A DNA stretch of 64,000 bases from Pelagibacteraceae bacterium AG-345-O09 (GTDB taxonomy: Bacteria; Pseudomonadota; Alphaproteobacteria; Pelagibacterales; Pelagibacteraceae): positions 5,140 to 69,139 of the forward strand of contig QCBC01000005.1 in assembly GCA_003281725.1 (NCBI GenBank). The letters run 5' to 3'. The notes beneath the pieces were generated by a model, which had not been told where the DNA came from, made no database searches, and was given only the letters and a program-made list of their open reading frames with translations. Every line of letters begins with the position of its first letter. Position 1 is the stretch's first letter. The translations under genes were made by a program, and so were the position numbers. Below are positions 1 through 64,000 of the stretch, in pieces.

Positions 1-1
1 G

Positions 2-331
2 ATTGAAATAGGTGATATTGAAATAGCACCGTTAGCGTTTATGAGAGGAAGAACTTTAAAAAACTCTTTTGCTATTTTAGATGAAGCTCAAAATGCTACT
101 GATACTCAAATCAAAATGTTTCTGACGCGTATAGGAGAAAATTCAAAAATAGTTGTTAACGGTGATCCAACACAAATAGACCTGCCCAATAAAAGCATGT
201 CAGGCCTTGTAAGGTCAAAAAAACTATTGGGACATTTAAATGAAATAGCAGTTGTCGATTTTGATCATTCAGATGTAGTAAGACATCCTCTTGTTTCAAA
301 AATAGTAAAAGCTTATTCTAACAATGATTAG
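2..331 (+). CDS. phoH: PhoH family ATPase, 5'-truncated by window edge
   Basis: Frame is open from base 2 (IEIGDIEIAPLAFMRGRTL); motifs LDEAQN, GDPTQIDL, DVVRHPLV; precedes ybeY. Confidence 0.93.
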   Translation: MEIGDIEIAPLAFMRGRTLKNSFAILDEAQNATDTQIKMFLTRIGENSKIVVNGDPTQIDLPNKSMSGLVRSKKLLGHLNEIAVVDFDHSDVVRHPLVSKIVKAYSNND

Positions 332-785
332 TGTTGATGTTTTCTCAGAGGAGAAAGCCTGGTCAAAAAAACTCAAGAAAAAAGAACTTTTCTTTAAAAA
401 AATTTGTAAATCATTTCCAAAAAAATATAAATTTTTCCAAAAAAAAGTAAGCTTTACGCTTTTGCTTTCCAATAATAAGAGTATTAAGAAATTAAACAAA
501 AGCTTTAGAAAAAAAAATAAATCTACTGACATTTTATCATTTCCCTCTAATAAAAAACTAAAAAAAATAAAAGAAAATTATATTGGGGATATTATTATAA
601 GTTATAATTTTATTGATAAACCTAAATCTCAATCTTTAAAATCTTTTAAAGAAAAATTAATTAAGACTTTTATACATGGCTTCCTCCATTTATTAAATTT
701 TGATCACATTAAAGATAAAGATTATATAAAGATGTTAAAAGAAGAAGAGCTTATATATAAATCTGTAATTTCAAAGTTTAATTAA
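324..785 (+). CDS. ybeY: rRNA maturation endoribonuclease YbeY
   Basis: TDILSFP, GDIIIS and HGFLHLLNFDH zinc motif; phoH-ybeY-lnt synteny. Confidence 0.95.
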   Translation: MISVDVFSEEKAWSKKLKKKELFFKKICKSFPKKYKFFQKKVSFTLLLSNNKSIKKLNKSFRKKNKSTDILSFPSNKKLKKIKENYIGDIIISYNFIDKPKSQSLKSFKEKLIKTFIHGFLHLLNFDHIKDKDYIKMLKEEELIYKSVISKFN

Positions 786-786
786 A

Positions 787-2331
787 TTGAAAAAAAAATT
801 ATTTATTGAAAACCTATTTTTGGGCTCTATAGGAATATTATCTTCTTTAAGTTTGACACCTTTTAATTTTTTTATGATAAATTTTTTTACATTTTCTTCA
901 CTATATTTATTTTTAAATAAGAAATTAAAACAAAAAACAAATGTAAAGATTTTTTTTCTTTATGGTTGGGCATTTGGTTTTGGTTTTTTTCTAACTAACT
1001 TATATTGGATATCAATCTCTTTAACATTCGATCAAAATTTTAAATTTTTAATTCCTTTTACTTTAGTCTTATTACCAAGTTTTTTAGCTTTATTTTATGG
1101 TTTAATTTCTTATTTTTTTGCAGCTTTAAAGCCGAAGAGTGTTGTTAGTTCTTTTTTTATTTTTTCCTTAATTTTTGGAGTTATAGAATTTTTAAGAGGA
1201 ATAATTCTAACAGGTTTCCCCTGGAATTTAATTGTTTACAGTCTTTCTAACCAACTAGAACTTTTAAGCATAACTTCAATCATAGGCACTTATGGATTAA
1301 ATTTATTTTGCATCTCTTTATTTACAAGCCCAGCAATAATATTTTTAAGCAAATCAAAAAAAAACATTTTAGTATGCGTTTTTTTTGTAATTACTTTCAC
1401 ATCTTTTTACCTCTATGGTTCCTCTCAAAAAGATAGTTTTTATAAGGCAGATAGTAAAATTTATGAGCATAAAATACGAATAATAGGATCTAATATTTCT
1501 TTAGACAGATTTTATACTAGTGCAAATACTGTTGCTATTATTGAGGATCTTATAAAATTAAGCTCACCAAATAATAGTGAGAAAACAATCTTTATATGGC
1601 CTGAGGGAATTTTTCCAGATATTTCACAAAAAGAATTAAAAGAATTTAAATCATTGTTTGATCAGAGTTTTAATGAAAATCATTTCTTTGTCATCGGTAT
1701 AAATAAAAAGGTTTCTAATAATAGATCTACAAATTTTTTTAATTCATTATCTGTTTACGATAGTGAACTAAATATTTTAGATTCATACGATAAAATTAAT
1801 TTAGTGCCTTTTGGTGAATATCTGCCATTTGAAAGTATTTTAAAAGTTATAGGATTAAGATCTCTAACCAATAATTATCAACCTTTTTCAAAGGGTGAAA
1901 AAAGGAAACTAATTGAAATAGAACATGCAAATTTTACTTTGAAAGTATTACCTTTAATTTGTTATGAAATTATTTATTCAGGTAGATTATTTCAAAATTC
2001 AAATTACGATTTTATAGTTAATATCTCTGAGGATGGATGGTTTGGTAAATCAATAGGGCCAAAGCAACATTTTGACCATAGTATTTTTAGGGCAATTGAA
2101 AATGGTAAATATATCCTTCGCTCTTCGAATAATGGTATAGCAGCTATAATTAATCCTATAGGAATTGTGGAACAAAGGGTTGAATTTGGTGAGTCAGGTT
2201 ATGTAGATTTAGAAGAAATGCGAAAAATACAACCAACAATATTTTCCAAATATGGAAATAAAATTTTTGGATTAATCACTTTATTGTATATTTTATTAAT
2301 ATTTTCATTTATTAGAATTAAAAATGAGTAA
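787..2331 (+). CDS. lnt: Apolipoprotein N-acyltransferase
   Basis: Multiple TM segments, GFPW, WPE, K-x-x-LVPFGEY and ICYE catalytic motifs. Confidence 0.95.
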
Positions 2332-3493
2332 TCTTAAAAATTATCTTTTTACAAGTGAGTCAGTATCAGAAGGACACCCAGATAAAGTTTCAGATAGAAT
2401 TTCAGACATGGTTGTAGATAGCTATCTTTCTAGAGATCCATTTTCAAGAGTAGCTTGTGAAACACTCACTACAACTAATAAAGTTGTTTTGGCTGGTGAA
2501 GTAAGAGGTCCAGAAATTAAAAAAGACGAATTAATAGAAAAAGTTAGGAATTGTATAAAAGATATTGGTTATGACCAAGAGGGTTTTACTTGGAAAGAGG
2601 CTACAAAGATTGAAAGTCATTTACATTCTCAATCTGCTGATATTGCTAGGGGAGTAGACTCCTATGGAAATAAAGATGAAGGAGCTGGTGATCAAGGAAT
2701 TATGTTTGGATATGCTTGCAATGAAACTGATGTGTTAATGCCAGCTCCAATTCATTATTCTCACAAAATTTTAAGACTTATGGCTGAGGATAGAAAAATA
2801 GGTAAACTTAAAAATATAGAACCAGATTCCAAAAGCCAGGTTACCTTTGAATATATTGATGGTAAACCAGTTAAAATTAAGTCTGTAGTTATATCTTCTC
2901 AACATTCTAAGGATATAAATCAAGCTCAAGTAATAGATTTATTAAGACCCTATATGATTAAAGCAATACCAGGAAATTTTCTTGATGGTTTTAATGATGA
3001 TGAGTTTTATGTTAATCCAACTGGGAATTTTGTAATAGGTGGTCCAGATGGAGATTGTGGATTAACAGGAAGAAAAATAATAGTTGATACTTATGGTGGA
3101 GCTGCTCCGCATGGTGGTGGGGCTTTTTCAGGAAAAGATCCAACTAAAGTTGATAGATCAGCAGCTTATGCAGCAAGATATATTGCAAAAAATATTGTAG
3201 CTTCAAAAATAAGTAGTAAATGCTTAATTCAGTTAGCTTATGCCATAGGTGTTTCCAAGCCTTTATCAATTTATGTTAATTTGTTTGATAATGATTTGGA
3301 TAAGAATAAATTTGTCGTAGAAAAAATTAAAGAAAATTTTGATCTAAGCCCAAGAGGAATTAGAGAAATGCTTCAATTAAATAAACCTATATATGAAAAA
3401 ACATCTGCTTACGGTCATTTTGGCAGAACACCAGAAAATAATGGTTCATTTTCATGGGAAAAAACTGATAAATTGAGCATTTTTCACAAATAG
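2324..3493 (+). CDS. metK: S-adenosylmethionine synthetase
   Basis: [28 protein letters not shown] signatures. Confidence 0.98.
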
Positions 3494-3549
3494 TTTTTAT
3501 TGAATTAAAGAAAAACTTTATTATATTCGTATCACATTGTTGAAATATC

Positions 3550-3576
3550 AAAATGGGCTTAAGCCCATTTTTTTTT
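3550..3576 (+). promoter_or_regulatory. rimP-leader-like attenuator/terminator hairpin upstream of nusA
   Basis: Perfect palindrome AAAATGGGCTTAAGCCCATTTT followed by a T run, then GGAG SD at 3577-3580; GGGC/GCCC core resembles the rimP leader; candidate promoter TTGAAT-N16-TATATT at 3500-3527. Confidence 0.7.
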
Positions 3577-3591
3577 GGAGCAAACAAAATT

Positions 3592-5145
3592 ATGTTAAAT
3601 AAAAGAGCTGACAAACTTGAATTATTAAGAATAGCAGAGGCAGTAGCTTTAGAAAAATCAATAGATAAAGAATTGATAATATCATCAATGGAAACAGGAA
3701 TTGCAAAGGCTGCTAAATCTAAATTTGGCCAAGATAACGAGATTAAAGTTGTTATTAATCGAGATAATGGCGATATAGAAATTTTTAGGAGATTAATTGT
3801 TTCTGAAAATCCAGAAAACTCAAATACGGAAATTAAATTAGAAGATGCAATCAATCTCAATCAAATAAATAAAGACAAGTCGATTGGGGATGAGGTTTTA
3901 CAACCCTTGCCATCATTTGATTTTGGAAGAATTGCTGCTCAAACAGCTAAACAAGTAATTAATTCTAATGTAAGAGAAGCTGAAAGAGAAAGGCAATTTA
4001 ATGACTTTATAGACAAAAAAGATACTATATTAAGTGGAATAGTAAAAAGACTGGAATTTGGAAATGTGATTGTTGATCTTGGAAGAACAGAAGCAATTAT
4101 CCAAAAAAATGAAATTATCCCAAGGGAAAATATAAAAGCTGGAGACAGAATAAAAGCGTACTGCCATGATGTAAGAAGAGAACCTCGTGGACAACAAATA
4201 TTTTTATCAAGAGCCCATCCAAAGTTTATGGAAAAACTTTTTGTTCAAGAGGTTCCAGAAATTTATGATGGTTTAATTGAGATAAAATCTTCCTCAAGAG
4301 ACCCAGGAAGTAGAGCAAAAATTTGTGTTAAAGCTGTTGATACTTCACTTGACCCTGTTGGAGCTTGCGTTGGTATGAGGGGGTCTAGAGTACAAGCTGT
4401 AGTAAATGAGCTTCAAGGAGAAAAGATTGATATTGTTAACTGGTCTGAAGATCCAGCGATTTTAGTTTCAAGTGCATTATCACCAGCAGAAGTTCAAAGA
4501 GTTAATGTTGATTTAGAAAGAAAAAAACTTGATGTAATTCTTACAGAAGAAAATTTGAGCAAAGCAATTGGTAGAAGAGGTCAAAATGTAAGACTTGCAA
4601 CTAAACTATTAAATTATGAAATTAATATAATGACTGATGCCGAGGATTCTGAAAGAAGACAGTTAGAATTTAAGGAAAAAACTGATAATTTTGTAAAAAA
4701 TTTAGAATTGGATGAGACGCTTGGACAGTTACTCGTTGCTGAAGGATTTTCTACAATAGATGATATTAAAGATAGTTCGTTAGAAACTTTAGGAAAAATT
4801 GAAGGAATAGAAGAAGACACAGCTAAAGCACTTATTGATCGAGCAAAAGAATTTTATCAAAAAGATCAAGAACACATTTCTGAAAGAATAAAAGAATTAG
4901 GTTTGGAAGATACATTAATAAATCTAAAAGGTTTGACACCAGGAATGCTCGTTACGCTTGGAAATCAAAAAATTTTAACGTTAGAAGATTTTGCTGATCT
5001 TGCATCAGATGAATTAACAGGTGGATTTGATATCGTAAAAGGAGAAAGAGTTAAAATTCATGGTTATTTAGAAGATTTTGCTCTTTCAAAAGACGAAGCT
5101 GATGGACTAATTATGTCAGCAAGAGAAATTGTTTATAAAGATTGA
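3592..5145 (+). CDS. nusA: Transcription termination/antitermination factor NusA
   Basis: FGRIAAQTAKQVI, S1 and KH domains (DPVGACVGMRGSRV, AIGRRGQNVRLA), C-terminal acidic repeats; start moved to ATG 3592 after the GGAG SD. Confidence 0.97.
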   Translation: MLNKRADKLELLRIAEAVALEKSIDKELIISSMETGIAKAAKSKFGQDNEIKVVINRDNGDIEIFRRLIVSENPENSNTEIKLEDAINLNQINKDKSIGDEVLQPLPSFDFGRIAAQTAKQVINSNVREAERERQFNDFIDKKDTILSGIVKRLEFGNVIVDLGRTEAIIQKNEIIPRENIKAGDRIKAYCHDVRREPRGQQIFLSRAHPKFMEKLFVQEVPEIYDGLIEIKSSSRDPGSRAKICVKAVDTSLDPVGACVGMRGSRVQAVVNELQGEKIDIVNWSEDPAILVSSALSPAEVQRVNVDLERKKLDVILTEENLSKAIGRRGQNVRLATKLLNYEINIMTDAEDSERRQLEFKEKTDNFVKNLELDETLGQLLVAEGFSTIDDIKDSSLETLGKIEGIEEDTAKALIDRAKEFYQKDQEHISERIKELGLEDTLINLKGLTPGMLVTLGNQKILTLEDFADLASDELTGGFDIVKGERVKIHGYLEDFALSKDEADGLIMSAREIVYKD

Positions 5146-5155
5146 AAGATGAGTT

Positions 5156-7375
5156 ATGGAAAAAAAAACAAAATTAAAAATATCTGGTATAGCAAAAAAA
5201 TCAATCCAAAACATTGAGAAAGCAAAAACTCAAGGTAAAAATTCTGTAATAATAGAAAAGCAATCAAGCAAGTTTTTAAATAAGAGTGGTTCATTTAAGT
5301 CCAGTTTTAATAAGTCAAAATCAACCTCTCCATTAAACAGAGTAGCTTCATCAAAACCAAGTTTTTCTACAAAAACTACACAATTACCAAGTGATTTTGA
5401 AAGACGTAAATTAGCTGAACAAAGAGCTACAAAGAGACTTAAAGAAGATAACGAAAGTAAAAATAAAAAAAGTTTGAAATCTGGAACTAAAAAAAGAGAA
5501 CTTAAATTAACTGTTTCAAGAGCCTTAAGTGATCAAATAGAAGCAAGAGAAAGAAGTTTAGCATCTGTAAAAAGGGCAAGGCAAAAAGAAAATAAAAATT
5601 TATCAAAAGATGATAATCAAGAAAGTTTAAAACCTGTTAAAAGAGACATTAACATTCCAGAAGCAATTACAGTTAGAGAGCTTGCTAATAGAATGGCTGA
5701 GCAATCTAGTAACGTAATAAAGTATTTGTTTAGTATGGGGGTGACAGTTACTATCAATCAAACTCTCGCAGCGGATACTGCAGAGTTTTTAGTAAAAGAA
5801 TTTGGACATAACCCTATCAGAGAAGAGAAGGCTGAAGAGATAATCCAAAAGATAAAAGCATCAAGAACAGAAAATCTAAAAAATAGACCCCCTATAATAA
5901 CGGTTATGGGGCATGTAGATCATGGCAAAACCTCAGTTCTTGATGTTTTAAGAAGTGCAAATGTTGTTTCTAATGAATTTGGTGGAATTACACAACATAT
6001 TGGAGCTTATCAAATTGAAAATAAAAATAATAAGCTGACTTTTATAGACACTCCAGGCCACGCAGCGTTTACCGAAATGAGGGCAAGAGGTTCAAAACTT
6101 ACTGACATTGTAGTTTTGGTAGTAGCAGCTGATGATGGTGTTAAACCTCAAACGATAGAGTCAATTAAACATGCAAAGGCTGCAAATGTTCCAATAGTAG
6201 TTGCAATTAATAAATGTGATCTAGCTGAAGCAGATCCCCAAAAAGTTAAAAATCAACTATTAGAGTATGAACTAATAGCTGAGGATTTATCAGGAGATAC
6301 CTTAATGGTTGAAATTTCAGCTAAGACAAAATTAAACCTAGACAAATTGGTAGAGGCAATAATACTTCAAGCTGAAATTTTAGATTTAAAAACAGATTTT
6401 GACTCTAAAGCAACTGGGATTGTTTTAGAATCTAAAATCGATGTTGGAAGAGGACCAGTAGCAACTGTAATTGTAACAGCCGGAACTTTAAAAAAGGGAG
6501 ATTTTTTTGTAAGTGGATTGCGATGGGGAAAAATTAGGGCAATAATTAACGATAAAGGAAAAAATATCCACGATGCCCCACCATCAACACCAGTAGAAAT
6601 CTTAGGAATTAATGGAGCTGCAAAATCTGGAGACGATTTTATTGTCCTTGATAACGAAAAAGAGGCTAAAACTTTAAGTGAAAATAGAGCTCAAGAAATT
6701 AAAGAGGGAAAAAGTCCTTTAACATTTGCTACACAAGAGAGTGCTTTTACAAATAAGTCTTCTGAAGAATTAAATTTAATAATTAAATCTGATGTACATG
6801 GATCATCAGAAGCAATTAAAAGTGCTATTAGTCAAATCAAACATGATGAAGTAAAACCAAAAATAATTTTAGCTGATATCGGAATGGTAACTGAGACTGA
6901 CGTTACTTTAGCAAAAGCCTCAAATGCTGTTTTAATTGCATTTAACGTAAAACCAAGTAAAGAGGCAAAAAAGCTTGCAGAAAATGAAAAAATCAAAATT
7001 TCTTCATTTAATATTATTTATGAGGTCCTGGATTACGTTAAGCAAAAAATGTCTGGATTGTTAGCACCTGATGTTCAGGAAAAAATTACAGGTACTGCTC
7101 AAATTTTAGAGATTTTTAAAGTTTCAGGTGCAGGTAAAGTTGCAGGTTCAAAAATTACTGATGGTGAAATTAATAGTACTTCTGATGTAAGAGTGATTAG
7201 GGATGGCTCTATAATCTATACGGGTAAAGTAGGCACGTTATTTAGAGAAAAGAATCAAGTTAAACAAGTTAGTAATGGACAAGAGTGTGGAATTACAGTT
7301 AAAGATTACATGGATTTCCAAAAAAATGACACAATAGAGGCTTTTAGTGTTACATCTACAGAAAGGTCAATATAA
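5156..7375 (+). CDS. infB: Translation initiation factor IF-2
   Basis: [20 protein letters not shown] GTPase motifs; nusA-infB-rbfA order. Confidence 0.98.
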
Positions 7376-7743
7376 TGGCTGATAGAATAGGAAAACCAAT
7401 TTCACAGAGACAGCTTAGAGTTGGTGAGATGATTAAACAATCTTTAAGTATGATTTTTTTAAGAAATGAGGCTAAGGTCCCGAATTTAGAAACAAATACA
7501 ATAACTGTTACTGAGGTGAGAATGAGCCAAGATTTGAAAATAGCAAAAGCGTATGTTCTTCCTTTAGGAGGAAAAAATGCTGAAGAAATTATACAAATTT
7601 TAAAAGATTATTCATTTATGATTAGAAAAATTTTATCTAAGAAAGTTAATATGAAATTTTTACCTAAGCTGATTTTTAGAAAAGATGAATCATTTGAGTA
7701 TGCTGAAAAAATTGAAAATTTAATAAAACAAACAAACAAATAG
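7375..7743 (+). CDS. rbfA: Ribosome-binding factor A
   Basis: RQLRVGE, ITVTEVRMSQDLKIAKAY, PKLIFRKDESF. Confidence 0.95.
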   Translation: MADRIGKPISQRQLRVGEMIKQSLSMIFLRNEAKVPNLETNTITVTEVRMSQDLKIAKAYVLPLGGKNAEEIIQILKDYSFMIRKILSKKVNMKFLPKLIFRKDESFEYAEKIENLIKQTNK

Positions 7744-7755
7744 GAATATAAAAAA

Positions 7756-8004
7756 ATGAACAAAAAAATACAAGAATTAGCAATTCATGATAAAGATACT
7801 GGATCTTCAGAAATTCAGATAGCTTTGTTAACGGATAAAATTGAAACTCTTTCAACTCACATTAAGAAGTTTAAAAAAGATAAACATTCTTCAGTTGGAT
7901 TGTTGAGGGCTGTCAATAGAAGAAAGAAATTGTTAGAATACCTAAAAAAAAACAAAATGGATTCTTACAAGAATGTACTGTCGAAATTGAATTTAAGAAA
8001 ATAG
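7756..8004 (+). CDS. rpsO: 30S ribosomal protein S15
   Basis: DTGSSEIQIALLT, HIKKFKKDKHSSVGLL, RRKKLLEYLK; upstream of pnp. Confidence 0.96.
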   Translation: MNKKIQELAIHDKDTGSSEIQIALLTDKIETLSTHIKKFKKDKHSSVGLLRAVNRRKKLLEYLKKNKMDSYKNVLSKLNLRK

Positions 8005-8020
8005 AAAATCAAGTTAGATA

Positions 8021-8065
8021 GAACGAAATGGAACGAAACGAACGAAACGAAATGGAAATGAAATG
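8021..8065 (+). repeat. Purine-rich imperfect tandem repeat (GAAC/GAAAYG units) in the pnp leader
   Basis: gaacgaaatg gaacgaaacg aacgaaacga aatggaaatg aaatg runs into the pnp start codon. Confidence 0.75.
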
Positions 8066-10135
8066 TTTAAAGTATATAAGAAGGAAATTGAAGTAGCAGG
8101 GAAGAAAATAAGTTTAGAGACAGGTAAAGTAGCAAGACAAGCAGACGGTGCAATTATAGCAACATCCGGTGAAACAGTTATTTTAGCAACAGTTGTTGGA
8201 GCAAAAAAAGTAAATCCAGATATGGATTATTTTCCTTTATCAGTAAACTATCAAGAAAAATACTACGCAGGAGGAAAAATTCCTGGTGGATATTTTAAAA
8301 GAGAAGCAAGACCTACTGAGAGCGAGACATTAATCTCTAGATTAATTGATAGACCTATCAGACCCTTGTTTCCAGATGAGTTTAAAAATGAAGTACAATT
8401 ATTACCAACTGTAATTTCTTATGATAAAGAAAATCAACCAGATATATTAGCAATCATTGCTTCATCCGCAGCATTAGCTATCTCAGGAATGCCATTCATG
8501 GGACCTGTAGGAGCATCCAGAGTAGGTTTTGTTGATGGCCAGTATATTCTTAATCCCTCAAAAGCTGAATTAGAGAACTCAAGTTTAGATTTAGTCGTAG
8601 CAGGTACTAAAGATGCTGTGCTGATGGTTGAGTCAGAAGCTAATGGTTTATCAGAGGAAGAAATGTTAAATGCTGTCAAGTTTGGACATGAGGGATTTGT
8701 CCCAGTAATCCAAATGATAGAAGAGCTAGCAAAAGAATGCAGAAAATCAGAATGGGAAGTTGAGAAAAAAGATTTATCCGAAGTAAAGAAAAAATTAGAA
8801 TCGACATTTACAAACGATCTTAAAAAAGCTTTTGCAACTAAAAATAAACAAGATAGATCAAATCAAATCTCAGAAATCACAGATAAAGCCAAAAAACTTT
8901 ATGAAGAAGATGAAAACTACACCGATCTTGACGTAAACAGCCAATTAAAAAGTTTAGAAAAATCTATTGTAAGAACTGATATTCTTAAAAATAAAAATAG
9001 AATTGATGGCAGAGGTTTATCTGACGTAAGAGCTATTTCATGTGAAGTTGGTGTCTTACCAAGAACTCATGGCTCTGCATTATTTACTAGAGGTGAAACT
9101 CAAGCTATAGTTGTTACTACTTTAGGAACTTCTGATGATGAACAGAGATTAGAAAGTTTAGATGGACAGCACAAAGAAAGATTTATGCTACACTATAATT
9201 TCCCTCCTTTTTCAGTTGGTGAAACTGGAAGAATTGGAACTGGTAGACGCGAAATTGGTCATGGTAAACTAGCTTGGAGAGCAATTAATTCTTCACTACC
9301 TTCAAAAGATTCATTTCCATACACTTTTAGAATAGTATCAGAGATAACCGAATCTAATGGTTCTTCTTCTATGGCTACTGTTTGCGGAGCATCTTTAGCA
9401 TTAATGGATGCTGGTGTTCCAATCAAAGAACCAGTTGCAGGTATTGCGATGGGATTGATTAAAGAGGGTGATGATTTTAGTGTCCTATCAGATATTTTAG
9501 GTGATGAAGATCATTTAGGTGATATGGATTTTAAGGTTGCTGGAACTAAAGATGGAATTACTTCACTTCAAATGGATATTAAAATTACTGGTATTACTTT
9601 TGAAATTATGGAGCAGGCTTTAAAACAAGCTAAAGACGGAAGAATTCACATCTTAGGTGAAATGAATAAAGCTTTATCAGCTTCTAGAGATGACGTTGGA
9701 AAACACACTCCAAAAATGGAACAGATTACAGTTGATAAAAAAGATATTGCTGCTGTGATTGGAAAAGGTGGAGCAACGATCAGAGAGATTGTTGAAAAAT
9801 CAGGTGCAAAAGTAGATGTGAATGATGAAGGGGTTGTTACAGTTGCTGCTCCAGATGAAGAGTCTAGAAATATTGCTATGCAATTTATTAGAGACATCAC
9901 TGCAAAAGCTGAAATGAATAAAATCTATTCTGGTAAAGTTATGAAGATTATGGAGTTTGGTGCATTTGTTAATTTCTTAGGAAAACAAGATGGACTTGTT
10001 CATATTTCAGAACTTGCAGATAAAAGAGTTGCTAAAGTTACGGACGTTGTCAAAGAAGGTGATGAGGTAAAAGTTAAAGTAATTGGTTTCGATAGGGGTA
10101 AAGTTAAACTTTCTATGAAACAAGCAAATGATTAA
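8063..10135 (+). CDS. pnp: Polyribonucleotide nucleotidyltransferase
   Basis: Two RNase PH domains ([34 protein letters not shown]), KH and S1 domains. Confidence 0.98.
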
Positions 10136-10138
10136 TCA

Positions 10139-10175
10139 TTTAATGGGGTATTATCTAAATTAATACTCTATTAAA
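10139..10175. terminator. Putative terminator hairpin after pnp
   Basis: TTTAATGGGGTATTA-N7-TAATACTCTATTAAA inverted repeat (with G-U pairs) directly after the pnp stop; no clear U tract. Confidence 0.5.
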
Positions 10176-10186
10176 ATATCCAAGTC

Positions 10187-10897
10187 ATGGAAATCAATTT
10201 TAAAAAACTAAATTTTTTTGTTGAACCAAAAAATTATCAAAGTTTTTGGGATAATTTTTTAAATTGGGAACAAAATGATTTAAATTTTGTCACCGAAAAT
10301 GGTGAGCAAGATAAAATATTTATCGATATAGGAGCTTGGATTGGCCCATATACACTTATAGCCGCTAGCATGGGCATGAAAGTTTATGCATTTGAGCCTG
10401 ATAAAGTAGCATTTCAAGATTTAAAAAAGAATATAGAATTGAATAGATTTAAACATAAGCCTGAAATTTTTAATTTTGGATTATCTGAATCGAACTCTAC
10501 GGCTTATTTATACTCAAATACGAATGATTTTGGCAAGTCAGAGAGTGGTTTAATAAACTATAAAAATCAGAAAAATACAAAAAAAACTCAAATAGAACTA
10601 AAAAACTTCTCTGATCAGATTAACAAAATTAAAATTTATAATTTAAATAATAAAATTAAGATTTTAAAAATTGACATTGAAGGAGGTGAATTTTTATTTG
10701 AAAAACAGATATATGATTTAATAAACTTAGAAAAAATTTATTGCATCTTATCATATCATCATATGATCTTTAATAAAAACAAGATTAAAAAAAATTTTTA
10801 TAAATTTAGAACTTTATTTTATCAAATCTATATTGATAAAATATATCCATCTAAAAATTTTTTAAGTATTGCAAATATTTTTAAATTCAAAAAATAG
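10187..10897 (+). CDS. FkbM-family SAM-dependent methyltransferase
   Basis: IDIGAWIG, VYAFEP and ILKIDIEGGE motifs. Confidence 0.85.
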   Translation: MEINFKKLNFFVEPKNYQSFWDNFLNWEQNDLNFVTENGEQDKIFIDIGAWIGPYTLIAASMGMKVYAFEPDKVAFQDLKKNIELNRFKHKPEIFNFGLSESNSTAYLYSNTNDFGKSESGLINYKNQKNTKKTQIELKNFSDQINKIKIYNLNNKIKILKIDIEGGEFLFEKQIYDLINLEKIYCILSYHHMIFNKNKIKKNFYKFRTLFYQIYIDKIYPSKNFLSIANIFKFKK

Positions 10898-10931
10898 TTT
10901 AAATTGAAATTGTAAAATTTATCTTTAATTT

Positions 10932-11717
10932 TTAGGTAATATTCTTTGGGTCGGGCATCCCGACTTTGTTATATCCAGCGTCGACATAGTGAATTTCACC
11001 GGTAACACCATTTGCAAGATCACTCAGTAGATATAATGCTGAATTACCAACATCATGGATATCTACGTTTCTCTTGAGTAAAGAGTGGTCTTCGTTCCAT
11101 TTATATAAGAATTTAGCGTCTCCAATTGCAGAAGCTGCTAAAGTTTTAATTGGTCCAGCACTTATGGCATTAACTCTTATACCCTTTGCACCTAAATCTC
11201 TCGCTAAATATTTTACACTAGACTCTAACGCTGCCTTACAAACACCCATTACATTATAATTTGGGATTGCTTTATTTGCCTCATAACTTAGAGTAATCAA
11301 GCTTCCACCCTCTTCCATTACTTTAGATGCTTCTTTCGCAACCTCAGTAAATGAAAAGCATGAAATTAAAATACTTTTTAAAAAATTTTCTCTTGTGGTA
11401 TTTAAATATTCTCCAGATAATTCTGACTTATCTGAAAATGCAATCGCATGAACAATAAAATCAATCTTACCCCATTTAGATTTAATATCTTCAAATAATT
11501 TTGTTACATCTTCTTTTTTCTCAACATCACAGCTAAAAGTAACCTTAGAATTTAATTTTTCAGCTAAAGGAATAACTCTTTTTTTTAAAGCATCTCCTAA
11601 GTAGGTGAATGCAAGTTCTGCCCCAGCGTCTGCAAGTTTTTGTGAGATGCCCCAGGCAATAGATCTTTCATTAGCAACTCCCATGATTAATCCTTTTTTA
11701 CCTTTCATCAAAGTCAT
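10932..11717 (-). CDS. fabI: Enoyl-ACP reductase
   Basis: GVANERSIAWG, YNVMGVCKAALES, RVNAISAGPIKTLA. Confidence 0.97.
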   Translation of the reverse strand: MTLMKGKKGLIMGVANERSIAWGISQKLADAGAELAFTYLGDALKKRVIPLAEKLNSKVTFSCDVEKKEDVTKLFEDIKSKWGKIDFIVHAIAFSDKSELSGEYLNTTRENFLKSILISCFSFTEVAKEASKVMEEGGSLITLSYEANKAIPNYNVMGVCKAALESSVKYLARDLGAKGIRVNAISAGPIKTLAASAIGDAKFLYKWNEDHSLLKRNVDIHDVGNSALYLLSDLANGVTGEIHYVDAGYNKVGMPDPKNIT

Positions 11718-11719
11718 AA

Positions 11720-12931
11720 TTATACTTTCTCAAAAACTAAAGCAGCATTCGTTCCACCAAAACCAAAACTGTTAGACATTATACTATTTAAAGTGGCTCT
11801 TGTTTCTGTTTTTGTAACAATTGGAAATTTTTTTGCCTCTTCATCTATTTCATTAATATTCGCTGAACCAGCTATAAAATTATTTTTCATCATAATTAAG
11901 CAGTATATGGCTTCGTGGACTGATGCGGCCCCTAAAGGATGACCTGATAGAGATTTAGTTGAACTGATTTTAGGAATATTATCTCCAAAAGTATTTTTAA
12001 GAGCATTTAATTCAGTAATATCCCCAACAGGCGTAGATGTTCCATGAGTATTAATATAATCAATTTTATTTTTAGCAGTAGCCATTGCCATTTGCATACA
12101 TCTTACAGCCCCTTCCCCTGATGGTGCAACCATATCGTATCCATCTGAAGTTGCTCCATAACCGGTTAATTCTGCATATATTTTAGCTCCTCTAGCTTTA
12201 GCATGCTCATACTCTTCAAGCACCAGTACTCCTCCACCACCAGCTATTACAAATCCGTCTCTAGTTTTATCATAAGCCCTTGATGCTGTCTCTGGTGTAT
12301 TATTATATTTTGAGGATAACGCTGTCATAGCATCGAACATTGCTGTCATTGCCCAATGTATCTCTTCACTACCTCCTGCAAAAACAATATCTTGTTTACC
12401 CATTTGAATTAATTCCATAGAATTACCAATACAGTGTCCACTTGTTGCACAAGCAGAGCTCATAGTATAGTTGGTCCCTTTAATCTTAAACGGGACAGCA
12501 AGAGTTGCGGAAGCAGTGCTTGCCATAGTTCTTGGAACAATAAAAGGGCCCATTAATTTTGGAGTTTTAGCTCTGGTTTTATCAGATGCTAAAATAACAT
12601 TTTCAATCGACGGACCCCCAGAACCCATAACGATCCCTGTTTTAAAATTACTAACTTCGCTTTCTTCCAATCCAGAGTCTTTAATTGCTTCTTTCATTGC
12701 AATATAATTATAAGCCGAACCAGATCCCATAAATCTAATAGTTTTTCTATCTATATGGTCTTCAAGTTTTATTTTTGGTTTACCGTGAACATGGCTTTTA
12801 AGATTATGTTCTTTATATTCTTCACTAAATGATATCCCAGATTTAGAATTTAATAGAGATTGATGAACTTCTTCTTGATTATTACCTAAACAAGATACTA
12901 TTCCCATCCCTGTAATTACAACTCTTCTCAT
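11720..12931 (-). CDS. fabB: Beta-ketoacyl-ACP synthase I
   Basis: SSACATSGH catalytic Cys, [25 protein letters not shown]; follows fabA. Confidence 0.95.
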
Positions 12932-13431
12932 TATTTAAATAAACCCACTTTTAAACTATCTGCTGAATATATCTTTTTATTATCTGCTAATACCACCCCA
13001 TTAGCAAGACCTACAGTTGTACCTCCTGGAGACATAATTTTTTTCATATCAATCTCATATCTGACATTTTTCACATTTTGTAAAACTTCACCGGTAAATT
13101 TTACAGCTCCAACTCCTAATGCCCTTCCTTTTCCTGGATTACCAATCCAACCTAAATAGAATCCTACTAATTGCCACATGGCATCTAGACCAAGACAACC
13201 AGGCATAACAGGATCTTCTTTAAAATGACAATCAAAAAACCAAAGGTTTTTTTTTATATCTAACTCAGCTTTTAAAGAACCTTTATTAAAAGCACCTTTG
13301 TCATCAGTAATTTCTGTAATTCTATCAAACATGAGCATAGGCGGAAGTGGTAATTTAGCATTACCTGGACCAAATAGTTTTCCTTCACCACAATTAATTA
13401 GCTCATCGTATGAGTAAGAGTTTTTTTTCAT
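12931..13431 (-). CDS. fabA: 3-hydroxydecanoyl-ACP dehydratase/isomerase
   Basis: [32 protein letters not shown]. Confidence 0.97.
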
Positions 13432-13490
13432 AAAATTGAGTACCCTTATTTACTTGATTTTGTGATTATATAATATAATTATAATACTAG

Positions 13491-13507
13491 TTTAGAATAA
13501 TTATAAC
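13491..13507. promoter_or_regulatory. Putative Irr operator (ICE) upstream of irr
   Basis: TTTAGAA-TAA-TTATAAC versus ICE consensus TTTAGAA-N3-TTCTAAA (2 mismatches). Confidence 0.6.
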
Positions 13508-13525
13508 TAACAATATGGTTAAAAA

Positions 13526-13924
13526 GTGAAATATACTGAAAAACTAAGAAATTCTGGATTAAGACCAACCAAGCAAAGGCTTCAAATCTGTGAGGTTTTA
13601 TTTAATACTGACAAAACATTTCATTTTACAATAAATGAACTAGAGCAAAAAATTAAAAAACAAACAAATAACAAAATATCATTAGCTACTGTTTATAATA
13701 CAGTCCATGCTTTTGAAAAAAAAGGATATCTAAAACAAATCCCCATTAATTCTAGTGAAACATATTTTGATACAAACGTTACTGATCATCATCATTTTTA
13801 TGATTTAAAAGAGGAAAAGTTGATTGATTTGGAGAATTCAGATGTAGGACCAATAAATATTTTAAAAAAAATTAATGGAAAAAAAATAAAGTCAGTTGAA
13901 GTTCTAGTAAAGCTAGAGGACTGA
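13526..13924 (+). CDS. irr: Fur-family iron response regulator Irr
   Basis: GLRPTKQR, HFT, ISLATVYNT, YFDTN and HHH motif typical of Irr; divergent from fabA as in other alphaproteobacteria. Confidence 0.88.
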   Translation: MKYTEKLRNSGLRPTKQRLQICEVLFNTDKTFHFTINELEQKIKKQTNNKISLATVYNTVHAFEKKGYLKQIPINSSETYFDTNVTDHHHFYDLKEEKLIDLENSDVGPINILKKINGKKIKSVEVLVKLED

Positions 13925-13957
13925 TCTATTAATTAATTTAGCGTCATTTTAAACCAA

Positions 13958-13986
13958 TTGACACTTTTTTAGAATCATTATAAACT
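13958..13986 (+). promoter_or_regulatory. Sigma70 promoter of katG overlapped by an ICE operator
   Basis: TTGACA (13958-13963)-N17-TAAACT (13981-13986); TTTAGAA-TCA-TTATAAA at 13968-13984 (1 mismatch to ICE). Confidence 0.7.
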
Positions 13987-14022
13987 ACAAAAACTTTAAA
14001 AAATTTACATATGGGGAACTAA

Positions 14023-16260
14023 ATGAGTACTGAAAATTTTAAAAATAAATCTTTTAAAACTGATCAATTAAGTAAATGTCCTTTTACAGGAGCTGGGACA
14101 CCTGCAAAATTTTCTGCGGGAAGAGGTCAATCCGTAAGAGATTTTTGGCCAAATAGTCTTAATCTTAAAATACTTAGTCAACATTCTAATTTATCGAATC
14201 CGATGAATAAAAAATTTAATTACTCTAAAGAATTTAAAAAACTTAATTATAAGGCTCTCAAAAAAGATTTAACAAAATTAATGACAGACTCACAAGAGTG
14301 GTGGCCAGCTGATTATGGTCATTATGGACCTTTGTTTATCAGATTAGCTTGGCACGCAGCAGGCACATACAGAACCGGTGATGGTAGAGGTGGAGCTGGG
14401 ACAGGAAATCAACGATTTGCACCACTTAATTCTTGGCCAGATAACGTCAATTTGGATAAGGCAAGATTACTTCTTTGGCCAATTAAAAAAAAATATGGAA
14501 ATAAGATTTCTTGGGCAGATTTATTTATTCTAGTAGGTAATGTTGCATTAGACTCCATGGGATTTAAAACATTTGGTTTTGGTGCTGGAAGAACTGATAT
14601 TTGGGAACCAGAAGATGATATTTACTGGGGATCAGAAAAAGAAATGCTAGGCGTAGAAAGATATACTGATAAAAGAGATTTAGAACAACCACTTGGTGCT
14701 TCACATATGGGTTTGATATATGTTAATCCACAAGGTCCTGATGCTAATCCAGATCCAAAGCTTGCAGCACATGATATTAGAGAAACATTCGGTAGAATGG
14801 CAATGAATGATTATGAAACAGCAGCTCTAGTGGCTGGCGGACATACATTTGGAAAATCACACGGAGCAGCGCCTGAGTCACACAAGGGCCCTGACCCTGA
14901 AGCTTCAAGAATTCAAGATCAGTCAACTGGATGGAATAGTGGATATAAATCTGGAAAAGGTGTTGATACAATCAGTAGCGGTATAGAAGGTGCTTGGACA
15001 CAAAATCCAATTCAATGGGATATGGGTTATTTAGACTGTCTTTATGATCATGAATGGGAGCTTACAAAAAGTCCTGCTGGTGCTCATCAGTGGACACCAA
15101 AGAAAAATGGACAAAAGATAAAAATGGTTCCTGATGCACACGATAAAAATGTTCTTCACCCTCCGATGATGCAAACAACAGATATTTCTATGAAAGTTGA
15201 TCCAAGTTATGGGCCTATTACAAAACATTTTCATAAAAATCCAAAAGAATTTCATGATGCATTTGCTAGAGCGTGGTTTAAACTAACTCACAGAGATATG
15301 GGGCCAAGAGTTTGTTATCTTGGCAGTGATGTTCCAAAAGAACAATTAATTTGGCAAGATCCAATTGATAAACCAAAATATAGATTAAAATCAAAAGATA
15401 TTAGTGATTTAAAATCAAAAATATCAAAATCCAAACTATCAGTTTCTGATTTAGTTTCTACTGCTTGGGCTTCAGCTTCAACTTTTAGAGGTTCCGATAA
15501 AAGAGGGGGTGCTAATGGAGCAAGAATAATGTTAGAGCCACAAAAAAATTGGAAAGTTAATAATCCTTCTAATCTCTCAAAAGTTATCTTAGCGTTAAAG
15601 AAAATTAAGAAACAATTTGATAATAAAAAGAAAATAGTTTCAATGGCCGATTTAATCGTCTTAGCTGGAGGAGTGGGAGTCGAAATGGCTGCCAAAAAAG
15701 CTGGACATAAAGTAAAAGTTCCATTTTCTCCTGGTAGAGGAGATGCAAGACAAGATCAAACAGATGTGAATTCATTTGGATTATTAGAACCTCAAGCAGA
15801 TGGTTTTAGAAATTATCTAAATGGTGATAAATCAATTGTATCAGCTGAGGAAAAGCTAATTGATAAAGCACAACTAATGGGTCTTACTGCTCCAGAAATG
15901 ACAGTATTAATTGGTGGAATGCGAGTTTTAAATACCAATTTTGATGACTCAACGCATGGAGTTTTTACAAAAAAACCTGGCGTATTAACGAATGATTATT
16001 TCACAAATTTATTAGACATGAATACAACATGGAAAGAAACTGATAAATCTGAGCAAACATTTGTTGGAATAGACAGAAAGACGAAAAAAACTAAATGGAA
16101 AGGTACAAGAGTTGATCTTATCTTTGGATCAAATTCACAACTAAGAGCTTTAGCCGAAGTTTATGCATGTGCAGACTCACAAGATAAATTTGTAAGTGAT
16201 TTTATAACGGCATGGGTAAAAGTAATGAATGCTGATAGATTTGATTTAAGACTTAATTAA
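14023..16260 (+). CDS. katG: Catalase-peroxidase
   Basis: [12 protein letters not shown] distal motif, [21 protein letters not shown] proximal His, duplicated peroxidase domain. Confidence 0.98.
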
Positions 16261-16280
16261 AATAGATTACTAAAAAAAAT

Positions 16281-16877
16281 ATGGAAAAAGCTATTTTTGA
16301 AGATTTTTATGAAGTACCGAATTTAAATTTTGATATTTCAAGACTAAGGTCAGATTTAGATAAAATACTGAAAAATAAAAAATTCAACTCACCAGGAGTT
16401 ACACATTTTGGTGCAATACCAATAAATCAAATTCCAAATGATGAAAATTCCATCAAAGGAAATAATATAAGGGGTAAATACTGGACAATCGCTGATGATA
16501 CTGGAAAAGAAGTTGCAAGGGATGTGGATATAGATGAATCCAAATATACACAATTAGTACCAGAATTTGAAAAAACTTATTTTAAGGACGTATTCGAAAT
16601 ATTAAGTAAAAAATATAAATTAGGAAGAGTTAGACTTTTGTTAAAAGAACCAAGATCAACTTTAAGTTGGCATAAAGATCCTGAGTGTAGGCTTCATGTA
16701 CCAATTATAACTAATAAAGGTTGTTCGATGGTAATTGAAAATGTTGCAAAACATCTTCCAGCTGATGGTAAAGTTTGGATAACAAATAATACCAAATATC
16801 ATAATTTTTTTAATGGTGGTGAACAGGCAAGAATACACTTAGTAGCATGTGTTCTGGAAAGTCCTTTCAAAAAGTAA
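16281..16877 (+). CDS. Aspartyl/asparaginyl beta-hydroxylase-domain (2OG-Fe(II) oxygenase) protein
   Basis: HKD...RLHVPIITN...HNFFNGG...RIHLV fits the HxD...H facial triad of the Asp_Arg_Hydrox family. Confidence 0.75.
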   Translation: MEKAIFEDFYEVPNLNFDISRLRSDLDKILKNKKFNSPGVTHFGAIPINQIPNDENSIKGNNIRGKYWTIADDTGKEVARDVDIDESKYTQLVPEFEKTYFKDVFEILSKKYKLGRVRLLLKEPRSTLSWHKDPECRLHVPIITNKGCSMVIENVAKHLPADGKVWITNNTKYHNFFNGGEQARIHLVACVLESPFKK

Positions 16878-17114
16878 ATGGAAGTAACAAGTGGCATATT
16901 TAAAGCAGCTGGAAATATCTACAGCAATAACAAAGGTTCTATCTTAAGAACTATTATTTATACAATTGGTCATTTTGCTATCGCTATCACAGTTTTAATG
17001 TTGGTTGCAGATGTGTCTTTTTCTGTGGCATTGACAGATGCAATTGTTGAACCAATCGCTAATTCAGTTTGGTACTTTGTTTTAGACAAGTGGTGGGCAA
17101 GTAAATCAAAGTAA
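16878..17114 (+). CDS. Small membrane protein, DUF2061-like
   Basis: RTIIYTIGH...IVEPIANSVWYFVLDKWW pattern with two hydrophobic helices; ATG abuts the upstream stop. Confidence 0.7.
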   Translation: MEVTSGIFKAAGNIYSNNKGSILRTIIYTIGHFAIAITVLMLVADVSFSVALTDAIVEPIANSVWYFVLDKWWASKSK

Positions 17115-17147
17115 TTAAGCCTTTAATCTTTTTTGTTAAATAAAATC

Positions 17148-17198
17148 TGAGATTAATAATTATTCTCAAAAAAAATACGCTAATAATAATTATTCTCA
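17148..17198. promoter_or_regulatory. Two tandem Fur-family-like boxes
   Basis: Identical 15-mer TAATAATTATTCTCA at 17154-17168 and 17184-17198 (30 bp period); resembles 7-1-7 TGA(T/G)AAT-N-ATT(A/C)TCA. Confidence 0.55.
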
Positions 17199-17243
17199 CA
17201 TATTTTTCTTGAATGAACTTTTTATCATATCTATTCTATAACT

Positions 17244-17423
17244 ATGCAAATCGAAAATTTTAATTGTAAAAAATGTGGTCTTACAATTTCTTCAACTTGT
17301 TCAAAATGTAATAAAGTTGTTGATATTGAGGTTCTTGATGATGGTTGTATTGTACAAAAAACTAAATGCAGTGATTGCGCAAATACTCCTGTAATTAAAG
17401 ATGTTTGTTCGCAGCAAAAATAA
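17244..17423 (+). CDS. 59-aa cysteine-rich putative metal-binding mini-protein (not in ORF track)
   Basis: MQIENFNCKKCGLTISSTCSKCNKVVDIEVLDDGCIVQKTKCSDCANTPVIKDVCSQQK; three CxxC plus two Cys; fills the gap before the convergent SH3 gene; TTGAAT-N17-TATTCT promoter just upstream. Confidence 0.8.
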   Translation: MQIENFNCKKCGLTISSTCSKCNKVVDIEVLDDGCIVQKTKCSDCANTPVIKDVCSQQK

Positions 17424-17445
17424 TAAATAAATATTTTGAAAAATA

Positions 17446-17904
17446 CTAATTAACCTTACCCCAAAGGTTTTTATTATCAATCCAGCCTTTAAAATTTTCT
17501 GTCTGAACTTTACACCAGCTAACATCACATTTTTTAACAACCAAAACTCTACCCTGTTTTATATTAGCTAATGGTCTAGAAAAATTAGATGGTTTTTTAA
17601 ATAAAATTTTATCCTTCAGTAGTATAACAGAATTTATTGGTTTTAATTGTGACCAGTGTATCCAACCACTATTATTTTTGGAGTCTATAATTCTCCTCCA
17701 ATTTTCTTTTTTATCTATTTGTTTAATTGGTAAATTTATTTTTTTATAAATGAATTTAATTGGTGACTCAAGGCTGGGACCATATCTAACATTAACTTTA
17801 TTTTTTTTGAGCGATAAAAAAATTTCCTCAGAATTTACAAATGAAAAAGAGGATAATAAAAAAAAAGTTACCAGAATTTTAATAAAAAATATTTTTTTAA
17901 ACAT
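17446..17904 (-). CDS. Exported bacterial SH3-domain protein
   Basis: Signal peptide, VNVRYGPS, WRRIID..GWIH, WCKV...GWI two-SH3 pattern. Confidence 0.85.
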   Translation of the reverse strand: MFKKIFFIKILVTFFLLSSFSFVNSEEIFLSLKKNKVNVRYGPSLESPIKFIYKKINLPIKQIDKKENWRRIIDSKNNSGWIHWSQLKPINSVILLKDKILFKKPSNFSRPLANIKQGRVLVVKKCDVSWCKVQTENFKGWIDNKNLWGKVN

Positions 17905-18643
17905 TCTTTAATTTGTTTAATTTGACTTTTCTAAAATTCAAATTTAGTAAATCTAAAATAAGTATATAGCCGTTTAAATTTTCACCAATATTTAAGATTT
18001 TTTTTAAAATTTCGTTAGCTTGAATAGTACCAATGATTCCTGCCACAGTTCCTAAAACTCCTTCATATTCACAGTTCAATATATCATCTGATATTTTTTT
18101 TTCTTGAAAAAAACTTCTTATGCAAGGGGTTTTGATATCTTTAAAATCAAAGGTAAAAATATGTCCATTAAATCTACTTATAGCTCCGGTCACTAAAAAT
18201 TTCTTAAATTTCTTGCAAGTATCATTTATTAAAAATTTAGTTTCAAAATTATCTGAGCCATCTACAATATAATTATATTCTTTTAAAATTTTTTTAAGAT
18301 TATTTTTATCTATTCTTATTTTATGACAAATAATATTTGTTTTTGAATTGATTTTTTTTAATTTTTTTTTAGCAACTAAAACTTTGGATTTTTTTATATC
18401 ACCTACGTTATAAAGGCTTTGACGATGAATATTTGATAAATCAACATTGTCGTAATCTATAATTCCCAAGGTCCCAACTCCAGCTCTTGTTAAAAATTCT
18501 GCAACAGGGCATCCTAAACCACCCATACCAATGATTAAGACTTTTGATTGAATTATTTTTTTTTGACCAGAGGCACCAATGTCTTTTAAGACTATTTGTC
18601 TCGAAAATCTCTCAACTTGATATTTATCTAATTTTGAACTCAT
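17897..18643 (-). CDS. moeB: MoeB/ThiF/HesA family adenylyltransferase
   Basis: RFSRQI, IIGMGGLGC, DNVDLSNIHRQ, VDGSDNF. Confidence 0.85.
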   Translation of the reverse strand: MSSKLDKYQVERFSRQIVLKDIGASGQKKIIQSKVLIIGMGGLGCPVAEFLTRAGVGTLGIIDYDNVDLSNIHRQSLYNVGDIKKSKVLVAKKKLKKINSKTNIICHKIRIDKNNLKKILKEYNYIVDGSDNFETKFLINDTCKKFKKFLVTGAISRFNGHIFTFDFKDIKTPCIRSFFQEKKISDDILNCEYEGVLGTVAGIIGTIQANEILKKILNIGENLNGYILILDLLNLNFRKVKLNKLKNV

Positions 18644-19077
18644 TTACCCGTTGAACCAAATCCACCCTCTCCTCTAATTGTTTTAGGTAGATCTTTGACT
18701 TCTTCTAATTCCATACTAATAATCGGAGATAATACCATCTGAGCTATACGATCACCATTATTTATGACAAAATCATTATTCCCATGATTATAGATGATAA
18801 CTTTAATTTCTCCTCGATAATCACTGTCTATAGTTCCTGGTGTGTTTAAAACAGTTATATTATTTTTTGATGCTAAACCCGATCTAGGTCTAATTTGAAT
18901 TTCATAATTTTCATGAAACGCAACTGATAATCCAGTTGGAACTAATGAGGATGTTTTTGGTTTAACAATTATAGGTTTTTCAGTAAACGCAGTAAGGTCC
19001 ATTCCAGAGGCTCCACTAGATTTATATTCTGGTAATTGAACTGTAGGATCTAACTTCTTTATTAATACTTTAACCAT
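18640..19077 (-). CDS. dut: dUTP pyrophosphatase
   Basis: ASGMDL, RPRSGLA, PGTIDSDYRGE, RGEGGFGSTG. Confidence 0.98.
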   Translation of the reverse strand: MVKVLIKKLDPTVQLPEYKSSGASGMDLTAFTEKPIIVKPKTSSLVPTGLSVAFHENYEIQIRPRSGLASKNNITVLNTPGTIDSDYRGEIKVIIYNHGNNDFVINNGDRIAQMVLSPIISMELEEVKDLPKTIRGEGGFGSTGK

Positions 19078-20282
19078 TAGTTAATTTGAACAACAATTCT
19101 ATCTACAATTTCTTCTGATATTTCTGATTTTTTTTTAAATGAAAGTTTTTCTTTTTTATTTAGGGTATTTTTATAATGTATAGTTACTTCGTTATAATCA
19201 GACTCAAAACCAATATTTTTCTTAGATACATCATTTGCTACTATCCAATCACAATTTTTATTTCTTAATTTTGATATTGCATTTTTATCCAAATCACTAG
19301 TCTCTGCTGCAAAACCTATAACTAGCTTAGGTCTCATAGAATTATGGTTAGAAACATAATTTAATATATCTATATTCTGTTCTAAGTTTATATTTAAATT
19401 TTCTTGTTTTTTTATTTTGTTTCGACTCTTATTATTTATTTTAAAATCAGCTACTGCAGCAGAAAAAACTGCTATATCTGTTGGTAAATTTTTTTGAGTG
19501 GCCTTAAACATTTCCTCAGCAGTCTCGACTTTAATTAATTTAATGTCTTCATCAATTTTTAAGCTTGTAGGTCCTGATATTAAAGTAGTATTAAATCCTC
19601 TTCTAGATAAAGATTTTGCTATTTCGTAACCTTGTTTTCCACTTGATTTATTTGTTATAAATCTAACTGGATCAATATATTCATTAGTTGGACCTGCTGT
19701 CACTAAAGCTTTAATTTTTTTATTTTTAAATTGAGAAGATAAAAAAATACTTATTTCATTAAATATATCGTATGGATCAGACATTTTCCCTTCCCCATAT
19801 TCTCCACATGCCATATCACCTGTTACAGGACCTATAAATTTATATCCAAAACTTTTCAGGGTTTTTAAATTATCTTTAGTTGAAGGATGTTCCCACATTC
19901 TTACGTTCATCGCTGGAGCTAAAAATACTTGTTTGTTAGATGCTAGAATTACAGTTGCAGCTAAATCATCAGAAGAACCTCGACTTAATTTTGAAATTGT
20001 ATTTGCAGTTGCTGGAGCAACAACTATTACATCAGCCCATCTTGATAAAGCAATATGGTCCATTTCTGTTTCATTTTCTATGTTAAATAGATCATCGTAA
20101 ACTTTACCTTGTGACAAAGATGCTATTGATAAAGGTGTTACGAATTCTTTTGCACTTTTAGTTAAGATAGTTTTTATTTTAGCATTATTTTTTTGAAATA
20201 ATCTAATCGTTTCAAGGCTTTTATAAGCAGAGACACCACCACAAATTATAAATAAAATTTTTTTTGTTGTTAAATCTTTCAT
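19077..20282 (-). CDS. coaBC: Phosphopantothenoylcysteine decarboxylase/synthase
   Basis: GGVSAYK, APATAN, PAMNVRMW, TAGPTNEYIDPVRFITNKSSGKQG. Confidence 0.97.
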   Translation of the reverse strand: MKDLTTKKILFIICGGVSAYKSLETIRLFQKNNAKIKTILTKSAKEFVTPLSIASLSQGKVYDDLFNIENETEMDHIALSRWADVIVVAPATANTISKLSRGSSDDLAATVILASNKQVFLAPAMNVRMWEHPSTKDNLKTLKSFGYKFIGPVTGDMACGEYGEGKMSDPYDIFNEISIFLSSQFKNKKIKALVTAGPTNEYIDPVRFITNKSSGKQGYEIAKSLSRRGFNTTLISGPTSLKIDEDIKLIKVETAEEMFKATQKNLPTDIAVFSAAVADFKINNKSRNKIKKQENLNINLEQNIDILNYVSNHNSMRPKLVIGFAAETSDLDKNAISKLRNKNCDWIVANDVSKKNIGFESDYNEVTIHYKNTLNKKEKLSFKKKSEISEEIVDRIVVQIN

Positions 20283-20290
20283 CGGCTGAA

Positions 20291-21859
20291 TTAAAATACC
20301 AATAAACCCGCAATTACAAGGGCTAATAATCCAATAATAGATTGATTTCTAAAAGCAATCATTTCAGATTTTTTAGTATTTAAAGCCGTGTAAGAATTTG
20401 AATTTTGAGGTATTTGTCCACTTGCCAAATATGTAAGAGCTTGATTTGCTTTATCCATTATTTCAGGAAACTCTGGTAATCTTTTAATTACCTCTGATGT
20501 ACTTTGAAGTGTTTCATTTATAGTTGTCATTGGATCCTTTGTTTCTTTAAGCCAGCTTTCAAGCACAGGTTTTGAAGTTGTCCAAATATTAGTATTAGGG
20601 TTTAGTTTTCTTGCTACACCTTCAACTACAACCATTGTTTTTTGTAACATTAAAAGTTGAGGTTGAGTTTGCATATTAAATTTTTCAGTAACATCAAATA
20701 GCTGTTTTAACAATTTTCCACCAGAAATATCCTTTACTGCTTGACCAAAAATCGGTTCACCGATTGATCTTAATGCTTGGGCTAAATCATCAATTGGAAC
20801 TCCTTTTGGAACTAATCCTGCAACCAAATGTACTTCAGCAACTTTACGATAATCTCTTTGAATAAACCCAAATAATATTTCAGCTAAGAATCGTTTACTC
20901 ATTTTATCTAATCTACCCATAATTCCAAAATCTATAGGAACAATATGACCGTTATTATCTATAAATATATTTCCTTGATGCATATCAGCATGGAAAAAAC
21001 CATCTCTTACGGCATGTCTCAAAAAATTTTGTATAATATCTTCGGCAATCTTTTCTGTATTTAAATCTCTTTTTTTGAGCTCCTCAGTCTCCCTTATAGA
21101 AATGCCTTCTACCCAATCAAGTGTCATTACATTTTCACTTGTAAAATTCCAATAAATTTTAGGCACCCTAAAACCAACATCGTTTTTAGTATTTTCTGAA
21201 TATTCATTAGCGGCAGCAGCTTCAAATCTAAGATCCATTTCAAGGTTTGTTATCTCTTTTAATAAGAAAACGACTTCAACTAATTTAAGTCTTTTAGTTT
21301 TTTTAACCAGTGACTCAACTATAAAAGCAAATAACATCATTGCATCTATTTCTTCATTAAACATTTTTTTAATATTTGGTCTTAAAATCTTAATTGCTAC
21401 ATCTTTTATTGTGCCATCATCGTTAATTTGAGCTTTATGAACCTGGGCTATAGAAGCTGCTGCTACTGGTTGGCTTAAATCAATTATAGAATCATATGTA
21501 TCACTACCTAAGTCACTTTTTATTATTTCTTTAGCTTGAATTAATGAAAATGGTGGCAACTTGTCCTGAAGGTTTTCTAATTTTTTTGAAAGCTCTTCTC
21601 CAATAATATCTGGTCTTGTTGCTAGAAATTGACCTAGTTTTATAAAAGTTGTTCCCATTGACTCCAATGAACTAGATAAACGTTCACCTTCATCTTGATC
21701 AATAATACTCTCCTTTTTAGTGAAAAATGAAAAAGATAAAATTTTGAATAAAAGCCTTACAGCTAATGGGGGTTTTTGAAATTTTGAAATTATATTTAAT
21801 ATATCCGATCTAGCTACCTTTCTTCCAAGTTGAAATAAAGTAATTATTTTTTTTAACAT
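20291..21859 (-). CDS. ubiB: Ubiquinone biosynthesis kinase-like protein UbiB
   Basis: FIKLGQFLATRPD, AAASIAQVH, FFHADMHQGN, DFGIMG; start placed at 21859, coupled to the ubiE stop (TAATG). Confidence 0.95.
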   Translation of the reverse strand: MLKKIITLFQLGRKVARSDILNIISKFQKPPLAVRLLFKILSFSFFTKKESIIDQDEGERLSSSLESMGTTFIKLGQFLATRPDIIGEELSKKLENLQDKLPPFSLIQAKEIIKSDLGSDTYDSIIDLSQPVAAASIAQVHKAQINDDGTIKDVAIKILRPNIKKMFNEEIDAMMLFAFIVESLVKKTKRLKLVEVVFLLKEITNLEMDLRFEAAAANEYSENTKNDVGFRVPKIYWNFTSENVMTLDWVEGISIRETEELKKRDLNTEKIAEDIIQNFLRHAVRDGFFHADMHQGNIFIDNNGHIVPIDFGIMGRLDKMSKRFLAEILFGFIQRDYRKVAEVHLVAGLVPKGVPIDDLAQALRSIGEPIFGQAVKDISGGKLLKQLFDVTEKFNMQTQPQLLMLQKTMVVVEGVARKLNPNTNIWTTSKPVLESWLKETKDPMTTINETLQSTSEVIKRLPEFPEIMDKANQALTYLASGQIPQNSNSYTALNTKKSEMIAFRNQSIIGLLALVIAGLLVF

Positions 21860-22563
21860 TAAATTTTCCATCCACTATGTATAGAAACTATTCCACCAGA
21901 TAGGTTTCTATAAGTACAATTTTGAAAACCATTTCTTTTCATTAAATCAACCAATTCATCTTGGTTAACAAAGTTTTCAATACTTTTGACAAGATATTCA
22001 TAAGGTTCTTTTTCACCAACAATCAATTTTCCAATTGAAGGAATAACTTTTGAGTATTTTTTATATATAAAGTCCAATACAGAATTTTCTATTTTTGAAA
22101 ACTCTAGACATAAATATCGGCCACCAGGTTTTAATACCCTATATGCTTCACTCAAAGATTTATTTAGATCTTTTGTATTTCTTAATCCAAAACTTATAGT
22201 ATAAAAATCAAATGTATTTATAGACATAGGCAGTTTTTCTGCTGAAGCCACAACCCAGTTTAAGTTTTTAAATTTTTTTAGTTTTTCCTTACCTTTTTTT
22301 ATCATACCAATATTTGGGTCAACACATGTTACATAGGACTTTTTATTTACATAATTAAGAAAGATTTTAGCTATATCTCCAGTTCCACACGCTACATCAA
22401 TTAGTTTCTGATTTGATGTTGGATTCATCATATTTAATAGATCTTTTTTCCACAATCTATGAACTCCTAATGACATAAAATCATTCATTAAGTCGTATTG
22501 ATCATAAACTTGATCAAAAACATTTTGCACTAATCCTTTTTTATTTTGTAGATATTGTTGCAT
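21859..22563 (-). CDS. ubiE: Ubiquinone/menaquinone C-methyltransferase
   Basis: YDLMNDFMSLGVHRLWK, DVACGTGD, ISFGLRN, RVLKPGG; start placed at MQQY. Confidence 0.95.
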   Translation of the reverse strand: MQQYLQNKKGLVQNVFDQVYDQYDLMNDFMSLGVHRLWKKDLLNMMNPTSNQKLIDVACGTGDIAKIFLNYVNKKSYVTCVDPNIGMIKKGKEKLKKFKNLNWVVASAEKLPMSINTFDFYTISFGLRNTKDLNKSLSEAYRVLKPGGRYLCLEFSKIENSVLDFIYKKYSKVIPSIGKLIVGEKEPYEYLVKSIENFVNQDELVDLMKRNGFQNCTYRNLSGGIVSIHSGWKI

Positions 22564-22596
22564 AATAATAAATATATATATTGAATATAGTATCAA

Positions 22597-23461
22597 ATGC
22601 CAGAATTACCAGAAGTAGAAATTGTAAGACAATCACTAGATAAAAACATTAAATATAAAAAGGTTAAAAATGTAATAATAAGAAATAGAAACTTAAGATT
22701 TAAAATTCCTTTAAAATTTGAGAATTTTTTAAAAGGTCTGGAAATAACAAAAGTAGACAGATTTTCAAAGTATTTAATTCTATCTTTATCAAACAATAGT
22801 TTTTGTTTGTTACATCTTGGTATGTCAGGGACAATTCATTTAGTATCCAATAACAAAAAAAACTTTTTAACAAATACTAGTTTCTATAATTCTCCAATGT
22901 TACCAAATAAGCATAACCATATAGAAATAATTTTTTCAGATTTAAAGATTATTTACAATGATCCAAGAAGATTTGGTTTTTTACAAATTATAAGAGATTC
23001 AAATTTATTAAAAAAAAAGATTTCAACATCTTGGACCAGAACCATTTTCCTCCAATTTCAATTTAAGTTATATACTCTCATTTTTTAAGGGTAAAAAAAA
23101 AAATATTAAAAATTTTTTGTTAGATCAGAATTTTGTATCTGGTATTGGTAATATTTATGCAAGTGAAATTTTATTTTTGAGTAAAATTAATCCTAACAAA
23201 AAAGGATGTTTATTTAAAAAAAAGGATTGTAAAAAAATTATTATCAATTGTAAAAAAGTTTTATCAAATGCGATTAAAAAAGGAGGCTCAAGTATCAAGG
23301 ATTTTAAGAATACGGAAGGGGAATTGGGTGGTTTTCAAAAAAATTTTAATGTTTATGAAAGAGAAGGACTCAATTGCAAACGATCTAAATGCAAAGGCAC
23401 TATTAGAAAAAAAACTATTTCAAATAGATCAACTTTTTTTTGTAATTTTTGTCAAAAATAA
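22597..23461 (+). pseudogene. mutM: Formamidopyrimidine-DNA glycosylase split by an apparent +1 frameshift at A9 (23010-23018); may be intact in vivo
   Basis: MPELPEVE, HLGMSG, YNDPRRFG in the first frame; RFQHLGPEPF...LLDQ..VSGIGNIYASE and the C-terminal zinc finger in the second; A8 restores one ORF. Confidence 0.9.
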
Positions 23462-23473
23462 CAAATTATTTAA

Positions 23474-23502
23474 TTGACCAATATTAATTCTCAAGTTATA
23501 CC
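23474..23502 (+). promoter_or_regulatory. Putative rpsT promoter
   Basis: TTGACC-N17-TATACC ending 9 nt before the rpsT ATG. Confidence 0.6.
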
Positions 23503-23511
23503 CCTGCGCAT

Positions 23512-23772
23512 ATGGCTAATACCAAATCTGCAATCAAAAGAATAAGAAGAATTTCTAAACAAACTTCTGTAAATAAAGCGAGAAAAAGTAGATACAGAAA
23601 TGCTTTGAAGAAAATGAACCTATTAATAGATAAAAAAAATAAAATTGAAGCAGTAAAATTCTTACCTAAGTTGAATTCAGAATTAATGAAAGTTGTAAAA
23701 TCTGGCATAATCAAAAAACAGAACGCATCAAGAAATATCTCGAGAGTCTCTAGAAAGATATCTTTACTTTAA
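23512..23772 (+). CDS. rpsT: 30S ribosomal protein S20
   Basis: MANTKSAIKRIR...NKARKSR; mutM-rpsT-dnaA synteny. Confidence 0.97.
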   Translation: MANTKSAIKRIRRISKQTSVNKARKSRYRNALKKMNLLIDKKNKIEAVKFLPKLNSELMKVVKSGIIKKQNASRNISRVSRKISLL

Positions 23773-24046
23773 GTTATAAACTTTAAGTTGATTCAACTTT
23801 AAGCATACACTTTATATATACATTCATAGATTGGTAAAACAATATTTAGATTTAGTAAATATTTAAATATATTAAATTCAATTATAAATTTTATTTCTCA
23901 AAATTTTATATAAATTTTCTGTCAAGTGATTTTATATTTTAAATAAATAAAATTACACAATCCTAGATTTTATTTTTTTTATTTTTTTTTAAAAAATTTG
24001 TTGCAATAATCTCATTATGGTTCTAACTGGAGTCTCCCCAATAAAT

Positions 24047-25453
24047 ATGAGTAGTTCTTACATAAATAAAAATTTCAGCAATCCAAAAGTAGAAACTTTT
24101 GATTGGTCAAGAGTCCAGACTGAAATGAAAAATAAATTGGGGGCCGATATCTATGAAAGTTGGCTTAAAAAAATTAGTTTCGAGGAAGAAATAAATAATT
24201 ATGTGCTGTTATCGGTTCCTACCAGATTTATCCGTGATTGGATTACTTCAAGGTACCTGGACCAAATCTTAAAAATTATCAAAGACCATAAAAAAGATAT
24301 AATTCGAATTGAGTTTAAAATTGTTGAAAAAAACAGTGACAATATAAGCAATAATCAAAATACTAGTCCTTTAGAAAATAAAGAAAATGTATCTTTTATA
24401 AAAGACTCATATCTCCAATATAATCGTATAGATCCAAATAAAAAATTTGAAAATTTTATTACTGGATCGAGTAACAAACTTGCTTATGAAGCTTCGGTAA
24501 AAGTTTCGGAAAATATTTCTCATTATAACCCACTTTATATTTATGGTGGTGTTGGGATGGGTAAGACACATCTTTTAAATTCAATAGGCCTCGAATTAAA
24601 AAAAGTTAATAAAGTGATGTTTATTTCAGCAGAGCGTTTTATGTATCAATTTGTTAAATCTATAAAATCAAATGATATGGTTAAATTCAAAGAGTATTTT
24701 AGAAATACTGACATTTTATTAATAGATGATATCCAATTTATGAATGGTAAAGAGGCAATGCAGGAAGAATTCTTTCATACTTTTAATGCTTTGTTAGATA
24801 AGGGATCTCAAATTATTGTTTCTGCAGATAGATCTCCAAATAAATTATCCAGAATACAAGAAAGAATTAAATCTAGATTTTCAGGGGGATTAGTTGTTGA
24901 TATTCAAAAACCGGATTATGAGCTAAGAAAAAAAATTGTTGAAAATAAAATTAAAGAGTTAAATAGTTTATACACTGAACAATTTAAAATATCCCAAGAA
25001 ATTACCGATTTTATCAGTTCAGAAATAACAACCAGTGTAAGAGAACTAGTTGGAGCAATTAATCGAGTAGTATCGTTTTCAAGAATTTATAAAAAATTAC
25101 CAAATCTTGCTGAAACAAAAGTGGTACTAAAAGATCTACTAAATTTATATGAGAATAAGGTAACCATTGATCAAATTCAAACTGTTGTATGTAAATTTTT
25201 TAAGATTAGTAAAAATGAAATGTTATCTTCAAGAAGATCAAGATATTTAGTGAGGCCAAGACAGACAGCTATATATCTAACAAAAATCTTAACTTCAAAA
25301 TCTTTGCCTGAAATCGGACGAGAGTTTTCGAATAGAGATCACACAACTATCATACATTCTGTTAAAACTATTGAAAAATTAAAAGTTAAAGATCTGGATA
25401 TGGTTGACAATATTAACAAACTTAAAAATCAAATATTGTATAATAACGCTTAA
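24047..25453 (+). CDS. dnaA: Chromosomal replication initiator DnaA
   Basis: NPLYIYGGVGMGKTHL, LLIDDIQF, QEEFFHTFN, RDHTTIIH; start placed at MSSSY (24017 also possible). Confidence 0.97.
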   Translation: MSSSYINKNFSNPKVETFDWSRVQTEMKNKLGADIYESWLKKISFEEEINNYVLLSVPTRFIRDWITSRYLDQILKIIKDHKKDIIRIEFKIVEKNSDNISNNQNTSPLENKENVSFIKDSYLQYNRIDPNKKFENFITGSSNKLAYEASVKVSENISHYNPLYIYGGVGMGKTHLLNSIGLELKKVNKVMFISAERFMYQFVKSIKSNDMVKFKEYFRNTDILLIDDIQFMNGKEAMQEEFFHTFNALLDKGSQIIVSADRSPNKLSRIQERIKSRFSGGLVVDIQKPDYELRKKIVENKIKELNSLYTEQFKISQEITDFISSEITTSVRELVGAINRVVSFSRIYKKLPNLAETKVVLKDLLNLYENKVTIDQIQTVVCKFFKISKNEMLSSRRSRYLVRPRQTAIYLTKILTSKSLPEIGREFSNRDHTTIIHSVKTIEKLKVKDLDMVDNINKLKNQILYNNA

Positions 25454-25454
25454 A

Positions 25455-26567
25455 ATGAAATTTAACCTTAACCAACAAGATTTACAACAAGCATTAAATT
25501 ATTGTCAAGGAGTGATAGAAAAAAGAAGTACTCTTCCAATATTATCAAATATTTTATTAAATGCAGAAAAATCAAAACTTATTATTACGGCAACTGATTT
25601 AGATTTAATTTTTATACACCAAATAGATAACGTTGAAGTTTTAGAAGAAGGTAAAATTACGACAACATCTGCAATTATGTACGATATCGTGAGGAAATTT
25701 TCCTCTGGAAAAAAAATAAATTTAACTTTAACAGACATAAGTAAATTACATCTAGAATCTGAAAAATCTGTTTTTAACCTTAACTGTATAAGTGCTTCAG
25801 AATTTCCATTAACAGATGAAAACTTTAATCAAAATGAATTCTCAATAAAATCAAAAAACCTTTTAAAATTATTAAATAAGTGTAAATTCTCTGTTTCAAA
25901 TGACGAAACAAGACATTATTTAAGTGGGATCTACTTTCATCAAACAGAATTTGAGGATAAAAATTATCTCACAGCTGTTGCCACAGACAGTCACAGGATG
26001 TCTATATCAAAGATAAGATTAGATCAAAAAATAGACTTTGATCCTATAATATTGCCAAAGAAAACTATTTTTCAATTATGTTCATTATTAGAAAATTATG
26101 AAGGAGATGTAAAAATTTCAAATATAAAATCTAAAATAAAGTTTGAATTAAATAATAGTATTTTGATTTCAAAATTAATTGATGGAAAGTTTCCAAATTA
26201 TATTCAGGTAATACCAAAAAATAATCAAAAAAAATTAGAAATAGACCTTAAGCTTTTTTTAGATTCTGTTGATCGAGTTGCTTCTGTATCGCTTGATAAA
26301 AAGGATGGTGTAAAGTTTAATTTAGCTAAAGACACTTTAAACTTGTCTGTAAATAATACTAATAGTGGAGATGGAAAAGAATTACTTTCTGTGCAATTTG
26401 ATAACGAGTTAGAAATCAGTTTTAATTCAAGGTATCTATTAGATGTAGCATCTCAACTTGATGGAAGTAAAATAGAGTTATTTTTTAATGACACTGGATC
26501 TCCAGTATTAATAAAGGATCCTGGTGACTTTGATAGCATTTTTGTAGTAATGCCAATGAAGGGTTAA
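25455..26567 (+). CDS. dnaN: DNA polymerase III beta clamp
   Basis: LPILSNIL, ATDL, ETRHYLSG, ATDSHR, VVMPM; start at MKFN just after the dnaA stop. Confidence 0.97.
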   Translation: MKFNLNQQDLQQALNYCQGVIEKRSTLPILSNILLNAEKSKLIITATDLDLIFIHQIDNVEVLEEGKITTTSAIMYDIVRKFSSGKKINLTLTDISKLHLESEKSVFNLNCISASEFPLTDENFNQNEFSIKSKNLLKLLNKCKFSVSNDETRHYLSGIYFHQTEFEDKNYLTAVATDSHRMSISKIRLDQKIDFDPIILPKKTIFQLCSLLENYEGDVKISNIKSKIKFELNNSILISKLIDGKFPNYIQVIPKNNQKKLEIDLKLFLDSVDRVASVSLDKKDGVKFNLAKDTLNLSVNNTNSGDGKELLSVQFDNELEISFNSRYLLDVASQLDGSKIELFFNDTGSPVLIKDPGDFDSIFVVMPMKG

Positions 26568-27266
26568 TTTAATAAATCTAATTCTGAATAGATATCATTT
26601 TCTAAAATTTTCATAAATTCTTCTTTAGAATACTTGGACTCTATAGGTTTTAAGATTGAAATAGTTATATTTTTGTTTGGATTTTTTAAACCTTTTTTGG
26701 GCCAAACGTAACCAGAATTAATAGCAACAGGTTGGCACGTAATTTTTAATTCTTCATAAATTCTTGAAGCACCTTTCTTAAAAGGTGGTCTTTCATCTGG
26801 CAAAACCCTTGTTCCTTGTGGAAATATTATAAGTGGTTGATTTGAACTTGAAATTTTTTTTGATATATTTTCAAAGAATCCTAAATTGTCTTTAGTGATC
26901 TTATCTCTTTGAATAGAAATTGATCCAATTTTTTTTAAGTACCACCCAAATATAGGTATATGGAGTAATTCCTTTTTCAAAATAAATATTGGTGAATTAA
27001 AAATAGTTTGTAAATAAAAAGTTTCAAACATAGACTGATGAGAAGCTGCTATAAAAAACTTCTCATTTGTAATCATATTTTCTTTACCTTTAATAGTAAT
27101 CTTAGTAGATAAAAAAACTTTTAAGCAAAAACCAGTCCAATACCCCATCAACTTCCCACCAATTAGCACAATTTTTTTTGGTAAAAAAAAATGTAGGTAA
27201 AAAAAAAAGTGAAATAATTATGATTCCTAAAAAAAAGAAAATTGTAAAAATTATATTTCTAATCAT
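26564..27266 (-). CDS. plsC: 1-acyl-sn-glycerol-3-phosphate acyltransferase; N-terminal TM segment offset by an apparent +1 homopolymer frameshift
   Basis: HQSMFE, IFPQGTR, FKKGA motifs; upstream ATG 27266 gives MIRNIIFTIFFFLGIIIISLFFLPTFF, one base out of frame with the rest. Confidence 0.85.
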
Positions 27267-27278
27267 TTTTGTCAAAAG

Positions 27279-28493
27279 CTACATCAAGTCTTTGTGCTTT
27301 TGTCTTTTTCTAATTATTTTAATTTTTGATCCTTTTATTAATAACTCTATTGGCTTAGGTCTTTGATTATAATTTGAGCTCAAAGACATTCCATATGCTC
27401 CAACATCACAGATAACTATAAAATCATTTTCTTCAATTTCTTGAAAACTTTTTAAAGTAGTAAATTTGTCAGTACTCTCACAAATTGGTCCTACAACTTC
27501 ATAGGTTTTTTTTGAATTTGTATTTTTTTTAACAGAAGGTAACATCTTATGTGAAGCACCATATAATGCTGGCCTCATGAAATCATTCATAGCAGCGTTA
27601 ATAATGACAAAATTTTTTCTTCCACTTTTTTTAATATAAATTACTTTTGAAATTAGAGTGCCCGTATCACCTATAATTGATCTACCAGGTTCAAATATAA
27701 TTTTTGATTTATTATTTTTTAAAAATTTTTTTATAGCAATATTGTATCTTTTGTAATTAAGTTTTTTATCATTATCGTCATAGGAAATTCCCATCCCTCC
27801 ACCGAGATCTATAAACTCAAATTTATGATTAACTTTATTTATAATTTTACCAAGAATTCTAAGCATTTTTTCATATGGTCTATGATCTAAAATTTGACTT
27901 CCAATATGAACACTTAAACATTTAAGGATTATATTTTTAGAACCTTTACAATATTTAACAAGTTTACAAAAAGTTTTTTCGTTAACACCAAATTTATTTT
28001 CTTTTTTTCCAGTTGAAATCTGTTTCAAAGTTTTTGCGTCTGTATTAGGATTTAATCTGATACCAACATAAACTTTTTTCTTTTTTGATTTAGCTATTCT
28101 TTCAATTTCTTTAATTTCACTTTCAGATTCAGCATTTATTAAAAGTATATTTTTATCAATTGCATAGTCTATTTCATTTGATGTCTTTCCTACTCCAGAA
28201 AAAACAATTTTTTTGGGCTTTATACCTGCTTTAATAGCTATCATTAATTCACCCATTGATACAACATCCGCCCCAAGACCTAATTTGCTAATTTCCTTAA
28301 TCAAATTAACATTTGTATTAGATTTGACCGAAAAACATATCAATGGAGAAAAGGACTTAAAATTTTTCTTAAAATTTTTAATATTTTCTTTTAATTGTTT
28401 ATAGGAGTAACAATAAGTTGGAGTTTTATACTTTTTAGCAATATTTTCTACAGCAACTTTTTCAATTGAAAGCTTTTTATTTATATATTTCAT
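27279..28493 (-). CDS. lysA: Diaminopimelate decarboxylase
   Basis: FSVKSN PLP lysine, HIGSQ, DLGGG, EPGRS, GPICES, GAYG. Confidence 0.96.
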   Translation of the reverse strand: MKYINKKLSIEKVAVENIAKKYKTPTYCYSYKQLKENIKNFKKNFKSFSPLICFSVKSNTNVNLIKEISKLGLGADVVSMGELMIAIKAGIKPKKIVFSGVGKTSNEIDYAIDKNILLINAESESEIKEIERIAKSKKKKVYVGIRLNPNTDAKTLKQISTGKKENKFGVNEKTFCKLVKYCKGSKNIILKCLSVHIGSQILDHRPYEKMLRILGKIINKVNHKFEFIDLGGGMGISYDDNDKKLNYKRYNIAIKKFLKNNKSKIIFEPGRSIIGDTGTLISKVIYIKKSGRKNFVIINAAMNDFMRPALYGASHKMLPSVKKNTNSKKTYEVVGPICESTDKFTTLKSFQEIEENDFIVICDVGAYGMSLSSNYNQRPKPIELLIKGSKIKIIRKRQKHKDLM

Positions 28494-28624
28494 TATGCTT
28501 TATTTTTAAGAACTATTTGCAGATCAGTTTTTTTTTCAGGATCTTTGTATATAGGGTCTCCTTTTTTTCCGCACGAAACTATTAAGTAACTTAGAGCTAA
28601 AAAGAAAAAAATTTTTTTAATCAT
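28493..28624 (-). CDS. lptM: Small lipoprotein LptM/YifL-like, 43 aa (not in ORF track)
   Basis: MIKKIFFFLALSYLIVSCGKKGDPIYKDPEKKTDLQIVLKNKA; lipobox plus CGxKG motif; start overlaps the argH stop and stop overlaps the lysA start. Confidence 0.82.
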   Translation of the reverse strand: MIKKIFFFLALSYLIVSCGKKGDPIYKDPEKKTDLQIVLKNKA

Positions 28625-30012
28625 TTAGTTTTTTTATACTTCATTATCATTTTTTTAATATTATCAAAAGATGTTCCTCCATAAGATCTTTTAGAATTAA
28701 CAGAATTCTTTAAATCAAATACTTTAAAAACGTCATCTTTCAGCCCTGGTACAATTTTTTTCATTTCATCTAAACTTAATTCATTAAGATTTTTTTTCTT
28801 TTTTTCTGCTAGATTTACTATTCCTGCTGTCTTTTGATAAGCTTTTCTAAAAGACAAAGAGTGATTTTTAACAAGATAATCTGCTAAGTCTGTCGCTGTA
28901 ATGTAACCATCATTTGCAAGTTTAAACATTTGTTCTTTGTTTGGTCTAAAGTTTTTTATAATTTCTTCAAAAATTTTCAAGCAACCAATTAAAGTATCAT
29001 AGGATTTAAAAACTATTTCTTTGTCATCTTGAAGATCTTTAAAATATGATAATGGTAATCCTTTCAAAATTGTTAACATAGAAAATAAATTTCCATAAGC
29101 ACTACCTGATTTTCCTCTTAAGAATTCTAAAAGATCTGGATTTTTTTTTTGAGGCATTATGGATGAACCAGTAACAACTTTGTCTGATAAATTTATTAAG
29201 TTGTAAGCATCAGAATTCCATATAATAAGTTCCTCTGCAATTCTTGAAATATGCATTGAACAAACGGACACACTGTAAAGAAAATCTAAAACAAAATCTC
29301 TGTCAGAAACAGTATCAATTGAATTATTAGTTGGTTTATTAAATCCTAATTTTTTTGTAGTATAGTTTCTGTCAATATTAAATGATGTTCCGGTAAGCGC
29401 AGCCACACCTAAAGGATTTTCATTTAAACTATCTAGATTATTATCAAATCTTTTTTTATCACGGCTAAACATTTCGACATATGCCATAAGATAATGTGCA
29501 AAAGAAATTGCTTGTGCATTTTTGAGATGTGTAAAACCTGGCATTATTGTGTAAATATTTTTTTCAGCTAATTTTAGCGAACTTTTAATTAGTGAATTCA
29601 ATTTTAAGTTTATTTCTTTATTTGCTGATTTAATCCATATTTTAAAATCAGCTATAACTTGATCATTTCTTGATCGAGCTGTGTGCACATATCCCGCTTC
29701 ATCTCCAATGATTTGAAAAAGTCTTTTTTCAATATTCATATGAATATCTTCATATTTTTCATTAAATTCTAATTTATTTTTTGAAATTTCTTTTTCTATT
29801 TTATTAAGTCCATAAATAATTTTATTTTTAATTTTAAAAGTTATTATTTTTTGTTTAAATAACATCTCTACATGAGCAATAGATACAGCTATATCTTCCT
29901 TATAAAGTCTTTTATCAATGTTTATAGAGCTCCCAATTTTCTTAAAAAGATTAGATGTATTATCCTTAATTCTAGTACCCCATATTGCCTGGTTGTTTTT
30001 ATTTTTTGCCAT
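28621..30012 (-). CDS. argH: Argininosuccinate lyase
   Basis: HTARSRNDQ, PGFTHL, GSSIMPQKKNPD signature. Confidence 0.98.
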   Translation of the reverse strand: MAKNKNNQAIWGTRIKDNTSNLFKKIGSSINIDKRLYKEDIAVSIAHVEMLFKQKIITFKIKNKIIYGLNKIEKEISKNKLEFNEKYEDIHMNIEKRLFQIIGDEAGYVHTARSRNDQVIADFKIWIKSANKEINLKLNSLIKSSLKLAEKNIYTIMPGFTHLKNAQAISFAHYLMAYVEMFSRDKKRFDNNLDSLNENPLGVAALTGTSFNIDRNYTTKKLGFNKPTNNSIDTVSDRDFVLDFLYSVSVCSMHISRIAEELIIWNSDAYNLINLSDKVVTGSSIMPQKKNPDLLEFLRGKSGSAYGNLFSMLTILKGLPLSYFKDLQDDKEIVFKSYDTLIGCLKIFEEIIKNFRPNKEQMFKLANDGYITATDLADYLVKNHSLSFRKAYQKTAGIVNLAEKKKKNLNELSLDEMKKIVPGLKDDVFKVFDLKNSVNSKRSYGGTSFDNIKKMIMKYKKTK

Positions 30013-30036
30013 GATAATTAATTATACCTATTTAAC

Positions 30037-30546
30037 ATGAGATTTTTAATAATTTTAATTTTTTTAATATTTAATTCATTTGCTATAGAGGCATCTGATA
30101 TAAAAAATCTCGTAATAAATAAAGATTTAAAAAAATACGAAGATTTAACGTTTTTAGATGATCAAAAAAATCAAATAGACTTGAGTGATTATAAAGGAAA
30201 TTTGATCTTATTAAATTTTTGGGCAACTTGGTGTGCTCCTTGTAAAGAAGAAATGCCCTCTTTAGATTTATTGCAAAATCAAGAAAATTTAGACAAATTA
30301 AAAATTTTTCCGATAAATGTTGGGCAAGATAATCTTGAAAACTCATTAAAATTTTTTGAAGATCTAAAAATAAAAAATTTAAAAATTTATTTTGACTCAC
30401 CTATAACTTTGGCAAAAAAATTTGGCCTAAGAGGAGTACCAACTTCAATTATATTTAATAAGGATGGATTAGAGTTTGCTAGAATAATTGGATCTATAGA
30501 TTTTAATGATCAAAAGTTTATTGATTGGTTAGCAAACTATAATTAA
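30037..30546 (+). CDS. tlpA: TlpA-family thiol-disulfide reductase
   Basis: N-terminal anchor, NFWATWCAPCKEEMP, GVPT. Confidence 0.9.
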   Translation: MRFLIILIFLIFNSFAIEASDIKNLVINKDLKKYEDLTFLDDQKNQIDLSDYKGNLILLNFWATWCAPCKEEMPSLDLLQNQENLDKLKIFPINVGQDNLENSLKFFEDLKIKNLKIYFDSPITLAKKFGLRGVPTSIIFNKDGLEFARIIGSIDFNDQKFIDWLANYN

Positions 30547-30746
30547 TTTTTGAAAAAATAAGCAAAACAAACTAAAATTATTACTGCAATGAATTGTAGC
30601 AAAACTCTTAATTGCATCAGTTTGTTGGAATATTTTTTACTTGTTTCCCCACCTTTAAATAAAGTACCAATACCTAGAATTAAAACTACTCCAACTGCGA
30701 TTAAAAATGTTATAGATAAAATTTTTACAATTGTTCCAGAAATCAT
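30543..30746 (-). CDS. HIG1-domain twin-TM small membrane protein
   Basis: SNKLMQLRVLLQF motif between two TM helices; start placed at MISG. Confidence 0.85.
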   Translation of the reverse strand: MISGTIVKILSITFLIAVGVVLILGIGTLFKGGETSKKYSNKLMQLRVLLQFIAVIILVCFAYFFKN

Positions 30747-30795
30747 AATAGTATTGTAGGGTATTTTAAAAATAAAAAAACATAATTCATAAAGT

Positions 30796-31446
30796 ATGAC
30801 ATTCTGCCTAGACACAACAGTAATAAAGCCAGAGAATAATTTTGAGATTAAAAATGCTATTATTTTACTTCATGGCTATGGGGGAGATGGTAAAGATATA
30901 AGTGTATTATCATTGAATTGGAAAAGACATTTGCCAAACACAATTTTTATTTGCCCTAATGGTCACGAGAGGTGCCATATAAATCCATCTGGATATCAAT
31001 GGTTTGATTTATCAAATGAAGATCCAAAATATATTTTGGCTCAATCTAAGAAAGCTGAAAAAAAATTGAACCAATTTATTGATGAAGTCAAAAAAGAATA
31101 TAATATTGATAATGATAAAATTTGTTTATCTGGTTTTAGCCAGGGATGTATGATGTCTATAAACTTGGGATTGACGGCTGATAAAGAATTTAATTGTATT
31201 GTAGGTTTTTCTGGTAAAATAATTGATCCAGATGATCTAAAGTTGAGAAAAAAAGTCGCAACAAGAACATTATTAATTCATGGAGATGCAGATCAGATAG
31301 TAATGCCAAATTTTTTGTTAGAAGCAAAAGATTTTTTTATTAGAAATGAAATAGAAATTGAAACTCATATAATAAAAAATTGTGACCACCATATCCCTAT
31401 AGAAGCTTCAAGCATAGCATTAAATTATATTTTAAAAAAATTTTAA
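30796..31446 (+). CDS. Phospholipase/carboxylesterase (alpha/beta hydrolase)
   Basis: LLHGYG, GFSQG nucleophile, HGDAD, HHI. Confidence 0.9.
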   Translation: MTFCLDTTVIKPENNFEIKNAIILLHGYGGDGKDISVLSLNWKRHLPNTIFICPNGHERCHINPSGYQWFDLSNEDPKYILAQSKKAEKKLNQFIDEVKKEYNIDNDKICLSGFSQGCMMSINLGLTADKEFNCIVGFSGKIIDPDDLKLRKKVATRTLLIHGDADQIVMPNFLLEAKDFFIRNEIEIETHIIKNCDHHIPIEASSIALNYILKKF

Positions 31447-31492
31447 TATTCCTTACCATTGAAAATTTTTTTATTTGAGTTAATGTTTAAGT

Positions 31493-32062
31493 ATGAATAA
31501 TTTTATTGAACAAGATGTCTCGCTAGAAAAATGTCCAGCATTAGTTTTAAATGCAGATTATAGACCCTTAAGTTATTATCCTTTATCTTTGTGGTCTTGG
31601 CAAGATACAGTTAAGTCTGTATTTTTAGATAGAGTTATAATTGTAAGCAATTATGATAGGGTTGTAAGAAGCCCATCTTTTAATATGAAATTACCAAGTG
31701 TGATTGCACTAAAAGATTATATTGTGCCTCAGTCAAAACCAAGTTTTACAAGATTTAACGTTTTTTTAAGAGATAAATTTTCATGTCAGTATTGTGGAAG
31801 TAGTGAAGAACTTACATTTGATCATTTATTACCAAGATCAAAAGGTGGTGAAACCCATTGGGACAATGTTGTGACAGCTTGTTCAGCATGTAATGTTAGA
31901 AAAGGTGGAAAACTTCTCAAATCATCTGGAATGAAACTCAATCAATACCCCTATCAACCATCTACTGAAGATTTACATCGCAATGGTAAAAACTTTCCTC
32001 CCAATTATCTTCATAAAAGTTGGATGGATTATTTATATTGGGACGTCGAGTTAGAGGCTTAA
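31493..32062 (+). CDS. HNH endonuclease (McrA-like, conserved alphaproteobacterial type)
   Basis: LVLNADYRPL, RDKFSCQYCG, TFDHLLPRSKGG, NVVTACSACN. Confidence 0.9.
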   Translation: MNNFIEQDVSLEKCPALVLNADYRPLSYYPLSLWSWQDTVKSVFLDRVIIVSNYDRVVRSPSFNMKLPSVIALKDYIVPQSKPSFTRFNVFLRDKFSCQYCGSSEELTFDHLLPRSKGGETHWDNVVTACSACNVRKGGKLLKSSGMKLNQYPYQPSTEDLHRNGKNFPPNYLHKSWMDYLYWDVELEA

Positions 32063-32064
32063 AT

Positions 32065-32595
32065 TTAAACTTTCTCAGAAATATTAATAGCTATTTTTGA
32101 ACCAGTTTTAATAATTTTATCCATGATAGAATAAATACCTTTTTTTGTTGCTCCTTCTTCATAAGCAATATCTTTATGGTGCAATTCGTCGTCCCTAAAT
32201 TTAGTAATCTTTTTTTTTAATTCTTTTTCTTCAGGACCTAATTGATTAATTTGACTTAAATAGTGCTTATCTATAACCTCTTCTACAGAAGCCGTACAAA
32301 GCATTGCTGCTTTTTTCCCAAGTAAAGTTGAACCAAAACCGAGCCCCACACCTAATAAGTCCCACAGAGGTAAAAACTTTGTTGGTTTAATATTTCTTTT
32401 TTTAATTTCTTTTTCAAAAAATTGACAATGTTCTATTTCATGGGTTTTCATTTCCTCAATAGTTTTTTTTAAATCTTCGTTTTTAACAAGAGTATTTAGT
32501 GCTAATAATTGACCTTCATAAATTTTAACTGCACCACGTTCCCCCGCATGATCAACTCTTATAAATTCCTCTACTTTGCTACTTGTTTTTTTCAT
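32065..32595 (-). CDS. coq7: Demethoxyubiquinone hydroxylase Coq7
   Basis: IRVDHAGERGA..IYEGQ, EIEH, VEEVIDKHY, DELHH di-iron motifs. Confidence 0.93.
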   Translation of the reverse strand: MKKTSSKVEEFIRVDHAGERGAVKIYEGQLLALNTLVKNEDLKKTIEEMKTHEIEHCQFFEKEIKKRNIKPTKFLPLWDLLGVGLGFGSTLLGKKAAMLCTASVEEVIDKHYLSQINQLGPEEKELKKKITKFRDDELHHKDIAYEEGATKKGIYSIMDKIIKTGSKIAINISEKV

Positions 32596-33064
32596 ATGAA
32601 ATATAAATTTTTGTAAGTAATGTTACTAAAATTAAACTTAATAATATATTAATACTTGTCAGAGATAATCCAAAAATTCTAAATGTCACATCTTTACAAC
32701 TTACAGTCTTTTCTTGTAATTGTTTTAGTATTTCGTCTTTTGAGATAATTCCAGTCATATCTTTTAAACCACAAACCCCAGATTCTTTAAATAGGCCCTG
32801 TTCAATCCCTAAATGGTAGATTGAAATAGTAAAAGAGAAGAAGAATATGAGGATTAATAATAAAATTATAAGCTTTTCTTTTTTTTTGAAAAAATAATTT
32901 AAAGTTATCAAAATTATGCACAATCCATAAGGTATTCTCTCTATCAAGCATAGATTACAAGGCTGATGTCCAAGAACATATTCTATAAAATATGCAGAAA
33001 TAATTGCAACTAAACTAATTATTAGAATTAATCTTAGATAAAACTCAATTTTTAAATTAGTCAT
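32579..33064 (-). CDS. dsbB: Disulfide bond formation protein B
   Basis: PCNLCLIERIPY, four TM helices, second Cys pair. Confidence 0.9.
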   Translation of the reverse strand: MTNLKIEFYLRLILIISLVAIISAYFIEYVLGHQPCNLCLIERIPYGLCIILITLNYFFKKKEKLIILLLILIFFFSFTISIYHLGIEQGLFKESGVCGLKDMTGIISKDEILKQLQEKTVSCKDVTFRIFGLSLTSINILLSLILVTLLTKIYISYEKNK

Positions 33065-33662
33065 AAAATTTTAAAATTAAATATATTGTAGCTGCAATTA
33101 TAACGATTAGTATTCCAATAATTGTAAACCATTTAGATCCATGTTTTTCCATAAATTCAGTAAATAAATTTCCAAATTTATAAGATAAATAAGAAACGAT
33201 AAAAAAACGTAATCCTCGAGATATTAAACTTATTACTATAAAAATTAAGATATTAAATCCGATTAAACCACTAGCTATAGTAAAAACTTTATAAGGCAAT
33301 GGGGTAAAACCAGCTAAAAAAAGTATACTTAGCCAAGCATAAAATCCCTCACTATTAATTAAATTATTTTTTAGGCTAATTAATCTATCTTCGTATCCAT
33401 AAAAGGTCATAATTTGCATTCCTATGTCAAAAAAAAAAACTCCAATGAGATAACCTAATATACCACCTAATACTGAGAACATCGTTGTAATAAGAAATAT
33501 TTTTAAAAAATCATCTTTTTTTGAAATGACCATAGGTATAACCATTACATCTGGTGGTATTGGAAAAAATGAACTTTCAATAAAAGATATAATCGCTAAG
33601 TAATATTTAGAACTTTTATGAGCCGCTAAATTTAAACATTTTTTATAAAGAGTATTCAACAT
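33057..33662 (-). CDS. YqaA/DedA family membrane protein
   Basis: ESSFFPIPPD, GFTPLPYKVFTIASG, SRGLRFF. Confidence 0.9.
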   Translation of the reverse strand: MLNTLYKKCLNLAAHKSSKYYLAIISFIESSFFPIPPDVMVIPMVISKKDDFLKIFLITTMFSVLGGILGYLIGVFFFDIGMQIMTFYGYEDRLISLKNNLINSEGFYAWLSILFLAGFTPLPYKVFTIASGLIGFNILIFIVISLISRGLRFFIVSYLSYKFGNLFTEFMEKHGSKWFTIIGILIVIIAATIYLILKFYD

Positions 33663-33721
33663 TTTTTAGTTTTAATATAATTTTAGTTCTTATACTATTT
33701 AATAAATAATTTAACAATCGA

Positions 33722-33806
33722 GGGCGAATGGCGGAACTGGTAGACGCGCACGACTCAAAATCGTGTTTCGCAAGAAGTGAGAGTTCGATTCTCTCTTCGC
33801 CCACCA
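33722..33806 (+). tRNA. tRNA-Leu (CAA)
   Basis: GGGCGAA acceptor stem, TGGTAGAC D-loop, CACGA-CTCAAAA-TCGTG anticodon arm, long variable arm, GTTCGA, encoded CCA. Confidence 0.97.
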
Positions 33807-33810
33807 AATT

Positions 33811-35554
33811 ATGGAACTAAAAGAGATAAACAGTTTAGTTGAACTTTTTTTTAAGAAATTTGAGGAAAAATTTTCAAATGTTTCTGAAAAAAAAATATGA
33901 AGAGATTTTTTTAATATCTCTTAAAAACAAAGAATATCCAGATACAAAATCTGGACCGTATACTTACTCTTGGGGTAATATTGAAACAAAAATAAAGATT
34001 TTATCAAATTACTTAAATAATATTATTTCAAAAGGTGATAGATGTATTTTATTGTCAGAGAACCGCCCTGAATGGTTAATTTCTGATATAGCAATAATGA
34101 ATGCAGGTGGAGTAACAGTGCCACTTTTTACGACTTATTCTAAAAATGATTACGAATACATTATAAAAGATTGTGAACCAAAAGTATGTATTGTTTCAAA
34201 TATTGATCAATTTAATAAAATTAAAAATTATATTGCAGAAAATACCATTGTTATTTCAATCGATAGATTTGATAAAACAATAGAATTTTTTGAAAATATT
34301 TTTTTGAAAGATAAAGCTAATCTTAAAAAATTAATCGAGTCTGCTGATCCTTATAATAATAATTTAAAAAGAAATGATTTAGCTTGCATAATTTATACAT
34401 CTGGGACTACAGGAAACCCAAAGGGAGTAATGCTTAGTCATGGAGGAATTTTGTCAAATTGTGAGGGAGCACAAGAAATTTTAAAATCATTAATTAAAAA
34501 AGATCCTCCAGTTTTCCTAACTTGGCTTCCCTTATCTCACTCATATGAACATACTGTTCAATATGTTCAAATATTACTTGGAGCAAAAGTCTTTTACGCT
34601 GAAAGTTTAGAAAAATTATTACCTAATATGGCTGTTGCAAAACCTACCATCATGACCGCGGTGCCAAGATTTTATCAAAACTTATATACTAAAATTTCCT
34701 TAAATTTCTTAAATCAAAAAGGAGTTAAGAAATTTCTTATAACCAATACTATTATACTTGGGACTAAAATATTGAATAAAAAACCACTTAGTTTTAAACA
34801 AAATTTAATCAATTTTTTTTGTGAGAAATTAGTAAGAAAAAAAATCAAAAAACAGTTTGGTGGTAAACTTAGGGCTTTTGTTTCAGGCGGGGGTGCTTTG
34901 GATCAAAAAATTGGTGAATTTTTAAATTCTATAGGATTACCAACTTTACAAGGATATGGGCTAACAGAGACCTCTCCAGTTGTAAGCTGTAATATTCCAG
35001 GAGAAATCAAAATTGAGACAGTTGGGCCACCTTTTAAAACAAATCAAGTAAAAATTGCTTATGATGGTGAAATTTTGGTTAAAGGAGAAAATGTTATGCT
35101 TGGTTATTGGAAAATGAAAAAGGAAACAGAGAATATTATCAAAAATGGTTGGTTACACACAGGAGATATAGGTGAGATAACTAAAGAGGGAAATTTGAAG
35201 ATAACTGATAGAAAGAAAGAAATTATTGTTAATTTAGGTGGTGAGAACATTTCACCTTCTAAAATTGAAAATTTATTATGTCTTAATGAAAAAATTAAAC
35301 AAAGTTTTGTTTATGGAGATAAAAAAAACTATCTTGTTTCTTTAATTGTAAGTGAAACTGAAGAAAATAAAAAAGAAATTGAGTTTTATTTAGAAACTTT
35401 AAATAGAACTTTGTCTATAGTAGAAAAAATTAAAAAATTTAAATTAATTAAAGAAGAATTTACAATTGAAAATGGAATGTTAACACCGACTTTAAAACTA
35501 AAAAGAAAAAAAATTTTAGAAAAATATAAAGAAGATTTAGAAAAACTTTATTAA
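33811..35554 (+). CDS. fadD: Long-chain fatty acid-CoA ligase; likely N-terminus offset by an apparent +1 frameshift at A9 (33887-33895)
   Basis: YTSGTTGNPKG, GYGLTETSP, WLHTGDIG, LTPTLKLKR; ATG 33811 gives MELKEINSLVELFFKK, which joins the main frame if the run is A8. Confidence 0.85.
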
Positions 35555-35671
35555 TTTAAGTTAATTATTTGATTATAAAGCGCGTAAACACTAACTTTTT
35601 TACACATAAAAATTTTAAAATAATTTTTTATATTATAAATTTTTTATAAAATTTTATCTTTAATTAAATAA

Positions 35672-35746
35672 TTGACATAACGTGTATAAAAAAATAAAAA
35701 TAAGGTATCAGCGAATCGTTTTGATTCGTTTAACTAAAAAAGGGAG
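35672..35746 (+). promoter_or_regulatory. Promoter, 5' hairpin and SD for the basic micropeptide
   Basis: TTGACA (35672)-N17-TAAAAA; GCGAATC-GTTTT-GATTCGT hairpin at 35711-35729; AGGGAG at 35741-35746. Confidence 0.6.
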
Positions 35747-35752
35747 CTAAAG

Positions 35753-35830
35753 ATGCCTAAGAGAAGAAAAAAAGCAAAGAAGGCTAAGAAAAAAGCTAAG
35801 AAAAAAGCTAAAAAAAGAAGAAGAAGATAG
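35753..35830 (+). CDS. 25-aa Lys/Arg/Ala-rich basic micropeptide (not in ORF track)
   Basis: MPKRRKKAKKAKKKAKKKAKKRRRR; SD 6 nt upstream, own promoter-like elements and terminator. Confidence 0.75.
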   Translation: MPKRRKKAKKAKKKAKKKAKKRRRR

Positions 35831-35849
35831 TAACTTAGTATTCTTTATT

Positions 35850-35893
35850 AAAAACGCTTCTCATAACGATTTCGTGTGAGAGGCGTTTTTTTT
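35850..35893. terminator. Bidirectional intrinsic terminator
   Basis: AAAAACGCTTCTCA-N13-TGAGAGGCGTTTTTTTT between the converging micropeptide and carD. Confidence 0.85.
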
Positions 35894-36731
35894 ACTCCTC
35901 TAAAGCAACTTCATTGTCAGTTGTAGTCTCTTGCACAGGTAATTCTGAAGTGGTTTGTTTTGAAGTCTCAGTATTTGGCTGCGGTTGTGAAGCTATATTT
36001 CTTTTTAAAGCTTTATCTAATTTTTTTTGAGTATCTTCTAAGGAAACATTTAATATTATTTGAAACTCTGACAATATTCTTTCATAGGCTTTTTCAAATA
36101 ACTGTCTTTCACTGTAAGATTGATCAACCATAAGATCATCACCTTTATTCAAATCTCTTACTACTTCAGCAAGCTCATAAATTTTTCCTGAAGAAATTTT
36201 TGCCTCATATTCTTGGGCCCTTCTACTCCACATAGATCTTTTAATTTTAGGCTTACTTTTTAAAATGGAAATGCACTTATTAACTTGATTAATTGTTGCT
36301 AATGATCTTAAGTGTGATTGTTTGTTAACTGGAACCATACCATTAGCTTTATCTTTCTCAAATTTAATTACATATGTTTCAACATCGATCCCACCTATAT
36401 TTATTTTTTTAAATTCACTTATTTGCCCAACACCATGTTTAGGATAAACAATATAATCTTTTATTTTATACTCTCGTTTCTCTGAATCTTGTTTTTTTAC
36501 TTTTTTAATTTCTGGCTTTGTTTCATTATTTTTAGGAATTCTTAGATTTTCAGTTTTTGCCTCAGTATTTTTTTTAATTACTGACTTTTTAATTTTAGAA
36601 TTAGTAATTTTTTTTCTTAATTTTTTTTTGGTTTTAGTAACTTTTTTTGGAGCTACCTTTTTTTTTGCTTTTTTTGATTTTTTTTTATTAAATGTTTTCT
36701 TTAAAATATTTTTCAAACTTATTTTGCTCAT
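35892..36731 (-). CDS. carD: CarD-family transcription factor with Lys-rich N-terminal extension and acidic tail
   Basis: [42 protein letters not shown]; follows fdxA as in other alphaproteobacteria; exact start uncertain. Confidence 0.9.
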
Positions 36732-37014
36732 CTTTATATTTTTCATGATCCGCAGGGGGATCTTTTTTTTCACTTATATTTGGCCAGATTTCAGAATATT
36801 TTTTATTGATTTCTAACCATTGTTCACTCCCCTTTTCCGTGTCGGCCTTAATGGCATCAACAGGGCACTCTGGTTCACAAACGCCACAATCTATACACTC
36901 ATCAGGTTTAATTACAAGCATATTTTTTCCTTCGTAAAAGCAATCAACTGGACAAACTTCAACACAATCCATCAATTTACATTTTATACATTTATCATTA
37001 ACTATATAAGTCAT
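36688..37014 (-). CDS. fdxA: 7Fe/8Fe ferredoxin FdxA
   Basis: [18 protein letters not shown] and [12 protein letters not shown]. Confidence 0.95.
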
Positions 37015-37427
37015 TACAAAATTTCTTTTTTAATTTTCTCTTGGATACTTCCCATTATTTTATTATCGATGTACATTAATCCTCCAAGTCTTCGCATCAA
37101 ATTAGTTTCATAAATATCAGCGTCTTTATTTGAATATATTATTCTCCATAATGTTTCTATAATTTCTATTTTCTTTTCTTCATCCATCACTTTTACTTCT
37201 TTTGTAAAATCTAAAATTTGATTTGCATTTTCTTCAATTATTTTACTTTGCTCAATTATTTCTTGAATATTTTCACTATTTGCACCCATTTTTAATAGAG
37301 CTTGTTTAATAATCATTTCTTCTTGTTTTGAAAAATTTTCATCAATTTTACCAGCATGTATCATCAAAGCCGATATTTTTATTAATTGGTTATTACCCTG
37401 TTTCTGTATTTTTTTTTTAAAAAACAT
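37014..37427 (-). CDS. TerB-family protein
   Basis: [30 protein letters not shown] pattern. Confidence 0.8.
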
Positions 37428-37430
37428 GAT

Positions 37431-39908
37431 CTAATTAAAATTTATTTTTTTTAAGACATCAAAAGGATTTTCTTTTTCTATCTTTTTAACTGTTTTTTTA
37501 AACGTTTTTTTAGGTTTATATTTAAAATAAGTTTCATTATTTTTTTCTAAAACAATATAATTCATACTTTTAAGAAGTTTTTTAAAATTTTCTTTATTAC
37601 ATCCTAATAAATTTAGCATTTCTGGCATCATTTTAACTTGTTTTTCTTTTTCAGAAATAGAGTTAATGATCTGAACAAATAGTCTCTCTAAAATATCAAT
37701 TCTTATAAAGAAATTTTCAAATTTTTCAAATCCACAAAGTAACATAAAATTTCTATCTTTAATTTTATATTCATCTAAAAAATTTAATCCAAAAGTAGGT
37801 GGTTTTAGACTAAAATTTTTTTGGTTATAGTTTTTCCAAAGTAAGGTTCGCAACGAAACAGCATCAGGCTTTATTAATCTATGTAAAAATACATGATATC
37901 TTCCAAATTTTACACCTAGGTCTCTTAAAATTTTTCTTTCGTTTTGTCCTAACTTTTTTAAATATTCAGACACTTGGTCTCTTTTAAGAACCCCATTATT
38001 CTCATAAAGTTGATAAGCCAAAGCTTTCATAGAGGAATTTTTTTCTTTTAGGTTCTTTAAATCAATAAGACTTTTTAAAGTTATATTAATTTTATTTTTT
38101 AACCAACTTTCTAAAAATTCAAGTAATTTTTGACTTTGATTTTTTTCTAAAATATCATCAACTATTAATTCAATATTTGGATTTAAGTAGTCTCTACCAG
38201 ACACTAATCTTGCAATAGGTGAATCTTTCCAATAAATTTTGAAATCATTTTCAAGGTCAATTAAACTAGTTTCAATTATCATTTGAATTCTTTTTTCAAG
38301 TTCTGGACTAACAGTTTGCCTTGCTGCTTTCTTGAGAGATTTAATATCAGTTTCTAGGGCTCCTTTTTTTAAATCAAGCTCTAATTTGAGACCATTAATT
38401 TTCCCAATGAAATGATCATCAATCATAACTTCATTATTATCTAAAATTTTAGTATCAAATTTCATATCTTGTTTTAAACCTCTTGCAAGAATACTGGCTC
38501 TTTTATCAATAAAGGTTTTTGTAAGTTCTTCATGCAGCCTATCTGAGAGCTTGTCCTCTAATGATTTAGTTTTTTCTATCCAATAGTCTTGATTTTCTAT
38601 CCAATTTTTTTTATTTGAAACATAAGACCAAGTTCTAACATTTGCAATTCTATTTGATAAAGAATCTACATTTCCATCTAATTTATCTAATTTCATTAGT
38701 TGTAAGCGTATATAATTGTCACTTATTCTAGCTTTTTTGCTATTTAAATATTTAAAAACACTTGCAATTACATCGTAGTGGTTTCCGTAAGTTTTTTTTA
38801 CAAAATCTGGTATTTGGCAACATTCCCACAAAAGAATTAGTTTTTCTTTATTAAATTCAATATCTTTCAAACTTACATCTCTCAAGAAAAATTTGAGAGC
38901 TTTTTCATCTTCACATTCATGTATTTTTCTTAACCATTTTTTTTTTGGTTTCTCATCTAACGAATTTATTAAAGTTGAAGGATTATTAAAATTTAAATCA
39001 GAGTTTCTCCAAAATAGAGATTGAATTTCTTCAAATTTATGATTTTCTAATAAGTTAACCTCTTCAGCACTAATCTCTTTGCATTGACCTGTAATACCAA
39101 AATTACCGTTATTTAGGTATCTTCCAGCCCTTCCTGCAATTTGTCCAATTTCAGATAGATTAAGTTTTCTTAATTTTTTTCCATCAAATTTTTTTAAATT
39201 TGAAAAATAAACTTGATCGAGATCCATATTAATTCCCATGCCTATAGCATCGGTTGCTACAAGAAAATCAACATCACCTGACTGATATAATTCAACTTGA
39301 GCGTTCCTTGTCTTCGGACTTAGAGAGCCCATCACTATTGCTGCTCCTCCTTTTTGTCTTCGGATTAATTCTGCGATTGCATAAACTTCCTCTGCTGAAA
39401 AAGCTATAATTGCAGTTTTTCTCTCTATTCTTGAAATTTTTTTATGTCCAGCATATGAAAGTTTAGATAATCGGTTTCTATCAATAAATTCTATATCATC
39501 TTCTAACTTTGAAATAATATTTTTAATCGTATTTGAACCCATTAGCATTGTTAATTTGGTTCCTCTCATATTAAGAAGTCTGTCCGTAAAAATATGTCCT
39601 CGTTCATGATCTGCACACATTTGTATTTCATCTACTCCGACAAAGGCTAAGTGCTTATCTATAGGCATAGACTCAACAGTGCATAAGTAATATTTTGCAT
39701 TTGGGGGTATAATTTTTTCTTCCCCAGTTATTAAAGCAACCTTATCTAAACCAATTTTTGTGATGACTTTGTCATAAACCTCTCGAGCTAATAATCGCAA
39801 AGGAAAACCAATCATTCCACTATCAAAAGACAACATAGTTTCTATTGCTAAATGAGTTTTTCCGGTATTTGTTGGACCTAGAACAGCTGTAATTTTATTT
39901 TTAGTCAT
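37431..39908 (-). CDS. Suv3/MgpS-like superfamily II helicase
   Basis: GPTNTGKT, PLRLLAREV, DEIQ, VATDAIGMG, QIAGRAGR. Confidence 0.92.
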   Translation of the reverse strand: MTKNKITAVLGPTNTGKTHLAIETMLSFDSGMIGFPLRLLAREVYDKVITKIGLDKVALITGEEKIIPPNAKYYLCTVESMPIDKHLAFVGVDEIQMCADHERGHIFTDRLLNMRGTKLTMLMGSNTIKNIISKLEDDIEFIDRNRLSKLSYAGHKKISRIERKTAIIAFSAEEVYAIAELIRRQKGGAAIVMGSLSPKTRNAQVELYQSGDVDFLVATDAIGMGINMDLDQVYFSNLKKFDGKKLRKLNLSEIGQIAGRAGRYLNNGNFGITGQCKEISAEEVNLLENHKFEEIQSLFWRNSDLNFNNPSTLINSLDEKPKKKWLRKIHECEDEKALKFFLRDVSLKDIEFNKEKLILLWECCQIPDFVKKTYGNHYDVIASVFKYLNSKKARISDNYIRLQLMKLDKLDGNVDSLSNRIANVRTWSYVSNKKNWIENQDYWIEKTKSLEDKLSDRLHEELTKTFIDKRASILARGLKQDMKFDTKILDNNEVMIDDHFIGKINGLKLELDLKKGALETDIKSLKKAARQTVSPELEKRIQMIIETSLIDLENDFKIYWKDSPIARLVSGRDYLNPNIELIVDDILEKNQSQKLLEFLESWLKNKINITLKSLIDLKNLKEKNSSMKALAYQLYENNGVLKRDQVSEYLKKLGQNERKILRDLGVKFGRYHVFLHRLIKPDAVSLRTLLWKNYNQKNFSLKPPTFGLNFLDEYKIKDRNFMLLCGFEKFENFFIRIDILERLFVQIINSISEKEKQVKMMPEMLNLLGCNKENFKKLLKSMNYIVLEKNNETYFKYKPKKTFKKTVKKIEKENPFDVLKKINFN

Positions 39909-40012
39909 TTCTACTTTTGGTATACTTTTTCTTTTACCTACCAGATATTGTTAGTTGTATAGAACAAAAATAGACTAAAACATGACCGAATCAGAGAAAT
40001 AAAAGTTCTCAT

Positions 40013-40414
40013 TTATCTTTTAGCTAAAATTTTCCAAACTCCCGAAGCTGAGGTAATAATTTTATCATTACATTTTAATTCACAGAATAAAAAAACCAAA
40101 GTTTTCGTTTTCTTAAGTATTTTAACTTTTCCAATTATTTCATCATCAACTTTTGATGCACCTATAAATTTTAAATCCAAAGAAATTGTAACGCATGGCG
40201 CATTATCAGCAGATCTATGAGCAGCTGTCCCAGCACCAGCATCAATTAAAGCAGATAGATATCCGCCATGAGTTATACCAGCCATATTTAAATGATTTTT
40301 GGTAATTTTAGTTTTAAATTCGTATTCATTTTCTGAAATATTTCTGAACAAAACACCTCCATTATGTTTCATAAATCCAGGATTTAAGCTAATTTGTTCA
40401 AAATCTTTAGACAT
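40013..40414 (-). CDS. PaaI-family thioesterase
   Basis: HLNMAGITHGGYLSALID hot-dog motif. Confidence 0.9.
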   Translation of the reverse strand: MSKDFEQISLNPGFMKHNGGVLFRNISENEYEFKTKITKNHLNMAGITHGGYLSALIDAGAGTAAHRSADNAPCVTISLDLKFIGASKVDDEIIGKVKILKKTKTLVFLFCELKCNDKIITSASGVWKILAKR

Positions 40415-40420
40415 TATTTA

Positions 40421-40519
40421 TTATAATACAAAAGTTAAAATTAATAAAATTATAAAAATTAATATAAAAAAATAGACTACAGATTTTTGAAGTGAGGATT
40501 TCATAAACCAATCAAACAT
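40421..40519 (-). CDS. Candidate 32-aa single-TM peptide
   Basis: MFDWFMKSSLQKSVVYFFILIFIILLILTFVL; AAGGT SD-like upstream; fills the tRNA-Arg to PaaI gap. Confidence 0.4.
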   Translation of the reverse strand: MFDWFMKSSLQKSVVYFFILIFIILLILTFVL

Positions 40520-40532
40520 ATTTACCTTTTCT

Positions 40533-40609
40533 TGGTGCGCCTGCTAGGAGTCGAACCCAGAACCTCCTGGTCCGTAGCCAAGCGCTCTATCCAGTTGAGC
40601 TACAGGCGC
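40533..40609 (-). tRNA. tRNA-Arg (ACG)
   Basis: Reverse complement GCGCCTGTAGCTCAACTGGATAGAGC...CTACGGA...GGTTCGACTCC...GCGCACCA, 77 nt cloverleaf. Confidence 0.97.
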
Positions 40610-40680
40610 ATTTTTAATTTTATTTAATTATAATATAACAATTTTTAGTGTATTTTAACTACAAGAGAAAACTAAATTTC

Positions 40681-41856
40681 ATGAGTGATAATTCAAAAGA
40701 TGTAGTTATAGTAGAGGCTGTAAGAACTCCTATAGGTACTTATAATGGGTCCCTTAAAGACATAAGAGCACATCAACTTGGATCGATAGTAATTAATGAG
40801 ATTTTAAAAAGAAGCAATGTAAATCCTGATGAAGTAGATGAAATAATTATGGGTCAGGTTTTAACTGCAGGAATGGGACAAAATCCTGCTAGACAAGCTG
40901 CAATCAATGCAGGAATACCTGTTTCAAAACCTGCTTATATTGTAAATCAAGTTTGTGGTTCAGGATTAAGAGCTATAATTTCAGGATTTCAATCAATTAA
41001 ATTGGGAGACTCAAAAATAGTTATTTCTGGTGGACAAGAAAACATGTCAATCGCCCCCCAAATAGCTCTTAAAGAAAGTGAAAAAAAAAATTCAGAAAAC
41101 AAATTTTTAGATGTAATGATGAATGACGGATTGCTTGACGCATTTAAGAATTATCACATGGGTATAACGGCTGAAAATGTTGCAAAGAAATTCAATATAT
41201 CAAGAGAAGAACAAGATGGATTTGCATTAAATTCTCAAAAAAAAACTTTAGCAGCAATAAAAAATAATAACTTTGAAAAAGAAATAATTGAGGTAAATCT
41301 TAACAGAAATACTTTAAAACTTGATGAACATCCAAGAAATAATTTAACCCTAAAGGATTTACAAGAATTAAAAACAGTCTTTCTAGAAAATGGAACAGTC
41401 ACTGCAGGAAATTCATCAGGCATCAACGATGGAGCAGCCGCTTTAATGTTATTAAGTTTAGAGGAGTCTGAAAAAAAATCACTTGAGGCGTTAGCTAGAA
41501 TAGTATCTTGGGCATCAGTTGGGGTAGATCCTTCACTTATGGGATTAGGACCTATTGGAGCAATTAAAGAAGCTGTTAAAAAAGCTAACTGGAAATTAGA
41601 GGATATAGATCTATTTGAGATAAATGAAGCTTTTGCAGCACAAACTATTGCGGTTATCAGAGAACTGAATATTGATATCAGCAAAGTGAATATTAATGGT
41701 GGAGCTATAGCTTTAGGTCATCCAATTGGAGCATCAGGAGCAAGAATTTTAATTTCTCTAATATATCAAATGAAAAAACATAATAAAAAAAAGGGATGTG
41801 CCTCACTTTGTATTGGTGGAGGTATGGGTATTGCAATATGCGTTGAAAGAAATTAG
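40681..41856 (+). CDS. Acetyl-CoA C-acetyltransferase (thiolase)
   Basis: NQVCGSG, NEAFA, GHPIGASG, CIGGGMG; start placed at MSDN. Confidence 0.95.
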   Translation: MSDNSKDVVIVEAVRTPIGTYNGSLKDIRAHQLGSIVINEILKRSNVNPDEVDEIIMGQVLTAGMGQNPARQAAINAGIPVSKPAYIVNQVCGSGLRAIISGFQSIKLGDSKIVISGGQENMSIAPQIALKESEKKNSENKFLDVMMNDGLLDAFKNYHMGITAENVAKKFNISREEQDGFALNSQKKTLAAIKNNNFEKEIIEVNLNRNTLKLDEHPRNNLTLKDLQELKTVFLENGTVTAGNSSGINDGAAALMLLSLEESEKKSLEALARIVSWASVGVDPSLMGLGPIGAIKEAVKKANWKLEDIDLFEINEAFAAQTIAVIRELNIDISKVNINGGAIALGHPIGASGARILISLIYQMKKHNKKKGCASLCIGGGMGIAICVERN

Positions 41857-41969
41857 GAACTAATTTTTCCGTATTTCTTCTCTAATAAAATTTTTTGAAT
41901 CCATGTTTTAGCATCTATATAGGTGCTAACTTTTGGTTGAAAAAGTACATTTAATAATCTTTTAATCAT
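41853..41969 (-). CDS. Candidate 38-aa hypothetical peptide
   Basis: MIKRLLNVLFQPKVSTYIDAKTWIQKILLEKKYGKISS; stop overlaps the thiolase stop by 4 nt, as in other convergent pairs here. Confidence 0.45.
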   Translation of the reverse strand: MIKRLLNVLFQPKVSTYIDAKTWIQKILLEKKYGKISS

Positions 41970-42064
41970 TTTATTAATTTGAACTTAAAGAATGTCAAAA
42001 AATTGAACAGAATGTGTTAAAATTTGCAATTTACTAAGCATTTATGGTGTATAAAACATAATTA

Positions 42065-45000
42065 ATGACTGAAAAATTATTAGTTCCTGATATTGGAGAA
42101 TTTGAAGGTGTTGAAGTAATAGAAATTTTAGTTCAAGAGGGTCAAGAAATAAAAAAAAATGATCCAATAGTTACAATTGAAAGTGACAAATCTAGTGTAG
42201 AAATTCCATCAACTATTGAGGGTAAAATAGAAACAGTTAATGTAAAAATTGGGGATAAAGTTTCAAAAGGTGATTTATTACTTACGACAACAGGGACAAA
42301 AATTTCTACAAAAACAGCAGAGGACGTACCCAAAAATACTGAAAATTTAATAAAAGAAGCTGAAAATTCATTAAAAAAATCTCAAGAAGAAATAATTGAA
42401 AAGCCTGTAGCTCAAAGTCAAGAAACCACAAATAAAATTTTAATAAAAGAAGAAAATAAAACTGATAATATTCAAGTTGTTAACAAAGGTGATATTGATC
42501 CAACTGAAACAAATGAGTGGTTAGAATCTTTGTCTGCAGTAATTCAAAAAGATGGGAATCAAAGGGCTCATTATTTAATAAAGGAGTTAATAAATAAAGC
42601 CTATAGAGAAGGCGCAAATATTCCTTATACGCAAAATACCCCTTATATAAATACTATACCAGTCAGTGAGGAACAAAAATCTAATGGAGATCAAAATATA
42701 GAAAGAAGAATTAGATCTTTGATTAGATGGAATGCTGCAGCTATGGTAGTAAGAGCTAATAAAAAGTTTCCTGAACTTGGTGGTCACATAGGTACATTTG
42801 CTTCAGCGGCAACTCTTTATGATGTGGGTATGAATCATTTTTGGAGAGCGAAGAATAATAAATTTGGAGGGGACTTAGTTTATTTTCAAGGTCATAGTGC
42901 TCCAGGTATGTATGCAAGAGCTTTTTTAGAGGGAAGACTTAGTGAAAAACAATTGGATAGTTTTAGGCAAGAAGTGAATCCTGGAGGTTTATCTTCTTAT
43001 CCTCATCCTTGGTTAATGCCAAAATTTTGGCAATTTCCCACTGTCTCAATGGGTTTAGGTCCAATGTTAGCAATCTACCAAGCAAGATATATGAAATATC
43101 TGATCAACAGGGGCCTTATTAAAGATGAAGGAAGAAAAGTTTGGGCTTTTTTAGGAGATGGTGAGATGGATGAACCGGAGTCTTTAGGTGCTATTGGTTT
43201 AGCATCAAGAGAAAAATTAGATAATTTAATTTTTGTAGTCAATTGTAATTTACAAAGATTGGATGGTCCAGTTAGAGGTAATGGAAAAATAATTCAAGAA
43301 TTAGAAGGAATTTTTAGAGGTGCTGGTTGGAATGTGATTAAAGTTATTTGGGGATCTTATTGGGACTCATTATTAGCAAATGATAAGTCAGGCCATCTTG
43401 TTAAGATAATGAATGAAACAGTCGATGGAGAATACCAAGCGATAAAAGCAAGAGATGGTGCTTTTGTTAGAGAAAAATTTTTTGGGAAATATCCAGAGAC
43501 AGAAAAATTAGTTTCAAGTTTATCTGACAAAGATATTTGGAGACTAAATAGAGGTGGTCATGATCCCCATAAAGTTTTTGCTGCATATGATAAAGCTTCA
43601 AAAAATATTGGAAGCCCAACAGTTGTAATTGCTAAAACAATAAAAGGTTATGGGATGGGTAAAAGTGGAGAAAGTGTTAACACTACGCATCAAACAAAAA
43701 AATTAGATATTGATGATTTAATGTACTATAGAGATAGGTTTGATGTTCCATTGACAGATGATCAAGTAAAAAATATTGAATATTATAAACCTGATACTAG
43801 TTCAGCTGAGATTAAATATCTAAAAGAAAGAAGACTTCAACTTGGTGGATTTATTCCTGAGAGGACAACTTATGCTAAATCTATAAAAGCACCACCTAAA
43901 AATATTTTTGATAATATGAAAGAATCTACCGGTAAAAAGGAGATGTCTACTACAATGGCGTTAGTAAGAATGCTTACAAGTTTACTTAGGGATAAAAATG
44001 TTGCACCAAGACTGGTTCCAATTATTCCCGATGAAGCTCGAACATTTGGTATGGAGGGTTTTTTTCAAAAGGTTGGAATATATGCTCATGAGGGCCAAAA
44101 GTATGAACCTGAAGATGCTGCTCAACTAAGTTCTTACAAAGAAGAAAAAAGTGGTCAAGTATTAGAAGAGGGAATTACTGAAGCAGGAGCCATGTCTTCT
44201 TGGATAGCTGCAGGAACTTCCTACACAAATCATGATTTAGAAATGATACCCATATATCTATTTTATTCTATGTTTGGTTTCCAAAGAATTGGAGATTTTG
44301 CTTGGGCAGGAGCTGACAGTCAATCGAGAGGTTTTTTAATTGGTGCTACAGCTGGAAGAACAACATTAGCTGGAGAGGGACTGCAACATCAAGATGGCCA
44401 CAGTCATTTGATGGCATCAACAATACCAAACTGTATTTCTTATGATCCAACATTCCATTATGAGTTAGCAGTAATTTTTAGGGAAGGTTTAAAAAGGATG
44501 CATGAAAAAAATGAAAATATTTTTTATTATATTACTACAATGAATGAAAATTATTCCCACCCAGAAATGCCAAAAGATAAAAATTGTGAGGAGGGAATTC
44601 TCAAAGGTATGTACAAAATCAAAGAGTTTAATAAACATAAAAAAAATAAAATTCAGTTTTTAGGCTCTGGTACAATTTTAAGAGAAATGATTGCGGGTGC
44701 TGAAATATTACAAAAAGAATATAATATAGATAGTGAAGTTTGGAGTGTTACAAGTTTTAATGAATTAAGAAAAGATGGACTAGAGGTAGAAAGATATAAT
44801 CTTTTAAATCCTGATAAAGATCAAAAAAAATCGTACGTTGAAAAATGTTTAGAAAAAACAGAGGGACCAATATTAGCAGCTTCAGACTATATGAGAATGA
44901 ATTCTGATCAGATAAGACCATATATAAATAAAAGCTTTTATTCTTTAGGAACAGACGGGTTTGGAAGAAGTGATACGAGAAAAAATTTAAGAAAATTTTT

Positions 45001-45139
45001 TGAAGTAGATAAAGAACATGTAGTTGCTTATGGATTAAGTATATTGGCAAAAGAACAACTTTTACCATCTAAATATGCTTCAGAGGCTTTAAAAAAATAT
45101 AAAATCGACCCCAACAAACCAATGCCATCAAGATTATAA
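42065..45139 (+). CDS. aceE: Pyruvate dehydrogenase E1 (homodimeric AceE type) with fused N-terminal lipoyl domain
   Basis: VPDIG...IESDKSSVEIPS lipoyl domain, then DIDPTETNEWL, GDGEMDEPES ThDP motif, GEGLQHQDG. Confidence 0.96.
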   Translation: MTEKLLVPDIGEFEGVEVIEILVQEGQEIKKNDPIVTIESDKSSVEIPSTIEGKIETVNVKIGDKVSKGDLLLTTTGTKISTKTAEDVPKNTENLIKEAENSLKKSQEEIIEKPVAQSQETTNKILIKEENKTDNIQVVNKGDIDPTETNEWLESLSAVIQKDGNQRAHYLIKELINKAYREGANIPYTQNTPYINTIPVSEEQKSNGDQNIERRIRSLIRWNAAAMVVRANKKFPELGGHIGTFASAATLYDVGMNHFWRAKNNKFGGDLVYFQGHSAPGMYARAFLEGRLSEKQLDSFRQEVNPGGLSSYPHPWLMPKFWQFPTVSMGLGPMLAIYQARYMKYLINRGLIKDEGRKVWAFLGDGEMDEPESLGAIGLASREKLDNLIFVVNCNLQRLDGPVRGNGKIIQELEGIFRGAGWNVIKVIWGSYWDSLLANDKSGHLVKIMNETVDGEYQAIKARDGAFVREKFFGKYPETEKLVSSLSDKDIWRLNRGGHDPHKVFAAYDKASKNIGSPTVVIAKTIKGYGMGKSGESVNTTHQTKKLDIDDLMYYRDRFDVPLTDDQVKNIEYYKPDTSSAEIKYLKERRLQLGGFIPERTTYAKSIKAPPKNIFDNMKESTGKKEMSTTMALVRMLTSLLRDKNVAPRLVPIIPDEARTFGMEGFFQKVGIYAHEGQKYEPEDAAQLSSYKEEKSGQVLEEGITEAGAMSSWIAAGTSYTNHDLEMIPIYLFYSMFGFQRIGDFAWAGADSQSRGFLIGATAGRTTLAGEGLQHQDGHSHLMASTIPNCISYDPTFHYELAVIFREGLKRMHEKNENIFYYITTMNENYSHPEMPKDKNCEEGILKGMYKIKEFNKHKKNKIQFLGSGTILREMIAGAEILQKEYNIDSEVWSVTSFNELRKDGLEVERYNLLNPDKDQKKSYVEKCLEKTEGPILAASDYMRMNSDQIRPYINKSFYSLGTDGFGRSDTRKNLRKFFEVDKEHVVAYGLSILAKEQLLPSKYASEALKKYKIDPNKPMPSRL

Positions 45140-46069
45140 ATGTCAAAAAATGATTTATTAAAAATTATTCCAGCATCACCAAAAGCAAGAAAATTTGCAA
45201 GAGAACTTGGTGTAGATATTAATAAAGTACAGGGCACTGAAAGAGATGGTCGTGTAGTGGAGAAAGATATTAAATTATTTGTTTCTAATAAATCAGGTCA
45301 AAATGAGAAGGTTCATATTAATAAAAATGAGGAAAATAAATTAGAATATGCTCATTCAGTATTTGGTGAAATTGAAATAAAAGACATTCCTAGAATAAAA
45401 AAAATTTCATCAAAATATTTAGTTAACTCTTGGACACAAATACCTCATGTTACAAACCATGATGAAGCCGACATCACTGAAATGGAAGAATTTAGAAATT
45501 CCCTTACAGATATATATACAGGGGAAAAAAAGAAAATAACGCCTTTAGCATTTATTGTTAAAGCTTTATCCGCATCTTTAAAAAAGTATCCTAGTTTTAA
45601 TTCTTCGATAGATGAAATTGATAATGGAAAAATGACATTTAAAAAATATTACCATATTGGTATAGCAGTAGATACACCACATGGATTAATGGTTCCTAAA
45701 TTAAGAAACACTGAAAATAAAAATATTTCCTTAATTGCTGATGAATTAAAAAAAATAAGTGAAGAATGTAGAAATCTTAAAATCGATAAAAAGGAACTTT
45801 TTGGGGGATCAATGACCATAACGAGTCTTGGTGGAATAGGAGGTTCATTTTTTACCCCGATTATTAATTATCCTGAAGTCGCAATTTTAGGAATTGGGAA
45901 ATCACAAAAAAAACAAATTTATTTAAATGGCAGATTTCAAATTCGTACAATGTTACCTTTATCTCTATCATACGATCATAGAATAATTGACGGTGCCGAA
46001 GCAGCTAGATTTAATAATGAATTAAAGGAAAATTTAGGAAAAAATTTTGCTTATAAATTAGCTGTTTAA
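45140..46069 (+). CDS. aceF: Dihydrolipoamide acetyltransferase E2 lacking a lipoyl domain
   Basis: Begins with the subunit-binding domain (ASPKARKFARELGVD), catalytic domain with SYDHRIIDG. Confidence 0.93.
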   Translation: MSKNDLLKIIPASPKARKFARELGVDINKVQGTERDGRVVEKDIKLFVSNKSGQNEKVHINKNEENKLEYAHSVFGEIEIKDIPRIKKISSKYLVNSWTQIPHVTNHDEADITEMEEFRNSLTDIYTGEKKKITPLAFIVKALSASLKKYPSFNSSIDEIDNGKMTFKKYYHIGIAVDTPHGLMVPKLRNTENKNISLIADELKKISEECRNLKIDKKELFGGSMTITSLGGIGGSFFTPIINYPEVAILGIGKSQKKQIYLNGRFQIRTMLPLSLSYDHRIIDGAEAARFNNELKENLGKNFAYKLAV

Positions 46070-46077
46070 ATAAACTT

Positions 46078-46968
46078 ATGTCAAAAACAGTATCTTTACT
46101 TAGTGCCCTATTGTGTACATTTATTTGGGGAACAACTTTTATTGCTCAAGACACTGGTATGGATGATATTGGTCCATTTACCTTTAATGCTGTCAGATTT
46201 TTTGTTGGTTTCTTGGCGATACTTCCTCTTGTATTTTTATTCGAAATAAAAAAGTTTAAATCTGAATTTAAATTAGATATCAAAATATTTGTTATTCTCT
46301 CTGCATTAATTGGAATATCACTTTTTTTAGGCTCTGCTTTACAGCAAGTTGCTTTACTTCATACAGATGTGGCAAATGCAGCTTTCTTCACAATTTTTTA
46401 TGTTCCAATGGTACCAATTATAGTTTTTTTATTTAAAAAAAAATCAATTCATTGGAGTGTATGGCCATCAGTAGTTTTATGTTTAATTGGAGGATATTTA
46501 CTTACAAATTTTTATGATGCAACTGTAAGATTAGGCGATAGTTTAGTATTACTAGGGGCTTTTTTTTGGAGCACTCATATTATTTTTACTGGCATGATTG
46601 TTGTCAGGTATAATCTTCCTCTTACAATAGGAGCTTTGCAAACATTAATTGTGGCAGTATTTTCTTTCATAATTAGTTCAATTTACGAAGAATTTATTTT
46701 AAAAAATATTTTAAAAGAAATCGACTCTATTCTATATGCTGGAATTTTATCTGGAGGATTTGCATTTGTTCTTCAGATTTATGCTCAAAGAAGAATTGCA
46801 CCAGCCCCTGCTGCAATAATTTTTTCTTTAGAGGGAGTATTTGCTACTATTGCAGCCTGGTTTTTGCTTAATCAAATATTGGATATTAATAATATTTTAG
46901 GATGTTTTTTTATTTTATGTGGAGTTTTGTTATCACAACTTTTACCTTTAATGAAAAAAACTGCCTAA
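46078..46968 (+). CDS. DMT/EamA family transporter
   Basis: IWGTTF, RF..G, about 10 TM helices, LEGVFA. Confidence 0.9.
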   Translation: MSKTVSLLSALLCTFIWGTTFIAQDTGMDDIGPFTFNAVRFFVGFLAILPLVFLFEIKKFKSEFKLDIKIFVILSALIGISLFLGSALQQVALLHTDVANAAFFTIFYVPMVPIIVFLFKKKSIHWSVWPSVVLCLIGGYLLTNFYDATVRLGDSLVLLGAFFWSTHIIFTGMIVVRYNLPLTIGALQTLIVAVFSFIISSIYEEFILKNILKEIDSILYAGILSGGFAFVLQIYAQRRIAPAPAAIIFSLEGVFATIAAWFLLNQILDINNILGCFFILCGVLLSQLLPLMKKTA

Positions 46969-47732
46969 GAATATATTATCAAAAATAATATTGAAGCAAT
47001 AAAAATTCTATAAATAATAAAAATATTCAATGAGAACCTATTAATATAACTTAAAAAAAATTTGATTGTAAAATATGAAAATAAAAATGACAAAATTATT
47101 GAAAGTATTATAAGATAATTTATTTCAAGAGGTTGATTAGCTGCATTTTTGAGGCCAAGAAAACTTGCGCCTGCTAAAGCTGGGATTGATAATAAAAATG
47201 AAATCTTACTTGAGTCAACTCTATTAAACTTTAAAAATCGCGCTGCGGTTAATGTAATACCCGCTCTACTCACCCCAGGAATTAATGCCAGGATTTGAAA
47301 TAGACCAATAAATATTATAGATTTAATATTCAAATTTGTAGATATATTTTTATCAATTTTTTGCCTATCAGCAAAAAATAAGACTATTCCAAAAAACAAT
47401 GTTGTCCATGCAATAACTTTTAAATTTCTGAGTAGATAAATAAGTTCAGTTGAGTGGAGTAAGTATCCAAAAATAATTAAAGGTATAGAGCCAAGTAAAA
47501 TGAGTTGTAAAAGTTTTTTATTATTCTTTAAATTAAGTAGGTCTTTTCTGAAATAAAATATAATCGCAAATAAAGAACCTAAATGTAAACTGATATCTAT
47601 TAATAAAGATCCTGTCTTTAAATCATAGAAATTAGAAACTAAAATTAAGTGTGCAGAGGAACTAATGGGTAAAAATTCTGATATTCCTTGAACCGCGGAT
47701 AGAATAAGGATTTCTATAAATTCTTGAAACAT
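46965..47732 (-). CDS. uppP: Undecaprenyl-diphosphate phosphatase
   Basis: QGISEFLPISSSAHL, HLGS, PGVSRAG, SFLLSIP. Confidence 0.95.
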   Translation of the reverse strand: MFQEFIEILILSAVQGISEFLPISSSAHLILVSNFYDLKTGSLLIDISLHLGSLFAIIFYFRKDLLNLKNNKKLLQLILLGSIPLIIFGYLLHSTELIYLLRNLKVIAWTTLFFGIVLFFADRQKIDKNISTNLNIKSIIFIGLFQILALIPGVSRAGITLTAARFLKFNRVDSSKISFLLSIPALAGASFLGLKNAANQPLEINYLIILSIILSFLFSYFTIKFFLSYINRFSLNIFIIYRIFIASILFLIIYS

Positions 47733-47833
47733 ATAAGTGTCGTAACTTAAAAAATATTGATTTTAAACAATTCGATTTACTCATAATAGGTATGCAAAAA
47801 TTGGAATTTTCATATATATGGCTATTAATTCAT

Positions 47834-47864
47834 TTATTTAGGTCATCTATACTGACCTAAATAA
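47834..47864. promoter_or_regulatory. Perfect 12-bp inverted repeat upstream of gltD (candidate operator)
   Basis: TTATTTAGGTCA-TCTATAC-TGACCTAAATAA in the divergent uppP/gltD spacer. Confidence 0.6.
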
Positions 47865-47916
47865 TTCTTTTACTAATAAAAACAATGTATATTTTGCCTA
47901 AAATTTATAAAAAAAT

Positions 47917-49356
47917 ATGACTGATAAAATGCTTAAGTTTGTGAAAATAGGTCAACAAACTCCACCTAAAAGAGAGGTCTGTACTAGAAAAGAAGATTTC
48001 AATGAAATTTATGATGAATTTATTAATCAAAAGGCCCAAGAACAATCAAGCAGATGTTCACAATGCGGAGTACCATTCTGTCAAGTCCACTGTCCACTTA
48101 GCAATAATATCCCAGATTGGTTAAAGTTAACTGCGGAGGGAAGATTAAAGGAGGCTTATGAGTTGTCACAAAGCACAAACAATATGCCTGAAGTATGTGG
48201 AAGAATATGCCCACAAGACAGATTGTGTGAGGGTAATTGTGTTATAGAACAATCAGGCCATGGAACTGTAACTATTGGTTCAATGGAAAAATATATAACT
48301 GATAATGCCTGGGAACAAGGATGGGTCAAACCTATTGAAGTAAAGTATGAAAGAGATCAAAGCGTAGGTATAATTGGGGCAGGACCCGCAGGACTTGCTG
48401 CTGCAGAACAATTAAGAAAAGATGGATATAAAATTACAGTTTATGATCGATATGATCGTGCAGGGGGATTATTAATTTATGGAATTCCTAATTTTAAATT
48501 AGAGAAACATGTTGTTGAAAGAAGAACAAAACTATTAAAAGATGGGGGTATTGAATTTATCCAAAATTTTGAAATAGGAAAAGACGCTAATCTAGATCAA
48601 CTTAGAAAAAAACATGATGCAATTTTAATTGCAACTGGAGTTTATAAACCTAGAGAAATTGAGTTGCCAGGAAATGATTTAGATCATATTTTCCCTGCAA
48701 TGGAATTTTTAACAGCTTCAAATAAAAAAGGTTTAGGTGATGAAGTTGAACTTTTTGATAAAGGTATATTGAATGCAGAAGGTAAAGATGTTGTAGTCAT
48801 AGGTGGTGGAGATACTGCTATGGATTGTGTTAGAACTTCAATAAGACAGAAAGCTAAATCTGTTAAGTGCCTTTATAGAAGAGATAAAGAAAATATGCCA
48901 GGATCTGCTAGAGAAGTTGCTAATGCAGAAGAAGAAGGGGTTGAATTTGTTTGGTTATCAAGTCCTAAAGAATTTCAAGGAAAAAATAAAATTGAAAAAC
49001 TAATAGTTGATCAAATCAAATTGGGTGAGCCAGATGATTCCGGAAGAAGAAGACCAGAAATAAAAAAGGGTTCAGAGTTTGAAATTAAAACAGATATGGT
49101 TATCAAAGCCTTAGGCTTTGACCCAGAAAATTTACCACTATTATTTGATGCGCAAGAATTACAGGTTACTAAGTGGGGAACTATTAAGACAGATTTTGAT
49201 ACTATGGAAACAAATTTAAATGGTGTTTTTGCTGCAGGAGACATAGTTCGAGGAGCATCATTAGTTGTTTGGGCTATCAAAGATGGAAGAGATGCGGCCT
49301 CATCAATGAAAAAATATCTTGAAAATATTGCAATAAAAAAAACACAAGTAGCTTAA
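47917..49356 (+). CDS. gltD: Glutamate synthase small subunit
   Basis: RCSQCGVPFCQVHCP, GRICPQDRLCEGNC, GAGPAG, GGGDTAMDC. Confidence 0.97.
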   Translation: MTDKMLKFVKIGQQTPPKREVCTRKEDFNEIYDEFINQKAQEQSSRCSQCGVPFCQVHCPLSNNIPDWLKLTAEGRLKEAYELSQSTNNMPEVCGRICPQDRLCEGNCVIEQSGHGTVTIGSMEKYITDNAWEQGWVKPIEVKYERDQSVGIIGAGPAGLAAAEQLRKDGYKITVYDRYDRAGGLLIYGIPNFKLEKHVVERRTKLLKDGGIEFIQNFEIGKDANLDQLRKKHDAILIATGVYKPREIELPGNDLDHIFPAMEFLTASNKKGLGDEVELFDKGILNAEGKDVVVIGGGDTAMDCVRTSIRQKAKSVKCLYRRDKENMPGSAREVANAEEEGVEFVWLSSPKEFQGKNKIEKLIVDQIKLGEPDDSGRRRPEIKKGSEFEIKTDMVIKALGFDPENLPLLFDAQELQVTKWGTIKTDFDTMETNLNGVFAAGDIVRGASLVVWAIKDGRDAASSMKKYLENIAIKKTQVA

Positions 49357-52300
49357 TGAAAAATTATAAAAAAAACCTGGAATTACTCTCTAAAAATCAT
49401 GTTTATTCTCATGAGATGGAACATGATGCTTGTGGAGTAGGTCTGATTGCTTCTACAGAGGGAAAAAAATCAAGAGCAGTTGTTGAGCATGGAATCGAGG
49501 CTCTCAAAGCCGTTTGGCATCGTGGTGCAGTAGATGCAGATGGAAAAACAGGTGATGGAGCAGGGATACATTTAGAAATACCAAAAGATTTTTTTATAGA
49601 AAAAATTCAAGTTACTGGACATCACCACGATAATTCTGAAATTTGTGTTGGAATGATTTTTTTACCTAAAAATGATTATTCTTCTCAAGAAAGCTCTAAA
49701 ACTATAGTTGAAAGTGAATTAACCAAAAATGATTTTAACATTTATGGATGGAGACAAGTTCCTGTAAATCCAAAAGTTTTAGGTGAAAAAGCTTTACAAA
49801 CAATGCCAGAGATCATCCAAGTTTTATTTAAATCAAATAATCCAAATTTACTTGATAAAGAACTTGAAAGAAAAATTTATGAAACTAGAAAAAAAATAGA
49901 AAATTCAGCTAATAGACTATCTTTAAATAATTTTTATGTATGTTCTATGAGTTCTAAATCAATAATTTATAAAGGAATGTTTTTAGCTGAAGCAATTTCA
50001 GATTTCTATTTAGATTTAAAAGATGAGAGGTTTATTTCAAGATATGCTATTTTTCATCAAAGATTTTCTACAAATACTGCTCCCAGCTGGAGTTTAGCTC
50101 AACCATTTAGGGCAATAGCTCATAATGGAGAGATAAACACTTATAAAGGAAATAAAAACTGGATGAAAGTGCATGAAGAAGAGATGAGTAGTCCTTTATT
50201 TGAGAATGTAGAAAACTTAAAACCTGTAATTTTTCAAGGAGTTTCAGACTCAGCTGCGCTAGATAACGTTTTTGAATTATTAAATAAGTCAGGTCAGTCA
50301 GCTCCTTTAGCTAAATTAATGTTAGTTCCAGATGCATGGTCGAAAAAAAATAAAACTCTATCAAGAAATCATCAGCAGTTATTTAATTTTTTAAACAGTA
50401 CCATGGAGCCCTGGGATGGACCTGCAGCGATCGCAGCCACTGACAATGAATGGGTTATAGCTGCAAATGATCGAAATGGTCTGAGACCTCTTAGGTATGC
50501 GATCACCAAAGATAAACTACTTTTTGCTGGGTCAGAAACTGGGATGATAAAGCTGAATGAAAAAAAGATCTTATCCAAAGGAAGATTAGGACCGGGGGAA
50601 ATTATTGGAGTAAGAATTGAAAAAGGAAAAGTTTTTTCAAACAATCAAATTAAAGATTTTTTAGCAAAAGAATTTAAACATTTTAACTCTCAAATTATTG
50701 ATTTAGATGAAAAAATCTTTATTGCAAAAGAGAAGCATAATTTCGAAGGGGAAGACTTAAGAAGAAGACAGCATACCTTTGGAATTAGTTTAGAAGATTT
50801 AGAATTAATCTTACATCCAATGGCAGAAGATGCAAAAGAGGCAACTGGTTCAATGGGAGATGACACACCACTAGCAGTATTATCAGATAAATACAGGCCT
50901 CTTTATCATTTTTTTAGACAAAATTTTAGTCAAGTAACTAATCCCCCAATTGATTCTTTAAGAGAAAATAAAGTTATGAGTTTGAAAACAAGATTTGGAA
51001 ACTTAGGAAATATTCTAGATTTTGATACGCTGACTAAAGAGAACATTTATGTTTTAAACAGCCCAATTTTGTCAAATTCTCAATTTAATAAATTCATAAA
51101 CTATTTTGGAAAAAACTCTTTATCAATTGATTGTACATTTTCTGAGGATGAAAATTTAACACTTGCTATTAAAAGAATTCAAAAGGAAGCTGAAATTGCT
51201 GTTAGACAAGGTGTATCACAAATAATTTTAAGTGATAAAGATCTATCATCAAAAAAAATACCAATGCCAATGCTTCTGTGTGTGGGAGCAATTAATACTT
51301 TTCTTATTGATAAAAAATTAAGAGGATATGTGTCAATTAATGTTCAATCAGGTGAGGCACTAGATACGCACTCATTTGCTACCTTGATTGGAGTAGGAGC
51401 TACAACAGTCAATCCTTATCTAGCTATTGACAGCTTATATCAAAGACATGAAAAAAAGTTATTTGGGCAATACAGTTTTGATGATTGTGTACATAGATAT
51501 ATAAAATCAATAAATGCAGGTCTTTTAAAAATAATGTCTAAAATGGGTATATCTGTTCTTAGTTCTTATAGAGGAGGATGTAATTTTGAGACAGTTGGAT
51601 TGAGCAGGACTATTGTTAATGATTATTTTCCTGGCGTAGTTTCTAAAATCTCTGGGATTGGATTGATAGGAATTGAAAAAAAGATACGTCAGATACATAA
51701 AGAAGCATTTGAAAGTACAGATACAGTTTTACCTATCGGAGGTATTTATAGATATAGAAAGAATGGTGAAACTCATCAATATCAAGGTAAATTAATACAT
51801 TTATTACAAAGTGCAGTAGGTTCAAATTCTTATTCAGCGTATGAAAAATATGCTGAAGGAATATATAATTTACCTCCAATCCATTTAAGGGATTTAATTG
51901 ATTTTAGGAAAAAGAAAATTGGCCCTTCGATAGAATTATCTGAGGTAGAACCTATAGAAAAAATACTTAAAAGATTTGGAAGTGGGAGTATGTCTCATGG
52001 AGCCCTATCTAAAGAAGCGCATGAAACCTTAGCTATTGGTATGAATAGAATCAAAGGAGCTTCTTGCAGTGGAGAAGGTGGTGAGGATGCAGAGAGATTT
52101 AAGATTATGGATGGAGGAGATAGTGCGAATTCAAGAGTTAAACAAATCGCATCTGCAAGATTTGGTGTAACTGTAAACTACTTAAATAATTGTAATGAAA
52201 TAGAAATAAAAATGGCTCAAGGTGCAAAACCAGGAGAAGGAGGACAACTACCAGGTTTTAAAGTAACTGAGGAAATAGCTAAATTAAGACATTCTACACC

Positions 52301-53861
52301 AGGGGTTACTTTAATTTCACCCCCACCACATCATGATATTTATTCAATAGAGGATCTTGCCCAACTTATCTATGATCTCAAACAAATAAATCCTAAAGCA
52401 AGAGTTGGTGTTAAGTTAGTTGCTTCTTCGGGTATTGGGACTATTGCAGCTGGCGTAGCTAAAGCTAAGGCAGATATTATTTTAATTTCAGGGCATAACG
52501 GCGGAACAGGTGCAACACCCCAAACAAGTGTTAAATATGTAGGTATACCATGGGAGATGGGCCTAACAGAAGCTAATCAAGTTCTTACATTAAACAACTT
52601 AAGACATAAAATAACTTTGAGAACAGACGGTGGAATAAAAACAGGTAGAGATGTTGTTATTGCAGCTATGATGGGGGCAGAGGAATATGGAGTTGCAACA
52701 ACAGCTTTAGTTGCAATGGGATGTATCATGGTAAGACAGTGTCACTCAAATACCTGCCCAGTTGGTGTATGTACACAAGATGAAAAATTAAGAGAAAGAT
52801 TTACTGGTACACCAGACAAAATAGTAAACTTATTTACATTTATTGCTTCTGAAGTCAGAGAGATTTTAGCCAAACTGGGCTTTAAATCATTAAATGATAT
52901 TATTGGAAGAACTGATTTATTAATGCAAGTAAATAAAGGTTCACCTAATTTAGATGACCTAGATTTAAACCCGTTATTTGTCCAAGCTGATCCTGGTAGC
53001 AACGAAAGATATTGTGAGATACCTGAAATTAATAAGGTACCAGATACATTAGACCAAGAAATTTGGCCTGAAATTGAAAAATCACTTAATAACTCAGAAA
53101 AGATTGAAAAAGAATTTATTATTCAGAATACCAATAGAGCTGTAGGTACTAGAATTTCCCACCTCCTTTATAAGAAATATGGTTATGAAAAATTAAATGA
53201 AAACTTTCTCACATTAAATTTCAAAGGCTCTGCAGGACAATCTTTTGGAGCTTTTTCGTCTAAAGGATTAAAACTTAACCTAAAAGGAGATGCCAATGAT
53301 TATGTTGGTAAAGGACTATCAGGAGCAACTATTTCTATAAAACTTTCTGATGAAAGCAATTTAGTTTCAAATGAAAATACAATTATTGGAAATACAGTCC
53401 TTTATGGGGCAACATCAGGTAAACTTTTTGCTGCTGGCCAAGCAGGAGATAGATTTGCAGTAAGAAATTCTGGTGCAACAACTGTTATAGAGGGATGTGA
53501 CTCAAATGGCTGTGAATATATGACTGGGGGCACTGTAATAATTCTTGGACAAGTTGGTGACAATTTCGCAGCAGGTATGACAGGTGGTATGGCTTTTATT
53601 TATGATAAACAAAAAGATTTTGAAAAAAAAGTAAATTCTGAGTCAGTTGTCTGGCAAAACGTTGAAACTTCATATTGGAAAAATTTTTTAAAAGATTTGA
53701 TTCTTGAGCATTCAAATGAAACTGGATCTTTATTATCAAAAAGTTTAATTTCAAATTTTGAGGATGAAATAAAAAATTTTGTTCAAGTTTGTCCAAAAGA
53801 AATGTTAGATAAACTCAAAAATCCAATCACTTTAAATACTAAAGTAAAAGAAGTTAGTTAA
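49356..53861 (+). CDS. gltB: Glutamate synthase large subunit
   Basis: EHDACGVG, HQRFSTNT, QGAKPGEGGQL, GCIMVRQCHSNTCP, GXGXG domain. Confidence 0.98.
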   Translation: MKNYKKNLELLSKNHVYSHEMEHDACGVGLIASTEGKKSRAVVEHGIEALKAVWHRGAVDADGKTGDGAGIHLEIPKDFFIEKIQVTGHHHDNSEICVGMIFLPKNDYSSQESSKTIVESELTKNDFNIYGWRQVPVNPKVLGEKALQTMPEIIQVLFKSNNPNLLDKELERKIYETRKKIENSANRLSLNNFYVCSMSSKSIIYKGMFLAEAISDFYLDLKDERFISRYAIFHQRFSTNTAPSWSLAQPFRAIAHNGEINTYKGNKNWMKVHEEEMSSPLFENVENLKPVIFQGVSDSAALDNVFELLNKSGQSAPLAKLMLVPDAWSKKNKTLSRNHQQLFNFLNSTMEPWDGPAAIAATDNEWVIAANDRNGLRPLRYAITKDKLLFAGSETGMIKLNEKKILSKGRLGPGEIIGVRIEKGKVFSNNQIKDFLAKEFKHFNSQIIDLDEKIFIAKEKHNFEGEDLRRRQHTFGISLEDLELILHPMAEDAKEATGSMGDDTPLAVLSDKYRPLYHFFRQNFSQVTNPPIDSLRENKVMSLKTRFGNLGNILDFDTLTKENIYVLNSPILSNSQFNKFINYFGKNSLSIDCTFSEDENLTLAIKRIQKEAEIAVRQGVSQIILSDKDLSSKKIPMPMLLCVGAINTFLIDKKLRGYVSINVQSGEALDTHSFATLIGVGATTVNPYLAIDSLYQRHEKKLFGQYSFDDCVHRYIKSINAGLLKIMSKMGISVLSSYRGGCNFETVGLSRTIVNDYFPGVVSKISGIGLIGIEKKIRQIHKEAFESTDTVLPIGGIYRYRKNGETHQYQGKLIHLLQSAVGSNSYSAYEKYAEGIYNLPPIHLRDLIDFRKKKIGPSIELSEVEPIEKILKRFGSGSMSHGALSKEAHETLAIGMNRIKGASCSGEGGEDAERFKIMDGGDSANSRVKQIASARFGVTVNYLNNCNEIEIKMAQGAKPGEGGQLPGFKVTEEIAKLRHSTPGVTLISPPPHHDIYSIEDLAQLIYDLKQINPKARVGVKLVASSGIGTIAAGVAKAKADIILISGHNGGTGATPQTSVKYVGIPWEMGLTEANQVLTLNNLRHKITLRTDGGIKTGRDVVIAAMMGAEEYGVATTALVAMGCIMVRQCHSNTCPVGVCTQDEKLRERFTGTPDKIVNLFTFIASEVREILAKLGFKSLNDIIGRTDLLMQVNKGSPNLDDLDLNPLFVQADPGSNERYCEIPEINKVPDTLDQEIWPEIEKSLNNSEKIEKEFIIQNTNRAVGTRISHLLYKKYGYEKLNENFLTLNFKGSAGQSFGAFSSKGLKLNLKGDANDYVGKGLSGATISIKLSDESNLVSNENTIIGNTVLYGATSGKLFAAGQAGDRFAVRNSGATTVIEGCDSNGCEYMTGGTVIILGQVGDNFAAGMTGGMAFIYDKQKDFEKKVNSESVVWQNVETSYWKNFLKDLILEHSNETGSLLSKSLISNFEDEIKNFVQVCPKEMLDKLKNPITLNTKVKEVS

Positions 53862-54600
53862 TAATTAATTTTAATTCTTTTTTTAACATCACTAAGTATT
53901 TAGGTGAAGAAAGACTGTGATCACCATTTTTAATAATTACTAATTTTTTTCTGCTATTTTTAAAAATTTTTAACACTTTTTTTGAGTAAGAAACTGGAAC
54001 AACCTCATCATTTTGACCATGGACCATTGTAATATTTATTTTATAATTTATTTTTTTATTTAAAATCTTATTCTTTCTTCCATCTTTTATTAATTGAAGA
54101 GTTATTGGATAAATATAATCTCCATGTTTTAAATTATAAATCCTATTTTTTAATGTCTCAGCTTTCATTTTTTTTGAAAATTTATTCCACATTAAATTTT
54201 CCAGAAATTCTGGTGCTGAACCAATACCCAAGAAACCTTTAATCTGTTTTTTAAAAATTTTGAATTGGTTTAATGCTATCCACGCACCCATACTAGAACC
54301 AATAAAGATTATTTTATTTGTTTTAACTATTTTTTTAATTAAAATATTTGTTTCTTTTGTCCATTTAGAAATATTACCTTTTGTAAATTTACCAGATGAT
54401 TTTCCATGGCCAGAATATTCTAATGCCAAAAAGCCTAATTTATTCTTTTTAGCAAATTTTAAAAATGTTTTTGGTTTTTTGCCATCTAAATCAGACATAA
54501 ATCCATGTAAAAAAACAATATAGTCACGGTTTTTTTGATACAGTTTTAGATATCTTATCTTCTTAGCTTTACTTAATTTATAATATTTAAATTTTGTCAT
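53854..54600 (-). CDS. Alpha/beta hydrolase
   Basis: FLHGFMSD, YSGHGKS, GSSMG, HGQNDEVVP, GDHSLS. Confidence 0.9.
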   Translation of the reverse strand: MTKFKYYKLSKAKKIRYLKLYQKNRDYIVFLHGFMSDLDGKKPKTFLKFAKKNKLGFLALEYSGHGKSSGKFTKGNISKWTKETNILIKKIVKTNKIIFIGSSMGAWIALNQFKIFKKQIKGFLGIGSAPEFLENLMWNKFSKKMKAETLKNRIYNLKHGDYIYPITLQLIKDGRKNKILNKKINYKINITMVHGQNDEVVPVSYSKKVLKIFKNSRKKLVIIKNGDHSLSSPKYLVMLKKELKLIIN

Positions 54601-54642
54601 TAAAGTTTATTAGTTTTATCTATTATTATATAATCTTATCTT

Positions 54643-55797
54643 ATGTCGTCTAATATAAATGTTTTACAGGTAATACCAAAATTAGGATACGGGGGAGCAG
54701 AAACAGGCTGTTATGATATTGCACACTATCTACCAGAAAATAATTGTAAATCTTTTATTGTTACTAGTGGTGGCGAGTTAACTAAGTTTATAGATAAAGA
54801 AAAAGTAAAATTAATAAGGTTACCAGTTCAAAGTAAAAATCCTATTCTAATATTTTTAAATTCAATAATTCTAATTGGAATAATTTTATTTTTTAATATT
54901 TCAATAGTTCATGCTAGAAGTCGTGCACCAGCATGGTCATGTCTTTTAGCAACAAAATTGACTAGAAGAAAATTTGTGACCACATTTCATGGTACTTATA
55001 ATTTTAGTGGTAAATTAAAAAAACTTTACAACTCTGTCATGGTTAGATCTGATCTGATAATTGCTGGGTCAAATTTTATTTTTTCACATATTAAAGAAAA
55101 TTATTCTGAACTTTTAACACTTAAAAAAAAATTTCTTGTAATATTTAGAGGTATAAATGTAGATTATTTTGATCCATCTTCAAAATTAGAAGAGGATGAA
55201 AAAAAACTTCTTACAAAATGGGAGATTAATAAAGAAAAAAAAATTATTTTAGTACCTGGTAGACTCACTTCTTGGAAAGGACAGGAAATGCTCATTGAAG
55301 CAATTAATTTAACAAAAGTTGAATTAGGCTATGAAGCTTTTCATCTTATCATATTAGGAAGTCATCAAGGAAGAGATTTATATAAAAAAAAATTGATTCG
55401 TATTACTGAACAACATCGTTTAACCAATCAAATAAAATTTATAGATCATTGTAAAGATATGGCTTTAGCCTACCAAGTCTCAGATATTGTTATCTCGCCT
55501 TCAATAGAACCAGAGGCCTTCGGAAGAGTCGCAGTTGAGGCACAATCTATGGAAAAATTGATCATTGCGAGTAATATTGGTGGTTCAAATGAAACAATAA
55601 TAAACGAAAAAACCGGATTTTTATTTGAGGCTGGGGATGCTAGTTCCTTGAGTAAAAAAATTATTCAAGCAATAACGATGGATGAGACATCCCTTAAATT
55701 AATGGGCAAAGAAGGAAGAAAAAACGTAATAAAGAAATTTAATGTTGAAAAAATGTGTTTTTCTACTTATTCAGAGTATAAAAGATTAGTAAATTAA
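54643..55797 (+). CDS. Glycosyltransferase family 4
   Basis: GGAE, HARSRAPAW, GRLTSWKG, EAFGRVAVEA. Confidence 0.92.
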   Translation: MSSNINVLQVIPKLGYGGAETGCYDIAHYLPENNCKSFIVTSGGELTKFIDKEKVKLIRLPVQSKNPILIFLNSIILIGIILFFNISIVHARSRAPAWSCLLATKLTRRKFVTTFHGTYNFSGKLKKLYNSVMVRSDLIIAGSNFIFSHIKENYSELLTLKKKFLVIFRGINVDYFDPSSKLEEDEKKLLTKWEINKEKKIILVPGRLTSWKGQEMLIEAINLTKVELGYEAFHLIILGSHQGRDLYKKKLIRITEQHRLTNQIKFIDHCKDMALAYQVSDIVISPSIEPEAFGRVAVEAQSMEKLIIASNIGGSNETIINEKTGFLFEAGDASSLSKKIIQAITMDETSLKLMGKEGRKNVIKKFNVEKMCFSTYSEYKRLVN

Positions 55798-57708
55798 ATG
55801 CCAACAATTACACTACCAGATGGAAACAGCTTCGACTTTCCAAATAAAGTCACAGGACTAGATGTAGCTGAAAAAATCAGTAAATCATTAGCTAAAGAAG
55901 CTATGGTAATAAGTGTAGATGGTGAGTTAAAAGATTTAGATTTCCAAATTGAAAAAAATTGTTCCATTAAAATATTAACTTCAAAAAATGAGGAAGGTCT
56001 TGAAACAATAAGACACGATACTGCCCATATTTTGGCTATGGCTGTTCAAGAACTGTTTCCTGGAACTCAAGTTACTATTGGACCTGTTATAGAAAATGGT
56101 TTTTATTATGATTTTGCCAGAAAGGAACCTTTTACTGAGGATGATCTAACCAAGATTGAAGAAAAGATGAAAGAGATAGTTGATCGAGATGAAAAGACAA
56201 AAAAAGAAGTTTGGGATAGAGATAAAGCAATAAAGCATTTTAAAAATAAGGGAGAATTATATAAAGCTGAACTTATTGAGAGTATTCCTCAAAACGAGGA
56301 GGTATCAATTTACTTTCACGGTGCGTGGCATGATTTATGTAGGGGTCCACATCTATCCTCTACAGGAAAAATAGGTAAATTTTTTAAGCTTACAAAAGTT
56401 GCAGGAGCTTATTGGAGAGGGGACTCAAATAATGAAATGCTCCAAAGAATATATGGAACAAGCTGGGCTTCTCAGAAAGATTTAGACAATTATTTAAAAA
56501 GAATTGAAGAAGCAGAAAAAAGAGATCATAGAAAATTAGGTAAAGAAATGGATTTGTTCCATTTTAGAGAAGAAAGCCCAGGATCTGTTTTTTGGCATGA
56601 AAAAGGTTGGGCATTGTTTCAAAAATTAATCAATTATATGAGGATGAAACAAGAGATTGCAGGATATAAGGAAATAAATACTCCCGAGGTTTTAGATAGA
56701 ACTCTATGGGAAAAATCTGGACACTGGGAAAAATTTGGAGCAAATATGTATACTTCAACAACACCAGATGAAAAAGTGTTTGCAATCAAACCTATGAACT
56801 GCCCAGGCTGTATAGAAGTTTTTAATCAAGGACTTAAAAGTTATAAAGATTTACCACTAAAGATGTCTGAGTTTGGAAAAGTACATCGTTATGAGCCTTC
56901 AGGGGCATTACATGGGTTGTTGAGGGTAAGAGCATTCACACAAGATGATGCTCATATATTTTGTACTGAAGATCAAATTACAAAAGAGTGTTTAATAGTA
57001 ACAGATCTTATTTTAGAAATTTATAAAGACTTAGGTTTTGAAAATGTGATTTTAAAATACTCAGATAGACCAGAAAAAAGAGTTGGAGATGATAGTGTAT
57101 GGGATAAGGCTGAGAGTGCTTTGTTAGAGGCTGTAAAAGCAACTAAATTAGAATATAGTATAAACAAGGGTGAAGGTGCATTCTACGGGCCTAAAATAGA
57201 ATTTGTTTTAAGGGATGCGATAGGAAGAGATTGGCAATGTGGAACATTACAAGTTGATTTTAATCTACCTGGTAGATTAGGTGCATCATATATAGATAAA
57301 GACGGTTCAAAAAAAATACCTGTACTGTTACATAGAGCACTATTTGGTTCACTAGAAAGATTTATTGGAATTTTAATTGAAAACTATGCCGGTAAGTTTC
57401 CCTTTTGGATATCACCACTACAAACAGTTGTAATTCCTATCACAGAAGATTTTGAAGATTATGCAATTAAAGTATCTGATAAAATTAAAAAAATAGGTAT
57501 TAGTTCATCAGTTGATTTAAAAAAAAATAACTTAAATAATAAAATAAGAGATCATTCATTAGCGAAAATACCTGTTTTATTAATTTGTGGTAAAAAAGAA
57601 GTTGACAGTAATTCTGTAACCATTAGAAGATTGGACTCTAAAAAACAAGAAAATATGGAACTAAATACATTTCTAAAAAAATACTCTGCTTTAAATAAAG
57701 CATCTTAA
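55798..57708 (+). CDS. thrS: Threonyl-tRNA synthetase
   Basis: TGS domain, RHDTAH, DLCRGPH, KPMNCP, QDDAH, HRALFGSLERF. Confidence 0.98.
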   Translation: MPTITLPDGNSFDFPNKVTGLDVAEKISKSLAKEAMVISVDGELKDLDFQIEKNCSIKILTSKNEEGLETIRHDTAHILAMAVQELFPGTQVTIGPVIENGFYYDFARKEPFTEDDLTKIEEKMKEIVDRDEKTKKEVWDRDKAIKHFKNKGELYKAELIESIPQNEEVSIYFHGAWHDLCRGPHLSSTGKIGKFFKLTKVAGAYWRGDSNNEMLQRIYGTSWASQKDLDNYLKRIEEAEKRDHRKLGKEMDLFHFREESPGSVFWHEKGWALFQKLINYMRMKQEIAGYKEINTPEVLDRTLWEKSGHWEKFGANMYTSTTPDEKVFAIKPMNCPGCIEVFNQGLKSYKDLPLKMSEFGKVHRYEPSGALHGLLRVRAFTQDDAHIFCTEDQITKECLIVTDLILEIYKDLGFENVILKYSDRPEKRVGDDSVWDKAESALLEAVKATKLEYSINKGEGAFYGPKIEFVLRDAIGRDWQCGTLQVDFNLPGRLGASYIDKDGSKKIPVLLHRALFGSLERFIGILIENYAGKFPFWISPLQTVVIPITEDFEDYAIKVSDKIKKIGISSSVDLKKNNLNNKIRDHSLAKIPVLLICGKKEVDSNSVTIRRLDSKKQENMELNTFLKKYSALNKAS

Positions 57709-57713
57709 ATTAA

Positions 57714-58259
57714 GTGGCAGATTTCAAACAAAATTATTTTCAAAGAAGAACGAAGGATCGTGGTCCAAGATCTAATAATAGGATTTCTTCACCAGAGGTT
57801 CAAGTAATTACAAGTGACGGTGAAAATCTAGGAACTATTAATACTAATGAGGCAATTTCTATGGCTAAAAATCAAGGCTTAGATTTAATAGAGATAGCTG
57901 CAAATGCGAACCCTCCTGTTTGTAAGATCATGGATATGGGAAAATATAAATATGATGCACAAAAAAAAGCTAATTTAGCAAAAAAGAAACAAAAAACTGT
58001 AGCTCTTAAAGAAATTAAGATGAGACCTGTAACAGAAACTCATGATTATGAATTTAAAGTGAAAAATGCTAAAAAATTTATAGCCAAAGGAGATAAGGTA
58101 AAATTTACAATAAGATTTAAAGGTCGAGAACTTCAACATTCTCATTTGGGTAATGAGCTTATGGCTAAAATTAAAGAAGACATGAAAGATATTGGCAAGG
58201 TAGAATTAAACCCAAAGTTTGACGGAAAACAAATGATAATGGTAATTCAGCCTTTATAA
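57714..58259 (+). CDS. infC: Translation initiation factor IF-3
   Basis: LDLIEIAANANPPVCKIMDMGKYKY, KEIKMRP, GDKVKFTIRFKGRE. Confidence 0.97.
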   Translation: MADFKQNYFQRRTKDRGPRSNNRISSPEVQVITSDGENLGTINTNEAISMAKNQGLDLIEIAANANPPVCKIMDMGKYKYDAQKKANLAKKKQKTVALKEIKMRPVTETHDYEFKVKNAKKFIAKGDKVKFTIRFKGRELQHSHLGNELMAKIKEDMKDIGKVELNPKFDGKQMIMVIQPL

Positions 58260-58272
58260 GCCTTAATATGGG

Positions 58273-58301
58273 TTGTAAATATTCTTTAATCTTTGTATAA
58301 C
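58273..58301 (+). promoter_or_regulatory. Putative rpmI-rplT promoter
   Basis: TTGTAA-N17-TATAAC ending 11 nt before the rpmI ATG. Confidence 0.55.
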
Positions 58302-58312
58302 CTCGCTCAATT

Positions 58313-58519
58313 ATGCCAAAACTCAAAACAAAAAGCTCAGCAAAAAAACGTTTTAAGATATCAGCTAGAGGAAAAGTTATGATGGCCCAAGCTGGTAAGA
58401 GGCATGGTATGATTAAAAGAACAAATTCTCAAATTAGAAAATTAAGAGGCACTACGGCGATGTCAAAACAAGATGGAAAAATCGTTAAATCGTACATGCC
58501 ATATAGTTTAAGAGGTTAA
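58313..58519 (+). CDS. rpmI: 50S ribosomal protein L35
   Basis: [15 protein letters not shown]; infC-rpmI-rplT order. Confidence 0.97.
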
Positions 58520-58520
58520 A

Positions 58521-58877
58521 ATGGCAAGGGTTAAAAGAGGTGTTACAAGTAAAGCTAAACATAAAAAAGTCCTAAAAGCTGTAAAGGGTCAATGGGGAAG
58601 AAGAAAAAATACAATCCGAGTTGCAAAGCAAGCTATGGAAAAAGCTATGCAATATGCTTACAGAGATCGTAGAAATAAAAAAAGGGATTTTAAATCTCTT
58701 TGGATACAAAGAATTAACGCAGGTGTGAGAGCTGAAGGTATGACTTATTCTAGGTTTATTAATGGATTAAATAAGTGTGGAATTAAAATTGATAGAAAAA
58801 TTCTAGCTGAGATAGCTTATGATAGTCCAGAAGCCTTTAAAACTATAGTTCAAAAAGCACAATCTGCTCTAAATTAA
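58521..58877 (+). CDS. rplT: 50S ribosomal protein L20
   Basis: [31 protein letters not shown]. Confidence 0.98.
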
Positions 58878-58920
58878 TCTTCACTATTGTTTTATTTTCC
58901 TGAAGAAATAATCTGTAAAG

Positions 58921-59988
58921 ATGTCTAATCTAAAAAAAATAAGAAATGAATTTATCTTAAAACTAAAGGGTAAATTAGATCTCACTGAAATAAATCAAAT
59001 AAAATCAGATCTATTTGGCAAAAGTGGATTGATTTCATCTCAATTTAAAAAAATTGGAACAATAGTTGAGTCTGAAAGAAAAAAATTTGCATCTGATTTA
59101 AATCTTATTAAGGATGAGCTACAAGATCTAATCAATTTAAAAACAGATGAAGTTGAAAATGCAGAAATAAATAAGAAATTGGATAAAGAAAAAATTGATA
59201 TAACTTTACCAGAAAGACCTTTCGTCAGAGGAAAAATTCACCCAGTTTCACAAACAATTGATGAAATATCGTCTATATTTTCTGAAATAGGTTTTAGTGT
59301 AGAAGAAGGTCCTGATGTTGAAAATGAATATAATAATTTTACTGCACTAAATACTCCTGACAACCATCCAGCAAGAGATATGCATGATACTTTTTATTTA
59401 GATGAAAAAAAACAAAAACTATTACGTACTCACACTTCTCCAGTTCAAATTAGAACTATGTTAAAAGACAAACCGCCATTTAAGATTATTGCCCCAGGCA
59501 GAACTTATAGATCAGACAGCGATCAAACACATGCTCCTATGTTTCATCAAGTTGAAGGTCTTCATATAGATAAAAATATAAATATGGGTCATTTAAAAGG
59601 ATGTTTAAATTATTTAATCAAAGAGTTTTTTGAAGTAGATAAAATTAAAATGAGATTTAGACCTAGTCACTTTCCTTTTACTGAGCCATCTGCTGAAGTT
59701 GATATCGGATACGAAATAAAAGATGGAAAAATAATTATTGGAGAAGGCAATCAATGGCTAGAAATTTTAGGATGTGGAATGGTTCATCCAAATGTTCTGA
59801 AGAATGTGAAAGTTGATCCTATAAAATTTCAAGGATACGCATTTGGAATTGGAATTGACAGACTTGCAATGTTAAAATATGGGATCAATGACTTAAGAGC
59901 ATTTTTTGATTGTGATTATAGATGGTTAAATCATTTTGGATTTGATCCTCTGGATGTACCAACAAACTATAGAGGCCTTAGTAGATGA
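58921..59988 (+). CDS. pheS: Phenylalanyl-tRNA synthetase alpha subunit
   Basis: [35 protein letters not shown]. Confidence 0.98.
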
Positions 59989-62390
59989 AAATTACATTTG
60001 ATTGGCTTCAAGATCATTTAAAGACTAATTTTAAAGAAAAACATCTTTTAGAGCAACTTACTAATATAGGATTAGAAGTGGAAAGTGTTGGTAGTCTATC
60101 TGCTGATAATGAAACATTTAAAATAGCAAAAATTATTAAAACTGAAAAACACCCAAATGCAGATCGACTTAAAATTTGCGATGTTGACGTTGGAGAAAAA
60201 GAATTTAAAAAGGTTGTTTGTGGAGCAGCTAATGCTAGAGAAGGACTAATTACTATTTATGCACCTCCAGGTTCAACTATTCCTAAAACTAAAACAAAAC
60301 TAGTAGTAGCTAAAATTAGAGGTGTCACTTCTTATGGAATGCTTTGTTCAGAATCTGAATTAAATTTGTCTGATGAAAGTGATGGGATAACTGAATTATC
60401 GAATAAATTTAAAAAAAGTATTGGTAAAAATTTTTTTTCAAAATCAAAATCAAATCTTATTGATTTGTCAATAACACCCAACAGACCAGACTGTCTTGGT
60501 TTTAGAGGAATAGCTAGAGATCTTGCTGCATCAGGTTTTGGAAAATTATTAGAATTAAAAGAAAAAAAAATTAAATCATCAACAAAACAAACTTTAAAAG
60601 TTAAAATTAATAAAGAAAAAAACCAAGGATGTACTGCTTTTGGAAGCTGTTTAATTACCAATGTAAAAAATACAGAAAGTCCCCAATGGCTTAAAAATAA
60701 ATTAATTTCAGTTGGTCAAAAACCAATATCAGCGATAGTTGATATTACTAATTATGTCATGCTTGATATAAATCGTCCATTACATGCATATGATGCTGAT
60801 AGGATTGAAAAAGGTATAATTGTTCGTAATTCAAATTCTGGAGAAAAATTCTCTGCCCTAGACAATAAAGAGTATAAATTGGAGAAGGATATGTGTGTTA
60901 TAAGTGATCAAAAAGGAGTTTTAGGGTTAGGTGGAATTATTGGAGGAACTAGATCAGCAACTGAATTAGATACTAAAAATATATTATTAGAGTCAGCTTA
61001 TTTTAAACCAAGATCAATAAGAAATACATCAAAAAAATTAAATCTTGATACTGATGCAAAGTTCAGATTTGAAAGAGGTATTGATCCATCATCCATTGAA
61101 GTAGGCTTAAATAAAGCAGGTTTATTAATTCAAGAAATTTGTGGTGGTGAAATAAGCAAAATAGATATCCAAAAAATTGAAACTCATAAAGTTCAAATTG
61201 TTAAATTTGATACCAATTTATTTGAAAAAATATCTGGTTTTAAGATTTCTGCCAAAGAAATGATAAAAATTTTAGGAGATCTTGGTTTTAAGTGCAAAAA
61301 AGAAAAAAAATATTTGAGGTTAACAGTTCCATCATGGAGACCTGATATATCGCAAGAAATAGATATTGTTGAAGAATTAGTAAGGATAAGTGGTTTTGAT
61401 AAAATAAAAATTATAGCACCAATTAAAGAAAGAACTAAATCTACTCTAACTCAAACGCAAAAATTGTTTCATTTTTTACAAAGAGCTATTGCCTCAAAAG
61501 GTTATTTAGAGGCTATAACGTGGTCTTTTACAAACCCAAATTATAATGATTATTTCAAAGAAACAAATAAAGAAATTAAGATTATAAACCCTATTAGTTC
61601 TGAATTAGGAGTTTTGAGAAACTCAATATTTTCGAATCTAATTATGTATATAAGTAAAAATCTAGATAGAGGTTTTAAAGATTTATCAATATTTGAAATA
61701 GGTCCTGTTTTTTTTGGTTCTAGCCCAGGTGAACAAACAACAGTTGTATGTGGTTTATCGGCAGGTAAAAAATCTAGACTATCTTGGATTGATAAAGAAA
61801 GAAATATAGATGTATTTGATGTTAAAAGAGATGTAGTACAAACTCTAATCGAAGCAGGTTATAATTCTGACAAATTTTTTATAGATGACAAAACACCGAA
61901 TTATTATCACCCAGGTAAGTCAGGTAGAATTTTCCTAAATAAAGACAACGATCAAGTAGCGGCATATTTTGGTGAGATTCATCCAAATATTTTAAAAAAG
62001 ATAGATATAAAAACAGATACTTTAATAGGTTTTGAAATTTTTTTTGAAAATTTAAAGTTTTCTAAAAAAACGTTGAACGATCAGAAGTCAAAATTTACTA
62101 CCTCAGATTTTCAAAAATCAGAGAGAGACTTTGCATTTTTAGTTAATAAAGATGTAAAAGCCCAAGATTTGATAAATGCCATTTCTAGCGTCGATCAAAA
62201 ATTAGTTAGTAATATAAAAGTCTTTGATGTCTATGAAGGTGAAAATATTCCTGATAATCAAAAATCGATAGCAATTAACTTAACAATACAGTCATCAGAA
62301 AAAACATTGGAAGATAGTGATTTAGAAAAAATAAATAAATTAATTATAGAAACAGTAGTAAATAAAACTGGTGCTAAAATTCGATCCTAA
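59985..62390 (+). CDS. pheT: Phenylalanyl-tRNA synthetase beta subunit
   Basis: [38 protein letters not shown]-terminal domain. Confidence 0.98.
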
Positions 62391-62398
62391 AAATTAAA

Positions 62399-64000
62399 AT
62401 GAGCACTATTGATAACATAAGAAACTTTGCAATTATTGCCCATATAGATCATGGTAAATCTACAATAGCTGATAGAATAATTCACAAGTGTGGAGGATTA
62501 ACTGAGAGAGAAATGAAAGCTCAAGTTCTTGACTCAATGGATATTGAGAGAGAAAGAGGGATAACTATTAAAGCACAAACAGTTAAATTAAATTACAAGG
62601 CAAAAAGTGGGAAAGAATATATTTTAAATATAATAGACACACCTGGACATGTTGATTTTAGCTATGAGGTTAGTAGATCTCTTTATGCCTGTGAAGGCTC
62701 TATATTAATTGTAGATAGTACTCAAGGTGTTGAAGCTCAGACATTAGCCAATGTATACCAAGCTCTAGATATAAATCATGAAATAATTCCTGTTTTAAAT
62801 AAAATTGATTTACCAGCTTCAGACTTGGATAGAACAAAAAAACAAATCGAAGATGTAATAGGGATTGATACAGAAAATGCAGTTCCTTGTTCTGGAAAAA
62901 CTGGAGAAGGTATAGATGAGATTTTAGAACAAATTATTAGTCAACTTCCAGGACCTAAAGGTGAGTCTAGTAAGGATTTAAAATGTTTACTAGTTGATAG
63001 TTGGTATGACACTTACCTTGGTGTCGTTATCTTAGTTAGAATCATAAATGGTAAACTTACTAAAAATATGAAAATTAAAATGCTTTCAACAAATCAAGAT
63101 TATGTTGTTGAAAAAGTAGGTGTTTTTACTCCAAAAGCAAAGGACATAAATGAATTAAATACTGGTGAAATAGGTTTTATAACAACAGGAATTAAAGTTT
63201 TATCTGAAACAAAAGTTGGTGATACAATTTGTGATGCCTCAAAACCATTATTAGACCCATTGCCAGGTTTTAAACCGAGTAAACCCGTAGTTTTTTGTGG
63301 TTTATTTCCAGTTGACAGTTCAGAATATCAAAAATTAAAAGATGGTTTAGCTAAACTGCAATTAAACGATGCGAGTTTTTCATTTGACCCTGAATCATCT
63401 TCCGCTTTAGGTCTAGGATTTAGGTGTGGTTTTTTAGGATTATTACATCTTGAAATTATTACAGAGAGATTGGAAAGAGAATTTGATGTAAATTTATTAA
63501 CAACAACACCTGGGGTAGTTTATAAAGTTAATTTGAACAGTGATAAAACTATAGACCTTCAAAATCCTACAACTCTTCCAGATCTAACATTAATCAAATC
63601 AATTGAAGAGCCCTGGATTAAGGCAACAATTATTACTCCAGATCAGTATTTGGGTTCGATAATTAAACTTTGTCAGGATAAAAGAGGTATTCAGATAAAC
63701 TTATCATACTCTGGTAATAGAGCGGTGTTAAATTATGAACTTCCTTTAAATGAAGTTGTTTTTGATTTTAATGACAGAATTAAATCAATGACAAGTGGAT
63801 ATGCAAGTTTTGATTACGAAATTTTAGAACATAGAGAAGGTGATTTAGTAAAACTAACAATTTTAGTTAATAGTGAACCAGTAGACGCACTTGCAATGAT
63901 GATTCATCAAGATTTTGCCCAAAAAACAGGTAGAGAGGTGTGCGAAAAATTGAAAGATTTGATTCCAAGACATAATTTTATGATACCTCTGCAAGCCGCC
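62399..64000 (+). CDS. lepA: Elongation factor 4 (LepA), 3'-truncated by window edge
   Basis: [56 protein letters not shown]; no stop before the window end, so absent from the ORF track. Confidence 0.97.

Follow-up and report, generated by a model that had tools for sequence, protein, structure and literature searches.

The window, by which we mean the whole 64,000-nucleotide stretch of Pelagibacteraceae DNA that was analysed, carries a run of genes that leads from the iron response regulator irr through a katG cassette to a very small cysteine-rich reading frame, here called the mini-gene (Table 1). From their sequences we take the genes before irr to be pnp and fabI-fabB-fabA, and those after the mini-gene are presumably convergent housekeeping genes. 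The slot after irr holds either katG, the hydroxylase-like gene, DUF2061 and the mini-gene, or, in loci L138-L143, rubrerythrin and a probable Fe-S oxidoreductase; rubrerythrin came directly after irr in 6/6 loci read. The ICE-like box of the katG promoter is matched at 15-16 of 17 positions in 8/8 loci. An Irr-box-like site is also seen before irr itself (window 13491-13507).

Table 1. Genes and sites at the mini-gene locus, in window coordinates.
Feature	Position	Strand	Remarks
irr, Fur-family iron response regulator	13526..13924	+	profile match
Irr box (ICE)-like site, katG promoter	13968..13984	.	4 nt after TTGACA (13958-13963)
katG, catalase-peroxidase	14023..16260	+	occupies the slot after irr, held by rubrerythrin in other SAR11
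Asp/Asn beta-hydroxylase-like gene	16281..16877	+	PF05118 match; katG cassette
DUF2061 small membrane protein gene	16878..17114	+	recurrent mini-gene neighbour, upstream here
Distal Fur-type box	17148..17168	.	three helical turns (30 nt) ahead of the proximal box; A-tract between
Proximal Fur-type box	17178..17198	.	21-bp near-palindrome, ends 10 nt ahead of the -35 hexamer
Predicted -35 hexamer, TTGAAT	17209..17214	+	TTG conserved in position
Predicted -10 hexamer, TATTCT	17232..17237	+	6 nt before the ATG; predicted leaderless start
Eight-cysteine mini-gene	17244..17423	+	59 aa; C8, C11, C19, C22, C35, C42, C45, C55; conserved D53

A cysteine-rich gene under purifying selection

The original prediction gave the cysteine spacing of this frame as CxxC-x7-CxxC-x12-C-x6-CxxC-x9-C and judged it unlikely to arise by chance. 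The spacing reads off the translation exactly so, and the 6.5-kDa product has 14% cysteine, a single aromatic residue and no histidine. It is the sole frame of 45-90 residues with at least eight cysteines and three CxxC pairs in the 913-kb genome, and each of ten shuffled genomes contained none. Conservation of the cysteines, which had been proposed as the check, is complete, with all eight kept in 94/94 distinct Pelagibacteraceae coding sequences, amongst which both cysteine codons are in use and D53 is invariant too. The median dN/dS is 0.07 (88 pairs), mean pS being 0.56 and pN 0.076, and the mini-gene is under purifying selection.

A protein search gave 150 relatives, and the best 120 of these are 68-93% identical to the mini-protein; among these 120 listed homologues each cysteine is retained in 115-120, C35 in 118 and D53 in 117. 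All 80 of the mini-gene loci returned from GTDB are titled Pelagibacterales, Pelagibacteraceae or Pelagibacter, and in an order-level survey of 251 genomes strong matches were confined to the genus of the window and two genomes of one other genus. In the databases the homologues are named just 'hypothetical protein'. Searching the literature by text rather than by sequence, with most subscription journals outside the scope, found no paper on the mini-protein or its promoter. That the frame is a real, unnamed SAR11 small protein gene is in our judgement practically certain.

Promoter and Fur-type boxes

The promoter described in the original prediction, TTGAAT and TATTCT with a 17-nt spacer, is present as given, and a Shine-Dalgarno-like word is absent from the last 20 nt. 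On its own this promoter is weak, with 8 of 12 consensus matches, and it went unlisted in a consensus scan; it is credible because it is conserved in position, not because of the strength of its hexamers. The leaderless geometry that had been proposed recurs amongst 64 distinct upstream regions, where TTG stands 33-35 nt before the ATG in 64/64, TAnnnT follows at 16-18 nt in 62/64 and a Shine-Dalgarno-like word occurs in 3/64. Among the pieces listed from marine RNA runs of four studies, which are assembled contigs, at least 14 have their left end at 17243-17274, and contigs of two other runs span the promoter region. The mRNA is likely to be leaderless, as predicted from these positions. Such geometry is not supported as a genome-wide habit: 6 of 241 genes have it, while shuffles gave 2.2 on average and as many as 6.

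Aligning the upstream regions exposed two conserved Fur-type boxes that the original prediction had overlooked. A matrix was trained on the proximal boxes of relatives only, with the window's own genome and one misregistered row excluded. When this genome was scanned, the promoter of an iron ABC transporter ranked first (27.3, with a second site at 16.4), while the mini-gene boxes scored 24.0 and 20.9 and a site in the gap between the iscR-like and hydrolase-like genes 20.9. Six sites exceeded 16 bits, the sixth of them inside a reading frame, compared with 0-2 in five shuffles. Upstream regions of the mini-gene scored above 10 in 64/64 cases, against 0% of shuffles. In five more complete genomes a strict box pattern found the transporter promoter in 4/5, the mini-gene in 4/4 carriers and two other places; with a looser pattern, allowing two mismatches, the counts were near those of a reversed control in 3/5 genomes. 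The contig also carries a fur gene, close to the window but outside it (G000:C5:2712-3146).

The top-scoring transporter locus encodes an ABC substrate-binding protein, for which NCBIfam gave no specific name, then a permease, an ATPase and azlC, the same order as sfuC-sfuB-sfuA-azlC in PMC2864753. The homologous site of locus L124 contains, letter for letter, the P. ubique Fur site published for fbpABC in the supplement of a 2006 reconstruction, in whose Fur table the iron ABC transporter is the P. ubique entry (PMC1698941).

It is the mini-gene that the boxes belong to, since they follow it to several loci with unrelated surroundings, among them those in the second genus at about 53% identity, and of 12 katG loci examined the 11 without the mini-gene (11/11) lack a box whereas the one that carries it shows three. 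The promoter hexamers on their own are no better than chance, but a chance reading frame, or boxes that serve a neighbouring gene or a divergent small RNA, is hardly credible when the cysteines are invariant at so low a dN/dS and when the boxes travel with the mini-gene and vanish when it is absent. A divergent small RNA was rejected for this last reason and because the DNA upstream of the far box is unconserved and Rfam gave no match. We consider it highly probable that the mini-gene is under the Fur-type control that these sites predict, and having two conserved Fur boxes suggests that the signal is iron and not Zn or Cu. The SAR11 iron regulon gains a new predicted member in the mini-gene.

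Several other Fur-type sites were seen. In 21 loci (L110 and others among L069-L123) there is a third box, 87 nt further upstream than the proximal one. A conserved box at G000:C3:60198-60218, also found in L313, L315 and L323, is 24 nt before the ATG of one gene and 131 nt before a divergent one, which from their sequences we take to be alpha/beta hydrolase-like and iscR-like respectively. Locus L305 has a probable iron permease gene, presumably of the FTR1 type to judge from its motif, with a box that directly abuts TTGACA. A weak site (11.3 bits) at G000:C1:23616-23636 stands 95 nt ahead of a gene like nuoA, which in Caulobacter is activated by Fur (PMC2724300).

The geometry was taken from 114 distinct upstream regions, matrix training rows included. 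The distance from the start of the near box to the TTG of the -35 is 31 nt in 107/114, 32 nt in six and 30 nt in one. The second box is 30-32 nt away in 92 regions, 50-51 nt in nine, 60-61 nt in seven, 41 nt in two and 22 nt in one, and is absent in three; all five spacing classes are close to whole helical turns (rough chance figure 0.01-0.02). The fixed offset suggests contact with RNA polymerase and, together with a second box on the same face of the helix, leads us to infer activation by Fur. In Caulobacter, Fur sites upstream of the -35 belong to activated genes and overlapping sites to repressed ones (PMC2724300). Ten uptake promoters examined here are arranged differently, with boxes that lie head to tail, overlap a TTG hexamer or stand right next to one. 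As at the mini-gene, the sites of Fur-activated E. coli ftnA, Caulobacter nuoA, sdhC and acnA and Neisseria norB are wholly upstream of the -35, and ftnA likewise has several (PMC2724300, PMC3788343). The mini-gene differs from these in that its near box is only 10 nt from the -35, in its predicted leaderless start and in a product that is neither a ferritin nor a known iron enzyme; published Fur-activated sites are mostly 90-200 bp upstream (PMC3788343). The activation reading is weakened because from a proximal box at about -46 to -66 Fur could also act as a repressor that blocks the alpha subunit of RNA polymerase.

Relatives and predicted metal sites

As the original prediction had supposed, no metallothionein, rubredoxin or ferredoxin profile matched the mini-protein, and no characterised zinc-ribbon family matched over its curated cut-off. 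In Pfam and NCBIfam there was no match above cut-off, and one PHROG of unknown function matched weakly; no solved structure matched better than E 0.17, and in the Atlas only unnamed clusters reached 0.97-0.98, the named ones being below 0.9. The predicted structure of the mini-protein had a pLDDT of 63, and fold searches with that weak model gave nothing usable.

Sequence comparison places the mini-protein as a derived sister to a large marine family, unnamed and 61-65 residues long, with 1557 relatives that carry only the name 'hypothetical protein' and no Pfam family. The pattern of this sister family is CxxC-x7-CxxC, then C-x3-H (or CxxC), then CCG-x2-M, and it aligns with residues 4-47 of the mini-protein (hhalign 97.8%, E 8.8e-13). 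Both N-terminal CxxC pairs, the DDG hairpin and C42 are common to the two. The sister family mostly has His as the fourth inner ligand, though some members have CxxC, and is without C35, where Ser, Asn or Thr is mostly found; it ends in Cys-Cys-Gly where the mini-protein has Asp-Val-Cys. D53-V/I54-C55 is found in most of the 120 listed homologues, while Cys-Cys occurs in sister members only (67-68 of 70). Upstream regions of the sister family had no Fur box, with 0/5 of those scored and none in the four aligned. Sister-family loci are L021-L024 and L287-L291, and in L287 and L288 DUF2061 is two genes upstream.

The model of the sister family is much better (pLDDT 92.7). The Rpb9 zinc ribbon is at the top of its fold list (Z 3.6, rmsd 2.1, 42 residues aligned) and Ga-desulforedoxin 1cfw gives Z 3.2, rmsd 1.3 and 31% identity over 32 aligned residues, although Z scores of 3.2-3.6 lie in the range that the tool calls common. 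The desulforedoxin alignment covers both ends, taking residues 1-62 of the model to 4-36 of the chain. Foldseek found no match to the model at E 0.001. The modelled fold suggests that the sister family has a desulforedoxin-like outer site into which a zinc ribbon is inserted. Compared with desulforedoxin itself (PDB 1dxg, 1cfw; PF06397), the mini-protein is without the adjacent Cys-Cys, does not match PF06397 and has an extra inner four-Cys site. With zinc ribbons (DZR PF12773, Rpb9, YfgJ) it has CxxC knuckles and a beta hairpin in common, but its gene stands alone and has Fur-type boxes; DZR PF12773 is matched weakly by 39 of the 69 aligned members, with a best E of 5.8e-4, and not by the mini-protein at E 0.05. 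Rubredoxin PF00301 gave no match at E 1 and NF045720 gave 9.1 bits against a cut-off of 45, the mini-protein having three CxxC pairs and not two. It resembles the metallothioneins SmtA and BmtA in being small and cysteine-rich with a possible buffering role, and differs from them in its regular CxxC pairs, its lack of histidine and of a profile match, and an upstream motif of the iron and not the zinc type.

The eight conserved cysteines of a real gene agree with the metal-binding type of protein originally proposed, and a two-site metal-thiolate fold is probable. The inner site would be formed by C19, C22, C42 and C45. The outer site, derived from that of desulforedoxin, would be C8, C11 and C55 with either D53 or C35, the latter possibly supplied by another chain; of the two adjacent cysteines one would then have been lost, and the conserved D53 and C35 gained. 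We infer these ligands, rather than read them from a structure, since for residues 48-59 the alignment is that of MAFFT alone and the mini-protein's own model is poor.

Distribution and candidate roles

The occurrence of the mini-gene was surveyed in one draw of 151 genus genomes, 150 of them at least 88% complete together with the window's own at 78%, and in such drafts a miss does not prove absence. The mini-gene is found in 63, the sister family in 13, rubrerythrin in 69 (after removal of two weak matches in long unrelated frames), katG in 75 and DUF2061 in 68; the PF05118 hydroxylase-like profile was left unscored because of a near-universal paralogue. The unpublished genome G210 is in the katG and sister-family counts, and the conclusions are independent of it. 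Of the 63 carriers 62 have katG, which upholds the co-occurrence originally suggested, 61 have DUF2061, and none has rubrerythrin or the sister family. No genome (0/151) has katG and rubrerythrin together, and 13 katG genomes are without the mini-gene. No ferritin-family protein was found in the 151 genomes at E 1e-9, and SAR11 is reported to have Fur and Irr and to be without ferritin (PMC2864753).

The mini-gene had been described as the last part of a katG cluster. This is so for 48/63 copies, which are linked to katG, and not for the other 15, which are not within 6 kb of it and with which the boxes move along. The mini-gene is a mobile unit of its own, and not simply the end of that cluster. 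DUF2061 follows it by 40-55 nt in 7 of these 15 katG-unlinked genomes. In one genome the place of DUF2061 immediately ahead of the mini-gene is taken by a putative 10-TM heavy-metal exporter (PF11449; L331:880-2043), and there are three boxes there.

On an rpoB tree of 130 genomes, built with FastTree from one marker and with poorly supported deep branches, the presence and absence states are interleaved; eight of the 138 genomes with an rpoB match were left off (G106, G131, G152, G177, G197, G201, G210 and G218). An origin of the pattern in a single clade was rejected, as the tree requires at least 19 changes for the mini-gene and at least 12 for rubrerythrin. In 16 independent pairs that differ in katG the mini-gene changes the same way in 13.7 and the opposite way in none (p ~1e-4), and for unlinked copies only in 6.2 of 8 and none (p ~0.03). 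In ten pairs that differ in rubrerythrin it changes the same way in none and the opposite way in 8.6 (p ~0.004), with p ~0.06 for unlinked copies. Much of the association with katG is that of one cassette, since 48 of the 63 copies are linked. It may also reflect habitat, because katG marks offshore, iron-poorer genera (PMC12636525). The exclusivity of katG and rubrerythrin is already stated in a preprint (bioRxiv 10.64898/2026.08.15.744057), and the mutual exclusion of SAR11 KatG and aerobic-type rubrerythrin modules described there (see also PMC5114695) matches the present counts. Passages of that preprint mention no small Cys-rich protein, DUF2061 or Fur boxes, though its Table S7 and supplementary text may list the mini-gene.

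The reading that we tentatively prefer is that the mini-gene of katG-type SAR11 encodes an iron-thiolate buffer with two metal sites and is leaderless and activated by Fur. Iron-loaded Fur would bind the two helically phased boxes upstream of the -35 and switch on a leaderless transcript; the mini-protein would then bind two iron ions through its cysteines and buffer surplus Fe(II), which would be kept from Fenton chemistry or passed to the small membrane partner DUF2061. Such a buffer would serve katG-type lineages, where the search for ferritin-fold proteins found none. This reading is weakened by the poor storage that two ions per 6.5-kDa chain would afford, and four-Cys sites are often zinc sites, which counts against iron. 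In a fuller version, which is possible but less likely than not, about 40% of Pelagibacter-type genomes, in which no ferritin or rubrerythrin was found, would store or buffer their iron with this cysteine protein. It would be the iron-thiolate equivalent of a metallothionein, derived from a desulforedoxin-like scaffold; two helically phased Fur complexes would switch it on directly from a leaderless promoter, and it would be coupled to DUF2061.

The neighbouring genes bear on the direction of control in both senses. In SAR11 most DUF2061 genes sit in the katG operon, to which their translation is coupled. DUF2061 is driven either from this ICE-bearing operon or from a position behind the mini-gene. 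By prediction Irr represses katG when iron is low (PMC1698941), and with the ICE of the katG operon this means that the katG and mini-gene promoters may both be active in iron-replete cells. The argument is weakened because iron limitation raised SAR11 rubrerythrin, which bears an ICE too, by 1.57-fold (PMC2864753). What speaks most strongly against activation, by analogy, is the Caulobacter DUF2061 gene, which is Fur-repressed and rises 13-fold in iron limitation (PMC3751524).

The mini-protein might instead be an iron-starvation protein, which we consider possible and less likely than iron-induced buffering. Iron-loaded Fur, bound cooperatively to the phased boxes, would block upstream promoter contact and repress the mini-gene, and the protein, made at low iron and probably loaded with zinc, would act with DUF2061 to spare or recover iron, for example from heme-containing KatG, much as the ferredoxin Bfd, itself small and Fur-repressed, mobilises stored iron. 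The Caulobacter values (DUF2061 induced 13.07-fold and 5.99-fold in starvation, and Bfd 57-fold in the same table; PMC3751524) fit this, as do the listing of DUF2061 in the Fur regulons of Shewanella and Vibrio, the seven genomes in which it lies behind the mini-gene, and the near confinement of the mini-gene to katG genomes, which are reported as offshore (PMC12636525). Repression, however, needs no fixed offset, yet the 31 nt are kept in nearly all regions; in L025, L285 and L286 it is the distal box that is strong and the proximal one that is weak; and most SAR11 DUF2061 genes are in the katG operon. Nor was a ferritin-family store, or a heme oxygenase (PF01126) that might be its partner, found in the 151 genomes.

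A one-electron carrier like rubredoxin or desulforedoxin, or a peroxide-sensing redox switch with C35 as its reactive thiol, made when iron allows and serving the katG module (KatG, the hydroxylase-like enzyme or DUF2061), would seem unlikely. The sister family does resemble desulforedoxin, 59 of its 70 members match an RCKP-type rubredoxin model weakly and below cut-off, and C35 is kept in nearly all listed homologues of the mini-protein. In locus L035 (3508-3993) a peroxiredoxin gene (PF08534) directly follows the mini-gene, which is also in favour of such a role. However, no reductase gene recurs beside the mini-gene in the loci examined, and the mini-gene is absent from all 69 genomes with rubrerythrin, the would-be user of such a donor. 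To our knowledge KatG needs no small electron donor for its catalase activity.

A metallothionein-type Zn or Cu buffer unrelated to iron is more improbable still. The high cysteine content, the single aromatic residue and the putative heavy-metal exporter in place of DUF2061 in one genome would suit it, but the protein has no metallothionein profile match and no histidine, the upstream motif is common to the iron transporter promoter, and the genome has a separate, possibly Zur-like Fur-family gene.

The mini-gene would be a second, strongly conserved Fur target; it is present in 63/151 genus genomes and tied to katG-type peroxide defence. If iron-induced, it would be a candidate answer to the handling of surplus iron in a streamlined cell without ferritin, and in ocean RNA the ratio of its transcript to that of the transporter would serve as a two-sided marker of iron status. 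If iron-repressed, the mini-protein would be a new starvation protein.

Elsewhere in the window (22597-23461) a mutM-like gene is apparently split into two reading frames of 163 and 114 residues, either by a frameshift or by an assembly error.

Follow-up and report, generated by a model that had tools for sequence, protein, structure and literature searches.

A conserved mini-gene for a short histone H1-tail-like peptide in SAR11 bacteria, and an unlinked rhtB hairpin RNA as its candidate repressor

The closest described relative of the system reported here is the HctA/IhtA pair of Chlamydia, which, like the SAR11 pair, combines a highly basic histone H1-like protein (HctA, or Hc1) with a small RNA encoded at a separate locus (PMC4355289). 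According to the same account, a loop of IhtA covers the start codon of hctA and would repress its translation, and the pairing predicted in SAR11 covers the start codon too; it takes in 18 - 22 nt over both the Shine-Dalgarno sequence (SD) and the AUG, whereas IhtA is described as pairing over some 7 nt, at the AUG but not the SD (PMC4355289). The two systems also differ in that the SAR11 peptide measures 21 to 50 amino acids (aa) in the family analyzed and does not match the Hc1 family, that the chlamydial RNA IhtA is unrelated, and that the SAR11 host, unlike Chlamydia, is free-living with no known developmental cycle. Neither the peptide described below nor three of its longer orthologs matched an Hc1 or Hc2 profile in Pfam or NCBIfam. 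H1-like proteins of the Hc2 type (PF07382) do carry K/A/P repeats as the peptide does, and the 40 - 91 aa forms of a second SAR11 family contain AAPKKK. The tails of AlgP and HupB are other examples of bacterial H1-like K/A/P-repeat proteins. Unlike in Hc2, AlgP and HupB, the repeat makes up the whole protein in SAR11 and has Arg-rich ends.

In the marine plankton, SAR11 bacteria are described as outnumbering all other heterotrophs; their transcription regulators are few, and a reliance on control at the RNA level has been hypothesized (PMC13198564). The rhtB motif (Rfam RF01814) was regarded as weakly supported by Meyer et al. in 2009, whose description names neither a target nor a function (PMC2704228). 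This was the only paper found in our literature search on the rhtB motif or RF01814 in Pelagibacter, and a search on the peptide or on pairing of the rhtB RNA with its start found none, subscription papers lying largely outside the scope of both.

We analyzed a stretch of 64,000 nucleotides from Pelagibacteraceae bacterium AG-345-O09 (hereafter the window; its assembly is G000) together with orthologous loci from two SAR11 families. The features considered are listed here, in window coordinates unless a contig is named.

33839-35554, + strand: fadD-like long-chain acyl-CoA ligase, upstream neighbor (PF00501)
35672-35677, + strand: -35 hexamer TTGACA of the predicted promoter (TTGAC within 130 nt upstream in 95/97 orthologs)
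35695-35700, + strand: -10 hexamer TAAAAA, without a T at -7 (TA...A in 56/57 same-genus loci)
35711-35729, + strand: leader hairpin of the mini-gene, read from the sequence
35712-35718, - strand: GcrA-type box CGATTCG (fits YGAKTCK; a GAWTC site) in the 5' hairpin arm (CGAATC[AG] in 94/97 orthologs)
35722-35728, + strand: second GAWTC box, TGATTCG, in the 3' hairpin arm (kept in 56/58 same-genus loci)
35741-35746, + strand: SD of the mini-gene, AGGGAG, read from the sequence
35742-35763, + strand: predicted binding site of the rhtB RNA (20 Watson-Crick pairs, 1 G.U pair, 1 mismatch)
35753-35830, + strand: mini-gene ORF for a 25-aa H1-tail-like K/R/A polycation, from sequence and orthologs
35850-35893, + strand: intrinsic terminator, likely bidirectional and common to carD, from folding (GCG plus T-run in 96/97 orthologs)
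35892-36773, - strand: CarD/CdnL with a Lys-rich N-terminal tail, convergent neighbor (PF02559, PF21095)
G000 contig C6, about 44648-44702, + strand: rhtB RNA hairpin (RF01814, 81.9 bits)

The promoter hexamers, hairpin, SD, ORF and terminator named in a preliminary description of this DNA are all found at these positions, and the approximately 340 bp which it saw spent on the locus correspond to a fadD-carD spacer of 337 bp. The mini-gene faces carD at all loci that the search with CarD retrieved. Its two promoter hexamers are 17 nt apart, with a predicted transcription start at approx. 35707. The earlier picture of a self-contained transcription unit needs qualification: the hexamers are in place and the terminator is strong (-23.1 kcal/mol, z = -5.5, 0/200 shuffles as good), but the -10 hexamer lacks the -7 T and the terminator, which overlaps the carD stop codon, is probably common to the mini-gene and convergent carD. 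Among orthologs, the terminator folds more strongly in the sense than in the antisense direction; a simple terminator scan did not call the one at 35850-35893. As the terminator is followed by a convergent gene, we rejected an attenuator reading. In Rhodobacter, CarD activates promoters without a -7 T, and the missing T is described as a trait of activator-dependent alphaproteobacterial promoters (PMC7703639); because of its -10 hexamer, the mini-gene promoter is likely to be activator-dependent (on CarD or GcrA) and not strong. Two smaller observations concern the flanks, i.e., the spacer 3' of the mini-gene stop codon is able to pair with the coding region (35790-35850), which may represent mRNA structure, and CarD carries a Lys-rich N-terminal extension of ~100 aa and an acidic C-terminal tail, its domains beginning at residue 102.

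The window peptide contains 13 Lys, 6 Arg, 4 Ala and 1 Pro, so that 19 of 25 residues are Lys or Arg, and no acidic residue. Of 103 loci, which cover two SAR11 families and 16 genera, 99 contain an intact ORF (97 loci passing the ORF filter plus G039, with a 91-aa ORF, and G162); a first DNA search of 61 genomes had given 30 loci, of which 28 held the complete ORF and 2 were truncated at contig ends, and further loci were fetched around CarD_C in additional genomes. Three of the four remaining loci stop at contig edges. Frame-breaking indels, which the preliminary description had named as evidence against a coding gene, are absent from the 99 intact loci and occur once, in G068, where one extra A (+1) in a homopolymer run causes a frameshift. 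Peptide lengths range from 21 to 91 aa (21 - 36 aa within the genus of the window, reaching 50 aa in its family, and 40 - 91 aa in the second family) with almost only K, R, A, T and P, and the 97 scored loci encode 61 distinct peptides whose length changes solely in-frame. In the window's family, 2,290 of 2,441 residues are K, A or R and none is acidic (K 1399, A 446, R 445, T 90, P 40, G 13, S 5, V 1, X 2). Synonymous codons vary at the same time, with AGA, AGG, CGT and CGA for Arg (including AGA/CGT swaps), AAA and AAG for Lys and GCN codons for Ala all in use. An origin of the ORF as a slippage repeat was rejected.

When the bases of the ORF were shuffled 100,000 times, a stop-free peptide restricted to K, R, A, T, P, G and S arose only once. 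The assembly has 1,402 short starts with an SD in front, only three of which belong to short basic ORFs, the mini-gene being the most basic of them. With ATG, SD, frame and composition kept in 99/103 loci, the proposal of an unannotated protein-coding mini-gene is well supported, and the sequence comparisons make it very likely that it is a real, translated gene. The claim that trypsin would destroy the product also stands, as the longest predicted tryptic piece has 3 residues. Three peptide versions tested were absent from a collection of 15 billion proteins; the window peptide had no match in Pfam, NCBIfam or PDB (PDB chains at E up to 10), nor did three longer orthologs in Pfam at E up to 10. 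An Atlas search returned unnamed clusters only, and in the nearest named cluster 23% of the members have PF07382 (score 0.89), which we treat as a lead only. In the second family, a conserved acidic-hydrophobic head of 8 residues precedes the basic repeats (L093-L096, L103-L108) and is possibly a degron or binding tag.

Both arms of the leader hairpin contain a GAWTC site that fits the consensus reported for GcrA (TGATTCG/YGAKTCK; PMC4647560). Counted from the predicted start, the boxes lie near +8 and +18, and GcrA boxes are reported within +5 to +30 (PMC9976885). The SAR11 mini-gene thus resembles the GcrA/CcrM-activated promoters described in Caulobacter, where PmipZ likewise has two boxes; unlike in those promoters, the box doubles as an arm of an RNA hairpin, and GcrA binding is a prediction here. 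CGAATC[AG] lies 37 - 42 nt from the start of the -35 hexamer in all scored loci but one, and two of the three loci without it are truncated. The second box has been lost in genera g5, g6, g7, g12, g14, g16, g17 and g19. Despite this drift of the 3' arm, the hairpin (at most -3 kcal/mol) forms in 95/95 loci, closed in some genera by a G.U pair; therefore both the structure and one exact sequence have been kept. It is also the sole CGANTC-N3-9-GANTCG palindrome in the assembly. GcrA was found in 55 of 61 genomes, and G000 encodes a CcrM-like methylase (581.8 bits, below the equivalog cut-off of 830). GAWTC has an observed/expected ratio of 0.53 in the assembly vs. 1.32 for GASTC, and GAWTC depletion has already been reported for SAR11 (PMC8919816). 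Overall, a box within range of the predicted start and both proteins are present, as in a GcrA/CcrM regulon, and these sequence features tip the balance slightly towards control of the mini-gene by GcrA and methylation.

The candidate partner RNA is the RF01814 hairpin of G000, which scores well above the gathering cut-off (81.9 vs. 55 bits) and adjoins a LysE/RhtB gene on its upstream side in the rhtB/DUF2805 context; it is a member of the motif as described by Meyer et al., on the same strand and in the same context (PMC2704228). It lies on contig C6 and the mini-gene on C5, i.e., the two are unlinked. Its predicted site spans the SD, the spacer, the AUG and codons 2 - 4 of the mini-gene, and the stretch from SD to ATG is invariant within the window's genus, which is unusual. 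The pairing tolerates, in the window's own clade, an Ala-to-Pro change of codon 2 that introduces a mismatch. The mini-gene start is the longest exact complement (14 nt) of the rhtB RNA in the assembly and ranks first among 921 crude ORF start regions (-29.3 kcal/mol vs. -21.6 kcal/mol for the next). Net binding to it amounts to -16.9 kcal/mol, as compared to a mean of -0.6 (sd 1.4) in a control set of 306 start regions that includes the target itself and in which no other region reached this value. Raw duplex energy alone is unspecific, because three genomic windows outscored the target when the whole genome was scanned regardless of start sites.

RF01814 was detected in 27/36 draft and 30/30 near-complete genomes of the window's genus and in the single genome of g18, as compared to 0/119 genomes of other genera of the family. 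An extended -10 element (TGnTAnnnT) is found 5 - 9 nt upstream of the hairpin in 55 of 57 copies and on the opposite strand in none of the 57, and a conserved -35-like word precedes it by 16 - 17 nt. All five one-sided stem changes give G.U pairs on the antisense strand, the other changes being compensatory. No Hfq (PF17209) was found in six genomes (G000, G013, G166, G071, G063 and G037, five of them at least 98% complete), where the control was positive; this fits the long RNA pairing. On the strand opposite the rhtB RNA (L031, about 1050-1085, - strand), we observed an SD-ATG with a 7-codon ORF, the last residues of which match the end of the neighboring DUF2805 protein.

The predicted pairing is also kept where the start site has changed. 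In the mini-genes of g12 and g14, 7 of the 11 SD-spacer letters are altered, and a different hairpin restores 6 Watson-Crick pairs and 1 G.U pair. This hairpin, first reached by a pattern search as an intergenic hairpin in G071, is kept in 11/15 g14 and 2/2 g12 genomes tested, has an invariant TAGACA ~35 nt upstream and shows compensation of 6 of the 9 pairs in its outer stem. It had no match in Rfam, and RF01814 gave 0 matches in g12, g14 and g17; the hairpins of these three genera lie outside RF01814 and at another locus. Together they make up an uncatalogued structured RNA family beside a conserved membrane-protein gene (L178:1519-1624, - strand; L223:1435-1540, + strand; L317 about 1470-1510, + strand). 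A model built from 13 g12/g14 copies matched 17 of 151 genomes, 13 of them being the training set, and gave a new match in g17, with an E of only 0.038, at the same, syntenic gene position. The g17 hairpin forms 16 contiguous pairs with the further-changed start of its own genus (-31.2 kcal/mol vs. -12 to -24 kcal/mol for other genera).

Among 59 cognate pairs (47 from g1, 1 from g18, 9 from g14 and 2 from g12), 18 - 22 of 24 positions are paired, and the mean duplex energy is -31 to -35 kcal/mol for cognate vs. -18 to -26 kcal/mol for g1-g12/g14 cross combinations; as related genomes are not independent, this co-variation represents about three independent start-site types and not 59 events. 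A g1-like second copy in G157 (6% contamination) had been dropped from this set. The exceptions to the cognate rule are G064 and one of the two G157 copies. In G064, the hairpin is of the g12 type and the start of the g1 type (-26.9 kcal/mol); this genome is likely a mixed bin, because its carD locus is g1-like, with CarD closer to g1, while the neighbors of its hairpin are g12-like (L102, L312). The mini-gene is present twice in G157, and the 5' half of one copy is of the g1 type (L207, L216). In G162, used as a prediction, one mismatch remains and the duplex reaches -33.5 kcal/mol; this genome gives no co-variation, because the hairpin differs while the target does not.

Using both models, a partner RNA was found in 0/24 genomes of g5, 0/12 of g6, 0/31 of g7, 0/17 of g16 and 0/8 of g19, where the mini-gene is present, and in the second family 0/24 had RF01814 above the Rfam cut-off and the mini-gene is kept. 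Second-family pattern matches, including a weak 30.5-bit RF01814 place in G056, fell inside the coding sequences of glnA and rpsD and were rejected. Pattern searches in g5, g6, g7, g10, g16 and g19 yielded only the mini-gene itself, coding matches or other start sites, and none of 61 matches examined, 11 of which lay outside long ORFs, was a hairpin partner. In G083 (g14, 99% complete) the mini-gene is present and the hairpin was not found. As these genera keep the gene, RNA control is either not universal or was missed there. As in trans-encoded base-pairing RNAs, the hairpin is encoded away from its target (C6 vs. C5 in G000) and shows conserved complementarity with compensatory change. These data suggest that the hairpin RNA very probably pairs in trans with the mini-gene start in vivo, and repression is the probable outcome.

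A candidate second target in the window's genus is hupA (HU family), the start of which ranks 3/921 for the rhtB RNA in G000. The hupA leader, AAAACCGGAGCTAAA, is complementary to that portion of the RNA which does not pair with the mini-gene. By a strict pattern, the site was present in 29/33 same-genus and 0/20 other hupA loci; conversely, a GAWTC box was present in 12/20 other-genus and 0/33 same-genus hupA leaders, i.e., the leaders split by lineage between an RNA-complementary site and a GAWTC/GcrA-type box (L319:789-1064, - strand; L321-L376). No compensatory change was found at the hupA site, the variants in G098, G201 and G207 not being compensatory; G075 has the RNA and no site (-11.6), pairing is weak in G007 (-12.9), and part of the site motif is common to hupA leaders of other genera. 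From the sequence data, the chances that HU mRNA is a second target of the rhtB RNA are about even.

Taken together, we lean, if only just, towards a conserved gene for an H1-tail-like, DNA-coating peptide that is repressed by an unlinked, Hfq-independent rhtB hairpin RNA. A promoter-like site, leader hairpin, SD, frame and terminator are kept in both SAR11 families. GcrA, reading a CcrM-methylated GAWTC box, would turn on the promoter lacking the -7 T and would so tie transcription of the mini-gene to the replication state. An RNA of ~50 nt made from its own promoter would then pair over 18 - 22 nt with the translation start, the complementarity and co-variation being visible in the genomes, and would block 30S loading and keep the peptide low until the RNA falls. 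A weaker step is that in the window's genus the same RNA would also act on the hupA start, so that both DNA-binding proteins would move together. By its composition and by analogy, the released peptide would bind DNA without sequence preference and condense or silence the nucleoid, as HctA does in Chlamydia. The complete scheme, a minimal chromatin switch in which a methylation-read promoter times the peptide, one RNA represses both peptide and HU, loss of the RNA remodels the nucleoid and lineages have rebuilt or rewired that RNA, is put forward as a tentative proposal that is rather unlikely to hold in all its parts.

The pairing provides a candidate target for the rhtB motif, a structured RNA without a function since 2009; its counterpart in three other genera is an uncatalogued RNA, the sequence of which changes together with the target. 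The mini-gene itself is of a kind missed by annotation and tryptic proteomics, and its product, should it condense DNA, would count as a very small nucleoid protein. The logic of HctA/IhtA would then, if the reading is true, have been reinvented independently in a free-living cell. The system also offers a concrete, testable case of RNA-level control in SAR11, for which the natural cross-genus swaps are a ready compensatory set.

Other explanations concern the peptide or the RNA. With the same gene and the same antisense control, the peptide could serve as a general polyanion counter-ion or RNA chaperone (for RNA or polyphosphate, or as a polyamine substitute). Only charge and K/A periodicity are conserved over lengths of 21 - 91 aa, as would suit such a binder, and HctA is described as binding DNA or RNA (PMC4355289); the regulatory features common to the mini-gene and hupA, however, point to the nucleoid, and we regard a general polyanion binder as unlikely. 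DNA coating, argued from composition and analogy, is somewhat favored as the main job of the peptide.

A role as a small ribosomal or ribosome-hibernation protein that fills an rRNA pocket, akin to bS22/eL41/mS38 or bL37, is improbable. Those proteins resemble the peptide in size, basic charge and being easily missed by annotation (bL37 has 24 aa and bS22 33 aa; PMC10081302), and the CarD-type promoter without a -7 T is typical of Rhodobacter rRNA promoters (PMC7703639). They differ in that, as described, their sequence or domain is conserved (PF08213) and they occupy a fixed site, whereas neither a PF08213-type sequence nor a fixed length was found for the SAR11 peptide. Ribosome association, the other function offered in the preliminary description, is thus disfavored because the length varies from 21 to 91 aa, the repeats are shuffled and no family (Pfam, NCBIfam) or PDB structure matches; a fourfold length variation with repeat shuffling is unfit for a fixed pocket. 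Moreover, the same assembly contains a different, non-repetitive basic ORF of 27 aa (59% K/R) with an SD-like site on contig C3 (L149:1531-1614, + strand), between metC-like and membrane-protein genes, which has no Pfam match and is unnamed in the protein collection. This ORF, which we take to resemble bS22-type small ribosomal proteins, is a better ribosomal candidate than the mini-gene. By analogy, nucleoid compaction is more likely than a ribosomal role for the peptide, and the candidate second target, hupA, is the main reason for preferring DNA over the ribosome as its ligand.

An account in which the RNA is the active part without pairing to mRNA, with the hairpin acting in cis on rhtB, as its leader or terminator, or serving on the sense strand as a decoy for a start-region-binding protein, is more doubtful still. 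Meyer et al. weighed regulatory, terminator or inverted-repeat roles for the motif (PMC2704228). In genomes of the window's genus, only a few bases separate the hairpin from the rhtB gene downstream, and a U tail is mostly missing. As just 13/57 copies have at least 4 T after the hairpin, the 3' limit of the RNA is uncertain and the RNA could be the rhtB leader; the start of the rhtB ORF just past the hairpin with no SD between (L031:1106, + strand) likewise means that the RNA may also serve as the rhtB leader. Against this account, the next gene downstream of the g12, g14 and g17 hairpins is on the opposite strand and the upstream gene in g12 points away, the antisense strand is the one that fits the promoter motifs and G.U changes, and the hairpin sequence tracks the start site of each genus.

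Type I toxin-antitoxin systems are marked by a linked or overlapping antitoxin, a hydrophobic toxin and a patchy distribution, none of which is found for the mini-gene and the rhtB RNA. Growth arrest by a toxic polycation with an antisense antitoxin is therefore the least probable account, even with a small protein, an antisense RNA over the SD and the lethality of HctA expression in E. coli, rescued by IhtA (PMC4355289), since the gene is single-copy at one fixed core position in two families, the RNA is unlinked, the peptide lacks a hydrophobic segment and in several genera the gene is present without a detectable partner.

In 13 RNA runs from 8 studies, 33 - 42% of the words of the mini-gene locus were present. 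Contigs from two of four runs peak over the rhtB hairpin, i.e., X3 (about 830 - 1100, vs. 26 - 58 in the flanks and 300 in a conserved coding stretch) and X14 (42 vs. 3.5 - 14.5 in the flanks), and those of X2 and X8 do not cover it; as contig depth sums strains on conserved words, and gives no strand, ends or level, these peaks were not counted as support. Finally, an 18-nt core of the mini-gene start occurs in three viral contigs of IMG/VR, which we took as chance: in each of these unrelated, GC-rich contigs (L298-L300), the SD-ATG word forms the start region of an unrelated gene that is capsid-like and encodes 371 aa.
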